Of a stretch of 64,000 bases of DNA, positions 1 to 64,000 are shown piece by piece. Where the stretch lies: the NCBI GenBank assembly GCA_964106915.2, contig OZ066926.1; one strand, written 5' to 3'. The position numbers were made by a program, and so were the translations under genes. Numbering within the stretch: the first letter of the stretch is position 1; every line of letters begins with the position of its first letter. The notes under the pieces are model-generated. The model ran no database searches. It was not told the DNA's origin and saw only the letters and a list, made by a program, of their open reading frames with translations. Origin of the DNA: Podarcis gaigeae. Lineage: Eukaryota.

Positions 1-273
1 GAATTGAATGTGAAACCACTATGACACCTGTAGCTCTGCGAGGAAAGAATAACAGTTTTCAGCACCCTTGACAAACAAAAGTTGCCAGGAATCTTTGAGG
101 AAGCAATGATTGTTTAAAGTGGTATGCTTTAAATATATAGAGCAAATGGGGCCTCTGTTGAAATAACCCTTCAAGCTGACACTATCTTGGCTCTGGGATA
201 TGATGGCAAACTGGAGGTGCCCAAGAAACAAGCAATTAAAACCTTACCAGTACTAGTTTGCAAACATTCTTAC

Positions 274-328
274 CCTGGAGACCTGAGCACAACGGCATAG
301 CGTGACCACATCCAGGAAGGAGAATATT
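274..328 (-). CDS. FBXL20: FBXL20 coding exon 3 (F-box region)
   Basis: 55 nt, ag|AATATT...TCCAGG|gtaaga; translates (R)IFSFLDVVTLCRCAQVSR; phase matches exon 2. Gene continues beyond window start. Confidence 0.96.
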
Positions 329-1771
329 CTGTTAACAAACACATACATACAAATAACTAAACATTGGAACATGCCCATGGGATTCTCCTCACAAATTGTT
401 TAGCAACAATTGGTATATTTGGTCTTGCAGCCTGTTTCCAGTGCCTGGGCTCAGCCCTGAAAAATTGAAAGTGGAATAGGATTTAACATCTGACCAGTCA
501 AAAAATATGTAGCAATTTGACCGGTCAAATACCTAAAGCACTCATCTAATAGAACTGTAACAAAGATTGATTCTTGGAATAACAAACAGAAAATAATCAA
601 ATATGCATTGTTTCTCTATTAGGGTTAATTCCTTATTATATGACAACCGGAATTAAGAGATACACTTACTACAAACAGCAAAATCAGTTTACTGTTTAAA
701 ATAATGGCAATGAATTCTATCACACTATTTCACACATTATAAATGTCTAACAGCAATATTTATGAGTTCAAGCAATCCTTGTCAATACTGACATGTTTTG
801 TTAAAAATGCAGTTAAATAAAAAAAAAGCAAAGTAAAACTAATAAAAAAGCTAGTAGCATGAATACCATATAGCAAGAATAAAACACAGATTTTAAATGT
901 GGTTGGGGATGAAAAGAGAGGCAGACAGAGATATGATTACTCAGACCCTTGCAGGACTCTTGCCTTTATTACTGAATGGCACTAGGATGCAATTAAAATG
1001 TAGGCCGCCTTTGCGGAACACTTGACTGTACTGAGTTTGCAGCAGGCACTGCCCATCCATTTTCAAATGCATCTTCTCTGTTTAAGGGCTAGCCACTCTT
1101 AGAATTGAAAGTGGAAACTGAACCCATTTTGCACCTTTTCTGTGCTCCTGAAGAGTTATGGCACACAAACGGCCCCTCCTTTAATCTCTTAATACCCTAT
1201 GCGGCATTTACGATACAGACCACAACTGCAACACGCTGGTAACACTACTTCCTTTTGAATGCATTCCTTTTTTTCTGGGATTTATATCCCCTTCTTCTCT
1301 CCCTAAATGTACCTGAATACTAGAAATCTATCCTACACCCAATCCCTCAGAAAAGCTTCAACAAGTATGAAAATTGAGAAACAACAAAGATGCTCTAGTC
1401 ATTAATTTAAATGCATCCGTGTGCTCTCAGGTGGTTTATGATAGGGTTCATTTGCATTGTATCTCCAGGGATGGGCAGATCTCTTTGGGTTAAGAAACCT
1501 ATGCAAACTTTCCAAGGATATTTCAAGGACTAAAAACAGCACTGAAAGCTGCCTGAAAGCTCAGTAGGAATTCTCTTTTAGCCAAGCCGGAGCAGCTTAG
1601 AGACTCTGCAGGCATTGTTTAGTTACACACCCCAGAGCTGCAATGAACTGATGATGATGCAGCTTCTTCTTGCCAACAGTGAGGTTGGAATTCCTCAGAG
1701 CGTTCCCCAGTCTGGGCTAGAACAGGATCCCACAACTCCATACTCCATGAACCTGGCAAAACCATTGTGCA

Positions 1772-1999
1772 TTTGGATTTCACTCCCCTTCAGGAGTCTC
1801 AAAGCGGCTAACATTCTCCTTTCCCTTCCTCCCCCACAACAAACACTCTGTGAGGTGAGTGACTTCAGAGAGAGAGACTTCAGAGAAGTGTGACTGGCCC
1901 AAGGTCACCCAGCAGCTGCATGTGGAGGAGCGGAGACGCGAACCCGGTTCCCCAGATTACAAGACTACCGCTCTTAACCACTACACCACACTGGCTCTC
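1772..1999 (-). mobile_element. tRNA-derived SINE (Squam3-like)
   Basis: Minus strand starts GAGAGCCAGTGTGGTGTAGTGGTTAAGAGCGG (A box)...GGGTTCGCGTCT (B box)...GGGTGACCTTGGGCCAGTCAC...AGCCGCTTTGAGACTCC. Confidence 0.85.
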
Positions 2000-2930
2000 A
2001 ATTTGCATGATTCTTTTTGTGCTCTCCCTCCAAATTATTCCTGCTCACCCTTTCTGTAAAGCAGAAAACGCTTCACATCACTAGGAAGTTAGTCAAGGGG
2101 AGGGGCAGCGATAAGAATCACAAAGATACAAAAAAAGAAGATAATCATGTATTTTACTGGATCACCACCTTGATGTGAAATACATGCAAGTTTTTGATTT
2201 ACACAGACTACATCAAGATGAATGAAGTGGTTAAGAAAGGGTGGGAAGCTGTTCTAGATATTGGCTTAACTCTGGGCATGAATATTATCTAGAAGAAATG
2301 AAAGATCTTTTTACTGAGGTACAGTCATGTTTGTTTGAAATATTTATACACCAAAGAACTTGGAATCTACACACTGGGGGGGGGGATGCGACATATCCAC
2401 TCCTTTGTCCCATTATCATCATCTAGACTGGGAGTACTCTACTGCATATATAAACTGTGTGTTTCCAAACCAGAGCACAATAGGCAAACAGAAAGTAACT
2501 CTCAGGCCCTATCAGACAGCTTTCCCCTTTCCCAGTATGCAGAAGCCTCCCCACTGCCATATATAGCAATCTTGGAGGAGGGTTAGACTTGGCAGAATGC
2601 GTATCACGAGGTTTTAAACCTCAGCTCTCTATGAACCTTTCTTTACTTCTCACTCTTCAGAAATTTCCTCTCCATGCATTTATATGCAACTAAGCATGCA
2701 GGCATTATAACACAACATGGGAAGGTTTTAGGATTGTGAGAAAGAAAGCAAAGAAGATGCATTTTTGTACTGTGGATAAGTCCTCCACTGCAGTTTCTCA
2801 AATGTGAAAGTGCTTTACTGGGTGCCCACCAGACCTCAAGAATGAGTGCCTCTACAAATGTTGCTAGACATTTTAATGTGAGATAAACTGTGGTTGCTAG
2901 GGAGCAGATTTTTAACAGGTGGCCAGTCAA

Positions 2931-3220
2931 TTTATTTATTTTATATTTATACCCCGCCAATTTGGCTGGGTTTCCCCAGCCACTCTGGGCGGCTTCCAAC
3001 AAAATATTAAAATACAATAGTCCGTCAAACCTTAAAAGCTTCCCTAAACAGGGCTGCATTCATATGTCTTCTAAAGTCTAGTAGTTGTTTTTCTCTTTGA
3101 CATCTGGTGGGAGGGCGTTCCACACGGAGGGTGCCACTACCGAGAAGGCCCTCTGCCTGGTTCCCTGTAACTTGACTTCTCGCAGCGAGGGAACCGCTAG
3201 AAGGCCCTTGGCACTGGACT
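2931..3220 (-). mobile_element. L2-type LINE 3' end
   Basis: ORF2 C-terminal remnant (..FRRHMNAALFREAF..), 3' stem-loop region and (AAAT)n tail. Confidence 0.75.
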
Positions 3221-3498
3221 TTTAACATATTATTGCAAGCAAATATTGGGCCAGAGCGCGTTGTAAAGCCCCCAAACACAATGGTATTTATTGTTTAATA
3301 AAACCTTCAGGGAGAAATTTAGTTTAAAAGTCAAATGCTAAGAATGTACCACTACCACCCCAATTACTGCCAAAAAACCCTAGATTCCCATTTGGGTTGT
3401 GGCTTCTTCTAAACCATGTTGATCTATAAAAACCACCAATGAGAGCTAATTTTGAAAGGTGCAAGCATTTAATCATACCTACATTTCACTGAGATATA

Positions 3499-3737
3499 CA
3501 GTGGTACCTTGGTTTAAGAACAGCTTAGTTTATGAACAACTTGGATTAAGAATGCTGCAAACCGGAAGTAGGTGTTTTGGTTTGGGAACTTTGCCTTGGA
3601 AGCAGAACATGTTGAGTGTGTTCCATTTGAAAATTGAGTCCCCAGCTACTATGGGAAAGCACGCCTTGGTTTAAGAACGCTTTGGTTTAAGAATGGACTT
3701 CTGGAATGCATTAAGTTAGTAAATCAAGGTACCACTG
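3499..3737. mobile_element. Tc1/mariner (Tigger-like) MITE
   Basis: TIRs CAGTGGTACCTTG / CAAGGTACCACTG flanked by TA on both sides. Confidence 0.85.
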
Positions 3738-4650
3738 TATAGGCAATCTGTTCTAAGAGAAAGTCCACCTCTATGTTGGCTTTGTGTGCGTGTGTGATCT
3801 CCCATCAGCAACACAAAGGCCACCTTGCCAATAGCCATTTGCTCAGCTCTGCTTTTTAAGAGTAAGACGATTTCAGTCCCTTGCATGTTTAATTAACCTC
3901 CTGACCTCTGTTGCTTAATGCCTCTACTTAAATAGCTCACTTTAGGGGAGGGTGGAATATACTACAGTAAGTAGGAGAGAGAGAGGGACTGATCAGCTCA
4001 GCTCCAAAGTGGCCCCAAGCCACAGTAGCGAGGGAGGAATTTGCTTACTGATTTATAATTTCTTTTTTATACCGCTTAATAAAAATCTCTATGCAGTTTA
4101 CAAGAAAAACACATTAACACAAAAAATGCAAACATTCCTTCTATAAAATTACCCCCAAAACTTGCAAGAAAGCACTAAATGGAAAGTGCCAGCATAACAT
4201 CATACTAGACATCTGACAGTTTCAAGTGGTTTTTCCATTAGTTTACACTTGGGCTTTTATTGTATTGGGTAATTGTTTTATGATAATTATATAGTATTTA
4301 AACTTTTAGCATATTATTTAGCCTTATACACTGTGTATGTATTGGAGTTTTATATTGGAGTCTTATTTCTTAAATTTTCAAGACCAACGATTAGTACAAT
4401 TGTATTTGTGGTTGTTATTGATTATCTGAGGATAATTTAGTGTTGCATTTCTGGGTTTACATGCTATCCAACAACATGTCCTCACTACAATTACTTCTAC
4501 AGCTACTATGGGTAACATGTATCATCCACCAGTATCATTAAGGTGAAATTATGTACTAGGCTGATTATGTTTATTCCACGAGGATACATGTCACCAGAGA
4601 GGTTTATATAGAAAATTTACATGTAGCATGAGGTAAAGGTAAAGGTAAAG

Positions 4651-4808
4651 AATCCCTGAACTCTTCTCCCTTCCCAGCTACTTCAGAAGCATGGCTGGTG
4701 TCATCCTAACAATTACACCCAGGTAGCATGAGGTACCTGGGTGTAATTGTTAGGATGACACCAGCCATGCTTCTGAAGTAGCTGGGAAGGGAGAAGAGTT
4801 CAGGGATT
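4651..4808. repeat. Perfect 75-bp inverted repeat, 8-nt spacer
   Basis: 4651-4725 is the exact reverse complement of 4734-4808. Confidence 0.97.
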
Positions 4809-6175
4809 GTTATTTTTTTAAATGTTGTTATAAATTGTGTGTCTTTGTTTCTCAATTTGATCCTTTGTACGTACTGTGGTATTTTATGCACTGTGAGATG
4901 GTTATTTTTATTGATTATACTTTAGTAATTATTCAATGGAATTGCTAAGGGTGAATTTTTGTTTAATTACTATTTGCTGGTATTTTGAGAGTTAATGTTA
5001 CTGTGTACTATTATATTCTAATGTATTATTGAATATTACTTTATCTGATATTTTTATTGTAAAGTCAAGTTTTTATCATGCTTTTTTTGTATTGGATCAG
5101 ATTATTATAAGGTGTGTGATCTTTGCTGTATACTTGGTTGTTGCAAATCCACCTTGTGCATAGTAATATAGAAAGGTGCTCTACAAATTAAAAGTGAAAT
5201 GGAACGGAATGAAATGAAATGAAGGCAATGTGGAAACCAGGCCTCACTGTTAGCTAAATACTACAGTTAAATGGGGAGGCCTTTTAAAAAAGGCTTCTGA
5301 GTCTAATGTTTGGGACACTGTAGCAGTTGTAGGAATTGTTGCTGAGCAACCAGATGTGCCTCAACCTGCTGTGTTCCAGAACACAGCTTCAAGAGACGTA
5401 TATGAAGGTCAAAGTTGAGGTAAGCGCTCACACTTTCTCTCCAATGGCTCTAGATGTCAGAGTAATCTTTTTGTCCTTACCCATGGGTAGAATCCAAAGG
5501 GGGAGAAAAGCAATTGTTGAATCCCCACTATCACTGGCTGATGAAGGGACTTATTTTATTGGACAAGCATTTTCTAGTCCTAATTTTGTATATTTAAAGG
5601 ATGGGAAAAATAATTTTTGGGACTGCTAGCCAAACCACAAAGAGCTGCAGAAAGATTCCATAAACCCTTGGTGTGTGCAAATACTTGCCCCTTCAAAATG
5701 AGCAATTTTACAAGCTGTCGTAACTACAGCAACCCAGTAAAGGGAAGCTACAAACCTCTCAAAAATAAAGAACATATTAACTGAAACTAACCATGGAAAA
5801 AGCAAAAACACCCTTGCCTGGAATTCAAAGAAATCAAGGGGCTTTCCCAGTTTCCTGTTCTGATTATTACACCTCCTTATATCCTGCATTGGAGACTGAA
5901 TGCTCTCCAAAGTTCCTGTCAGTTTTGAAAACTGCTTCTTGGGCACTGCAGGGAGCCACAATAGGAAAACAGAGCCCAAGGGACAACTATACAGGCAGAA
6001 GCTCTTCATAGAGAGCATTGGATCATACCTTTGAAACCAAGAGCACTGAACTTTCTAGCAATGCAACATAACGTTGTAGATCTTTGTGTGAGAACGGGAA
6101 TCTTGGCGGGGGGGCGGGCGGCGAATTTTGAATGCTATTCTTTTGAAACAAACAGTCTTAGTGAGTGAATGGACA

Positions 6176-6326
6176 GTAAAGCGATGCATGTAGGTGCAAA
6201 AAAAAAATAACCTTAATGTGACATATACAGTCATGTGGGGGGGTTGAACTGGGGGTGACTGACAAGGAACGAGACCTTGGGGTAGTAGTGGATAGCTCAA
6301 TGAACATGTTGTCCCACTGTGTAGCA
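6176..6326 (+). mobile_element. CR1 LINE ORF2 fragment
   Basis: Degenerate K.MHVGAK...VTDKERDLGVVVDSSM.M..HC motif, typical of CR1 ORF2. Confidence 0.75.
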
Positions 6327-7222
6327 CGTCTTAAGTATCTGCCTAGCCTTCCCTTGGACTGACCTGTTTTAATATCACTGCTATATATTCACTTTTGCTC
6401 ACCACACTCACAAATGGGAATGGCTCCCTCTTCTTTCTCCAATGCAAATATAGCTTCCTAGCCATCTCCAAAAACAATCCCCCAGAGATACAATCTGGTT
6501 GAGATTAAACAACAAATACTTAAGAAACAACAGAAAAAACCAGCCTTTAAGGCCAAGGGTAAACAGACACAAAAATTTCCCTGAAAACTGGAGCAGTCAC
6601 TAACCCCTCTTGTCCCATTAACTGGGAACTCCAATTCCTCTGACCATATGCAAAACAGTCAGCCAAACAATTAAACAAACACCCATAATTAAAATCTTCT
6701 GAAATGGCCATACACTAAATATGGAGATAGTCCTCCATATGAAGAAAAAAATGAATGATCTGCCCAGACAGAGAAACAATTATTTTCCAAGTGAGCAAAT
6801 TATCAAACCCACCCAAGCTGTCCTGTTACTGATAGGTATGTGAAAGCAGGCAAAAATTAATTGAGGGCTAGGTTACTGCAATTTTCCACAAGGCTAGATT
6901 AAACAAAAAGCTTTCTCACAAGAATAAGTGACAAAAATCATCACTATAGAAAAGTGCTGCATGGCTTGAAGAAGTGCCATGGGTAAGGGAGCAGGAACCA
7001 TCGCAACATGATCTCTTATGCAGGGATGGATGCCACTGTTCAGGCCTAAGCTCTGGCCTACATTTAATGGACTGACAACACAGTTGTCCTCTAGTTCTCA
7101 GGTGTGCTGGAAAGCAAACAGGTTCCAGATCCGTTCGAATACTAGCACCATAACTCATCAAATGTTATGATATTGTGTTTCCTTCTTTACCACTGCACAT
7201 TTATGTGGCTGCTATCTGTGTT

Positions 7223-7224
<2 letters not shown>

Positions 7225-7252
<28 letters not shown>
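7225..7252. repeat. (GT)14 microsatellite
   Basis: Direct reading. Confidence 0.95.
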
Positions 7253-7253
<1 letters not shown>

Positions 7254-9377
7254 CAAAAGAGTTAGAGCAAGAAAAAACAAACACTGTTGGCATGGTACTC
7301 CTGTCCCCTATTTTCCTCCCTTGTGTTGCCAGAGCATGATGAAGTGGCAGCAGAAAGGGCAAACAAACCTCCAGTGTCAGACACAATGTAGGAATCCCAG
7401 TGCAAAGTCATCATGATTAGAAGCCAACCTGTTGTCCACACTACTGCAACTCAATGGGAGAAAAATAATGCTTTTCACTCAACACCCCCGTACATGAGAC
7501 GTCAGGACATTCTTTGGAATGAAGAAATGAGGGAACAAGAACTTACACAGCAGGGCTGTATGAAAACACACCAGCCTTTGTCTGACAGAAACTGATGCCC
7601 ATTTATAAGCCTGTCCCCTTGATAAGACTCCCTTTCAAAGGCTGCCCTGCCAATGTGCATTAATGAATTTTCGCAGTATGCACAACAGAAAGTTTCCAGT
7701 TCTCAAAACTCTTGCTTATGGTTTAACTTTTTATAAACTCAATCCTCCTCGTTTGTTCCCAAGAGCAAAGTTTGGCAGAACCCTGAATGCAGAACTCAGC
7801 TTCTCAGGAGGAATTCCTGCTGCTAAATAAATCTGCTGCTAAATAAATAAATAAGAAGTGGCTTGCAATACCTCCAAAATTAATCATTTTATTGTGGCAA
7901 AGCTTTCGTAAGCAACAGCTTGCTTCTATACGCATTCCTTAGATGTAAAGAGGTCTCTGGGCTTATCTACATTTTGCCTTTAAGGGAAGCATCATTCCGT
8001 GGCAACTCTATGTAATCTCGAGTATGCAGCTTTCCATAGTAACTCTGCCAACTGCGTGAAGGATTTATATGAGAGCTAGACTACAGCAGAGTAGTGGACA
8101 TTGATTTGGGTTCAAGTCTCTGCTCTCAGTGTATGCAGTCTCAATTGTCCCTACCTTCCCCAACTGCAAGCAAATGGCTTGCTAGTGTGAAAACTCAGGT
8201 AACTGTTGACCCTATGGCCATACCAAAGTGTTTGGTAAAACAGTGCACATCAATAACCTCATAACACAAAGCTGGGCAAGCAATATACAAATACATGAGC
8301 AAATGGGGATGTTTTCATGGGGCCTGCAAGACCAAAACCCCTACGATCAGTACGCAGATTAACAAACATCCAGCAATGGAAATATATGAAAATGCAGTTT
8401 TATTATTTATATCTGAAGAGCTTCAGGCAAGTTACAATACTTAGCAAATCCTCAAAGCAACTATGTGAAGATTCAGCTCAGAGTGTGTGATTTGCTGAAG
8501 GCTAGTCTGATATGCTTCACTGCTAAGTTGATCTTCCATATCCAAAATAAACAAACCTTCTATCCCCCTGATCCGCAATGTGGGCTAAAGTTCAAGAAAC
8601 CAGAGATAACTTTAAGCACCTAAAGTTTTTGTACACTGTACTAGCAGAGATGTTGGAAAAATGTTTGAAATTCCCAAAAACCAGCTCCAAAAGTTTGGGA
8701 GACAGAATCCAATATTTAAGAACGAAATAATCAGTAAGTAAACTTTAGGTATTGACTATTCTGCTAGCTGGAGAGAAAGGCCAAGTGATGCTATCTAACT
8801 GCCAGTATATGATGTCACAACCTTTAAAACTAGCTGTAACAATGTAAAGCAGCCTATTGCTGATCTACCATGTCTGTAACCTGAGCTAACTGGATTGGCA
8901 AGTTTGTTTTACCGGTTCTTTTATCTCACGTTTAACATTAGAGTCCACCACTTTACACTTAAGCAGGTACTTGCTACTGCTCACTGGTATGCACACATAC
9001 AAGCCACCTTAAAAAAAACTGCTGACATTTAGTCGGCAAAGAGGCAGGTAAAACTGGTACAATCTGCAAGCCCGATGAAAGATTAGACAGGTTGGAGTCA
9101 CAAGATGGTAGGTTGAACATAGTAAGTATATAGCTGTCCCTTTACTATTTTTACACTTTCATAAGGAATATAGTATCTGTCACTGACTTGATAGAATCAA
9201 ATTTTAGGCAGTAGAATAGAGCATACAATCCATAAATCAAGATTTGAGAGACAGACTCAACTCCTCCTATCAGTTCACACGTAGTTCATGATTTTTGAAA
9301 AGGAGAATTATAGGATGAGTGAATAACAGCTCTGCATCTTTATATTGGATTTCCAGTGTCAACTTTAATAGCAAATG

Positions 9378-9434
9378 TTTCCCATCCCTCCTCTATTTGC
9401 ATTACATTTCCCATCCCTCCTCTATTTGCATTAC
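9378..9434. repeat. 29-bp-period tandem duplication
   Basis: TTTCCCATCCCTCCTCTATTTGCATTAC occurs twice, 29 bp apart. Confidence 0.9.
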
Positions 9435-10745
9435 CAAAAGCTAACAAAATATTATATACCACTAATAAACATTTTTCTTTGTTTGCTCTTTAGGCTATGT
9501 GTATTCTTAATTCCTGAGTTTATTTTTGTGACATCTTCAGGTACCTTGTATGTGCGGCAGAAGAGACACATTTAACAATAGTTCCAACTAGGGATGCTTG
9601 AGGAATGCCATATTTATGAATTCTGATATGAACTGACACCTCCCAGACTAATGTGCAGTTCAGAATTTAGTTTTAACAATTTTTACGCTCACTTTCCTAA
9701 TGTTCCAATGCTGTCCTTAGCTCTAAAAATGTACCAATATTTGTTAGAATGTGCATTGTGCAAGAAAATGCATTTAGATATGAGTGTTTTGAGAGATGCA
9801 AATTTTCATGCAGATCTTTAAAAAAAATGCAAATCAACGTGGAAACTGGAGAGAAGCAACTGACAAGTGAACACATGTGAAGTGTCACAGACTGTAAACA
9901 GGTTGACTAGTCCATTTGTAGTTCCAACAGTAAACCAGTGGTCAAGTTCTAGCTTCAACACAAGTTTATTATTAACAACTGTATCTAACTGCTAGCAATC
10001 AATTCTAATAAAACTTCAGAAGATAAAGCCAGGGTGTAAATCTTTAAAATTACATTCACGTCAAACTCTCAGTCAACCAGTTATTACTGGCTACAAACCA
10101 CTAAAGGATAGTCAGGAGCTTAAAAACAACAACACTGTAATATTAACCATCCTGAATGGCTGGAAAATGATCCCCCTTGCATTTGGAAGCCGATGGCAGT
10201 GGCATAAAAATCTATAAAGTTAGTTTTAATTTCCTCATTCAAAGATTTGAAAATTTTGAGCTGCGAGTTGGCTCAAACTGAAGCACCTTGACCACAGTTG
10301 CTCTCTTTGGGAATCTAAAGCAGATTAGCAGTCATGCTGCCTTTCTTTTTAGGAGTCTACTTGTTTCTAATACACTGTTGCATATTGGTAAATAGATTAA
10401 TTACAAAGACCCCATAGTCTCCTGTGCTTTTTTCAGCCAAAGAAAACCAAACCACATAGTACTGTCCCTGAACTTCTCATTGCTTAAGGAAGAGGTAGTG
10501 GCAAGGCACATACCAATATACCTTATTTAGGTTCCTAATGCCTGTTGATTCTGCATGGCATAACCACACTCAGTAAAACTAGCCTGACTGACAGATTAAG
10601 AGTTTTGGGAGATGTTTGCATAATTCTGCGCCACCTTCAGAATTTGTTGAATTTACGATTTTATTGACTTACAGTCAACTATGGTCTCTGCTCACTCAGC
10701 TATTACCAAAACTCCTAGACCTGCACAAGCCAAAAGGCGACTTAC

Positions 10746-10807
10746 CGAAGCAGCAGTTCTTTGGGAAGTTTTTTGTTGATTGCAGCCTCATCACTGTTTG
10801 AGAACAT
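10746..10807 (-). CDS. FBXL20: FBXL20 coding exon 2
   Basis: 62 nt, ttgcag|ATGTTC...CTTCG|gtaagt; MFSNSDEAAINKKLPKELLL(R), the FBXL20/FBXL2 F-box start. Confidence 0.96.
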
Positions 10808-11809
10808 CTGCAATAGAGAAAGCAACAACATGCCTTTACCCTGTTGTGTGGATCATTATCTCTTACAAACTTGGGGGAGCATGGCAACTTCATAAGGGAA
10901 AGCTAATTTTGAGACAATCTGAAAAGGTGGCATTTGAAGAAGACATAGTGCCTTGCATGTTTATTTTAAAAGGCTGGTATTAAAATATAGTGCAACTCAC
11001 ACTGAACATTTGGGGTTGTGTTGAATTCTAAATGAACTAGCCTGAATAATATGGCTGTTTATTTTGGTTTCTCAGTAACAGACCATACACCATATGCCCC
11101 ACCCCCCAAACCCTCAAGTGTGTCCCTTTTTCCTGCTGGATTATGTGGATGTGCAACAGCTAGATACAGACTGAAAAGAATGGATCAGAATTCCAAATAC
11201 AATTTCCCTTTTATTAATTAGGTGAACAGGTTCTAGCCCCCTAAAATAATTTCCTGTTTCAGATTGAACCTTGATCCTGGGTCATATTTGCTTTCTCAAA
11301 AGTGTACATCTTGGATCACTTGCTTGAGTCGTTTCCTCTGAAAACACCTTGGTGTGCTGCTTGTTTGTTTGCCCCCTATCTATTAATGGAGCACTCTCTT
11401 GTAACAGAGCTATAACAGACCTTGAGATAGAGAGATGTACTTCTAGATAGTCATTTATCTCCAAGTCACATCACTTGCTCATCTAGCAGGTAAGGGTAAC
11501 CCTAACACATCAACTGTTTATTTTTGTTATAATTTGTTTAATGTCTGTGTCACCTAACAAGTGTGACTCACAATAAAAGCAAAAACCTACAATGCCACAA
11601 ATACAATTCGTTGGGGTTTGTTTTTTAAAAAAATAAAAAATACACCAACAGAATAAAGGAGACATCAACAACAAAGTACTATTTTAAACAGAAAAACCAA
11701 ATAGACACAGACCCCTTAATCGGCAAATAATAACCCCAATGAACAGTAGTAATCCACCAACATTTGTCAAACTGAGCTCTTCAGGATTTCATATCATAAA
11801 CCATTTCTC

Positions 11810-11945
11810 AGAGCATATGGTGTAGTAAATCATGCTGAAGATAAACAGGTCTGGGTTTGGTCAGTGCCTGGATGGAAAAATGTCTGGGAACCCTATGTAC
11901 ACTTCTTTGTATTCCAATATGGAAGAATGGTGATATATAAATAGG
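11810..11945 (+). mobile_element. 5S rRNA-derived SINE remnant
   Basis: GAAGATAAACAGGTCTGGGTTTGGTCAGTGCCTGGATGG...CTGGGAA resembles the 5S internal control region, followed by a LINE-like tail. Confidence 0.6.
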
Positions 11946-12645
11946 AATGCAGGAAATTGTGTAGTCACTATAGTGGAGGGGAGCTGGCTGATGGTAAACT
12001 CAGTAGTGTGGGCTATTTCTTTGGCATTTGGACTTTGCACTCCAAAGATGGAAAGTTGGCATAACCGGTGGAAGTTTGCTGGGCATACGTCAGCTAACAG
12101 CCATGTGTTTCTCTCAGCATCTGTATCCCCATCAGTACCAAATTCACGTACACTCTTCACTTGGAGAAGCCACAGCAGGCATACAATTCAACAGTTCAGA
12201 TTTCTACACAAAGAGGAAGGAGTATGCAAACAGGGCCAAGAACTGAAGTAGTGGGCCAGCTCAGTCACAGAAATCAGGATTTTAAAAAATCCATGTGTAG
12301 TATGTATTAAGATTTCAGCTGCCATGTAAAAGACACAAGCTGGCTTGAGAGAGCAGGGGAACAAGACAATAATTATTTGCTTCGGGTTTAAAATAGCCCA
12401 GCACGCTAAGCATTTTTTATGTGTGAATATGCAGGTAATCTCTGTGCATTGTGGCTATGGCTTTGCAGAAATAGACAAATAGGGACACTGTTTCCATAGA
12501 GTTACACTGCAGGTAGGTAGCATTTGTGAAATGCTGAAAAAAAAAGTTATCAACATGTAACCACATCAGTTACCTAGAATTTTGATGCCAGTTCCTAAAA
12601 ATTGCCCCACCAACCCAAGAAAATCCCAGAAAATGATTTGCTCAC

Positions 12646-12693
12646 CTGACAGAATTGGAGGCCCAGTTCAGAAAGCACATACCATGGGCTCAT
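12646..12693 (-). CDS. FBXL20: Candidate alternative first coding exon of FBXL20 (MSPWYVLSELGLQFCQ)
   Basis: ATG with G at -3, 16 open codons, CAG|gtgagc donor, phase 0; TATAAAAG and CAGGAAGT just upstream. No transcript evidence available. Confidence 0.45.
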
Positions 12694-13021
12694 TCCTGAC
12701 ACACGGTTCCCTCATCCACTTCCTGGTTCTTTTATATTTGCTGTTAATAGCCAAATGAGAAAACTTGGGTTAGCACCTTGCCTCCAAACCGTGATTTGAA
12801 ACCACACTTTGAAAGGGCTTTGTAAATCATGGTTTGGAGTCAAGACACCAGCCACATTTTGCCAATTCAGACCTCTTGCTATCATCATCCTTGGCCATCG
12901 TTCATGTCAGCTGGGGTACATGTGCGTTGGGAGTTCAATAATAGCCAAAGTGTAACAACAGATACCCCACACCCAGTTTACTATGATGTTTGAGTACGTA
13001 AAAAGTTAAATGAAGAATTTG

Positions 13022-13120
13022 CTTGTGGTGTAATTAAGGACAGAGTCTTGTCCTTGGGGTGCAAGACCTGGGTTCAAATACCCACCAAATTCACTGGGTG
13101 ACCTCGGGCCATTCAGTCTT
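13022..13120 (+). mobile_element. MIR/CORE-like tRNA SINE fragment
   Basis: GTGGTGTAATT..AGACCTGGGTTCAAATACC..GGGTGACCTCGGGC. Confidence 0.65.
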
Positions 13121-13856
13121 TCTTATAGGAAAACTTCTTAAAAGAGGGAATCAATTACCAGAAGGAAGGAGTGCATCAGAATTCTCTCTCTTTAAAGTGC
13201 TTAAAGATCTTGCACCAACAAACCCTAGCGAATGCATCTGAGGAAAGAATACAGGTGCAATGCAGACTGCACCCCATCCAGTAAAAAAATCAGCACCCAA
13301 GTTTTGTTCTGCTCTCTTCCTCATGTTAAGAGCTCAGGTTAGGTCTTGCTGTATCTTATTTTACCCTTCATAAATCTTTGAAGCTGATCTGACTAGGAGC
13401 TGTCAGAACTGAACACTGCTTGATGCTAGGTCTGCTAGGCTCAAAGACCACTGCTCTATTTATTACCCCATTTATTACCAAGCAGCAGAACAGGTTGCTA
13501 CTTTCCTCACAGAAGCTGTAATTTTTAAAAAAAAATAATCGAGAAGAATCTCTACAAGCAGAAGCCTCACCTCATACTCTGTCTTGATGCACCAGATGTA
13601 ACACAGCTATATCTACTTCAGTGGCACCCAGGTAAGCAAGTTTGCTTACAGCTAATCAATCATCTTTATAAGGTATGAGCTTCCAACCATTTATTACATG
13701 TCACTTCTGCAGAAACCAGGTCATGCAATTTAGTCAAAAAGAATCCTTCTCCCTGGACTTGAGGCCAATTTGTAGGGTAAAACACATGTGCCAAAATTAT
13801 GAAGAGGAAGACACCATATACAAGTGTTATATGCTAAATGCTGGAAGCTTCTAAGT

Positions 13857-13994
13857 GAGCGGTTCTCAACCTGAGGGTCCCCAGATGTTGTTGGACTTCA
13901 ACTCCCATCATCCCTGAGCTCTGGCCTTGGTAGCTAGGGGTGATGAGAGTTGTAGTTCAACAACATCTGGGGACCCACAGGTTGAGAAAGGCTG
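13857..13994. mobile_element. Palindromic hAT-like MITE (GGACTACAACTCCCATCA family)
   Basis: Long imperfect self-complementarity; flanking direct repeat TCTAAGT. Related copies at ~16385-16502, 41108-41251, 46474-46598, 49617-49745, 60419-60512. Confidence 0.8.
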
Positions 13995-14529
13995 TCTAAG
14001 TCAAGATGAGAGTGCTTGGTCTTAAGAGAAGAGCATAGCTATAGAATACATAAAGTAAAACTAGTAGAATGGAGAGAACCAGTGGGGCACAGTTATATCT
14101 GGATACAAACTACAGCAGGGGTGTGAAACTTTTTTCAGCTCAAAGGCATGTTCCTTTCTGGCAACTTTCTGAGGGCCACATGCCAGAGCTGGCTGGGGCC
14201 AGACACACACAAAAGGCAGAGAAATGAATGTATATGTTACCTTTGTACAGTCAGGTAGTTTCTACACTTAATCACACACCCATCTCTATGTTTCATCTAG
14301 GTAAGAAAGAGGCATTAACAGAGTCCAAGGGTAAACACAAACACTCAAGGGTGTGTGTGTGCGCGCGCAAGATGTGGGGAAAGTCCCAAGGGCCAACTAA
14401 AAGGGTTTGGAGGATTGCATTCAACCCTAGGACCTCAGGGAAGGGTGCACTGGAGGTGGTATCAAAGAGAACACAAGAGTTCAACCATCTAGAAGTCCCC
14501 CAAAAGGCAAACTCTTCTACAAAGATCAC

Positions 14530-15400
14530 TGATTAATTTAGTTCAGGGGATGTATGATCACCCCTTCCCAACTAAAATGCCCAGGGTGACCTTGAGATGG
14601 AGACTGAAATAAAGGGGGCACCTAAAGGAGGAAGTGTCATAATAATAGCCAACCTCCAACTACTCTCACAGATTAGAGCATGCATACACCCAATCACAAC
14701 CAAGAGGTAAAATTTCCAGATACCCTAAACGACTCTGCCTTATAACAGTTTGGGTCATGGAACTGACCAGAGAGATGGCAACTCTCAACTCAAGTGGCGC
14801 CCAAGACCCTGTGTGAGATGTAAGTGTTGCTGAACCAATTTGAAACAGTGATCACAGTGCCATGTAAGTGGACAATTGCTAAGAAAGTCCAACACGGTCA
14901 CATTTGACTTCAAAAGTGGAAACTTCCCCCAAAATGAGGGGTTGCTTATAAGACAGTGGAACGGCAAAGTCAAGAGGGTCAAATCTCTCCAGAATGGTTT
15001 GGGGCTGTTTAAAACCACAATAACAGATTGGCTAGAATGTACAGTGCAGATCAGTAAAGGTACCACCATGGCAAAGAGGATGGCAGCATAGTTAATGAGC
15101 AGAGCCATGGAAGCTGTTAGAGGTAAGAGGACTTCCTTTAGGAAATGGAGTTCTGTCCAAATGAGAAGAACAAAAAGGAACATAAACTTTAGCAAAAGAA
15201 TTGTGAGCAGACCACAAGGGATTTAAAAAAAAAGAATTTGATGAATACTTCATTAAAAACATAAAGAGGCCAACAAGTAAACATTTTTTAAATAAATGGC
15301 TGTTGGATAAAAAGTGAGTCAAAGGTGTGCTGAAGGAGGAAATGTAACTGCAGAGAAGCTGGATGAATTCTTTGCATCTGTCTTCACAATGGAAGATGTA
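14530..15400 (+). mobile_element. CR1 LINE ORF2 fragment (endonuclease-linker region)
   Basis: Frameshifted remnants TFDFKSGNFP..., AEKLDEFFASVFT.ED characteristic of CR1. Confidence 0.8.
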
Positions 15401-16609
15401 GTTCTCCAGAGTTTCAGACAGGAATCTTTCCCAGTCATAACTGGAGATACCAAGGATCAAACATGGGACCTTCTGTCTGCAAACACATGCCCTGCCACCG
15501 GCTATGGTCTCTTTCTTCGCTGTGTGAAGTAGAGAAGCATGGAATATTCATTGCCTGGCTCAAGCAAGGTCAGAACAGATATTGATTTGCTGGCAAACTC
15601 AGCTGCTTCTCAGCTGAGGCAGAATCAGGACTTTATTTCCTAAAAAAAGAAAAAGAAAAAGAAAAGAAAGCTCACACAAGCCCTTATGATTAAAAGAATC
15701 AATGCCAAAATCAGCAACCAGCAGAAACTGCTAGTCTGGAAAGAAGACCTTGACATTGTAAAGGAATTATTCCAAAGGACAAGGTTGCAAAGGAGATCTG
15801 GTCTGAGAGCTTTCTGTGGGCTGGAGCTGAAAAAAAGCATTGCAGCTTTGTGCTGGCACATACAGATCTGGGGGTATTCTTCTAAGGTTTTTGTTGTTTT
15901 TAATGGGGGGCATTGTGGATGAACCGTTACAGCTTATAGCATTCTGGAAGATCTTTAAGAGCCTAGTTAAGTAATAGAAACAGAATTTAAATATAGGGCA
16001 GGATCTAGTATATCTAAAACCCTTAAATTTTGTGCAAGTCAGTGTCCAGGGAAGAAAAATGGTGAGAGTGGGCCATGAAATCAGAAGCAAAGAGGCTTCT
16101 GAGTTTTCAAAACGCATGTGGGATCATAAGAGAAATTAAAGGCATATTTTAGTACCTGTCCCAATAACCTTTCAAGTAGCCTACTACAGGTACCACAGGC
16201 AGGGAGATTTAATAGCACTCTTGGATTCAAGGAAAATATGAGAATCCACAGGCTGGCCTTGACATGGCCTGTACTACTTTTGCTTCTCTCTCATCTCATG
16301 ATACTGCTTGCTTTTCAGTTCTGTGAACCAGGTGCCAAGTCACCTTTCCCAAGAGACAGACAGGGTGCAGAAACTTGTATTATAGCTGGGATTACTAATC
16401 GTTGGCCCTTCAGATGTTACTAGACTACAACTCTCAACTACTGCTTGGAGGTGCTGATGGGAGTCAAACAACATCTGGAGGGTCTAAGGTTCCCCATCCT
16501 TGCATTATAGCATTAACTAAGGTGGCCCATACAAGAAGATTAAAGCATAATAAAAATCAGAATTGAATGCTTATGTTCTTTACACTCTCTTAAACTAACT
16601 TTTATATAT

Positions 16610-16654
16610 TTTGTTGTTTAGTCGTTTCTGACTCTTCGTGATCCCATGGACCAG
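16610..16654 (-). mobile_element. 45-bp Bov-B (RTE) 3' stub with 13-bp TSD
   Basis: Minus strand CTGGTCCATGGGATCACGAAGAGTCAGAAACGACTAAACAACAAA matches the end of the 38229-38575 copy; TSD AACTTTTATATAT at 16597-16609 and 16655-16667. Confidence 0.85.
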
Positions 16655-18637
16655 AACTTTTATATATATTTCTAGTCAATTATAAGTAAATAGTTTTCCA
16701 CTGTAACACTCTCTTGCTGCAAAAGTTTTCCTGAGATGCTGGGTCAAGTGCATTGCAGATGCTGAACAGCTCAAACACTTTTGTGATCCATTTTTTATTC
16801 CAGTTCCAGTACTGCATCTATATCTTTTACTTCAAAGAGAACTTCCAAACACTCCAAAATATTTATAGACTGAAAGGATACAAGTGAAATACAAGGTATC
16901 CTGGGCATATACAGAAATACATTGAGTTGAAGAGGCCTTTCACCAATAATGTGCATGGTAGACATCAGACCATAAAATAGCTTGCATATTTTTTTGCCAA
17001 ACTTAAATCCTACCATGGAGTTCCAAAAGAGCAACCATGATTATTCTTGCTGCCATAAAGTCAAGCTAATGAACTCTGTCGCCTTTGAGTACAAAAAGAG
17101 ACTGCCTCTTCCACCATGTACAAATCAATGAGATCAATGAAGTTATTGCTTGGTTTCCACTACTTGGTTTCCAGAAAATATAAGGAAAATCCACATGGTC
17201 TGCAAAAGAAGGGCACAGCCTTGGGGACACATGCTTCCATCTAATCAGGGTTCTCTTGCTAACTAGGATTTGAAACGAGAAGTCAAAGTAGTTTTACACA
17301 TCCTAACTGCATCAGTGAGATATAAGCAACAGCTAAGACAACAAGGGAAAGGATGGAATATGCACTCCCATGGCTGGTTCCTGATTTACAAATCATGCTT
17401 TGCAGTGAACCAGTGTTGTGCCTGCATCAGAACTTAATTTGTATGTGACACTTAAATCACTAACTATAACCCATCTTGAGCCTTAGGAATTGGCTTGGAC
17501 TAGAAGTCTAAAAAGAAAAATACATTTTTCCTGTTATTAGCCTCCCAACATGCACACAGGGAGTAACAAGATCCATATTTCTGTTTATGATGCTGAAATA
17601 GTTCTTCCACAAATTGTATTTAAAAAACCACCATTCCTCTGGGAGGAGCTGTATGGAGAATATTGTCCACAGCAATTTATAAATAATACAAACAGTTCAG
17701 ACTGGGTGAGCTTTCTTTAGAAGCTTCCCTGCTGTCCAGGGACTTCTATTTTCTTTTCTTCACTTTCCTTTTTACAGCTCACTTTATAAACTGTGTTCTC
17801 TCTGGGAAATGTGTATCTGCAGACTGCCACAGTCACCACACTCATGAATACCATCATTAAAAGTCTGATATCTGCTCCAAGCACAGGCGTTATTAGGCCC
17901 GAGGAACAGGAACTGATGGATGGCCGATTACATATACCAAACAGTGCTTGAAACTCCCATTGTTCTGGGCACATTTTGCAATAGAGAATTTCATTAGCAT
18001 GAGCAGTTTCTGAGCTCTGGACGCAGTACTGCGCCTAAGATTTCAGAGTAAAACTGCAGAGTGGAAGGAAAGCAGGACCGTTTTATGCCTCCCCACTTCC
18101 AGCTACTCTCTGAAGACTTAATATTCTTAAGAATATTAGAGGGGTGGGCAGGGGAAAGACTAGACCATCTGAAAAATGAACATAATATTTTAGCTGCAGT
18201 TCATTGGTTTTCAGCTTTGTATTCTTGTTATATAAAAAAAGCGTACCTAGGCATTCCGTTGTTGCGCCTATAACCTAGGTTTAAGGTGCCATTTAGCTCC
18301 TAGCTTTCATATCTCTGTTTCTAACACTGATACCAAACCCCTTCTCTACAACTTCCGTAGGCTTCCTGAAATTATGGTGTGTGTGTTGGGAAGCAACAAC
18401 AAGAAGGTCAGAAAAAGATGAGGGAAGAATCCATGAAGCACCTTGCCTCACTCCTGAGCCATTGCCCTGCTTGTACCATGTTGTTAATTCTTTGGGAACA
18501 ATAAGCAATTCAGGCCCAGTGTTGTAGAGCAGATTGAATACTGGCATTTCAATGGGGTCAACATAGGGCAAATACCCGGGAAGGAAAAAGAGGGCAAGCA
18601 AGTCAGGCAAAAACTGTGGCATTGACACCCAGGCCTA

Positions 18638-18955
18638 GACAGCACATAGTTAAATTATGGAACTCACTCCCATAAGAGCAAGTGGTGGACACCAACTTAA
18701 ATTATTTTAAAATACCTTTTGGCAAATTTATGAAGGAGAGGGTTATTGATGGCTTTTAGCCATGATGGCAATGCTCTGCCTTCACAATTGGAGCTATGCT
18801 TCTGAATACCTGTTGCTGGAAACCACAGGAGAGGAGACTGCTATTGTGCTCAAATCCTGCTTGCTGGTTTCCCACAGGCTTTTGTTCAGACATTGTGAGA
18901 ACAGGATACTGTACTAGATGGGCCATCGGCCTGATCCCTCTTTATGCTCTTATGA
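18638..18955 (+). mobile_element. CR1 LINE 3' end
   Basis: ORF2 end (..LWNSLP..) plus 3'UTR TGTGAGAACAGGATACTGTACTAGATGGGCCA..TTATG; related fragment at ~56475-56617. Confidence 0.75.
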
Positions 18956-19042
18956 TCCATCAGCCTGCAGTCTATGCCAAAAACTGCCAACACCAGAGGG
19001 GACAAATAAGAGTATGTCTTCTTATGTTAGTTTTGCAAAGTT

Positions 19043-19796
19043 TAGGCCTGGGCAATATATTGATATACCATCTAGGACCGGTGTGAGGAGCAGGCCGCGA
19101 TGTCAGGTTCGCTCAGCAGTATATCGCTGGTGAAACTGCCACTGTTCCTCTGCTAGCAGCGTCTGCTGGGGGAAGTCAGGCGCTGCTAGCAGAGGGACTC
19201 AGGAGCGGCGGTGGTTCCACCAGTGATATATCACTGAGTGAAACCACCATCCCACACTGCCCTCATACAACAGAGAGGGATAAACAAGCTGTAGCAGCCA
19301 GGCACCGATACAGCTTGTTCCTCCATCTACATTTTTTAACTGCTTCAATGTAGAGCTGCCCTTGCCTCAGTAGAGCAGTTAAAGGAGCCTCCAGGCCAGC
19401 GCTGGCTCCCACAAGCTAGAAGTGGGGTGGGGGCTCCATGAAACTGCTCAGCTGAGGGGAATGTGGTGGATGCTCCCCACAGTGAGCAGTTAAAGGAGCC
19501 CCAATGCTCTGCTCGCTTGCATGTGAGCAGCAAGAGCGCCTGGGCTGTCTCAGCTGGTGGGGGGAGAACCTTCCCTCTCCCCAGCTGAGAGGCGCAAACA
19601 AGCTGCATTGTGCCAGCCTGTGAGCCTGGGTGAAACCGCCTCAGCTTTTGAGGTGAAAACTCAGGAAGTTTCACCCGGTTTCTCGAACGCAGAGGTCAAT
19701 GCACCTAGTTTTTTCAACACTGCAGTATACTGTCAAACCTCAGTGTTTGGCTGACGATACACCACAATGTTGAAAAGCTGATATTGTCCAGCCCTA
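19043..19796. mobile_element. Non-autonomous DNA transposon (hAT-like)
   Basis: Ends TAGGCCTGGGCAATAT.. / ..ATATTGTCCAGCCCTA are inverted; GC-rich interior with internal repeats. Possibly related element at ~25063-25445. Confidence 0.55.
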
Positions 19797-22700
19797 GACC
19801 AGTTAGACCAATATTCTGGTATTTTCATTTTGATTGCACATACTCAATTTTTCTCCACCACCCTCCGCTGCTGATACGCCTTTTGAATAAACTGCTTAAC
19901 TGGATTTCTGAGCTGTGCTGGTTTGTTAGCACACTGAGAGGATGGTTGTCCCAACCACTGCTCCACTGCTGGCTGTTAAAATGCCAGGTAAAACACGAGG
20001 GAGATAGGATGAAGTTGCCAAGCAAGACACTTGGAATTCAGCTGGCTGTTCACCTGCTCCTGAGTAGACAACCACAAGACAGTGGGAATCCTGCACTTCT
20101 TGCCCTAGGTAATATATAACCATGTAGTCATAAGCAGAGAGAGAAAGCTGTTGCAATTTATCTCTTTTTAACCTGGAAGTCCTTGTGAGAAACTAACATC
20201 ATCATGCAAGGTAGATCTCAGGGTCTTATGGGTGGAAATGTAATTCACAAGAATAGCAAAACAAAGGCCAATGGTTTTTGCTCACCCTAACACCCCCCCA
20301 CCCAAAAGGCTGACTCAAAGGGTTGTAATCTCCCCTTCTTTGTTTCAAACCCCCCACAAAATTTGCCCAAGAGTTCTCCTTTAACATTCACCCCAGATCA
20401 TAGTAAAACATTAAGGAAGAATATTTCCACTCCTGTGACAAAAAGAAAATGAGTATAGTTATTGGGGTGGTGAAAAGTATGTATCAAAATTGTGAATCAT
20501 TCCTGCTTCAAGTACTTTGAGATTATCCTATTTTATCCTCACAGCCGTACTGAGAGTTAGGTCAGGCCAAGTAATAATGGCCTTGTCTAAAGCTGCTCAC
20601 TAAGCCTCATGACTGCAAAGGGATGTGAACAAAGGCCCCATAGACCAAGCCCAACAGTCTATCCATTACAGCATACTGCCAATTTTTATATGGGTAACAC
20701 TCATGCATTCTTTTCCCTACCCCTATTGCTATTGTGGGACTAGTCATTCTGAATGCAACAACTGTCCACACAAACACTGGCTCCTCTGGGATACCCAGAA
20801 GATCTGAAGGAGTGCTATTAACAATTCAGAATACCAGAACACCAGCACAGATATGCAAACTATATTGGTGTCAGAGCATTGCTGCTTCTAGTAGGTGTTC
20901 TAACAATGGTGTGAACTCTCCTGCTATTTAAGAACCAAGATGACTAAAAGTATTGTACTAAGCATTAAGCAATCACTGTGTATAAGGAATGCAACCTGTA
21001 TTTCACAAAGACAGGAATGTTGTCCGACTGAGAGATGGGCACACGGTAGCAATTAGAAAAGGGAAAAGGTTGGGCAACAGGTCTAAGGAGTAATCTTAGT
21101 AATTTATTGATCTACTGTATGAGATTAATTAGATTTATGACTGGCTACACACGAAAATAATCTTGAAGCAATTTACAAGGGTAACATACCACATCCAATA
21201 GAAATCTATTAAAACAAAATATACTGAAAGTGTTCATCCAAATCACCCACCAGTGGGTTCTGAAACTGTTTTCTCTGCACTTTTTGGTTCCACCATTGGG
21301 GGGGAGGTGTATTCTTTTCTCTACAACTTTACATTACCCCAAAGCCCAGAATAAGAATTTGCTTGGAGACGGAAGACCGACCAAGTCCCTGCAGATAGTA
21401 TTCCACAAATGCAGAGTTGGGGGCATAGAGAACACCCTCTTTACAACAATTAGAAAGGGATATATCTAATGCTAGTCAAACACAGAGTAGATCCACTGAA
21501 AATACTTGGGTCCATTAATTTCATTGGGTATACTCATAATCTAGCTGGATACAAACCAAAGCTCTTTTGCCGTTCTCCCTAAATTTGTAAGTGTGAGGAA
21601 TATAAAAGGACTGAAAGTGCTGATCAGTTGACAAGCATGACCAACCAAGTGAGGTACACCTATCCTCTTTGAGAAAAAAAAACTCCAGTGCCAAAATGTT
21701 GTCAATGTTCAGTTCAAACAGTCTGATGAAATTTAGGAATTTTTTTTGCACTTGGATTCGAGAAACTGTTACCTTTATTAATACCTGAAAATGATTTATA
21801 ATGAAATAAAGCAACATCAATTCTAACCCATCAAAGATATGTAACGTCACACCACAATTCCCATGATGAACTGATAATGTTTTTTCTATTGTATAGTGAT
21901 CTGATCCAATGCAGCAGCATGAAAAGGGCACAAAAGGAAAGAGATCTTCACAACTGCCCTCTTCCTGGAGAACTGCCAAAGTAAGAGCTTGAACATCTTC
22001 CAGAAGCATTTTAAGACTTTCCTTTTCAGGCTGACTTTTTGCAGCTAAGGTTAAGCCGGCATGGTGAATGAGGATGTACATACTTAAATGGGGTTTTGAA
22101 ATCCTGGTTCCATTGTGTGTGTATGTGTGTTTAAAAATGATAAACACACTCCACAGGTTAAAATGCTCCTTTAAAAACATAATTACTAGGGTTGTGTGCA
22201 TGCCATCATTCAATGTAAGCATGGGTTTGTTAAAAGGATATGTAGTCTGCTTTTCAATTAAAAAAAAAAGAAGAGTTAATTAATACAGAACAATAAAAAC
22301 AATACAAAGGATTGACCCTTAAGAGAGTGATACACAAAGGCAGAAACAACAATCCCCCAATATCACCCATCAAGGCAGGAGAAAAGGTTTAAGGAAAACC
22401 ACTGCAGTGCAGTGCCCCCACTTCCAACCTCTACGTCCAGTTCAAAGGGATACAATCATCAATGGCAACAGTTCACAAACATGTTCATTGTTCACACTGG
22501 CAAATACATCTTCCAGTCAGTATCAGGGTGAGTCCCCATCCTTCTCCAAGCCTAAAGGACAGAACTCTTGCTGATGGCATGCAAAGTTTTGGAGTCCTCT
22601 GAGAAGAGCAAGGTGTCTTGCTGCTTTCTGAGCATCTCATGGAATCATTATGTTAGGGGAGGCAGAGGACAGGGTTTCACCAACTGCAGCCAGAGTGCAC

Positions 22701-23441
22701 CTCTAGGTCCGCATGTTGCCAGTTAAGACCCCACCCACCTTAAGTGAAGACAGTTAGTGGTGAACACAAATCTTGGCTGGCTAATGAAAAGCAAAATTCA
22801 TGGACTTCTGATAGATGGTACCAAAAATTGATGAAATTAAGGGAAATCAACTTATCTTTCACCCAGCAAAGATCATCAGCCACGGTAATAAAATTAGTAG
22901 GGGTCCCAAACTCCAGCAACAAAACTGACTGAAGAGGGTCATGTTAAGCAAAGTCATCTAGATGAGTCTGGAATTGCTTGGCCAGAGCCTTTTTGATTAT
23001 TCTTGGTCATAAAAGCAAGCTGAACATTGGCTTCCCCAGGATCTTTATCACTAGACATGATGGATAGGAGTCAGATAGGCACGTCAAATGTACTGATCCA
23101 AAAGCCCCCTTCACATCCTTGGCTGCCAGCACTTGGAACTCCTCCAGTAAAACCTACCCAGACACCCATGTGGTTGACTCAGAAAAATAGGTGGAATCAA
23201 TTTAGAATGGATGCAAATGATTTTATCCACAGAACCTGTCATAGAAGGTCATGAGTTAAGCCTTCCAGCGAAGGAGACACAGAATGGTAAACTGTACAAA
23301 ACCATGCACTCAGAGGTGGTGGAATCCACATATTTCTACTCCATTGTCACTGTGAGGAAATAAATCTTTCACCGGGCTGTTTGATTGGCATTGCTACAAC
23401 TTTTCATCCAAGTGAGTTCAAGTACATTCCTGCCACCTCAT

Positions 23442-24125
23442 TATTACCAGCTTGGCCTGCTTGCCAGCTATGACCATTCCTGGACATGAATAGCGTGAGC
23501 ATGGCAGTTCATGCACTGGCAACCTCAAAGATAGATTACTGAAATGCTTCTATATGAGGCTGCCCTTGGACCTGGTTCAGAAGCTCCAGCTGGTGCAAAA
23601 TGTGGTGGCCAGTCAGCTGATGGAGCAAATGACCAACAATATCATTGTTGACCAACAGCATCATTGTTAAAACATCTCCCCTGGCTACCCATCTACTACT
23701 GAGCCAGGTTCAAGGTCCTTGTATTAATTTTCAAAGCCTGAACAACTTAGGTCCAGGGTACTTAGGGACTGTCTGAACCCTTAATATCCCAACTCGATTA
23801 CTAAGATCATCTGCAGGAGTGTCACTGGTCATCCCCTGAGTTGGTGAGGCTCATCTGACAGTGACATGACACTGAGCCTTTAGCATCATCTTCCAAAAAG
23901 GGATTCAGCAGGTGCCTTCCACTTTAACCTTTAAGTATCTGCTGAAAACATTTCTATGACACCAATCTTATAGATACAATTAAGAAAACAGATTCCTGTA
24001 ATAATTAACTGATTATTTCTGGCAATTTTTTACGCGTTTTTGCATGTGTGTGTGTGCGCATTATAAACCACTTTAGATTTTTTAAAAAATGAACAGTGGC
24101 ATACAAGTATTTTTATAAATATATA
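23442..24125 (+). mobile_element. L2 LINE ORF2 3' fragment
   Basis: Degenerate VHALATSKIDY.NA..GLP..VQKLQLVQN..; FKVLVLIFKA..NLGPGY..; LRSS motifs and L2-like tail. Confidence 0.8.
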
Positions 24126-24928
24126 ACCCACCGTTTTCCATTAACCACCACAAGTTCACACTTCTAATGCCACTGAAACTGTTCAGGGATAGCACACAGC
24201 AGCTGGTCAAAGGTCAGACTGGCCTTTGTCCTATGATCAGATCCTGGACAATACTTTTTAACACAGCTTTTGAATAGCAAATCATTGCTACAATGTGGCA
24301 CATAGCCAGGCACTCACGGGGCTGTAGCCAATTAAACAGATCTGCTAGTGCAAGGATTTCTGATTGTGCAACAGAACCTCCCGCAGGGTGCAGGGAGAGA
24401 AACTGGGAAGTTCATTTGTGCAAGGGCAAATCCTTGTGCTGGTGGATTTATTTAGAGTAATACAGCCCAAGATAGAGAGATCTAGGCACCAGGGCCACGG
24501 AGACCCTTGAACATAGACATGAAATTATGCACCCCTGTAATTCAAGTACTACTGGGTTTAGAAAAATGTCATGATTTAATCAACTGATGATTTGGGGTAC
24601 CTTTCTAGTCAAAATAGAGATGCTCAATTAAACACTGCAATGCATGTACACAAGGGTACAGTATAATTTCATTTAATCCAATATGATTTCTTGGTATTAC
24701 TCTTTGTGCTAAACTTCGTACTTATATCACAAAGTGGACAGCTGTCATTAAAGGTTGGACCACGCTACACACTAGGGAGGTGGCATCTGGAAATTAACTG
24801 GGATCAAATTGTAATATTTTATACAATGCTAGTTTCTAACTAGCTGTGAATGTGTGTAATCTGAAAGGAAGAGGACATATCAGGCAATAAGTCATGTTAA
24901 GGAGGACTCACAACATTCACATGTGACT

Positions 24929-24982
24929 AAAAGCCTAAATGAAAGCTAAATGCTGAAAAGCCTAAATGAAAGCTAAATGCTG
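24929..24982. repeat. 27-bp tandem duplication
   Basis: AAAAGCCTAAATGAAAGCTAAATGCTG x2. Confidence 0.9.
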
Positions 24983-27843
24983 AATAGGTATAATTAGAAA
25001 AAGGGCCTTAATTTACAAACTAGGGCTTTAAAGAGCCATACATTCATCTCAGAACCAAAACTTAAAGCCTGGGCAATGTTCTTAAACCAAGAATGCTGAC
25101 TGTGCCACTGCTGCCAGATCACTGCCGCTTCTACTGCTGTCTCCCACCGCTGTGGTGAGGCCTTCCAGCCTGCTACTGATTTTGCTACCACCGCCAGGCC
25201 ACTGCTTTAATTGCCACTGCTGCTATTGCCACTGATGCAGCAAAGTCTCACAGGCTGCTACTGCTGTTGCCTCCCACCACCATGAAAAGGCCTTGCAGGC
25301 CATCAGCACTTCTGCTACCGCTGCCATGAGGCTTCACAAACCACAGCTGCGACTGCTGCCACCAGGTCAAATATTATGAAACAGTTATCACAATGTAAAC
25401 TTCAAACTGGTTTTAGACAATATATCCCTCTGTCACCCAGTCTTAGTGAGCATCAAAATCACCTGCTAAAACAGAGTCTTATTTACCGTCATTTTAGCAG
25501 GTGACACCATGCAAATTTGCATAGCACCCCCTGTAAATGGATGGAGAACCACTCCCTTTTAGCATCACTTTGCAAGGTGTTTTTAAGTCCCCTCTTCAGG
25601 ACTTCAGAGTATCTTGAAAAGGTGGGTGACCCTGCACACCTATCAAATTTGGTCTGCAAAGCTGATCCTGAAAAGGATTTGGCCCATGATGCCAAGATGT
25701 TTCCCCATACCTGTTGTAGAGTCTGTGTACTCCCTGCATAGAATTACCACCACAGGTTAAAGTGGGAGTTTGCTTAATCCCCAAATATATGCTCCTGTGA
25801 GAAAGACAGTGTTTGCAGAAAAGGAGCCTTTACATATGAGTTGTGGCGAATCACTACAAAAAGGGAGTTACTGAAACAAAAGAGGTACGTGATGAGATGG
25901 GCTCCATACATACAAAATACCATGCACTTATTCTGATTAAATCGTTTTGAATAACCAGTTTTTCCAAGGAAATGGCAGTGCAGTTTAGAATCCTAGTCTA
26001 CCTGTAAGTGTATGCATTGCACACTTTCATCACTGCAAGTACATGCAGCCCAAACACTGAATCATATTATCGTGTAACAAACTATTTAAAAAAGAATCAG
26101 AGATCTAGCATTCCAATTGTCTCTACAATTTGGGCTCTTTAAAGGAGGCATAAATAACTGATTAATAATAATCAATTATTATTACTCACTACCATCCAAA
26201 TACCCTCCAACATTTCCTGGATAAAGTGTTTAAGTTAACAGTCAAAATCTAAATCACTTGCAATATAGCATCCTTTAGAAATTAACCAGTCTGGATTCTG
26301 AAGGGCATTTGTGACTTTTGAGTTATATCAATACAAAACTCACACACAACATTCCCAAGTACAGCAATTGTGAGGACATCTATGTTGACCAGAAACAGAT
26401 TTCACATCCTGGGGGGCATACTTGTTACAACAAAGAGTACTCTGTGGTACCTTCAGGATTTAACAAATTTATTATAAATTTTGTGGACCGCAGTCCATTC
26501 ATTTGATGCATGAAGTGTAATTGTGAATTGGTAAGCACTGGCAAACACATGGCTGAGGGGAGCAAAGTCAAATGGAAATGAAATTCATAATGAACAGTGC
26601 CTCAAAGCAAGATAATTGCAGTGACCAATTAACAAGGCAGTGTTGATGACAGCACCAACATCCTGGCATTGGTATCCAATTAACATATGTACTGGATTGT
26701 AATTCATCTGTTTCATGCTGGACTTTCCTTTTAGAGATCTTTGGGTTTTATATTCCTGTGTGATTTACATCTAATGCTACTTCAGCAATGTCAGACCAGC
26801 CACAGAGCATTCCTTAAGTGACCAGGGAGAGCTGCCACCCCATTGATTTTAAAGAGTGTTCATACTCCTGTTCCTATCTCACCAATTCCCCTCTCAGTTC
26901 TGATAGTATACGAGTTACAGGTGCATATGCTCAACTATATCAACATGGCTTCTTCACTACTAGAGTGGAATAGAAACGATTAAGTATTGGTTTTTCTCTT
27001 GCTGTAAACCGAGGCCATTGTCAAAAAATAAGGAGGCAGCCTACTGAGCAGTACTCTATTGTTTGCTTTGCTGCAGAGCTAAGTGATTATTTTCTCCATA
27101 GGAGCCACACCTTCAGAACAGACATTCTTAACAAATGTTCTCATTCTGGTACAGAGACCAACTAGCTTTCTTCCACAAAAGAGGGGAGGAAAGGGAGGGT
27201 TTCATTATTACTGTAATGACCTGATTGTGACAAGCAGACATGAGGAGTAGGAAAACAATGCTTAATGGACAGCCCATATGGTATCAATTCATGATGTAAA
27301 AATAGGTGATTGCCCAACAGGCTTGCAAGCATAACATTATTTTTAAAATGTCTTGAAAACCACATGCAGTTTGAAATATTTCACTTAACCTCTTAAGTGA
27401 CTGGGAACATAAATTTCAGGAGAGATTTGTGTATATAATACCATAGCTCTCAAAATATATAGACAGCTTCATAAGGAACCAGGTCACAGAAATTAAGAGT
27501 TCAGAGAGTGAGAGTTTAAATGGGTGGTCTATGACTAGACAATACATCCTGCGGATCACCAGCTTGTGGAGAGTGCCTAGCCTTAAGCAGAGGCAGGGCA
27601 CACATACAATCAAGAGAGTCATACCCAGCTTGAGGACTGCTTCTGCAAAGATGGTGTTCTTGGTTTGAGGAAAAACTACTTTTAGGTGAGGCAGGGAAGG
27701 AAATGGTTTAAATCTGTATGAAAGCAGGATGTTTGGCTCTGACCATTTTCTACCCCTGCAATTGCATTTCAAATGGGTGGCTTACACAATTACTACTTTC
27801 TGGAGGAAGGTTCACACAGCGGTGCAGCTAAGTACTTCTAGAT

Positions 27844-28169
27844 CAGGAGTCAGCAACCTTTTTCAGACGTGGGCCAGTCCACCATCCCTCAGACCATGTG
27901 GTGGGCCGGACTGTATTTTGGGGAAAAAATAAAAAATGAACAAATTCCTATGCCCCACAAATAACCCAGAGATGCATTTTAAATAAAAGCACACATTCTA
28001 CTCATGTAAAAACACCAGGCAGCCCCACAAATAACCCAGAGATGCATTTTAAATACAAGGACACATTCTACTCATGTAAAAACACGCTGATTCCTGGACC
28101 ATCTGCGGGCCAGACTGAGAAGGCGATTGGGCCGCATCCGGCCCATGGGCCTCAGGTTGCCTACCTCTG
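27844..28169. mobile_element. hAT non-autonomous element with 8-bp TSD and 70-bp-period internal repeat
   Basis: CAGGAGTCAGCAACCT..AGGTTGCCTACCTCTG; TSD TTCTAGAT/TTCTAGAC. Confidence 0.85.
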
Positions 28170-28722
28170 TTCTAGACCTTGTACTAAATGGTCTTACGGG
28201 AAGTGGGGACACCTTATATGACCATGAGTGTCATCTCTCCACCTTGCGTCACTTCATTCATTGCAAGTGATTAAATATTCCAGCATTGTTAGAGCAAAAA
28301 CACAAACAAAGTAGCTTGACAACCTTGATAAAGTAAGAAAATAGAAAACATGCAGTTGTGATATTTAAACTCGCTTAAATCACTGCACTATCCTGACTAC
28401 AGGAAGAAAATGCAATTTGATTCTGCTGCCTTGATGGGAATGTACAAACTTTGTTCTAGAAAAACAGTATTGTATATTTTAAAGTTGAAAAAAGAATCAA
28501 ATTAGCATCTGCAATCATGTACTTGTCTGGTCAGCCACCTCTAGCATATAAAAAGCTTAAAATAAGTGGAGGGATGGAAGGATGCTACAAAGATAGTATC
28601 AGGCCTGGTGGGCTTTGGCATGCCCATGCCAGCCCAGGTGTTGATACCTGGCTTCTTTGCCACTGGGGGATCAAGGGCTTCTATTCATATAGAAGCCTTT
28701 GACCAGTCCAGGAGCAGAGTCA

Positions 28723-28912
28723 CACCATGCATTTAAAGCACATTCCACATCAATTTAAGGCACATGGCTCCCCCCCAAAGAATCCTGGAAAGTGTAGTTT
28801 GTTAAGGTTGTTGGGAATTGTAGCTCTCTGAGGGTGGAACTATAGTTCCCAGGATTCTTTGGGGGAAGTCATGAATATTAAATGTGCACTGAATATGCTT
28901 TAAATGTATGGT
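28723..28912. mobile_element. Palindromic MITE
   Basis: ACCATGCATTTAAAGCA.. / ..TGCTTTAAATGTATGGT ends; inner CCCCCAAAGAATCCTGG / CCAGGATTCTTTGGGGG inverted pair. Confidence 0.7.
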
Positions 28913-31900
28913 ATGGATGTACCCCAGGTGATCTTTCTTTTAATTCTGAAGATGTTTGACTTGGCTACTGTTTGATATTATTTTATTGTCCAAGCATTAA
29001 CAGATTTTTATCTGCTCTTCAATTCACAGGTAAGGTGTTATTTGACTAAAGTCAGTCACTGATTTCAATGGTTCTTCTCTGAGTATGATTCTGTTGGGTA
29101 CCACCCATCATTATGTATTTTTAGTGTGCTTTTATTCTGGTTATTAGCTTCCTTGAGTGTGTGGACAGAAATGAAGGATACTGAAAAAGCAAACAATTTC
29201 TGTCAGATCATCAAACATACGGAGAGATGTACTACCAGATGGCAGCTTCCCCTGGAGACTCAAAGTCTGACCATCTTTCTGAAGAACTATTTACTCAAGT
29301 TATCTTTGGTGGCAACAGGCAAGGGTTCATTTGATTAAAGGGTGGGGCTGAAATGTACACTGTATCTAGTTGTCTGAGTACCTCTGTGTTTTTGTGTTAA
29401 GGGCTGGTACAGTGCAGTGGCTAAAATAGTGAACCTCTTAGTTTAGACAACAATGCTCTGTGGCCTCGGGCAAGCCATTTGTCAAAGCACAGTATCTGCA
29501 AAAATGGGAATAATACTACAGGCTTGTTGTAAGGATCACCAAGATGTTTGTAAACACTGAAAAGCTCAAATGCACACAAATGTATTGTATATGAGGAGGA
29601 TACTGTACCCAACTATTGCCTCTCAGAATCATCTATACTGTCATCTTCATGCCAATTAACTTTGGATGCTCAGAGGTGCCACTGGCTTTTCCCACAATAT
29701 CTACCAGTGGGAGGCACTCACAGGGTATGCTTCCAAGAATACATAAGTGATCAAATGTCAAATATGAATGCAGCTCTGGGTACTTCAGAACATCTTCCTA
29801 TCAGCTGGGCAGACACATCCTGCAATTCCCTTGTTATTCAAAAAGTGGAAAGGGGAAATTATACCTGATTAATTTTACTCAGTTTTTCACACTGTTATCT
29901 GAAGAAATCATCCCTCCTGCCATGGGACCTACTCAAACACTCCTGAGGCAGAAACTATCTACAGTAAAAAAGAATTTTACAACCACTGTGAAATACTGTG
30001 AAAAATAACTTCAGTGTATGTACTGACAGATACTATATATAATCCTTAAAGTTCTACTTGAAACCCTTTTTGAAAAGCAGTGGCTCACAACCTCAACTAT
30101 TCACACCACTACTGTAAAGATGAGCTGCAAAGAACATGTATCAATCACACAGATTCAGAAATTATATATAATCTCTCATATCACACTGCTCATTTTGCAC
30201 CATTCCACCTACAGCCAATTTATAGAAATCATTGTATGTCTCTAGATCTAATATAATGATGACTCATATATAATGGCTAGTCTTTTATGCACTATTCCCT
30301 ACTTTCAAGGGTTATGTAGAGACTAAATTGTAAAAGCAGATTGCAAATCATCTTTCTTTGAAAGGCTTTAAAGAAGATTCTATGAGAGATACTTTAGAAA
30401 TTCCCTCCCCTCCCCGACATCAGATGTTTTCTACGAACACAGTATTTTGAAGGAGCCTGTGAAAGTAACCTACTCCCTCCAGTAAGATTAGTTTGTTAGA
30501 ATTACTGTTTACAGGGTTCTCTGCAATACTACTCAATATACTAGATATGTGACCATATTTTCTGCCACAATTTTCTTCTTTCAACACCTATGCCTGAATA
30601 TGTCTTGCATAACTCAACTCAATCTTGAACATTATCTAGCACGTAATTCTTTTTTCACCACGATACTGTCGTTGATAGCTATTTCAGCTAACTATTGTTT
30701 AGCAATAAGGGAGGGACATGATCACAAATCACTCTCCCCCAACACTCCACCCTCAACCATGGCTTGATCAACCATGGCTTGATGTCACATGTGATAATTA
30801 AGAACACCCCCTAAACACCAGTTAACCATGGTTATTATTTTGGGAACATTATGCCTGCACCCCTTATGACTCTGATCTGGCAGAGAGACTTATTACCTGG
30901 TCTATTTTTACTGGAATAGAGGTCTTTAGTTATTACAAGTGCGGGCAAAACATTCCCTAGTTTGAGATGTTTGTACAGATTTGGTGATAAATGTCTTGTG
31001 ATCAAGTCAGCATCTCTGGGGTTCCCTGCTGCCATAAAACAATGGGAGATCTGATTTAGTGTGTTGGTTTCACTTACATTGAATGAACAAGACTTTTAAA
31101 AGTATGTCATGCTAATATTATGTACTAAGTATCTGAATAGTTTCTCCAAAAGTCAGTTAACTTAAATATTTGCCTGGAGAGGAGAATTCAAGCTGCTACA
31201 TTCAATGTGGTTTAAGTGTTAGATTCAAACAAATTTGAATCTTTATTTGGAAATTATCTTTATTAAGCTACTTTTAAATAATTTATTAAAACAACTCAGT
31301 AACATATAGTCGACTCTCAGCTTATGTGGGGGTTAAATTCCATGGACAGTGCATAAAGCCAAAATCATGTATAGGCAAGACACACTCTCCCTGCACCTCC
31401 AAGCACTCTCCCAAGGTGAGTGCAGTGGCAGGTGGGATTGCCAATGTTTGTTTGTTTTAATAGATGCCTGCCCCTATTTATTTATTTGTTTGTTTAATTT
31501 AAATGCATGTAAGTTGCAAGTCAATTGTATAAAATTATAAAGAAAAAAATTAAGGCACTGAAAACTATTTTACCATACTAAATTTAGTATCTCTCAAGAG
31601 CTGTGTGCATAAGCATGTGCTTTCTAGGGCTAGTCACTTCATAAATAGCCAATTACAACCATGATTTTATATTTCATTAGTATTATATTCATTTCAGTTG
31701 CCAAATTTGCACAGTACTCATTTCTAAAAGTGGAACATTTTCCATGGAAAAAATATCACTTGAAAAATTTCCAGAAATGTTTTCACCCCACAGCACTGTA
31801 ACAATATATTTGGTCTACAAATATTTGCATTAGTAAGTAGTCTCTCTCTGTATACAAGCTGGAAATTAGCTATCGTTCCATTGTATCTAATTACATGTTC

Positions 31901-32581
31901 TACATAACTCAAAGACTAAAATATTCATTTACTAACAGAAATTGGTCCAACAAAACTCTCTCATATTATTTCCGGTTTCCATTTTTACATATATCTTTGT
32001 ATGCACATTTTCCCAATTGGGTTATGCCTCCTTTCCTCTCCCTCACAAGAATACCATGTAGACATCTATAATTAGAATAAGCAACCATAACACACACATT
32101 TGAATGTTAAGGTTCCCAACTGTACATCTCCCTTGGACACCGCTTTTGGAAAAAAACATTCCCAGTGCTACCCAAAACACTGTTTATCAGTTCCAATACA
32201 TACTTTTCACAGGGGAAAGGCCTGGGAATACATTCCCCTTCTCATATAATTAAACAATTAATCTCAATGGGAAAAAAATACTAGTGTCAAATCACAAGAA
32301 CCCCTCCATGTATCTAAACTCTCCCCTCAATTTTCAGATTACAAGATGGTGTAAAAAATAATGAAATTGTTGTGTGCAGCTGATTCTTACTTCTGTTCCC
32401 TGCAAGTCACAAAACTTCAGTTAGTGACCTTTTTTATTTGAACTCGGTTACCAATCAACATTTTCCTGGGCTATTTAGTCAATGGAAATCAATGAACATG
32501 CACTCTTTTTGTTTAATTTGCATTCAACTTCCAATAGTACCCATTAAAAGTAAGAGAATGAAACCAAAACATTGCTTTTAC

Positions 32582-32647
32582 CTGTCTCAGTTTCTGGATG
32601 AAGACGCCGCTCTTTTTCATTCTGCAGAACTTATCACCTTGTGCCAT
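32582..32647 (-). CDS. FBXL20: Candidate alternative first coding exon of FBXL20 (MAQGDKFCRMKKSGVFIQKLRQ)
   Basis: Two in-frame ATGs (32647, 32620), open to CAG|gtaaaa, phase 0; in-frame TGA upstream. Confidence 0.33.
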
Positions 32648-33318
32648 ATGCTGCCTAAGTCATCCAGTACTTTGACTCAGTTACTTTTATTTTTCCTTTC
32701 TGGACCAGAAAGTAAAGAAGTAGCTGTGCCCAAAGCAGAAGTTCCTTCTGAGCTGAGTTAGTCTCCTCCCTGTATTCAAGTTATTCCTTGGTCACACTGT
32801 TGAAAGATTACACTTGGGCAGCACTTTATTTTCCTCCCTCATGAAATCCCCACAGAAAGAGACTTGAACCATCTTATTGCTCTTATTTGTGTCAAGGATG
32901 CTGCCTCCTCCGCACTGTGGCTATCAATTCAGGAAAGGGGGGGGGGAGGGAGAGCTGTTACGACAAAGAACTGGATGAATCTCTGGCTAGATAGGGTGCT
33001 TTTGTGTGATGCCAGATCATGTCAATTATGTGCCATGTTTTCCTGAATAGTTCACTGTTTACCCTTTGCTTGCTCTGTTTGCACTATTTACAGCATCTTC
33101 ATCCTTCAGGATTCTCCTTTTCAATTTCAGAATAGTAAAGCAACAGTAGTCCTGGACTGTACCACATTTATATATTCTGATATTAAACACATGCACCAAC
33201 CACCAGTCATGTTTCCTTTAAAGCTATTTAGCAATCTGTTTTGCATAATGTCCACAAACACACAGGGTCAGCACCACACATTGCAAACCAGTCACCCATC
33301 CTGTCAAAGAGCTACAGG

Positions 33319-33892
33319 TTCCCTAAAAAACCAGAGGCCTTCTTATTAGGTATTATTGGGGAGGAAATTAGGAAGGAAGATAAAATCTTATTTCAATATT
33401 CAACAGCAGCGGCCAGAATGTTAATTGCCCAAAACTGGAAAAGTACAAATATACCAACGGTGAGGGAGTGGCAAACGAAACTATATGACTTTGTCGAATT
33501 GGCAAAAATGACGCAGAGAATCAGAAACCAAAAGAATACAAAGTTGAATAATGATTGGACTAAATTCATGGCATATATAGAAGGCAATTATAGAAACCTA
33601 CCAACTACAGCAGGTATATTATAAAACTTCCGATGTATAAACTAATAACCAATATCAGCTGAAAAAACGAAATCTTTAAAACTAGGAGTCCGAAATCAGG
33701 AGGGAAGGAAGTCAGATAGTGAATGTTATGTATTAGTTTAATTTTTATTCATTCCTTTTTTTTGACTTGCCCCCCCTTTTTTCTCTTTTGTGTTGGTGCA
33801 TTTTTGTTTTTTTATTTAATGTTTATGTGCTATTTTCTTTTTTGTGTATGTGATGAATGAAACTTAATAAAAAGAATTTTTTTTAAAAAAAG
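33319..33892 (+). mobile_element. 5'-truncated L1-type LINE (ORF2 C-terminus, 3'UTR, A-rich tail)
   Basis: Open FPKKPEAFLLG...AAARMLIAQNWK..PTVREW..TAA(33624), T-rich UTR, AATAAA at 33866; TSD AGAGCTACAGG at 33308-33318 and 33893-33903. Confidence 0.85.
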
Positions 33893-35639
33893 AGAGCTAC
33901 AGGCTCCACAATGCCCTTTAATCACATTCACATTTGTTACTTCAAAATACACCAAGGCATCAAAGCTACAGGATCTTCCTTACTCTAAACCCACTATATT
34001 GGCCATATGTCAGAGCACATGTATGTGCTCATGTGCATACCTCCCTGACCACTGGTCAGCGTCTGAAAACAGTTGTGATTAATATACAGCTGTCATTTGC
34101 TAAGCTGATGTGACCAATACTCATTTTGTCAGCATACAATTTAATGAACTTTAGCCCCACATGGACAGATATACCTATTTACATATTACTTTAAACCCTC
34201 AAATTTTGCTCTTTTACAAACACACAGAAATAGACTATGTATTCCACATCCTGGAACACTATGCTCCTCCTTTCTTGCATGCCCTTCCTTATCGCCTAGC
34301 TGCCCACCTTCCTTTTCCAGACCAGGAGGATCCCCTTTGTCTATATATTAATTAGGCCCTTAGTATCCATAAACAAACAGCACAAAACTGGTCATGCCAG
34401 CAGCATTAAGACTGGTTCCCTGGCCCTACCCTCTCCATTTCATGCTTCTGTCCTTGCATGATTCCCTCCCCGCCCCCCCACCCAGTGACATGAAGTCCAC
34501 AAATACTCCAGAGAATCTCCCACTACTCTGAAGTATCACCCCCCTCTAATCCCTACACCTTTCTCCTGTTTTATCTCCCCCACTTAAGTGGGACATAAAC
34601 TGGGAGATGACTTTTCCCCCTAGCCAGCTTAGCTAGCCTCCTGATGAGACCCTTTCCTGCCACTACCTAGGAACTGCAGCTTTTATTTTCTTTACATATA
34701 CCAAGTAAAGGTTGTCTAGACAGAACATTAGAGCTGTTGAATTTTCCACTGCTATGCTTCCTGTGGATTGCCTATATCTTCAACAACAGCAGCCTGTGTA
34801 TAAGAGTGCACTTAGGATGCACTTGAGGATGAACTGAAAATTAGTTGGACAAGTAATTGAAAAGTGCCATCCCCTTCTAGCAGTTTCTGAACAAAGTTAG
34901 AATCTTAACAGTACCTTCCAACCCTCAAGAACCTTCACAGGAGACTGAGGATATCTGTAATATGCCCTCTTTTAAACAGCCCTGGGAGTCTGTTTACACA
35001 CACACACAACTCTTCCCTTCATTGGTAGGGCATAAATTATGTGGGTAAAGTGTGCCTGCCTTAACACTGTTCAGGAGCCTCCACATGCCTATAACTTGTT
35101 TCTCTCCCAATTCTAATCTAGTCCCAGCACACTTCTACAGCAGCTCTGCAACCTCCTTCTATTATCTCTACCACAGCTCCAAACACATACTTCCAAATAA
35201 CTAAATTTCTGCTGGCTACAACCTGCCAATTCACCCCATCCCTAAACACCTGAAGAATAACATTTTCAGGTTAGACCCTGCCCCACCTCACAGTCTGCTC
35301 TTCAAGTTCTGGTTAATTTCACCCCACACCCAAAATAATAATAATGCATTAATGTCCATGTTCCTCCACTGTGCATATAATCAAGGCAGCCCCAATCCTG
35401 AGACTTTCACTGCCGCTCCCACAGTGCTTAGGCTCCTCCCCTTCCTCTTCAAGCTCATTCTCCACCCATCCTGCCCCACTCCCAGTGGAAGTGGGTGGGA
35501 TCCCAAACTCTGTTAACGAACCTCCTCGCCGCACCTTCCCTACATGTACCGTGGTGCCACTAAACACACACACCAGACTTCCTAACGTAATACTTCCTTT
35601 CCCCTCTAGTGCACATCCTTCCCACTAGCGATATCCCAC

Positions 35640-37165
35640 AGAATGGCACGGGCGGGGCGAGGGAAGCCTTCCATCTGCGTAACCTATCACGACTGACTCC
35701 ACCCCACCCAATATACACAGTGTTTCCCTGTTATTTGCCTCTCTACAGGCTTACCTATTCAAAGTCGACTACATACACCTTTTCCAGTTTTGTTCGAGGG
35801 AAAGGATCTCCTCCAGCGGAATGCCCTCGCGTCGACGGGAGAAGAAACCACATTACACTTGTACATGTAATCTCCCTCATTGTAATCACGACAGGCAACC
35901 CTCCCACCCCCACCCCACTTAGGGGAACTTGTCGCCCTCTTCTTCCGCGGTCAGTTTTCTTCTCTGGTGTCTGGTAGGCGAGGAAAGGGAATTTCCTTCA
36001 GCCTCATCTAGTCGCCTCCCTTCCCCCATTTAAAACCCTCCCAGGGGACACACAAACACCGCCCCATATCTTCGGCCACCGCTTTATCGCCCCTCCAGAT
36101 CTGGGATGTCCCCCCCCCCTTTCTTTTGAAAGGAGGAGGGAGAAACGAGAATAGGGGAAGGGAAATCTCCTTCGGTGAAATCTAACGCCCCCTCCCCACT
36201 GCCCCATTCATAACCGAACAAACCAGCCCTGCACCACCACCTTCCCTCTCCCCACCCCGGGAAACTTTGGGAAGGCCCAGCCGATGCTCCCTCCGCTCAC
36301 CTCAAACCGGCTCTTGGTGACTCCGTTCATTTCCCTCCTCATGGTGAAGGCCCTGCGGGGGTCGGCTCGGGTGAGAGCAGGCCAGGCCGAGCCGGGCCTG
36401 GCCCCCCCGGCTCCTGAACGGCGGCGTCAGCAGCGGCCGCCCGCTCAGCCCCGCGGCCTCCCTTCGCGCTGCGGGGCTGAAGGAGGCGCAGCAGGAGGCG
36501 GAAAGCCCGTCGTCGCCCGTCTGTCTCCCTAGACCAGCGGCGAGGGCCCGGGCGGCGTTAAGGCTCCTCAGCGGGTGCGGTTGAGGGAGGGGGGGGGTCG
36601 ACCGGCCGGAGCCCCCTCCGCCGACTAGGCCCACTCCAGAAGGGAGGGGGGAGCAAAGAGAAAGCGAGCGAGAGAGAGAGAGAGAGAGTTCGGCCTTCGT
36701 CAACTACAACTACTACTTCTTCTCCTTTACCCAAAACAAAAACACTCCGCACCTGCCAGCAACAGCGCCGCTCATTGGACGAGGGAGGCGCAGGCCGGGG
36801 AGGGGAAAGAGCACGGCCGGCGCGCGCCTCTGCGCGCGCGGGTGGTGGGAGGAGGAGCGAGTGCGCGCGCCCACCCCAGCTCCCGGGGACAAGGCGAAGA
36901 AGCCGGGAGGGTCCTGGTCTTCCTTTTCTCCCCGCCCCGCACCCCTCCTCAACTCTGGTCTGGGCAGGTGAAGCGACCGCCTCCCGCCGCCAACACTGAA
37001 CCTATGCACGTTTCAATGACGGTCGTCGCATCGCCGCGCAGGATTTCGGTTCCGATCCTACGCACGTGCGCGGCTCACGGGTGAAGCCGTTCGTCCCTAC
37101 CGAGCTCGGTGAGGCGTGTAGATATGTTTTCAACGCGCGCGCACTGGCACATTTCGGTTGCGCTC
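35640..37165. promoter_or_regulatory. FBXL20: CpG island / FBXL20 promoter and 5'UTR
   Basis: Only long GC- and CpG-dense tract in the window. CCAAT box on minus strand (36774-36778), GCGC-rich NRF1-like tracts (~36820-36870), palindromic CGCACGTGCG E-box (37061-37070), (GA)n at ~36670-36688. Boundaries approximate. Confidence 0.9.
36301..36342 (-). CDS. FBXL20: FBXL20 coding exon 1
   Basis: cacc ATG ... GAG|gtgagc, 42 nt, MRREMNGVTKSRFE (mammalian FBXL20 starts MRRDVNGVTKSRFE); inside the CpG island; phase 0 to exon 2. Confidence 0.95.
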
Positions 37166-37771
37166 AGCAGTGGGGACATGCTCCCAAGCAGCTCTTGTGA
37201 CTGGCATCCTTATTGATCTTAACGTTGTGCTGAATGGATCAACAAAAGGAGCTGCTTCTTCTTTGCCATCAGTTAAAATGCTTCAAACGCAGCTAAACCT
37301 TTTTTCTCTTTTTAATTTTCTCTACCTTTTCCTCTGGGTTGGAATTATTATTCCCTGGGGTGCCCCTTGCAGCAAGCTGTTTAGCTTCAGCATCCCATCA
37401 GGTGCCTTCAGATCATTCTCTTGAGCAACAAGATGAAAGCTTCCAGTTAATAAGATTTGGCTCCTTTATTCTTGGGGGGAGGATTAATTCCTGTGGCATG
37501 GTGTCTCATCCAGCTATTGTATATATTGAGGGGGGGGGGGGACACACACGACATTCTCTAACCAGGATAAGTAACTGCCTCACTCCCTTGAATCCAAATT
37601 CTGCCAAGATCTGATGGATTGGTAGATTGAGCGAGTTGTGGACCACCTGCACTCACTAGGTTGGCTTTCAGCAAGCCGATTATCCTATCAGCTTCACATT
37701 TTGGTGGGGGGGGGGGGTTGGAAATACATATATACAGGATGGTTGCCATATACTGGTAGTGATGATACAAG

Positions 37772-37939
37772 CAGTTTGACAGTGGAACGAACTGCTTTAA
37801 AAGGTGATGGATTCTCCTTCACTAGAGGCTTTAAAGCAGAGAATGGAAGACTAGCTACTGGGGTGCAACAGCAGAGGATTTCTGCAAAAGCAAGGGGTTG
37901 GACTAAGGTTACCTTTGAGGTCCCTTCCATATATTCTTA
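37772..37939 (+). mobile_element. CR1 LINE 3' end
   Basis: QWNEL..VMDSPSLEAFKQR remnant; GGGGTTGGACTA..GAGGTCCCTTCCA terminal hairpin. Confidence 0.75.
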
Positions 37940-38228
37940 CTAATTTACTGTACAAGGGCTATTGTAAGGATTACTGAAAGGACTGCGCGTGAAACTGCAT
38001 GTACTGGAAAACCTGAAATTACACTGTATAAATGTCAAGCATTCTTACTACTGTTAATTATTAAACAAAACTATTAAGCTTTTACTCCGATACCATGCAT
38101 TGAAAACGACCAAAACAATTAAATGATACTTTTGCCAGTTGTTTACTCAAACGGGAACAAAAGAAGTTGATTTAACATTTAGAAATTTATCTTATTTGTA
38201 TATGAACAATAAAGCTCTTCTACAAACC

Positions 38229-38575
38229 TGGAGGAGGAGACTCTTGGGAGTCCCACAGACTGCAAGAAGATCAAACCTATCCATTCTTAAGGAAATCAGC
38301 CCTGAGTGCTCATTGGAAGGACAGATCCTGAAGCTGAGGCTCCAATACTTTGGCCACCTCATGAGAAGACTCCCTTGGAAAAGACCCTGATGTTGGGAAA
38401 GATGGAGGGCACAAGGAGAAGGGAACGACAGATGACGAGATGGTTGGACAGTGTTCTCGAAGCTACCAGCTTGAGTTTGACCAAACTGCGGGAGGCAGTG
38501 GATGACAGGGGTGCCTGGCGTGCTCTGGTCCATGGGGTCACGAAGAGTCAGACATGACTAAACGACTAAACAACA
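38229..38575 (+). mobile_element. Bov-B (RTE) LINE 3' fragment
   Basis: WRRRLLGVP.TARRSNLSILKEISPECSLEG..LQYFGHLMRR / LEKTLMLGK.EG.RRR.RQ..RWLD; (CAA)n tail; 7-bp flanking repeat ACAAACC. Confidence 0.92.
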
Positions 38576-39529
38576 ACAAACCAGCATTTTGTTTCCCCTC
38601 TATATTTCCCCCACCTTTGACTAATGGAAACATTTTTGTTAAGTCAAATCGCTGGTCTGCCCTGGGTTCGTTCCTTTTGGAATGTAATGAAATAAAGTTT
38701 CCTCTAGGAATAAATTTTGGAAATAGGAGTACCTGAGGCCACAGGTGAAGTCCTCCAAGCACACACAAAACACTACCTTCTCTACTATTACACATTTGAC
38801 CCCAATCTGTGATTAAGCAATAGGGCTTCTAAGCCCATTTTAGAAATTAAGTCTGAATATTGCACCGTGTTAACTAGCCCATCTGATTTGGGAGATGAAG
38901 AGAAGCAGACACACATAACCTGGATACCTTCCACTGTCAACACTCAGCATTAGTTCCATATATGCCATCTTCCAATTAAGAATCTCTGCAGGCAGTAACA
39001 TCCTATGACCAACTATTCTCATATTGCACATCCACCCCAATATCTATCTACACAGTCCTTCTCAGTTATAATAAATCAATAGGCACCTGTACTGTATTTA
39101 TCTTCATCATATTGTGGCTTATATTCTATCCACGTCAACTAGTAATGTAAATCAAAGCCTTCAGGAACTAATAGGTGACTAGGAATTAAAAGAAAAAAGC
39201 ACCGAGAACTTGGATCATGTACAAGGGGTAACCAACAAGATGTGGTCCTTATCTGTTCAGCATGAGCAGAAGTCCAAGAGTCTGGGGATGCAGACTATTA
39301 GACAACTGAGCTTCTTAGACAAAAATGCAGATGAATGTTCAGCACCTACCAGTTCCTGCTAATATAAAACAGCTATAGTTGTGAAGGAAATGCACTACCA
39401 ACTTTTATAAGTTTTGAAATAGAAGTTTCAAAAAAGGCTTCTCTCTTTCCAAAAAAGCTCTTACTTGACAATCAGAACTTCATCCAAGTAGAAGCCAACT
39501 TTTAAAGTGCAGAAATTGAGTTGAGGCAA

Positions 39530-42500
39530 ACATTTCTATCAAACAAAATTTATTTGCATGTAAAACAAACATGTTATTTGAAGTACATCAAAAAACTAAA
39601 AATGGTCTATTCCTTCTCCACCTCCTCAGTCACCAGAAGCAGTATTTACACAATTGTTCACAAGAGTAAAGGACCTACCATGTACATAAAAAGAACCAAT
39701 CTTAATCTCAGGTGAAGTACCTACACCTGAGATTAATAGGTTTGATTCTTTCCTATTTTCTGTTTTTCTTTACAATACTGAAAGATGTAGGGTAATGTGA
39801 ACAAATAAATGCACTTTTAGAAGTAAACATGAGAGATTTTTAACACAGAAAAGGATTGTGTGATACTGGTATGTGTACTCCCAATTTTAATTGGTGGAAC
39901 TATTCTTTGAATGGCTTATCTTACTTCATTCCCTATGAAAAAAACATCACTGCTGGACAAAAAAAGGTATATTGTATTAAAAGTAGAACTTTATTAACAT
40001 CCTGCTTGCATAAGGTAAAAAAAACAACCACACAATTTTGGAACCTGTTAGCATGGTAGACTTTAGACTTCCATGGAACTAATATGACTTAATCCAGTTT
40101 ATGCACAGTGGGTTCATAGGCCACAATAAACCTAATCTCTCCCCTCTTTCCCACATATAATTGGGTGTTCAGCACTTGTGGGAAATGGAAGGCTGGTACA
40201 TCATCCTCATCCCTCATATGTGCCAAGGAAAGAGCCATTATGACTGATAAGGGAATCCATTCATGAGCAAATCCTGCACCTCTCATACACTGGATCAAGG
40301 CTCGTTTTCATTCTGAAGAACCTTTTTGTATAACTCAAAAACCTACTACTGGCCAAGGTGGATGTCCACTGAAAAACAGAAAGTCTCAATTGTTTAACTT
40401 GGGACCCAAAGAATTACCCCTCTAAAAGATCTGGTAGAATTCATGGTTCAAGAGCCATTACCTCTTTTAATATTTTAGACACTGTCCATACCTAAGAATT
40501 GTATTACATTGCTCCTCACAGCCTTCATCTTCCAAATACTTTCAACAATTCCATTCCAATTACAGAGGATACCAGAACTATACTGTGCGTCCCATCATGA
40601 AAACACCACTCAAATGTTGCTGCTGAGATGCAGCAAGATGTCCAAAGCCTTAAACAATAAAGCTTCTCATTTTGAGTTGCACACTGTTTCTCAGAACCCA
40701 GCTTCTTCCCTAAATGAAAATACTGTAAAAACCATCATAATAAAGACAACTGCTGTGGCCTGAACATACACAGGATTACATTCTGTGATGTGGCTATCGC
40801 AAAAAAAACCTCTTGATCTATCAGAGACCTTGTACACACCCAAGTCGTCTGCAGTAAAATGAATTATGTCATTTGCTCTGAATTTATGATTTGCAGTATC
40901 TTGGAAACTCAGGAAGCAGGTAAACAAGTCAGGAAAACTCTGCAACATATGGTTGTGTGGGGTACAGCTTCTCCATTAGAAGCCTCAATGCAACTTCTTC
41001 ATTAGATAATCCTTGGTGGAGCAAACCTATGACATAAAAGCTCCTAAGAGTGCAAGCAGTTTGGGGTGTACAGTTAGCTATCAAAAAGTCCTGCAACCGT
41101 TGTATGCCAGGGATGGGGAAGCTGTGACACTCCAGAAGTTGTTGGATTCTGACTCCTATTAGTCGCAGCCAGCAGGGCCAATGGTCATGCAAATGATGAT
41201 GGGAGTTATAGGTCCGGCAACATTTGGATGGCCACAGGTTCCCCATTATTGCTGTATACTCTAGTATACCACGTGGAGTTCTGTGTGACCAGGTGCTACC
41301 CTATTCTCTTGAGCATCAGGGAATGTTCCATGTGAAGACGATACTGTAGAGAACAAGACATCAAGGTGAGGGTGATATGCATATAGTTCATGGCCTTCAA
41401 TGGAACACAGCAAGGCAAATTCTAATGGCAAATCTTAATCCACTACAATACCATCTCTATCTGGTACTATGTGGTTATGGAAAAATTCTAGAATGTTTCC
41501 CTTGTATCTATCTAGGTGGGAGTTGAAGTGCACATTCACTAAGCATATATTCTGACCACTCACACATTATAGGCTCCTTCTTAATAAGTCTGGAACCCTA
41601 TATTACCTCACTGGCCTGTGAGCTGCTCCAGTATGCTGTTCCAGTAACTGCTGAAGTCATGTGAGAGGAGTCAAAGATGCAGCCACTTCACTCTGCCTAG
41701 GATTTGAGACAACTGCGAAGGGAAGTAGCTGCACTGCTGATTCCTCCCATATGACCTCAAGGTTCCTACTTTTCTGAAGTGATATGTAAAGGAGCCATGC
41801 TGCAGTGGATCTTATACCAAAGAGGAAACTGATTCCACACTCATGCCAACAAACCACACTCACCAAGGGGAAAGTGTCACTCCCACTTATTTTAACAGCA
41901 TTCTCTCCTAGCTGGGTTTTCAACCTACTTCAAAATTAAAGGGGTTGAGAAGTCTAACAATCTACACTCACAGCACCAAACCCTCACTTTCTTCTTCCCC
42001 ACTCAGTTGCCATCTTATACTACCCAGCGGTAACAGAGGAGACATGCATGGAAGCCAACAGTTTCCATGGAAGAAATCAATTTTATAATACAAAGATTAA
42101 GTGAAATGGCTGTAAAAGATGTAACACATCTATGTCAAATACTTCACCACCTGCATAAGGGCCCAACTGGTGCTATCCACTGAACAGTTCCATTTCAGAT
42201 TTTATTTTTAATAGGAGATGGCAGTCAGCACCTTGAGAACTAGGGGAGATACCAGGAACTGAACCAATTCCGCTAATTAATTTTTGGTGTAAATATCAGA
42301 GTATGAATAACAAAACCCAAACAAGCTTAAATCCTGAACACTAAAAATACGATCCAGAATGGAAATGTTCCTAAAAAAGTGAAGTAAAAGAAATGAAATA
42401 TCTGCCCAGGTTTCAATTCTATCTTGCAAGTCCACAGGCATGTAACTCTGGGACAAGTGACAGAACTACACCGAATAGCGTGGTGCATCAATTCTTTGTG

Positions 42501-42745
42501 GTAGAGACTCTGATTAGATGGAAGTATGCATGTGTAAGAGTCCATGTAAACTTCCAAGAGTTGAAAAATATTTTTTCTCTATGCTCCATTTGTCAAGAAG
42601 TACAGCCAAAGAAAAATGCTTGTTTTTACCTGAACCCACAAGGGTGTTGTTTGCACTCACAACTTTAAAAACATTTTTAAAACAACACTATATGAAACAT
42701 TTAGCCCCAGCCCACTTCCCACCTGCCAACCTTGGCTAAATATTC
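39530..42745 (-). other. MED1: MED1 3'UTR (inferred extent)
   Basis: From TGA to the distal AATAAA; U-rich on minus strand. Other AATAAA hexamers (e.g. 39990-39995, ~42202-42207) could give shorter UTRs. Confidence 0.6.
39549..39554 (-). terminator. MED1: Probable distal MED1 polyadenylation signal (AATAAA)
   Basis: ...TTTTACATGC AATAAA TTTTGTTTG on minus strand, U-rich flanks, upstream UGUA motifs. Confidence 0.55.
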
Positions 42746-45700
42746 TCAATTTCTTATCAGGGCAACATCCATGAGATCCTCATCTTCGTCCCCAATCAAA
42801 AAATCAGGGCTAGGCCTGGATGGCCTTTCTGATGTAAGAATGGCACTGCTTGTCATAGACAAAGACTGTTCTGAAGAGATAGGAGATTTAGACCAGTTCT
42901 CCGTCTTAATGCTGTGAGTTTTCTTTTTGTCTCTCTCTTTATCACGATCCCTATCCCTATCCCGATCTTTATCTTTTACTTTCTTCTTTTCTTTTTTGTG
43001 TTTCTTATGCTTTTCCAAGCTGTATTCTGGAAGAGGCCGAATTCCATCATCAGAGCTGGGGCTGTTCTGATAGGATTTCTCTGCTATGGATGATCCTGAT
43101 TCACTCTCGCTGTCAATGTTTTGCGGGGTATATGCTGGAGACTTACTGTGACTGGGAGAACAGCGCTCATGCTTTGGAGTAGACCCACTTATTAGTGGTG
43201 ATCCATAGCTTTTGGAAGATGTCATCTGAGGCCTTAAGCCATCCCCACCTCCTTCCCCAGGCTTCTGCAAGGTAACTTTGGCTTTAATGCTAGGAGAGCC
43301 ACCGTCATGTTTGCTGATGATAATCTTGGCCACTCCAGTGCTTCCAACATTCTTTGAATCAGATGCCTTTTTGGAAGAGTCAGAGGAGCCTCCTGAAACA
43401 GAGACTTTGGATTTCTCCTTGTCACTCCTTTCCCGCTTCCCCTGCAATTCACCTCCAGAGAGGTTGTGTTTGGAGGACATGGAGTGACTTGAGGAACTGG
43501 AACTCTGGACCATCTGTCCATCCATTGAGTCTTCCCCACCAGGGCCACTGGTGACTACACCATGCTTGAGTTTGTCAATCACAGCTGTCAAAGATGGCTT
43601 TTTGTTCCGGCTTGGGGACTTGCCTTTTGAACTCCCGTGCTGATTCTGAGATGAAGACATGGAAGAGCTGCCAGATGAGAAGGAAGATGAAGATCCCGCT
43701 GAAGAATTTGAAGAAGGGGGTGGCTTCTGGGACATGGAACTGGAGGATCCCATCCCTGAAGAGGACTTCATGCTTGAACTTGATCCAGTCCCAGACATGT
43801 GTGAGCTTCCAGAACCGGAACTAATTGGGGACTTTGCTTTAGACGACGGGGGAGTACCTGGAACGGGTTTCATCGGAGAGGCCAGCTTGTCAGAACCGCC
43901 CGAGGGTCTAGAATGAGAAGGAGAAATGTTTGGTTTACTCATGGAAGGGTTCATAAGTGATGAAGGCTTCCCTTGAGGTTTGATCTTGGTACCTCCAGAG
44001 CCGCTGCTGAGGCCGTGTTTTGTGATGGGGGAGGACCCGGGCTTTCCCACTGATTGGGTGGAGCTTTTGGACTGACCTGATCCAGAGCCGCCTTGGCCCG
44101 AGTAGAGGCTGCTGCTCATCTTGGACCCAGAAGACCCATCCGACTTGCTGCTCTTTATTTTGCCCGAGGTCGATGAGGAAGACGACGAGGACGAGGATGA
44201 CGATGAGGAGGAGGAAGAGGAGGAGGAGGAATGACTGTGATGACTTTTGCTGCTCAAAGAGGAGACTGAGCCGCTGCTTGTGTACTGCCCATGGGAAGGT
44301 TTGCCAACAGTCACTGTTCCCTTGGGAATCTGGATGGTGATTTTGGGTATGGGAGGAGTGGCGACCCCAGGGGGTGTTTGAGACCTGCCTGAACTTCCAG
44401 GAGATTTCGAGCCGCCTGTGCTTGCTGGTGGGGTGAAAGGCCTGGTAGACGAACTATGAGAGGGAGATTTGCCTTCTGGCTCCACCTTCCTCCGCTTCTG
44501 GACCTTTTCTTTACTCTTCCCATCGCTGGATGGGGTGCGGCTGCGTTTTCCACCCTTGCCATCTAGCCCAGGGCCCGTTAAAGAACTCCCGGATCCATTA
44601 CCCTCTTTGACCCGCTTCTGCGACTTTTCCTTCCCCAAATCTCCCGTGCTCAGTAAGGGGCTCTGGCTTCCACTATGATGCTCCATGACATCAGAGACCC
44701 CCAGAGCCTTGCTGGCAGCAGTGATAATACTAAAGTCGACTGTGTCCGCTTGGCTGCTTGCCTTGAACTTACTCTCCCCTCCATCTCCCCCCAGCACTTG
44801 CACGCCCAGAGTACTTATCGTTTGTGATGCAAAGCCCTTGAAGTCATCAGCGTCTCCACTCTGGCTGCTATCATCAAAGTACTCTTCTCCAAAACCGCTT
44901 TGGCTCTGGCTGTTCAGGAGGTCAGGGTTGAAATCAACTCCATCAGGGAAAAACTGATTTGAAGAGTCACTGTTTGGGCTCACAGTGGCATCGGCAATCA
45001 GGTCAGCTGGATCAGTGTAAGGGTTTTCACTGTTGTTAGACTGAAAGACATCAGGATCAAACAGGGCACTTTGGGAATGCCCTGAACTTGAGGAGTCTCT
45101 TACTGGTGTTCCAATAGGAGGGCAATCTTCACTGGTGCTTGGTAGCTTGGATGCTTCCTCTGCTATGTCAGAAAGGATATCTGTCACATCAGCACCAATG
45201 CTGTCTGAGCTGGAGAGCCGAACCATCCTCTGAATACTGGGCTGGGTATGAGGTATAGACTGTGGATACGTTGTTGGTGGAGTGCTGCACTGACTGGGAG
45301 CTGGCGTAATATGAGGGGTATCTAAAGTGTCAGTGGTCATATTGACATCAAAGATGGGATTCTGGGAGTCAACGTCCATGGAAAACAGCTCTCTCTGGAA
45401 GTCATCTTCAGTTTGATGCTTTGGTTTCTCCACCGTGACGCGTGATTTTTTCTTCTTTTGCTTGTTGCCTCCTGGACCCATTTCCATCCTTGGGGAGCCA
45501 GAAGAGGAATTTTGCCTCTCAAGTGGGCTGTTTCCATACAGCGTTGAGAAATCTTGAGCTGGATTGTCCTTCAACAGGTTCATGAGCATGGGGTGGTTTT
45601 TGGTGTTGCTTGCAGGAGATGACACAGGGGGAGGGGTATGGTGTGGAGGCGTGGGACTGGAGCCAATAGTGGAGCCCACATTGCCTGTGATTTGTAGCAA

Positions 45701-46019
45701 GCTTGTAAGGATAGGGTTCTGGGACACTTTGCTGAAGTCTTCCCCGTGGCCCACTGACTCATGCCGTTCTTTTATACCCATGCTCATCGTGAACAAGGTG
45801 GAGATGGGTCCCCCGGGGAAAGTGTTGGTTGGCGTGGTGGTGCCACTCATTGGGTTGTTGCCGGTGGTCATGCCATAACCTGGGCTGCTGGCAGGGGGCA
45901 GGTTCTTTTTCACCATGTCTTCAACTGTCTCAGCAATGAGGGACAAAGCTGGTGTGTCTGCTTGGATTGTTTCAGCCTTTCTCCGGATGGCTCTCATGGT
46001 CACAGGTATTGACATGCAT
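42746..46019 (-). CDS. MED1: MED1 terminal coding exon 17 (NR boxes + Ser-rich disordered region)
   Basis: tatag|ATGCATG.. = (R)CMSIPVTMRAIRRK...DLMDVALIRN-TGA. LxxLL motifs LTSLL (45695-45709) and LMNLL (45572-45586). Confidence 0.98.
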
Positions 46020-47890
46020 CTATAAGGCAAGGTGGAGAAAAGCTGGTTTAGTGTCATCCTTGCCAGCAGTAAGTTCCCCCATGAAGCTAAAAGCTGTACT
46101 CATTATAAACAATTATGAGCAGTGTTAGGTACACCTCTACAGAGTGAGCCTGACTTCTGTACTACTCAGGCACACTATATACTGGAATATAAACTTTTAC
46201 TCTTTTTTCTAGAGGCGAATTCTCCACCACAGCAACAAAGTAGCAACTGAGGATTAAGGAAGCCCTACTCAATTCATTAAAGTTCTCATTAATAAATAGG
46301 TGAATGTACTCTTTTTAAAAGAGAGTTCCTACTTTATCTTCTTATTCCATGAACATGACAAAATCAAAGCATGTTAAGGCTTTGCTGAACTGAAGAGCCT
46401 GTTCAAGTAAATATGTCCTAAGTAAATATGTCACATTTTGAAAATGCTAAACTGAAGAACTGGCATCGTTACGGGAGGGATGGGGGACCCGCAGTCCTCC
46501 AGATGTTGTCGGACTACAACTCCTATTGGCTATGTGGGGTGGGTCTGACAGGAATTGGGAAGTCCAACATCTGGTGGTCTATAGGTTACTCACCCCTGAA
46601 TTACAAAGTAAAGTACAGGACAGACAGATCTAGGCACTCCTTTCATACATGGCTATGCACATTAATGAAACCCAAATTCTGAACTTCAAAGAAATAATTT
46701 CTATTCACATCAAGATGAATTTGGTTATTTTATTCATTTTACTCCTTTCTCTAAAGACTGTAGAGATGGCTTGAAGACCCAGAAGTGATAGAAAACATCA
46801 TTCTTCAGATTCAGTTAACAGAAGACATAAATTCTACATGTATCATTTCAGCATACATGAAAGTGTGCACAACATATAGAGACCATCATGGGTGAAAAAC
46901 ACATGCCTATTTTCTAGGAGGTCACTGGGTAACCACAGCTAAATGCAACCTGTAAAATATAAAGTGCGTGCACTTTTCACAAATTGTGTACATGCTTCAT
47001 ATACTCTTCTTCCTACATAAAGTGTACAAAATTGCCTTATGTCACTGGTGCATGGACAAGCAGCTGTCTCAAACTTCTGCTCCTGGAGGAAAGCTCCTTA
47101 TCACCAGCAGTAAAAGCAACCCACAGAAGACAGGACTGAGCCTTTTCCTTTTGATAGACAGAAGGGAACCCAAATGCCTTTAATAATTAGAAATCAGTAG
47201 CTGACCTTAAATCCAACTCTAAGTTGCAGAGAGCTTTTAATACCAAAGCACACCATCCAAGATAGCATAGTCTGAGTTGATAGATAAGGTCTGTCAAAGT
47301 GTGGGCATGAGAAATTTTGAGAAAACCACAGAAGGATGGCCTTGCTGCAGTGCCACAAATCTCCATGAGGATTATTGGACATGAAAGGTAACAGAAGTTC
47401 TAGTTACCTCTTTCTACGTTTATTTGCCATCTATTATATTTTGTTATAAATAGCAAAATAAATAGATAAAAGAAGGAGAAATGTAGAGATGGAAAGCAGG
47501 AGCTCCAAGTTAATTCTGGCTGAAAGGGAAGCTAGTGATTGCAGTGTGATAGAAGGCACGTGTCCCAAACATTTAAAGCAATCTGCCCCCGCCCCCCCCC
47601 AAAACAGGAAAAGGTTCAGGATGCCATTGCTTTAAGGATTAGCCCAGAAACTTTCCTCCCTTGCGTAGGGTAGGCTCTCATTACTGGAAAAAAAACCCTG
47701 CTGTGTATGTAGACCTTTACTGCCGTCACCATTAGAGCAGAATATAAAAAGGATGGTAGGAAAATGTTACTGTAAAATTATTTTTCCCTTGGTAAAAATT
47801 TAATGTAAGTGATCTCTGAGTTACCAGGTTTATATTTAACCACTGTCTTCAAAGATCAGTTTTGATTCTGGCTTAAGCAGTATGACATAC

Positions 47891-47996
47891 CTTTGAACAA
47901 CTTTAGCAATGAAGTCATCTGTGCAGATGAGTGCATCAGAGAGCCCTTTATACAATTTGCAGTTCACATGTGTAGAATCTTGAACATCCATTACCA
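47891..47996 (-). CDS. MED1: MED1 exon 16
   Basis: 106 nt, (V)VMDVQDSTHVNCKLYKGLSDALICTDDFIAKVVQ(R), GT-AG. Confidence 0.97.
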
Positions 47997-48117
47997 CTGA
48001 AAGACACAGAGGCATCACAGGGAGGTCATTAAATCGAAAATGTGTCCATCTTCATTCAATGACTGTTTATACATACATATTTTTTCCCCTCTTAAAACCC
48101 TCCATCCAGCAACTTAC

Positions 48118-48213
48118 CACAAACTAGAGAGTCATTTACAGGATGCTGAAAGGACACACTGAAACAGGAATCTGACAGAGGGCAGACTTCAAACTGCAGG
48201 ATGCCTGGGGAAT
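48118..48213 (-). CDS. MED1: MED1 exon 15
   Basis: 96 nt, (D)SPGILQFEVCPLSDSCFSVSFQHPVNDSLVC, GT-AG. Confidence 0.97.
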
Positions 48214-48405
48214 CTGGAAAGACAAAAGAGCTTGCTAGCAAAGGCCATGAGCTTAAAAAGTCATGTTCACCCTATAGATAAAATAAGGGAAAGAGAGAAA
48301 GATGTTCATACTTTTATTTGCAGCTCAGCTAAGACAGGGAAAAATAGTCAAAACAAAAAAAATTCCTTCCAGTAGCACCTTAAAGACCAACTAAGTTAGT
48401 TCTTG

Positions 48406-48443
48406 GTATGAGCTTTCGTGTGCATGCACACTTCTTCAGATAC
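48406..48443 (-). ncRNA. Minimal type I hammerhead ribozyme motif (sense to MED1 pre-mRNA)
   Basis: GUAU-CUGAAGA-A-GUGUG(CAUG)CACAC-GAAA-GC-UC^AUAC; all core boxes present, 4-bp stem I, rudimentary stem III. Confidence 0.65.
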
Positions 48444-48468
48444 ATCTGAAGAAGTGTGCATGTATCAT

Positions 48469-48506
48469 GTATCTGAAGAAGTGTGCATGCACACGAAAGC
48501 TCATAC
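48469..48506 (+). ncRNA. Minimal type I hammerhead ribozyme motif (mirror copy, antisense to MED1)
   Basis: Same sequence read on + strand: CTGAAGA 48473-48479, GAAA 48495-48498, TC^ 48501-48502. Confidence 0.65.
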
Positions 48507-49139
48507 CAAGAACTAACTTAGTTGGTCTTTAAGGTGCTACTGGAAGGAATTTTTTTTGTTTTGACTATGGCAGACCAACACGGCTACCTATCTGTAACAG
48601 GGAAAAATAGGTTAGGAAACATCTGATGGTGCATGGGTTGGGTAACAGCTACTCTAATCTTTTCAAAGTTTATGTTTATTATGTTAGCTGCTTCAAGTTT
48701 ACTCCGGAAGGAAGAGTCTTCTATTAATTTTAATAAAATAAATATTAGTTTGGTGCATTGTGGGCTTTGCCTGCTAACTGCCGTGTGAGCAGTTTGCTTT
48801 AGGGCCTGCTTTCTTTTTTATACTCTTGCTTAGTTTCCTTACTAACTGAATGGAAATCCTGAACTTGAACTTACTGGCTATCTGGTTCATGCCTCCTTAC
48901 ACTATTCAGAATTTTGATATGGTCAATAAATGCAAGGGTTGAGAAGCAACAACAGTACTAAGAGTACAAGTATTAACATACATAAATGGATAGAAAAACT
49001 GATCTTCCTAGGCAAGTGAAAAAGGAGTCAGCTGCTGTAGTGATTCAAACCTAACAACATCTGGAGAAGACTGACAAGATTATAGAGACCAATATGTTTT
49101 TAAAAATTCTTCAGGCAATGTACCATGGGTAGCACTCAC

Positions 49140-49341
49140 CTTCTTTTAAGACTGTTCGCTTGACACAGCTGCCTATCAGAGTGTTGTAGGCCACCTGATG
49201 CCTGATCAAATTGAGGATGAGAGGAACCCGACTAGGATGGTGGAAAGCAATTTTGCTGAGCAGAGTTCCCTGAAGACTTCGTCCATCTGGCAAGGGGGCA
49301 TCTTTGTTGAGGAAGTAGCAGTGCTGCTGACCTGGCAAAGC
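49140..49341 (-). CDS. MED1: MED1 exon 14
   Basis: 202 nt, ALPGQQHCYFLNKDAPLPDG...CVKRTVLKE, GT-AG. Confidence 0.97.
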
Positions 49342-50728
49342 CTGTTATGGAGAGGGCACACACAACCTCACATTTACTACTTGGTAAAGTATGGATGGGT
49401 GCTACAAAATCACACATAGCCAGGAGATGAAAACCAAACTATTGTTTGTGAAGAACAAAACTGCATTATTCATTTATACGTTATTCCACCCTTTTCCAAA
49501 AAGTCCTACTAGTGGCAGTGGAAGGTGAGCAATGGCTCTAACAAAAACAAATAGATACAACAAAAGCACTGTGTGTCAACATTAAAAGATGTAGGAACCA
49601 GTGCTAAACCTTAGGCCAGGGTTTCCCAAATTTGGGTGTTTGGGGACTACAATTCCCAGCAAGCCTGACCATTGGTCCTGCTAGCTAGGGATGATGGGAG
49701 TTGTAGTCCAAAAACAACTAGAGACCCAAGTTTGGGAAATTCCGCTAGGTTGTATTTGCTTTCTTTGGGGCTCAGTTATATGGCCTGCCTAGTTAATACT
49801 TAATCTTCTGGTACTGGGATGAAAATAAGATCTCATTATATACCATCTCATGCTATTTTTTCTAGACATCAGTATAAGTTTAGCAACAGCAGCATAATTA
49901 CTTTGTCTTTTGAAGAGTCAGTTGAAAGTATTATCAATACATAATGCCAAAATTCTCTTTTGCAGATCACTAATCATATCATAAGAGGTTCTTAGAACAG
50001 GAATTGCCTTCATTCCTTTCAGTCCAAGGTTCAGTTTCTCTACTGCACTTCTCTCAATAATATTCTCTCTTAAAAGCAAACTTGAGTAGTGGAACATCTA
50101 TCAGTTAGGAAGCAAAACGGGGCCATCAAAATGGCTTTATATAGATCTCACAAGTGATCATTGGTCCAGCACACAGAGAAGGGCATACCCTAGATTTAGT
50201 CTTTTGCTCGAGGTGGAAAGGGTGGTGGTCTGGAAATAGGAGGGGTAGATTTCCCTCCCATTGTCATGGTCAGACTACTTCCTGTTGAGGTTTGGACTTG
50301 CAGTGACAACTTTCCCCTACAAGGGTGAAATGCCATTTAGGATAGCCTATCCTCAGATGCTGATTGAATCCGATTCCTGACTGTTCTGGGTTTTCTCAGT
50401 AGATAGGGCAGGAAATCCTGCTGAGGCCCTAGTCTATACAAGCAATTAAGAAAACAACTTTCCATAATGGCTAGTTGATGGTCTTTGATTTTAAAATAAG
50501 TGTTTTCATTAAACACAGCTATGGTTGCAAACAGCTTTGATTTTTTATGAGATAGCAGGATGTAAATATTTTTCTAAATAAAATAACTGGGAAAATAAAA
50601 AGGTGTCCTGGAACCAGAGCCATGGGATTCCCTGTTCCAAGAAAGCTTGAGCCTTTAACAGATGTGCTCCAGATAAGGGGTGGAAAAACACTGCACTATT
50701 TTGTTGCAAATCCCCAGTTAATGTGTAC

Positions 50729-50934
50729 CAGGGGTCAGCAACCTTTTTCAGCCGTGTGGGGGGCCAGACTATATTTTTTTGGGGGGGGATGAATTCCTAT
50801 GCCCCACAAATAACCCAGAGATGCATTTTAAATAAAAGCACACATTCTACTCATGTAAAAACACACAGATTCCTGAACCGTCCACGGGCGATTGGGCAGC
50901 ATCCGGCCCACGGGCCTTAGGATGCCTACCTCTG
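50729..50934. mobile_element. hAT non-autonomous element (same family as 27844-28169)
   Basis: CAGGGGTCAGCAACCT..GCCTACCTCTG; TSD ATGTGTAC/CTGTGTAC; one copy of the internal unit. Confidence 0.85.
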
Positions 50935-51239
50935 CTGTGTACTTTACGACCACTCTTCCCTGAAGCCTCAAGATAAAGAACAATGGTGTAACTTCACCAT
51001 AATTTATACTGAAGGCAACATCTAAACCTACCACAAATTCTCTAACAATGTAAAGTATTCCAGTGAGAGAACATAGATTTTCTATAGTCAGATCATATAA
51101 CCTGTCTAATCATGAAAAGCTATATATAGGATCCTGTATTAAAATTACTGATATTTAGCTGAATGTGCACCTAGAGTTTACCAACCTTCTCACATTCTGT
51201 GGGTGAAGGTAATTTATGAAATCCCCACCTATAACTTAC

Positions 51240-51358
51240 CGCATAAAAGCGCATATTATGATTCAATGGTCCAGGGTCATCTTCCTTGGATAGCTCAAAC
51301 TGTGTGATAAGCTCATATAAGGGGACATACGTTGGAGGGGTTTCAAACAATGGAATGC
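51240..51358 (-). CDS. MED1: MED1 exon 13
   Basis: 119 nt, (G)IPLFETPPTYVPLYELITQFEL...NHNMRFYA, GT-AG. Confidence 0.97.
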
Positions 51359-51704
51359 CTGAGAAAAGAAAAAAAACTATAACCACCCACCCAGAGATTT
51401 GTCCTCTCATAAAATGCAAGCATTAGCTGTTACCTACAACTTGTATTTGTACTAGAGGGGATCTCAATAATTTTCACTACAACTTGACATGAGAGATGCT
51501 TGTTGCAGCGTCAAATTTCTATAATCAGTTATCCAGAAACCACTTGTGTTTAATATATTCCAATGTGGATATTGAATGCTAGGAACTGTGAAATTCTTGA
51601 CATGGAGCTAACATGAAAATCAGTGTGATCTTATGGAGCGCTGCACCTGGGAGAGATGGGTTCAAATACCTGAACACTAATAAATTACACTAGTAATCTT
51701 GAAG

Positions 51705-51707
<3 letters not shown>

Positions 51708-51752
<45 letters not shown>
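51708..51752. repeat. (CAG)15 trinucleotide repeat in MED1 intron 12
   Basis: 45 nt uninterrupted. Confidence 0.95.
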
Positions 51753-51754
<2 letters not shown>

Positions 51755-52400
51755 TCTTAAACAAGTATATTAGTGAGATAGCCCTCCCATGATCTGTGTG
51801 AAGATGAATGAGAAAAGTAGTAGCATTAAAGGCAATCTAAAAGGCCTGAGAGTAATCCAACCTCTGTGCCATGGAAGGCCACATACTGGTCCCTCCCCAA
51901 TTAGGCAAATTACATGTTTTTCTGTATCTGCTTGCTCTGCGCCATTTGTTTGACTGAAAAATTAACGTCTCTAAGGATTTGGCTTGGATTTAAACAAACA
52001 CAAAAAACTAGTAACAAAAACAGATTGAGAAGATTGGCTTTTAAGTGGTCAGTAGGGATATGGGGAAAAGGATGAAGACATCCATGTGCTCTCATTAATA
52101 CAAGACTCTGTTTAGCATTACTCTGATTTCTTGCCTTTTCCCAATTGTATCATTTGGGTTAATCAGTTCCATGATTAACATTAGACACTGGGTTTTTTTA
52201 AAAAAGAGGAAGACAGTCTGAAGCTGCAGGTATATGGATCTAGGCTGCAGAAATGCTGAAGAACAGGGGAGCAAATATTCATATCAACCCTAAATTTAAA
52301 ATGCTTTGACTGCTGCCCTCTAGGTGTCAGGTTATGGCACCAAATACATCACTGATGCTAGCAAAACTCTATCAACAGCTTATCTGAAGACATGACTGAC

Positions 52401-52525
52401 CTGTGCAGTTCTGAAGTTTCTGAATGAAAGCCCGAGAAACTGGAATAGGCCTTGGGAACTTCAAGAAGAAGCAAGCTGGCAAATCAACACTATTGGCACT
52501 GGTGATTGAGGAGAAAGAAGGTGTC
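52401..52525 (-). CDS. MED1: MED1 exon 12
   Basis: 125 nt, TPSFSSITSANSVDLPACFFLKFPRPIPVSRAFIQKLQNCT, GT-AG. Confidence 0.97.
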
Positions 52526-52751
52526 CTAAAGAAGATTACAATAGTATTATATCCGGGTTCATGCAAATACTTTTTTTTTTAAACATTAGGAAGGCTGTAA
52601 ATACACTTTTATTCCAACAAGCCTTTGTTCTGAGTAACTAATTTAAGCCGTTAGAAAACTAATATATGCATTGTCCATCTTGGATGATCTTATGGAATCA
52701 TTCTAATTCATTATGGTAAAATAGCACCAACAAATGGTGCCTGTTTCTTAC

Positions 52752-52863
52752 CCTTTGTTGTCCACTGGATGAGATCCCATAATGAGAGGGGCAATTGGAA
52801 GTTTGTTCATTGTTAGTGTTCCCTCAATTGTAACACATATGTTCATACCCAGGTAGCGAGGAA
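52752..52863 (-). CDS. MED1: MED1 exon 11
   Basis: 112 nt, (V)PRYLGMNICVTIEGTLTMNKLPIAPLIMGSHPVDNK(G), GT-AG. Confidence 0.96.
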
Positions 52864-53798
52864 CTGAAAGTGGAGGCAAGTGTTAACTTTTCAAACAGCT
52901 GTATTAAATAAAAATAAAAATCCACTGCACAGCAACGGGTAATAAACTGGATGTTATGCATTGCTTATCAGCATTATGCACTAAAACCCTGAAAAGAATT
53001 GATCTGGAGGGCCATAGGTTTCCTACACCTGCTTTAAGGAATAAGTACTTTAAAAATCGAGGGAGTGCCTATTGTACTCCACTTCTTTAATTTGAAAGAC
53101 CATCAGGTGTGGCGCAATCAGAATAAGAGGGAAGAAGAATGGGTGCAGTGGCAGCAAGTTGGGCCAGCCATGGGGAAAAAAACGCTAATTGGTTCAATTT
53201 GTCACTTGGCTGGTTACTACAGTATTTAGTCTTTGCAACAAGCTGCAAACTTCATGGTTGGGGGTTTAATGCACAAGGTCCACTGCAGGTCCAGTACTGA
53301 CATTTAGGCTAGATAATTTTCAGGATACTCCATCATGCTCACAATCATTAACCAGAAAACCAGAGAGTACAAGCTTATGTTTCCTACTAATAACCATTGT
53401 CTCTTAAAAAAACAAAACACAAACCTACTACTACTACTACTACAGCAATCTGAACTCATTATTTAACTGCCTCACTGTTAATCAAGACATGCACCTGTCA
53501 AGAAACTTGCCTGGAGTCTAGATAAATTAGTAATCCACAGGAATGTTAATAGGACTGCTTGTTGATAAACATCAGACAGTGTTGGAATATAAGAAGCTGT
53601 CAATACTCAACTGACTATATACTATACTATTTCAATATACAAACATTGGGGGGAATATCTATACTTAGGAAAACACAAATAAACCTTATACCAAAATAAA
53701 AGAAATCTGCTGCTTGGGGTTCAAAGAAAACCTTCAATATAATCCAAGGTGTGTTCAGAATGCACATTTGGAAGCAGAAAGCATATCTAGAAACATAC

Positions 53799-53888
53799 CA
53801 TTGTTCTCATTCAGAATAATAGGAGCTCCAGTACCTTCCTCAATCAAATCATAGGGTGAAACATAATACTTCAGATTCATCAGGTGAC
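53799..53888 (-). CDS. MED1: MED1 exon 10
   Basis: 90 nt, (G)HLMNLKYYVSPYDLIEEGTGAPIILNENN, GT-AG. Confidence 0.96.
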
Positions 53889-55020
53889 CTGAAAGAAGAA
53901 AGCTTGTTAATGGGAGAGGGAACACAACGGGTTTGGGAAGGTCAGAAGTGATGCCTATGTGTTGATCTGGACATAAAAAATTATGCCCACCTAGCATTCT
54001 ATGTAATCAGGAAGTCACAGCTCTTAGGACAAAGATCTACAAATTTTAGGATTTGGGGGTTATTTTTTCGTACTACCCACCACCTTCTATTCTCTTTCGC
54101 ATGAAGTTCCATGTATTCCCAAATCTCATTCTCTTATCTGTGAAGCAGAATCCCATCACTATGACTTACAGATCTCACCAGCCCTGATCACTGGCTATGC
54201 TGGTTGGAACTTTTGGGAGTTGTAGACAAAACTCAGGATTGACAAGGCTGCTCTAGCACAGAATAAATTCTGTCCAAACAGCTGGCTTTTTGCTTCGAAT
54301 AGTGTCTTGGTGGGACAATTCAATAAATGTGGGAGACTAAAGGTCATCAACTACATTCCTTTTCCTCTCATGGCACTTAAGATGTGGCTCAGTCTTGAGA
54401 ATATGCCACCTTCATATTATGACCTTCTTACAAGCAATTCAGGGTGGCATATGTAGCATTGTTTTTATTCTTACAACAATCCCATGAGAAAAATGGCCTG
54501 CTTAGTATCTACCAAGCAACTTCATAGTAGAGTAGGGATTCCAACACCCGGAATCAACAGAGAAACCACAGGCGTATACTGGCTATGAGCAAAAAAACCC
54601 CCAACAACCCAGTAATTTATGATGTGACTCATGTATACCTAATTTACCAAACATGTATTCAGAAGCTCTGAAGGTTCTTAGTCCTGCTGATGGCTATATC
54701 TGGGGTTGGGAAAGAATTTTCCTTGAAGTCACTTTGGCTGCAGATTCTGAGAATATTTTGCCTTTCCTGTTAAGAGGTGGATCACTTGCATTTATGGAGC
54801 TCTTTGCTTTGCTAGCTAGCAGTCTTCCAATATGCATCTTTTCTCTGCTTATGGCATACTGGATAGGCTGAGCTCCATAAGGGGCTAATATGTGGGTGGG
54901 TATTTCAACTCTTTAACAAAAAAAATAGCATTGCACCATTTCACAAGTCATCTTTAAAGGGGGAAAATGGGCAGTATTGTAAAATGGACCCCTCTTCTGT
55001 CACAATATACAGTCGCCTAC

Positions 55021-55094
55021 CTCCACTCCTTGGGGTGAGATAGCCAACACTGCCATGCAGAATCTTGTCCAAAGGGCTTGCATTGGTGGCTTGC
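55021..55094 (-). CDS. MED1: MED1 exon 9
   Basis: 74 nt, (W)QATNASPLDKILHGSVGYLTPRSG, GT-AG. Confidence 0.97.
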
Positions 55095-55462
55095 CTACAA
55101 ACAGACAGAATCAAAGACATATGATAAGCTGGTGCAGAATTAAGACCCAAGACTGCCACAGTATAAATCTTTTGGATTGTTATCTTAGACTGAATTTGTA
55201 ACATGCCCAAACTGAAATTTTAGGTTTGCAACACTAAGATTAAAAAGAGGAACCCATTTTTCCTTCTGACACTATTTTTTCCTTTTTACTACCACGATGA
55301 CAGGACAGCTGGTCTTGGATATGGGAGCCTGGAAATCCAGTACCACGTCCTCATTGGACTTTAGCAGTCAATCTTTCAACCACAGTTCCTCAAAGACCAA
55401 AGGTAGTTGTTGGGTTTGTTTGTTTATCTTTCAGTTTTAAGACTCTGGATTCCATAATGCTA

Positions 55463-55784
55463 CCGGTGGAAACTTAAATAGCACCGACCCCTGTCGCTCT
55501 CCAAGCTTCAGGAAGACACCCGCAGCCTAGGCATGTCTGCGAATGTCTGCCCGCCGCCCGGTGCGCAGGGTGCCCTGAAGCAGAGCCCCTCGCGCCGGGC
55601 AGACATCGGCCAGCCCCACAAGCTCGGGGGACAGCGGGAAGGTGCAGCGCCGCCATCCCGCTGTTCCCCGACCTGGTTTTGGGGGAGAAATAAAGGAAAA
55701 AATGTTCCCCGACCTGGTTTTGGGGAGAAATAAAGGAAAAAAACATTTTTTCCTTTATTCCCCCCCAAAAACTAGGTAATACGG
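55463..55784. mobile_element. CpG-rich non-autonomous Tc/mariner-like element
   Basis: TA|CCG...AATACGG|TA ends, high CpG, internal ~41-bp tandem duplication (55662-55743) followed by an inverted partial copy. Confidence 0.55.
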
Positions 55785-56092
55785 TAATATGCAAGCCTCT
55801 TTATTAATAAGCACCTATTTTTATAGACTGCTTTAGGGTACAGTGAGTTTGGCTGTGCATTCATCTTCATGTGAGCCCTTTAAACTTGATCATAATCTGC
55901 CATATTTACAGAGGGTGGAACTGAGGCTAAGATGTTGTGGCTTATCCAGGGAATAGCTAGTGGATCTGTGATTCAAGTAAGATTTGAACTCAGTTCCTTC
56001 CAAGTTCAATGTTCTACTTCCTGAACAGTATTGCTGCTTAGGACATCAACAGGTAAATGCTAGGTTCATTCAGTAAGGCAAACTTCTCTTAC

Positions 56093-56167
56093 CAGTACAT
56101 CCCTGCCATCTTTGAAAGATCAAGCTCCAAGGACTGAAGAGCCAAGTACATTTTCGTTTTCAGTTTG
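56093..56167 (-). CDS. MED1: MED1 exon 8
   Basis: 75 nt, (N)KLKTKMYLALQSLELDLSKMAGMY(W), GT-AG. Confidence 0.97.
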
Positions 56168-56985
56168 CTAAGACGAAAAAATAAAATATTATTTTAAAAT
56201 TGGTACAGAAAAAAGACAAAAAGATGCTTTGACGTGGCAAACCTATACACATTAACCTGGGAGTAGGTCTCTTTGAACTCACTGGGACTTCCTTCCAGTA
56301 CACATGTATAGAACTGCACTGTGAACCATGCAGAATTGCACTGTGAGCCAACCGGAGCACTGTCCAACCAATAGCAGCTTTCCATGGAAGGTCGCTCAAC
56401 TGTTATCATACAAGATCACAGACATGCCAAGGACTTAAGCTTCAGACTTGTTATAGCTTATGTAGTTATTTCAGCTGAACACCAGAATCTGGAAACGACA
56501 GGAAGGGAGACTGCTCTCGCACTCAGGTCCTGCTTGTTGGCTTCCCAAAGGCATCCGGTTGGCCACTGTGAGAACAATATGCTGAACTAGATGGGCCATG
56601 ATTCTTAGCTTTCCTATTAAAAAATCCCTTTTTGACAAAATGAAGACTATATTCTAAAACTGGCCGCTAAAATTTCCAATGCACACAAAGGATCCAACCT
56701 TGGCTGCACAACTCTTTTTAAAAAGATGCAGATTTTAGCCCATTTTGTGTTCTTTCTAGCGTCAGTAATACTGCAGTTCTACCTTAGTTTCCTTTCTTGA
56801 AGTTGGGAGAGATAATCAAGAGCGGTAATGCAGGAAAGGGACGGGGGTGGCACATAAAGTAAGGAGAAAAGGAGCATGTAGATATACAATTGGGCAGGGT
56901 TTCAACCACTATATGCAATGCTCTTACAAATATGTAACTGCAGGTGTTGCCACATCAGAGAAATTATGACTAGTGGAATGCTTAC

Positions 56986-57057
56986 TTGTCACCAGGCAGT
57001 TTATACAGATTGACAAGACCCTTCAGGTGCTTAGAAAATTCTTCAAAATTTCTCTCT
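56986..57057 (-). CDS. MED1: MED1 exon 7
   Basis: 72 nt, (R)ERNFEEFSKHLKGLVNLYKLPGD(N), GT-AG. Confidence 0.96.
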
Positions 57058-58872
57058 CTGGGAAAGAAAAACATATCAATTTTAGAGAATCTGGAAGAAT
57101 CATACATGCCAGAGATATTTATAGTTAGATTTACCTAAGAGAGTTGGCAAAAGGAGTCAATTTCAACATTTTAGCTCCAAAAGCACATCCTACTACAGCA
57201 CTCCTCCAGAAAATTCCAATATGCATGATACAATTCATAGGAAAAATAGATAGGCACCCCCCCCCCCCAATACTGGAGGGTTGCAAGTACTGAAGCTTCC
57301 CTTTCAGTATCCTTACTTTGAAATGTTATGGCCCAAGCTGCTTGCCTATGGTGCTGTGCCCTCTCAAGCTGTATGTAGGCTCTTTTGCTGGCTACTTGTC
57401 CTCCTGGGCCTTCTCAAAACTCTCTGAGAGGACTTTTTCCCTATGTGACTCTCATAGCCCTGAAACCACTATTCTGAAGGAGAATTTCTAAGAGTTCACC
57501 AGTGCAGTGCCTGATGATGTCAATGCGCCTGCCAGTATCTATGGCATCTTCCAAAGGTCTCAGAAAATACCCCTTCAAAAAGTCACAATGCATGAGAGAC
57601 TATTTGCTCTCCCCCCTCTGTTGTTATTTGCACTGGCTTGGCCTCTCCTAGACACGCACCCAGCAGCCATTTTGTGCTATACTATGCCCCTTCGGTAGCC
57701 ATTTTATAACTAACATTCACAGTGCTTTCTTAAAATTCCAAATGTGCTCACTGGCTGAAAAATGTTGGTGAACCCTATGTACAGAGTGATGCCACTCCTA
57801 ATTTCTTATTAAAGTCTCAACCCTGCCTTCTTACTTAGGAGCAAAGGAGTTGGCCTCTCCTCAGTGTATGAGAACAGTCTTCATATAATTCCAAAGAGAA
57901 AGTAAAGACCTTCTGCTGAAATCTATGTTTTTAAAAACCCCAAATGTGCAAGTTACAGTGACTTATCCAATGCATTTCAAAGACCTTCATGGATAAATAG
58001 GGACCTTTCAAACATGAGCTTGAAGCTGTTTTACAATTCTGTTTGGAGGGCAAGACAATCAACTATTTGACAATTTGGTGGTAACAGCAAACTATGGTTT
58101 GTACTAAGGAAGAAGTAACGCAATGCATTGGAGAGCCCACGGGGAAGATGGAGGGCCTTCTCATAAGGCCCATTCATATAACACCAAACCCAACTTGGTG
58201 TTGTTTGAACCAGCTCAGTGAATACAGAATATATATTGGGTCTCTGTTGCACCAGTGTCAACATACTCTTCACATGTTGTGAGAGAGATTTGGGTCAGCT
58301 TGTACAAGGCTCAAGTCATAGCTAATTAGCCACCAAAGGCAGGAGCAACATACTACATCCTAAGGATGGTGCTTTATAACAGGAAAAAGAGAACTGAAAA
58401 GAAACCTGATTATGGTGACCCTAAAAATTCCATATTGTCTGGATATTGGACTATTTTTTAAAGCAAGTAAATAAACATTCTGTTTCATGGTCTGTGATAT
58501 GAGCTATTTATGCTGCTTTTCAAAAGAGCCAGAAACTGAAAACTGGATGAATATCCTCAGTTCATATGCACCCACTGTTCGTTGTTAAATCTAAGCAACA
58601 CTGCTGCCTCACCCAGTTCTTCAATTCTTGTTCATTCTAAAATCTTCACCTCACCCTACACAATTCCTGAAAAGCACTATGGTTGAGAAAAGATCTGTAC
58701 TCTATGTTCTAAAATAGCTAATATGGTGCATGAGTAAGCCACAATAAATCCAGAATGCTGTATATAAATTGTACAAGAGACATTATAGGAAATGGAGAAA
58801 TGGTTGTAGCCATACAGCAGAACCGCACAGGGAGAAGGTATGTAGCCAGTAATGAAAGAGATTAGTACTCAC

Positions 58873-58901
58873 CTTAGATGCTGCACCAGCTCTGGGCAAC
58901 T
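58873..58901 (-). CDS. MED1: MED1 exon 6
   Basis: 29 nt, SCPELVQHL(R), cttctag| ... |gtgagt. Confidence 0.95.
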
Positions 58902-59627
58902 CTAGAAGGGAAAATAAAAATGTGTGCTACAACTTCATTTGAAACTGTTGCAGTTATTCAGCACAATGGTGCTGGCTTAAATTGTACATGACTATAGGGA
59001 ATGTCAGCTTCATGCAAGTACAAAACCCTAAAAACTTTCCTAAACAGTCCTACAGGATGTTTGAACAATGCAGAAGGCAGGTCAGAGGTATCCAGGATGA
59101 TTAGAAATGACTGCAGGCATTTTGAAGGATGAGACTATAAAGTTAAAAAATGATATCAAATCTTTACACTGCTCCGACAAAGAATAAAAACTAAGTTTGG
59201 GGAGATGGCGAGAATTACAAATGGTACTAACTTGGTTAGCAAGCTGTTTGTACCACACTAGTAATAGGGCAAAGGGAGCTTTGACTTCTCTTGCTACTAC
59301 TGAGGGATCCAACATTTTATTAAAGGCTGGGAAATGATAGCCTCGGTTTTGAAAGAGTAGGTAGAATGTGAAAATGTGGCAGCTTGTGACTTTTTTACAA
59401 GGCTAAGAGAACTTAAAGGGAATTGGGCTGAATAGATCACTTCCCTTCTGGAGAAGTGTAAAACTAAATGCAGGAGTAGAGATATATGGATTTTAGGAAG
59501 CTGTTAAGCTCAGGGTTGATACATACAGTAGACTGCCCTGCGCTATCAGAACAGAGTGGGCTGTAAAAACATGTTTCTACAAAAAGTAGAAGGCAGACGT
59601 TTGGTGTGACCTTCATACTCTACGTAC

Positions 59628-59760
59628 CACAGGGTTTTCTCCATGATGGGCCACCTTAACATCGCACAGCTGTCCTGTAGGATCCAAATGGACTTCCACA
59701 TAGAACATATCTGAAGTTATGTAACATTCAGTGCCATTTGCACTAAGATGAGATCCAAGA
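59628..59760 (-). CDS. MED1: MED1 exon 5
   Basis: 133 nt, (G)LGSHLSANGTECYITSDMFYVEVHLDPTGQLCDVKVAHHGENPV; acceptor is the rarer AAG. Confidence 0.96.
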
Positions 59761-60518
59761 CTTACACACAAGGAGAGAAAAGATATTCACACATGAAAAG
59801 CTTGATCAAATACCAATCAATAGCACATCAATTAATCTGTTTGGCTGGAGGCATATATGCTGGTCTCCCTTGAAGGCTCAAAATTGATAATAATGGGCTG
59901 CATACAGGTTAGTCGCACTGAATTTATGCTAAAGCTGCAATCTTAACCTCACTTTCAGGAAGTAAGTCACATTGACATCAATAGTTCTAAACAGCCATAG
60001 ATAGGATTGTACTGTAAGTCTTGATTAACTTGTCCCTTTAATTCCTGTGAGAAATAAGTGCAACAACCAATCTTGATTCTAGTCCAATGTGTAGGGTACA
60101 TACCTCTTACATTTCTCTTTCTACATAACCACCATGTGATTGCTATTTGGCAACATTCCTTTTTTTAAAAAAAATTATTTCAAAACCAAAAAATGGCAAC
60201 ATTCCTTTCCACCCATCCAGGGCAGAGATGGAACTAAACTAAAATCTAAGTCTAATTAAATCAAATATTTGATTTGCTGGACCTCACTGTAACAAAAACT
60301 TTGGCTTCTACATTCTTAAGCGTGTAGCATAAACAATGAATAAAAATAATACAAAAAATGTGATTGGTTGTAGTCTCAATTAGCTCTTAAACATAAGATA
60401 CATGAAAAGTATTAATCTTAGTGGTGGGGAACCTATGGCCCTCCAGATATTGCTGGACTAAAATTCCAAACAGTCCCAGCCAGTTGGCCAATCGTCAGGG
60501 ATAATGGGAGTTACTCAC

Positions 60519-60573
60519 CCATTTTGTCTTGCAATAGACTCTAAGCGATCTGTCATGGCAGGTAGTGATGTCA
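60519..60573 (-). CDS. MED1: MED1 exon 4
   Basis: 55 nt, (V)TSLPAMTDRLESIARQN(G), GT-AG. Confidence 0.96.
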
Positions 60574-61643
60574 CTAGGAGGAAGATGAGCTTGTTTAAAG
60601 CCAAGTACATAAGCAAATTTATTCAAGTCCCAATAGGTGATAGCCAACCAAGCCATACTCAGACCCACTGAAATCAATGGACAGTTAATCTGAACTGAAG
60701 GGGGGAGGAAGACATAGAGGTTTATCTTTCCATCTGCTGGGCAGCTGGAGCTTTAACTGCCTGAGAAAGCCAGCTCACCTTCACAGTCCCTTATTAACTA
60801 TGAGGTAGATGCAATGGCCAAGGCACTTCTATTTGTCACTGAACTTGTGTCACATTCCAAAGATGCAGCCCAAAGACAAGACCCTGCCTCTTGGTCAGCA
60901 ATCCTACAATTGTAATCACTTACTCCACAACTTGTGGAAATAAGAGTAAAAAATTGATCCTGAACTGCCCTCAGACGTGTACATAAGAGGCAACTTCTGT
61001 GTCTGTACTAATTTAATTAGTTACTTGATTAATTATACTTGATATCAGAAAGTGACAGAATTGCCACCTCACAGCAGTGGCTGTTTTAAAAGGTGGATAA
61101 CCAGGAAACTGAACTATGCAGAGATTCAACACACAGTCATCTGAGTGGGAACTTCGTGCTCACAGGAGCTTTTCGCTTACCCAGTTTTCCCATTGAAAAA
61201 AAATGAGAATTACTATGGTACAGGCTGCAAGTTTTGGTAACTGGCTGAAACAGGAACATAAACTATCTTTCTTCTTTAACCAGACACCAAGTGGTTAGCA
61301 GTGTGTGATATAACATGTGACTATACAAACAGTAGTAATTGATTCAATGAGTCTATTGAACATGAGCATTATACATGCCCAGTATGTAGCTTACCCATTA
61401 CAGCAACACAGAGCCCAAGAATGCAGTTATAAACATACAAGGCCATAAGTTCCACTAAATACAGTAGGACTTCTGAATAATCATGCAAAGGGCTGTCCAA
61501 TAACCTTGAGGGTATCATAGTAATTCTTTGCGCCCATCTAGTACAAACCATATAAACACCTTTATTATCCTAACGTCAATCCCTCCTAGTCTTTTTTATT
61601 TTAACCACAAACACTTATTTATGTTTCAGAAGCATCTACCAAC

Positions 61644-61722
61644 CTTTTAATGCCTTCTGCAAAGTTTCTAAGCAGCTGACAAGATTCTGGTGACCAACAG
61701 AGTTCATTACAACTCGCTTTTC
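61644..61722 (-). CDS. MED1: MED1 exon 3
   Basis: 79 nt, EKRVVMNSVGHQNLVSCLETLQKALK, GT-AG. Confidence 0.96.
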
Positions 61723-62433
61723 CTATGTTCAAAGGTGATGAAGAGAAAAAAATAGAGAAAGTGTTCATGCACATTCAGCAATACTGTGAAAGGAAAGCTA
61801 TAACTAAAACATTGGAGCTTTCAACTGCATTCCTGAAGGCTTCCACTTTGTTTGTTCTGGAAAATCAGTTCCTATGGGTGCTGTAAATAAAAAAACCCCT
61901 CCACAGATGCTGGCCTTGTGCATTATAAAGCTAGACCATTGTATGAGTCACACCAACTCAAACCAATTACAGCTCAGAATTGTTCTACTAAATAATAGCA
62001 AATAAAAATGATTATTCAAAAACTAGATCTTTTAACTAAAACTTTCTGTGTTCTAAGAGTTACTAGGTTTTTGATAAAAGAATCAGCAATGACAGTTTCT
62101 TTGCAATTGTGGCCCATCACTGCCAATCTTCCCATATAGTGCATAGTTGCAGAGGAATGCTAGGCACCTTCATCTAGGGAGTATTCACAATTGATATGGA
62201 ACAGCAGCAAAGACAGTGCTACCAGAATGGAGAGCATGTCATAGAATTCAATTCAGAATCTTCTGTATCTGCAGGGATTCTGTGAAAGATGCACACATTC
62301 TGTGGAAGATCTCCTGGCAATTTACTGTTGACAGTGTCCTCTCTAAGTAGACAATCTTGACAATCACTGTTTTATGAAAATGTGCAAGGAGATTTTATCA
62401 AGTACTCCCATCTAAAATAAGCTAAACCCTTAC

Positions 62434-62543
62434 CATAACTTGCCGGACAAGCTTCATGGTTTCTGTCCAAGGTCTACTGTTAGGGTTAAACTTGACATGA
62501 AGCCTTTCTAGAAGGGAACTCATCTTATTCAGTTTCTCCGTTT
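62434..62543 (-). CDS. MED1: MED1 exon 2 (exon 1 lies outside window)
   Basis: 110 nt, (E)TEKLNKMSSLLERLHVKFNPNSRPWTETMKLVRQVM, GT-AG. Exons 2-17 sum to 4751 nt, consistent with a phase-1 start. Confidence 0.96.
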
Positions 62544-64000
62544 CTATAAGAGAAATTGCAAGTCAGTGAAGCATACTATATATTTGAATTTCAGTCCAGA
62601 GCTGCAGGTTCACCTTCAATTTCCCTGCATAACCCCCAGAGAACATTAACTTGAGCTATGTGACCATGAATAGACTAAAGTACCTTGCAGAATGGGACCA
62701 TGGTACATGCAATCCAGAATTCTTTACAATACATACCGTCAACATTAGGTAACCAATGGCAGGTACTGATCTATGTTCTCCATATTTCTTACATACAGGT
62801 GTAGAAGAGATCAATACTGTCATAAGTAAAATATCAAGCATAGGAAACAATAAGAGGGCTTAATCCTACAGTGAACACAGCTAAAAGGGGCCTGCTTCAT
62901 ATTATTTAACCTCAGAACTTTATTTAAAATCCTATGCTAACAATGGAATGGCAAAACCAAATGGAGGAGTTCAATATGTTGTTGTTTTAACGGCAAATAT
63001 AGCTCAGTGGGTTTACAAACAGAAACCCTAAAGTTTAATATTTTGTTTCCAGTTAAAGGACCTCAGGTTGATTCTTTTGTATCTACTGGGGTTGATATAT
63101 TTACTATTAATGCTCTCTGTGAACCTGTGATTCTTAAGTGATGCATCCCTTTCTGAGACATTTATAAGAAGGCAGGTTAAACAGGCATTGTTTTCAGCTA
63201 TCCTACTGGCAAACTAACAATGCTGTAACATCTAAAATGCACACTGCTGCCACTTTTAACATAGGAGGCTTCGCAAGGGAGCAATTACTTCATTATTTTT
63301 AAACCTCAGAAAGCAAGTTAGGCAGCATCATACATAACGAGCAAAAGATTTGTAAAGAAAGCTGTAGCAAGAATATTTACTTTCCTTTTTTCAATGGAAA
63401 CTTAAGTAACCTTTAACACAAAGCTGTAAATAACAACTCACCTGACTGCCTGTGGTGAAGTAAGAACTACCTCCAGGTAACAAGGCAGGAAAGTTGTAAA
63501 CCCACAAATGACTAAGAGGTGCATGTTGGCAGGCAGCCTAGATTTTTTTTAAAAAAATGATTTCTTTTTGGATGTTGCTATTTTTCTGAAAAGCCTCAGA
63601 AATGCAGAAGGCATCAACACCTCTAAAACCATCTCCTTTTGATTATGGGTATTATGTATGTAATTTACATTGCTGGAAAAGTTTCAAATTCTTAGGCAGC
63701 TGCTGAGTGACAAGTGTAGACAGCATATTTCTAGGTGGTAACAGAACTGCAATTTTTTCTTTCCCTGACATTTCTACCAAGATATCATCTATCTCCAATT
63801 TAGGATGATCTTATATTGTCATATACTCAGTATATTGGTCCATCTAGGCCACTACTGTCTACTGATGGGCAGCTAAGCCTCATGTTATTTATTGGTCAGA
63901 CAAAGGTCTTTCAAAGCACTGCTGATGGTCTTCTAACTGGAGATACTAGAGATCTGAGATCTTATGCACACAAAAGAAGTACTTTATTACTCTGCTATGG

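What the first reader, a model, noticed from the sequence alone, without database searches (positions are those of the whole stretch)
48334..48610. Twin hammerhead-ribozyme cassette locked in a perfect 102-bp hairpin inside MED1 intron 14
Seen: a 14-bp TSD encloses two exact inverted arms (48344-48445 and 48467-48568). Each arm holds GUAU-CUGAAGA-A-GUGUGCAUGCACAC-GAAA-GC-UC^AUAC, and the 21-nt spacer is a partial third copy. Stem II (GTGTGCATGCACAC) and the stem III remnant (AGCT) are self-complementary. Established: Penelope-like elements carry minimal hammerheads with palindromic stem III that work mainly as dimers. Inference: the MED1 pre-mRNA has a potential self-cleavage site (48410/48409) ~200 nt upstream of the exon 15 acceptor. 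The antisense arm is transcribed first and should sequester it as long dsRNA (ADAR/Dicer substrate), a built-in ribozyme off switch. Zero arm divergence and an intact TSD suggest a very young, possibly polymorphic insertion.
Basis: partly seen in the sequence, partly recalled or inferred. Interest (0 to 1): 0.75.

Follow-up and report, generated by a model that had tools for sequence, protein, structure and literature searches.

The report
Penelope retrotransposon hairpin stub in MED1
This mirror-image insert in a reptile MED1 intron is one of more than a thousand such stubs of a common jumping gene, likely made by copying one RNA end onto both strands of a cut, so its self-cutting RNA motif is likely a silent passenger and not an off switch for the gene.

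Summary
The sequence is as described: 14-bp TSD, exact 102-bp inverted arms, two minimal hammerhead motifs, MED1 intron 14. It is common here: 9,386 exact hammerhead 42-mers and 1,272 tight head-to-head hairpins against 1 control. Two related species have the empty site; both samples of this species carry the insert, so it is young, with no polymorphism seen. The duplex is predicted to bury the ribozyme (60 kcal/mol), but the two motifs lie on opposite strands and cannot form the required dimer in cis; nothing indicates regulation. The useful by-product is mechanistic: 25 of 26 sampled pairs have one tail, 25 of 25 share a 50:50 variant, and 5' ends pile up behind a TATA/Inr (3,236 at +4) and not at the scissile bond (65), pointing to twin priming on one uncleaved, capped RNA. 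The scan found this reading before in other genomes and once in this genome.

The parts
48334..48347 (+). Left target-site duplication (14 bp); last 4 nt also match the element end (microhomology)
   Evidence: D4; single copy at the empty site in organisms B and C
48344..48445 (-). Inverted, tail-less pLTR copy (element +3 to about +99/+103); reads as sense hammerhead in MED1 pre-mRNA
48406..48443 (-). Minimal type I hammerhead motif on the MED1 strand; predicted scissile bond 48410/48409
   Evidence: sequence; features as in PMC4209133
48444..48466 (+). Junction: snap-back copy of the left arm end (48444-48462, element +6 to +24) and a 7-nt duplication ATGTATC
   Evidence: I2, D2; sequence
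48467..48568 (+). Direct pLTR copy (element +3 onward), right arm of the hairpin; antisense in MED1 pre-mRNA
48469..48506 (+). Second minimal hammerhead motif (C17 at 48502)
48569..48596 (+). One-sided 28-nt PLE tail, between the two inferred reverse-transcription start sites
   Evidence: PMC8557442 and PMC11167929 describe such tails
48597..48610 (+). Right target-site duplication; first 2 nt also match the element continuation
48214..49140 (-). Host context: MED1 intron 14 (927 nt), between exon 14 (49341-49141) and exon 15 (48213-about 48119)

Best explanation
It is a recent, heavily 5'-truncated insertion of a Neptune-type Penelope-like retrotransposon, one of over a thousand similar hairpins in this genome, likely made when the element's enzyme nicked both strands 14 bp apart and copied the same short RNA end from both nicks, and its hammerheads are likely passengers that do not cut MED1 RNA. 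Shown: element identity, TSD, empty site in relatives, abundance, one-tail asymmetry, arm concordance, end positions. Inferred: the top-strand nick primed at about +99 to +103 (4-nt microhomology) and the bottom-strand nick at about +131 to +133 (2-nt microhomology); both cDNAs ran to the RNA 5' end just behind a TATA(-30)/Inr(+1) motif; the left cDNA folded back for 19 nt and the two ends were joined by microhomology. In MED1 pre-mRNA the arms are predicted to pair into a 102-bp duplex that prevents hammerhead folding; this is a side effect of the insertion geometry.
For: Arms continue in other copies into a GIY-YIG ORF and 500-720 aa frames with RT, CX4CX2C linker and GIY-YIG. 9,386 exact 42-mers, 15,119 exact downstream 31-mers, controls 0; 1,272 tight hairpins, control 1; 19 of the 30 best loci (own locus included) have a perfect inverted arm with differing junctions. 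In the first 100 copies on contig C1: 26 inverted pairs, 25 with exactly one tail (p 8e-7), 25 of 25 scored pairs share an A/G site that is 48:48 in the sample (p 3e-8), the tail-less arm reaches further 5' in 16, the tailed arm in 7, tie 2; the tail-less arm can be about 570 bp (L003) or about 1.8 kb (L115) while the tailed arm is 130-190 bp, so neither arm is a copy of the other. 5' ends: 37 of 100 at +1..+8, 2 at the scissile +38; genome-wide junction patterns 3,236 at +4, 65 at +38, 25 at +40, 31 at +36. Forcing the hammerhead fold in the pre-mRNA costs 60.3 kcal/mol. Literature: inverted copy plus one-sided tail (PMC8557442, PMC3846280); both strands cut and extended, two RT start sites, hammerhead dispensable, no RNA ends at the cut site (PMC11167929); monomer inactive (PMC4209133).
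Against: No RNA data for this species were laid, so the transcription start, cap, editing and cleavage are unobserved. +38 junctions are about twice the two neighbouring positions (65 vs 25 and 31), which leaves room for a small cleaved fraction; 27 of the 65 begin with AG (counted by eye), as expected from stem I microhomology with a partner arm, but their upstream context was not checked. The +4 and +38 patterns cover different parts of the pLTR, so the 50-fold ratio is approximate. Arm concordance could also come from conversion between arms or from two RNAs of one source locus. Arkhipova et al. (PMC3846280) explain such junctions by self-priming on an antisense template. One of 26 pairs had no tail on either arm.
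Confidence: 0.85

Rival explanations
1. One reading: a functional ribozyme off switch in MED1, in which the antisense arm holds a cleavage-competent hammerhead shut until editing or unwinding frees it.
For: Core nucleotides intact in both arms; antisense arm is transcribed first; stem I pairing probability about 1e-41 in the pre-mRNA.
Against: Same geometry at over 1,272 loci; absent in two relatives about 1% diverged in this intron; the isolated MED1-sense arm forms stem I with probability only 0.007; needs a same-sense partner that the transcript lacks; this class shows no monomer and low dimer cleavage (PMC4209133); catalytic G12 is A in 13-18% of family depth (48495), as for neutral CpG decay.
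Confidence: 0.03
2. Passive protection: no switch, but sense-strand solo copies in introns are occasionally cut in trans and purged, so hairpin forms are tolerated more often.
For: Thermodynamic burial; two isolated motifs are predicted to pair through their palindromes; slight excess of +38 junctions.
Against: No orientation data; template RNAs appear mostly uncut; hammerhead cleavage needed the element protein in PMC11167929.
Confidence: 0.1
3. Hairpins arise from one cDNA that snaps back on itself, or from self-priming on an antisense template, rather than from two primers.
For: Arm concordance 25 of 25; a 19-nt snap-back is visible in this junction; junctions often centre on the stem II or AGCT palindromes; proposed in PMC3846280.
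Against: Each arm usually holds sequence the other lacks (tail on one, further 5' reach on the other in 16 of 25; L003, L115), and both outer ends have target microhomology here.
Confidence: 0.15
4. A self-propagating fold-back element (MITE-like or retrozyme-like) that moves as a hairpin unit.
For: Inverted arms, TSD, high copy number.
Against: Central junctions and outer ends differ from copy to copy; one end always carries the PLE tail; no tandem same-sense units at this locus.
Confidence: 0.04
5. Assembly artefact.
For: No listed contig spans the whole hairpin.
Against: Contigs of two samples cross from unique flank into the antisense arm (to 48371/48370) and into the tail (from 48577/48574); relatives show the clean empty site with one TSD copy.
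Confidence: 0.01

Closest known systems
EN+ Penelope-like element insertions with an inverted 5'-truncated pLTR, one-sided 30-40 bp tail and TSD (Craig et al. 2021 PMC8557442 Fig. 2; Adineta Pen2a_Av, PMC3846280; passages read)
   Same: Head-to-head inverted pLTR copy, tail on one side only, TSD, palindromic junction, TATA plus Inr-like motif in the pLTR.
   Different: Here both arms are only about 100-130 bp with no ORF; tail 28 bp; squamate Neptune-type family.
[quoted passage not shown]
   Same: 4-bp helix I, extra nucleotide between 9 and 10.1, G10.1-C11.1, palindromic 15.2-16.2; that paper already reports dual motifs 100-700 bp apart on opposite strands.
   Different: Helix II is 6 bp with a 2-nt loop and N7 is A; this sequence has not been assayed.
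Poseidon element of Anolis carolinensis, PAc (Frangieh et al. 2024, PMC11167929; main text read)
   Same: Two RT start sites that bound the tail, both strands cut and extended, hammerhead not needed for insertion.
   Different: Poseidon clade; here the RT-EN linker has the Neptune/Nematis Zn-finger-like motif. The passages read do not analyse 5' ends or how inverted copies form.
L1 twin priming (recalled, no call)
   Same: Two target 3' ends prime cDNA on one RNA and give an inverted 5' part.
   Different: In L1 the second primer anneals far upstream so the parts do not overlap; here the two starts lie about 30 nt apart, so the products are inverted repeats.

Membership tests
EN+ Penelope-like element (Neptune type) | Single ORF with RT and C-terminal GIY-YIG upstream of the pLTR | tested here: met
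   In long copies of the family, not at this locus: RVT_1 E 9e-11 and GIY-YIG E 3e-5 in one 706-aa frame, followed by a 95-99% match to the arm
EN+ Penelope-like element (Neptune type) | CX2-5CxxC motif between RT and EN (Neptune and Nematis) | tested here: met
   CNKPRCQLC in all six long frames; definition from PMC8557442
EN+ Penelope-like element (Neptune type) | Placement in the Neptune clade by RT tree, or match to a Repbase/Dfam family | not tested
   No tree built; no repeat library among the tools
EN+ Penelope-like element (Neptune type) | Inverted 5'-truncated copy, one-sided tail, TSD | tested here: met
PLE minimal type I hammerhead | CUGANGA, GAAA and UH core; extra nt after A9; G10.1-C11.1; short helix I; palindromic helix III | tested here: met
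   sequence against PMC4209133
PLE minimal type I hammerhead | Self-cleavage as a dimer | not testable with these tools
   No assay; genomic 5' ends give at most a small signal at the scissile bond
Rfam hammerhead families | Match to a curated covariance model | tested here: not met
   No hammerhead family among 25 matches in 1.4 kb; 0 matches in the isolated arm
Host-domesticated intronic ribozyme | Conserved at the orthologous site across species | tested here: not met
   Empty site in organisms B and C
Non-LTR retrozyme | At least two consecutive same-sense units with complete hammerheads (10.64898/2026.07.22.740005, passage read) | tested here: not met
   Two motifs on opposite strands, third copy partial
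MITE-like fold-back element | Copies share fixed termini and interior | tested here: not met
   Junctions and ends differ among copies
miRNA precursor | Rfam match above gathering score | tested here: not met
   All matches below gathering and driven by the perfect stem

The most novel reading that the evidence does not exclude
The thousands of stubs are a genome-scale record of PLE integration: a dimeric enzyme primes from both target nicks at two start sites on one capped, uncleaved leader RNA transcribed from a TATA/Inr promoter in the pLTR, giving strong-stop-like cDNAs joined head to head, so PLE hammerheads do not process the template in vivo and the family seeds over a thousand perfect dsRNA hairpins into host transcription units.
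Probability: 0.6. Interest if true: 0.45.

Novelty: new member of a known kind. Interest (0 to 1): 0.2.

Why it matters
The locus itself is ordinary: a young intronic retrotransposon stub, useful at most as a species marker. The family statistics matter more: how PLEs make inverted copies and what their hammerhead does are open questions, and the counts here (one tail per pair, shared variants between arms, ends at a promoter and not at the cut site) give sharp predictions for the existing in vitro PAc system. If the off-switch reading were true it would be a new way for a transposon to regulate an essential coactivator gene, but the evidence puts that at a few percent.

Tried and rejected
Rfam: no hammerhead match; miRNA matches are below gathering score. 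Polymorphism: 4 of 23 listed runs were laid, on the intron only; only the longest pieces and best joints are shown (44,942 pieces and 412 joints not shown), and one of the two same-species samples may be the assembly's source. One search had an off-by-one error in the stem I and cut-site numbers; these were redone and only the dimer energy is taken. The 130-bp query favours copies whose junction mimics this one, so end statistics use the downstream 31-mer sample instead: the first 100 of 15,119 matches, all in 5.3 Mb of one contig; three 5' ends were limited by locus or reference edges. The upstream context of the 65 junctions at +38 was not examined, so the microhomology account of the AG class stays untested. 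The paper on dimeric PLE hammerhead variants that I recalled was not held. Searches for twin priming in PLEs (Penelope, twin priming, inverted, 2 papers; five terms from 2022, 3 papers; listings only) showed no paper devoted to it; subscription journals and supplements were not seen. Searches were seen as listings, apart from the papers named as read. No other copy of the element was found in the window.

Full report
Observation. The coordinates are exact. A 14-bp direct repeat (48334-48347, 48597-48610) brackets two 102-nt fully complementary arms 21 nt apart; the RNA hairpin has z = -25.7 against shuffles. Each arm carries GUAU-CUGAAGA-A-GUGUGCAUGCACAC-GAAA-GC-UC-AUAC, on opposite strands. 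The host gene is MED1 on the minus strand (96% identical over 450 aa to two snake proteins; I take the host to be a squamate). Mapping turtle and chicken MED1 gave exons 2-17 at 62544-42749; the short first coding exon was not mapped and is assumed. The insert is in the 927-nt intron 14, and C17 lies at 48410, 195 nt before the exon 15 acceptor.

Identity. The right arm plus that stretch has at least six other 100% identical copies among 40 scored hits. In one copy the inverted arm runs on into a GIY-YIG coding end; six long copies hold 503-720 aa frames with RT, a CX4CX2C linker and GIY-YIG, followed by the same pLTR. This is an endonuclease-bearing Penelope-like element with the linker that marks Neptune and Nematis (PMC8557442, passages); no tree was built. 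Inverted 5'-truncated copies with a 30-40 bp tail on one side are described as typical (PMC8557442; PMC3846280, passages), and dual minimal hammerheads on opposite strands 100-700 bp apart were noted in 2014 (PMC4209133, parts 1-2 of 4 read). The motif has the listed features of that class. Rfam does not detect it.

Abundance. Exact 42-mer of the hammerhead: 9,386; exact downstream 31-mer: 15,119; controls 0. Head-to-head motif pairs with a 2-15 nt gap: 1,272, control 1. Of the 30 best loci, 19 have a perfect inverted arm and 26 gave an 8-15 bp edge repeat. Junctions differ from copy to copy, so hairpins are made anew at each insertion.

Age. Contigs of organisms B and C run from 48333 straight to 48597, with one TSD copy and 5-6 substitutions in about 646 flanking bases; contigs of both samples of organism A enter the insert from each flank. 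So the insertion postdates a split of about 1% intron divergence. No empty allele appears among the listed pieces for A, and the flank contigs run unbroken across the TSD, which suggests homozygosity (inference; two samples, one possibly the assembly's source). No contig spans the whole hairpin, but both ends are seen independently, so an assembly artefact is unlikely.

Mechanism. In the first 100 copies of contig C1 3' ends fall in two groups, tailed (51) and tail-less (49, about +82 to +102), matching the two RT start sites shown in vitro for the anole element, which cuts and extends both strands (PMC11167929, parts 1-2 of 4 read). Fifty-two copies form 26 inverted pairs; 25 have exactly one tail, and 25 of 25 scored pairs agree at an A/G site that is 48:48 in the sample. 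The tail-less arm reaches further 5' in 16 of 25, the tailed arm in 7, so neither arm is simply a copy of the other. The simplest reading is two primers on one RNA (inferred). At this locus both outer ends have microhomology with the target (4 and 2 nt). 5' ends cluster at +1..+8 (37 of 100; 37 of 72 within +1..+52, p 1e-12), where +1 is the A of TCAGT, 30 nt behind TATATAG (reading these as TATA and Inr is my own knowledge, and similar motifs are noted in PMC3846280; Drosophila Penelope has a TATA-less internal promoter, PMC2377424, passages). Genome-wide, junctions at +4 number 3,236, and 73 of the 100 listed have a non-element G just before (by eye; 7 of 10), as a copied cap would give (inferred). 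Junctions at the scissile bond number 65, against 25 and 31 at two neighbours. Against my reading: that is a twofold local excess; 27 of the 65 start with AG, which stem I microhomology with a partner arm would explain, but this was not checked. Here both arms match the element from +3; the spacer is a 19-nt snap-back of the left arm plus a 7-nt duplication.

The off switch. In MED1 pre-mRNA the antisense arm comes first, and the hammerhead fold costs 60.3 kcal/mol; stem I probability is about 1e-41 in context but also only 0.007 in the isolated MED1-sense arm. The class needs a same-sense partner, shows no monomer cleavage and low dimer cleavage (PMC4209133), and in PAc cut only with protein, with no RNA-seq ends at the site (PMC11167929). 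The pre-mRNA has one sense motif. Catalytic G12 is replaced by A in 13-18% of family depth in the two samples of A. Sequestration is therefore a likely physical fact with nothing to switch. Editing or dicing is plausible for a 102-bp duplex but untested (no RNA holder listed).

Earlier notes. After reaching this reading (notes) I found eight follow-ups in other genomes and one in this genome with much the same conclusion. Two of them see ends at the cleavage site, which prompted; in this genome that class is small. They are not independent support.

Verdict. Real, young, and a new member of a known kind. Interest 0.2; the family-level twin-priming and uncleaved-template reading has probability about 0.6 and would merit 0.45.

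Noticed in passing
L113:4480-4520 and many copies: The pLTR has TATATAG exactly 30 nt before the A of TTTCAGT, directly in front of hammerhead stem I; 5' truncations pile up there.
   Followed up: partly
L086/L087, L128, L120, L122: Many hairpins turn around exactly on the hammerhead's own palindromes (stem II 14-mer, or AGCT), so these may serve as joining microhomologies for the two cDNAs.
   Followed up: partly
window 48495 and 48502: Across the family, catalytic G12 reads A in 12-18% and C17 reads T in 6-11% of contig depth in the four runs.
   Followed up: no
L005:1501-1786, L018, L138: Partial tandems in which the tail continues into further element sequence and then restarts at the hammerhead 5' edge; candidates for same-sense dimers.
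   Followed up: no
G000:C28:17907653-17909812 (L111), C21:32661490-32663607 (L112): Open frames of 720 and 706 aa with RT and GIY-YIG; both appear 5'-truncated. No full-length copy was located.
   Followed up: partly
window 36001-38000: GC-rich island (57%) downstream of MED1, probably the promoter of the neighbouring gene; not identified.
   Followed up: no
window 48809-48813 and 49020: Organisms B and C have 5-nt and 19-nt insertions in intron 14 relative to the window.
   Followed up: no
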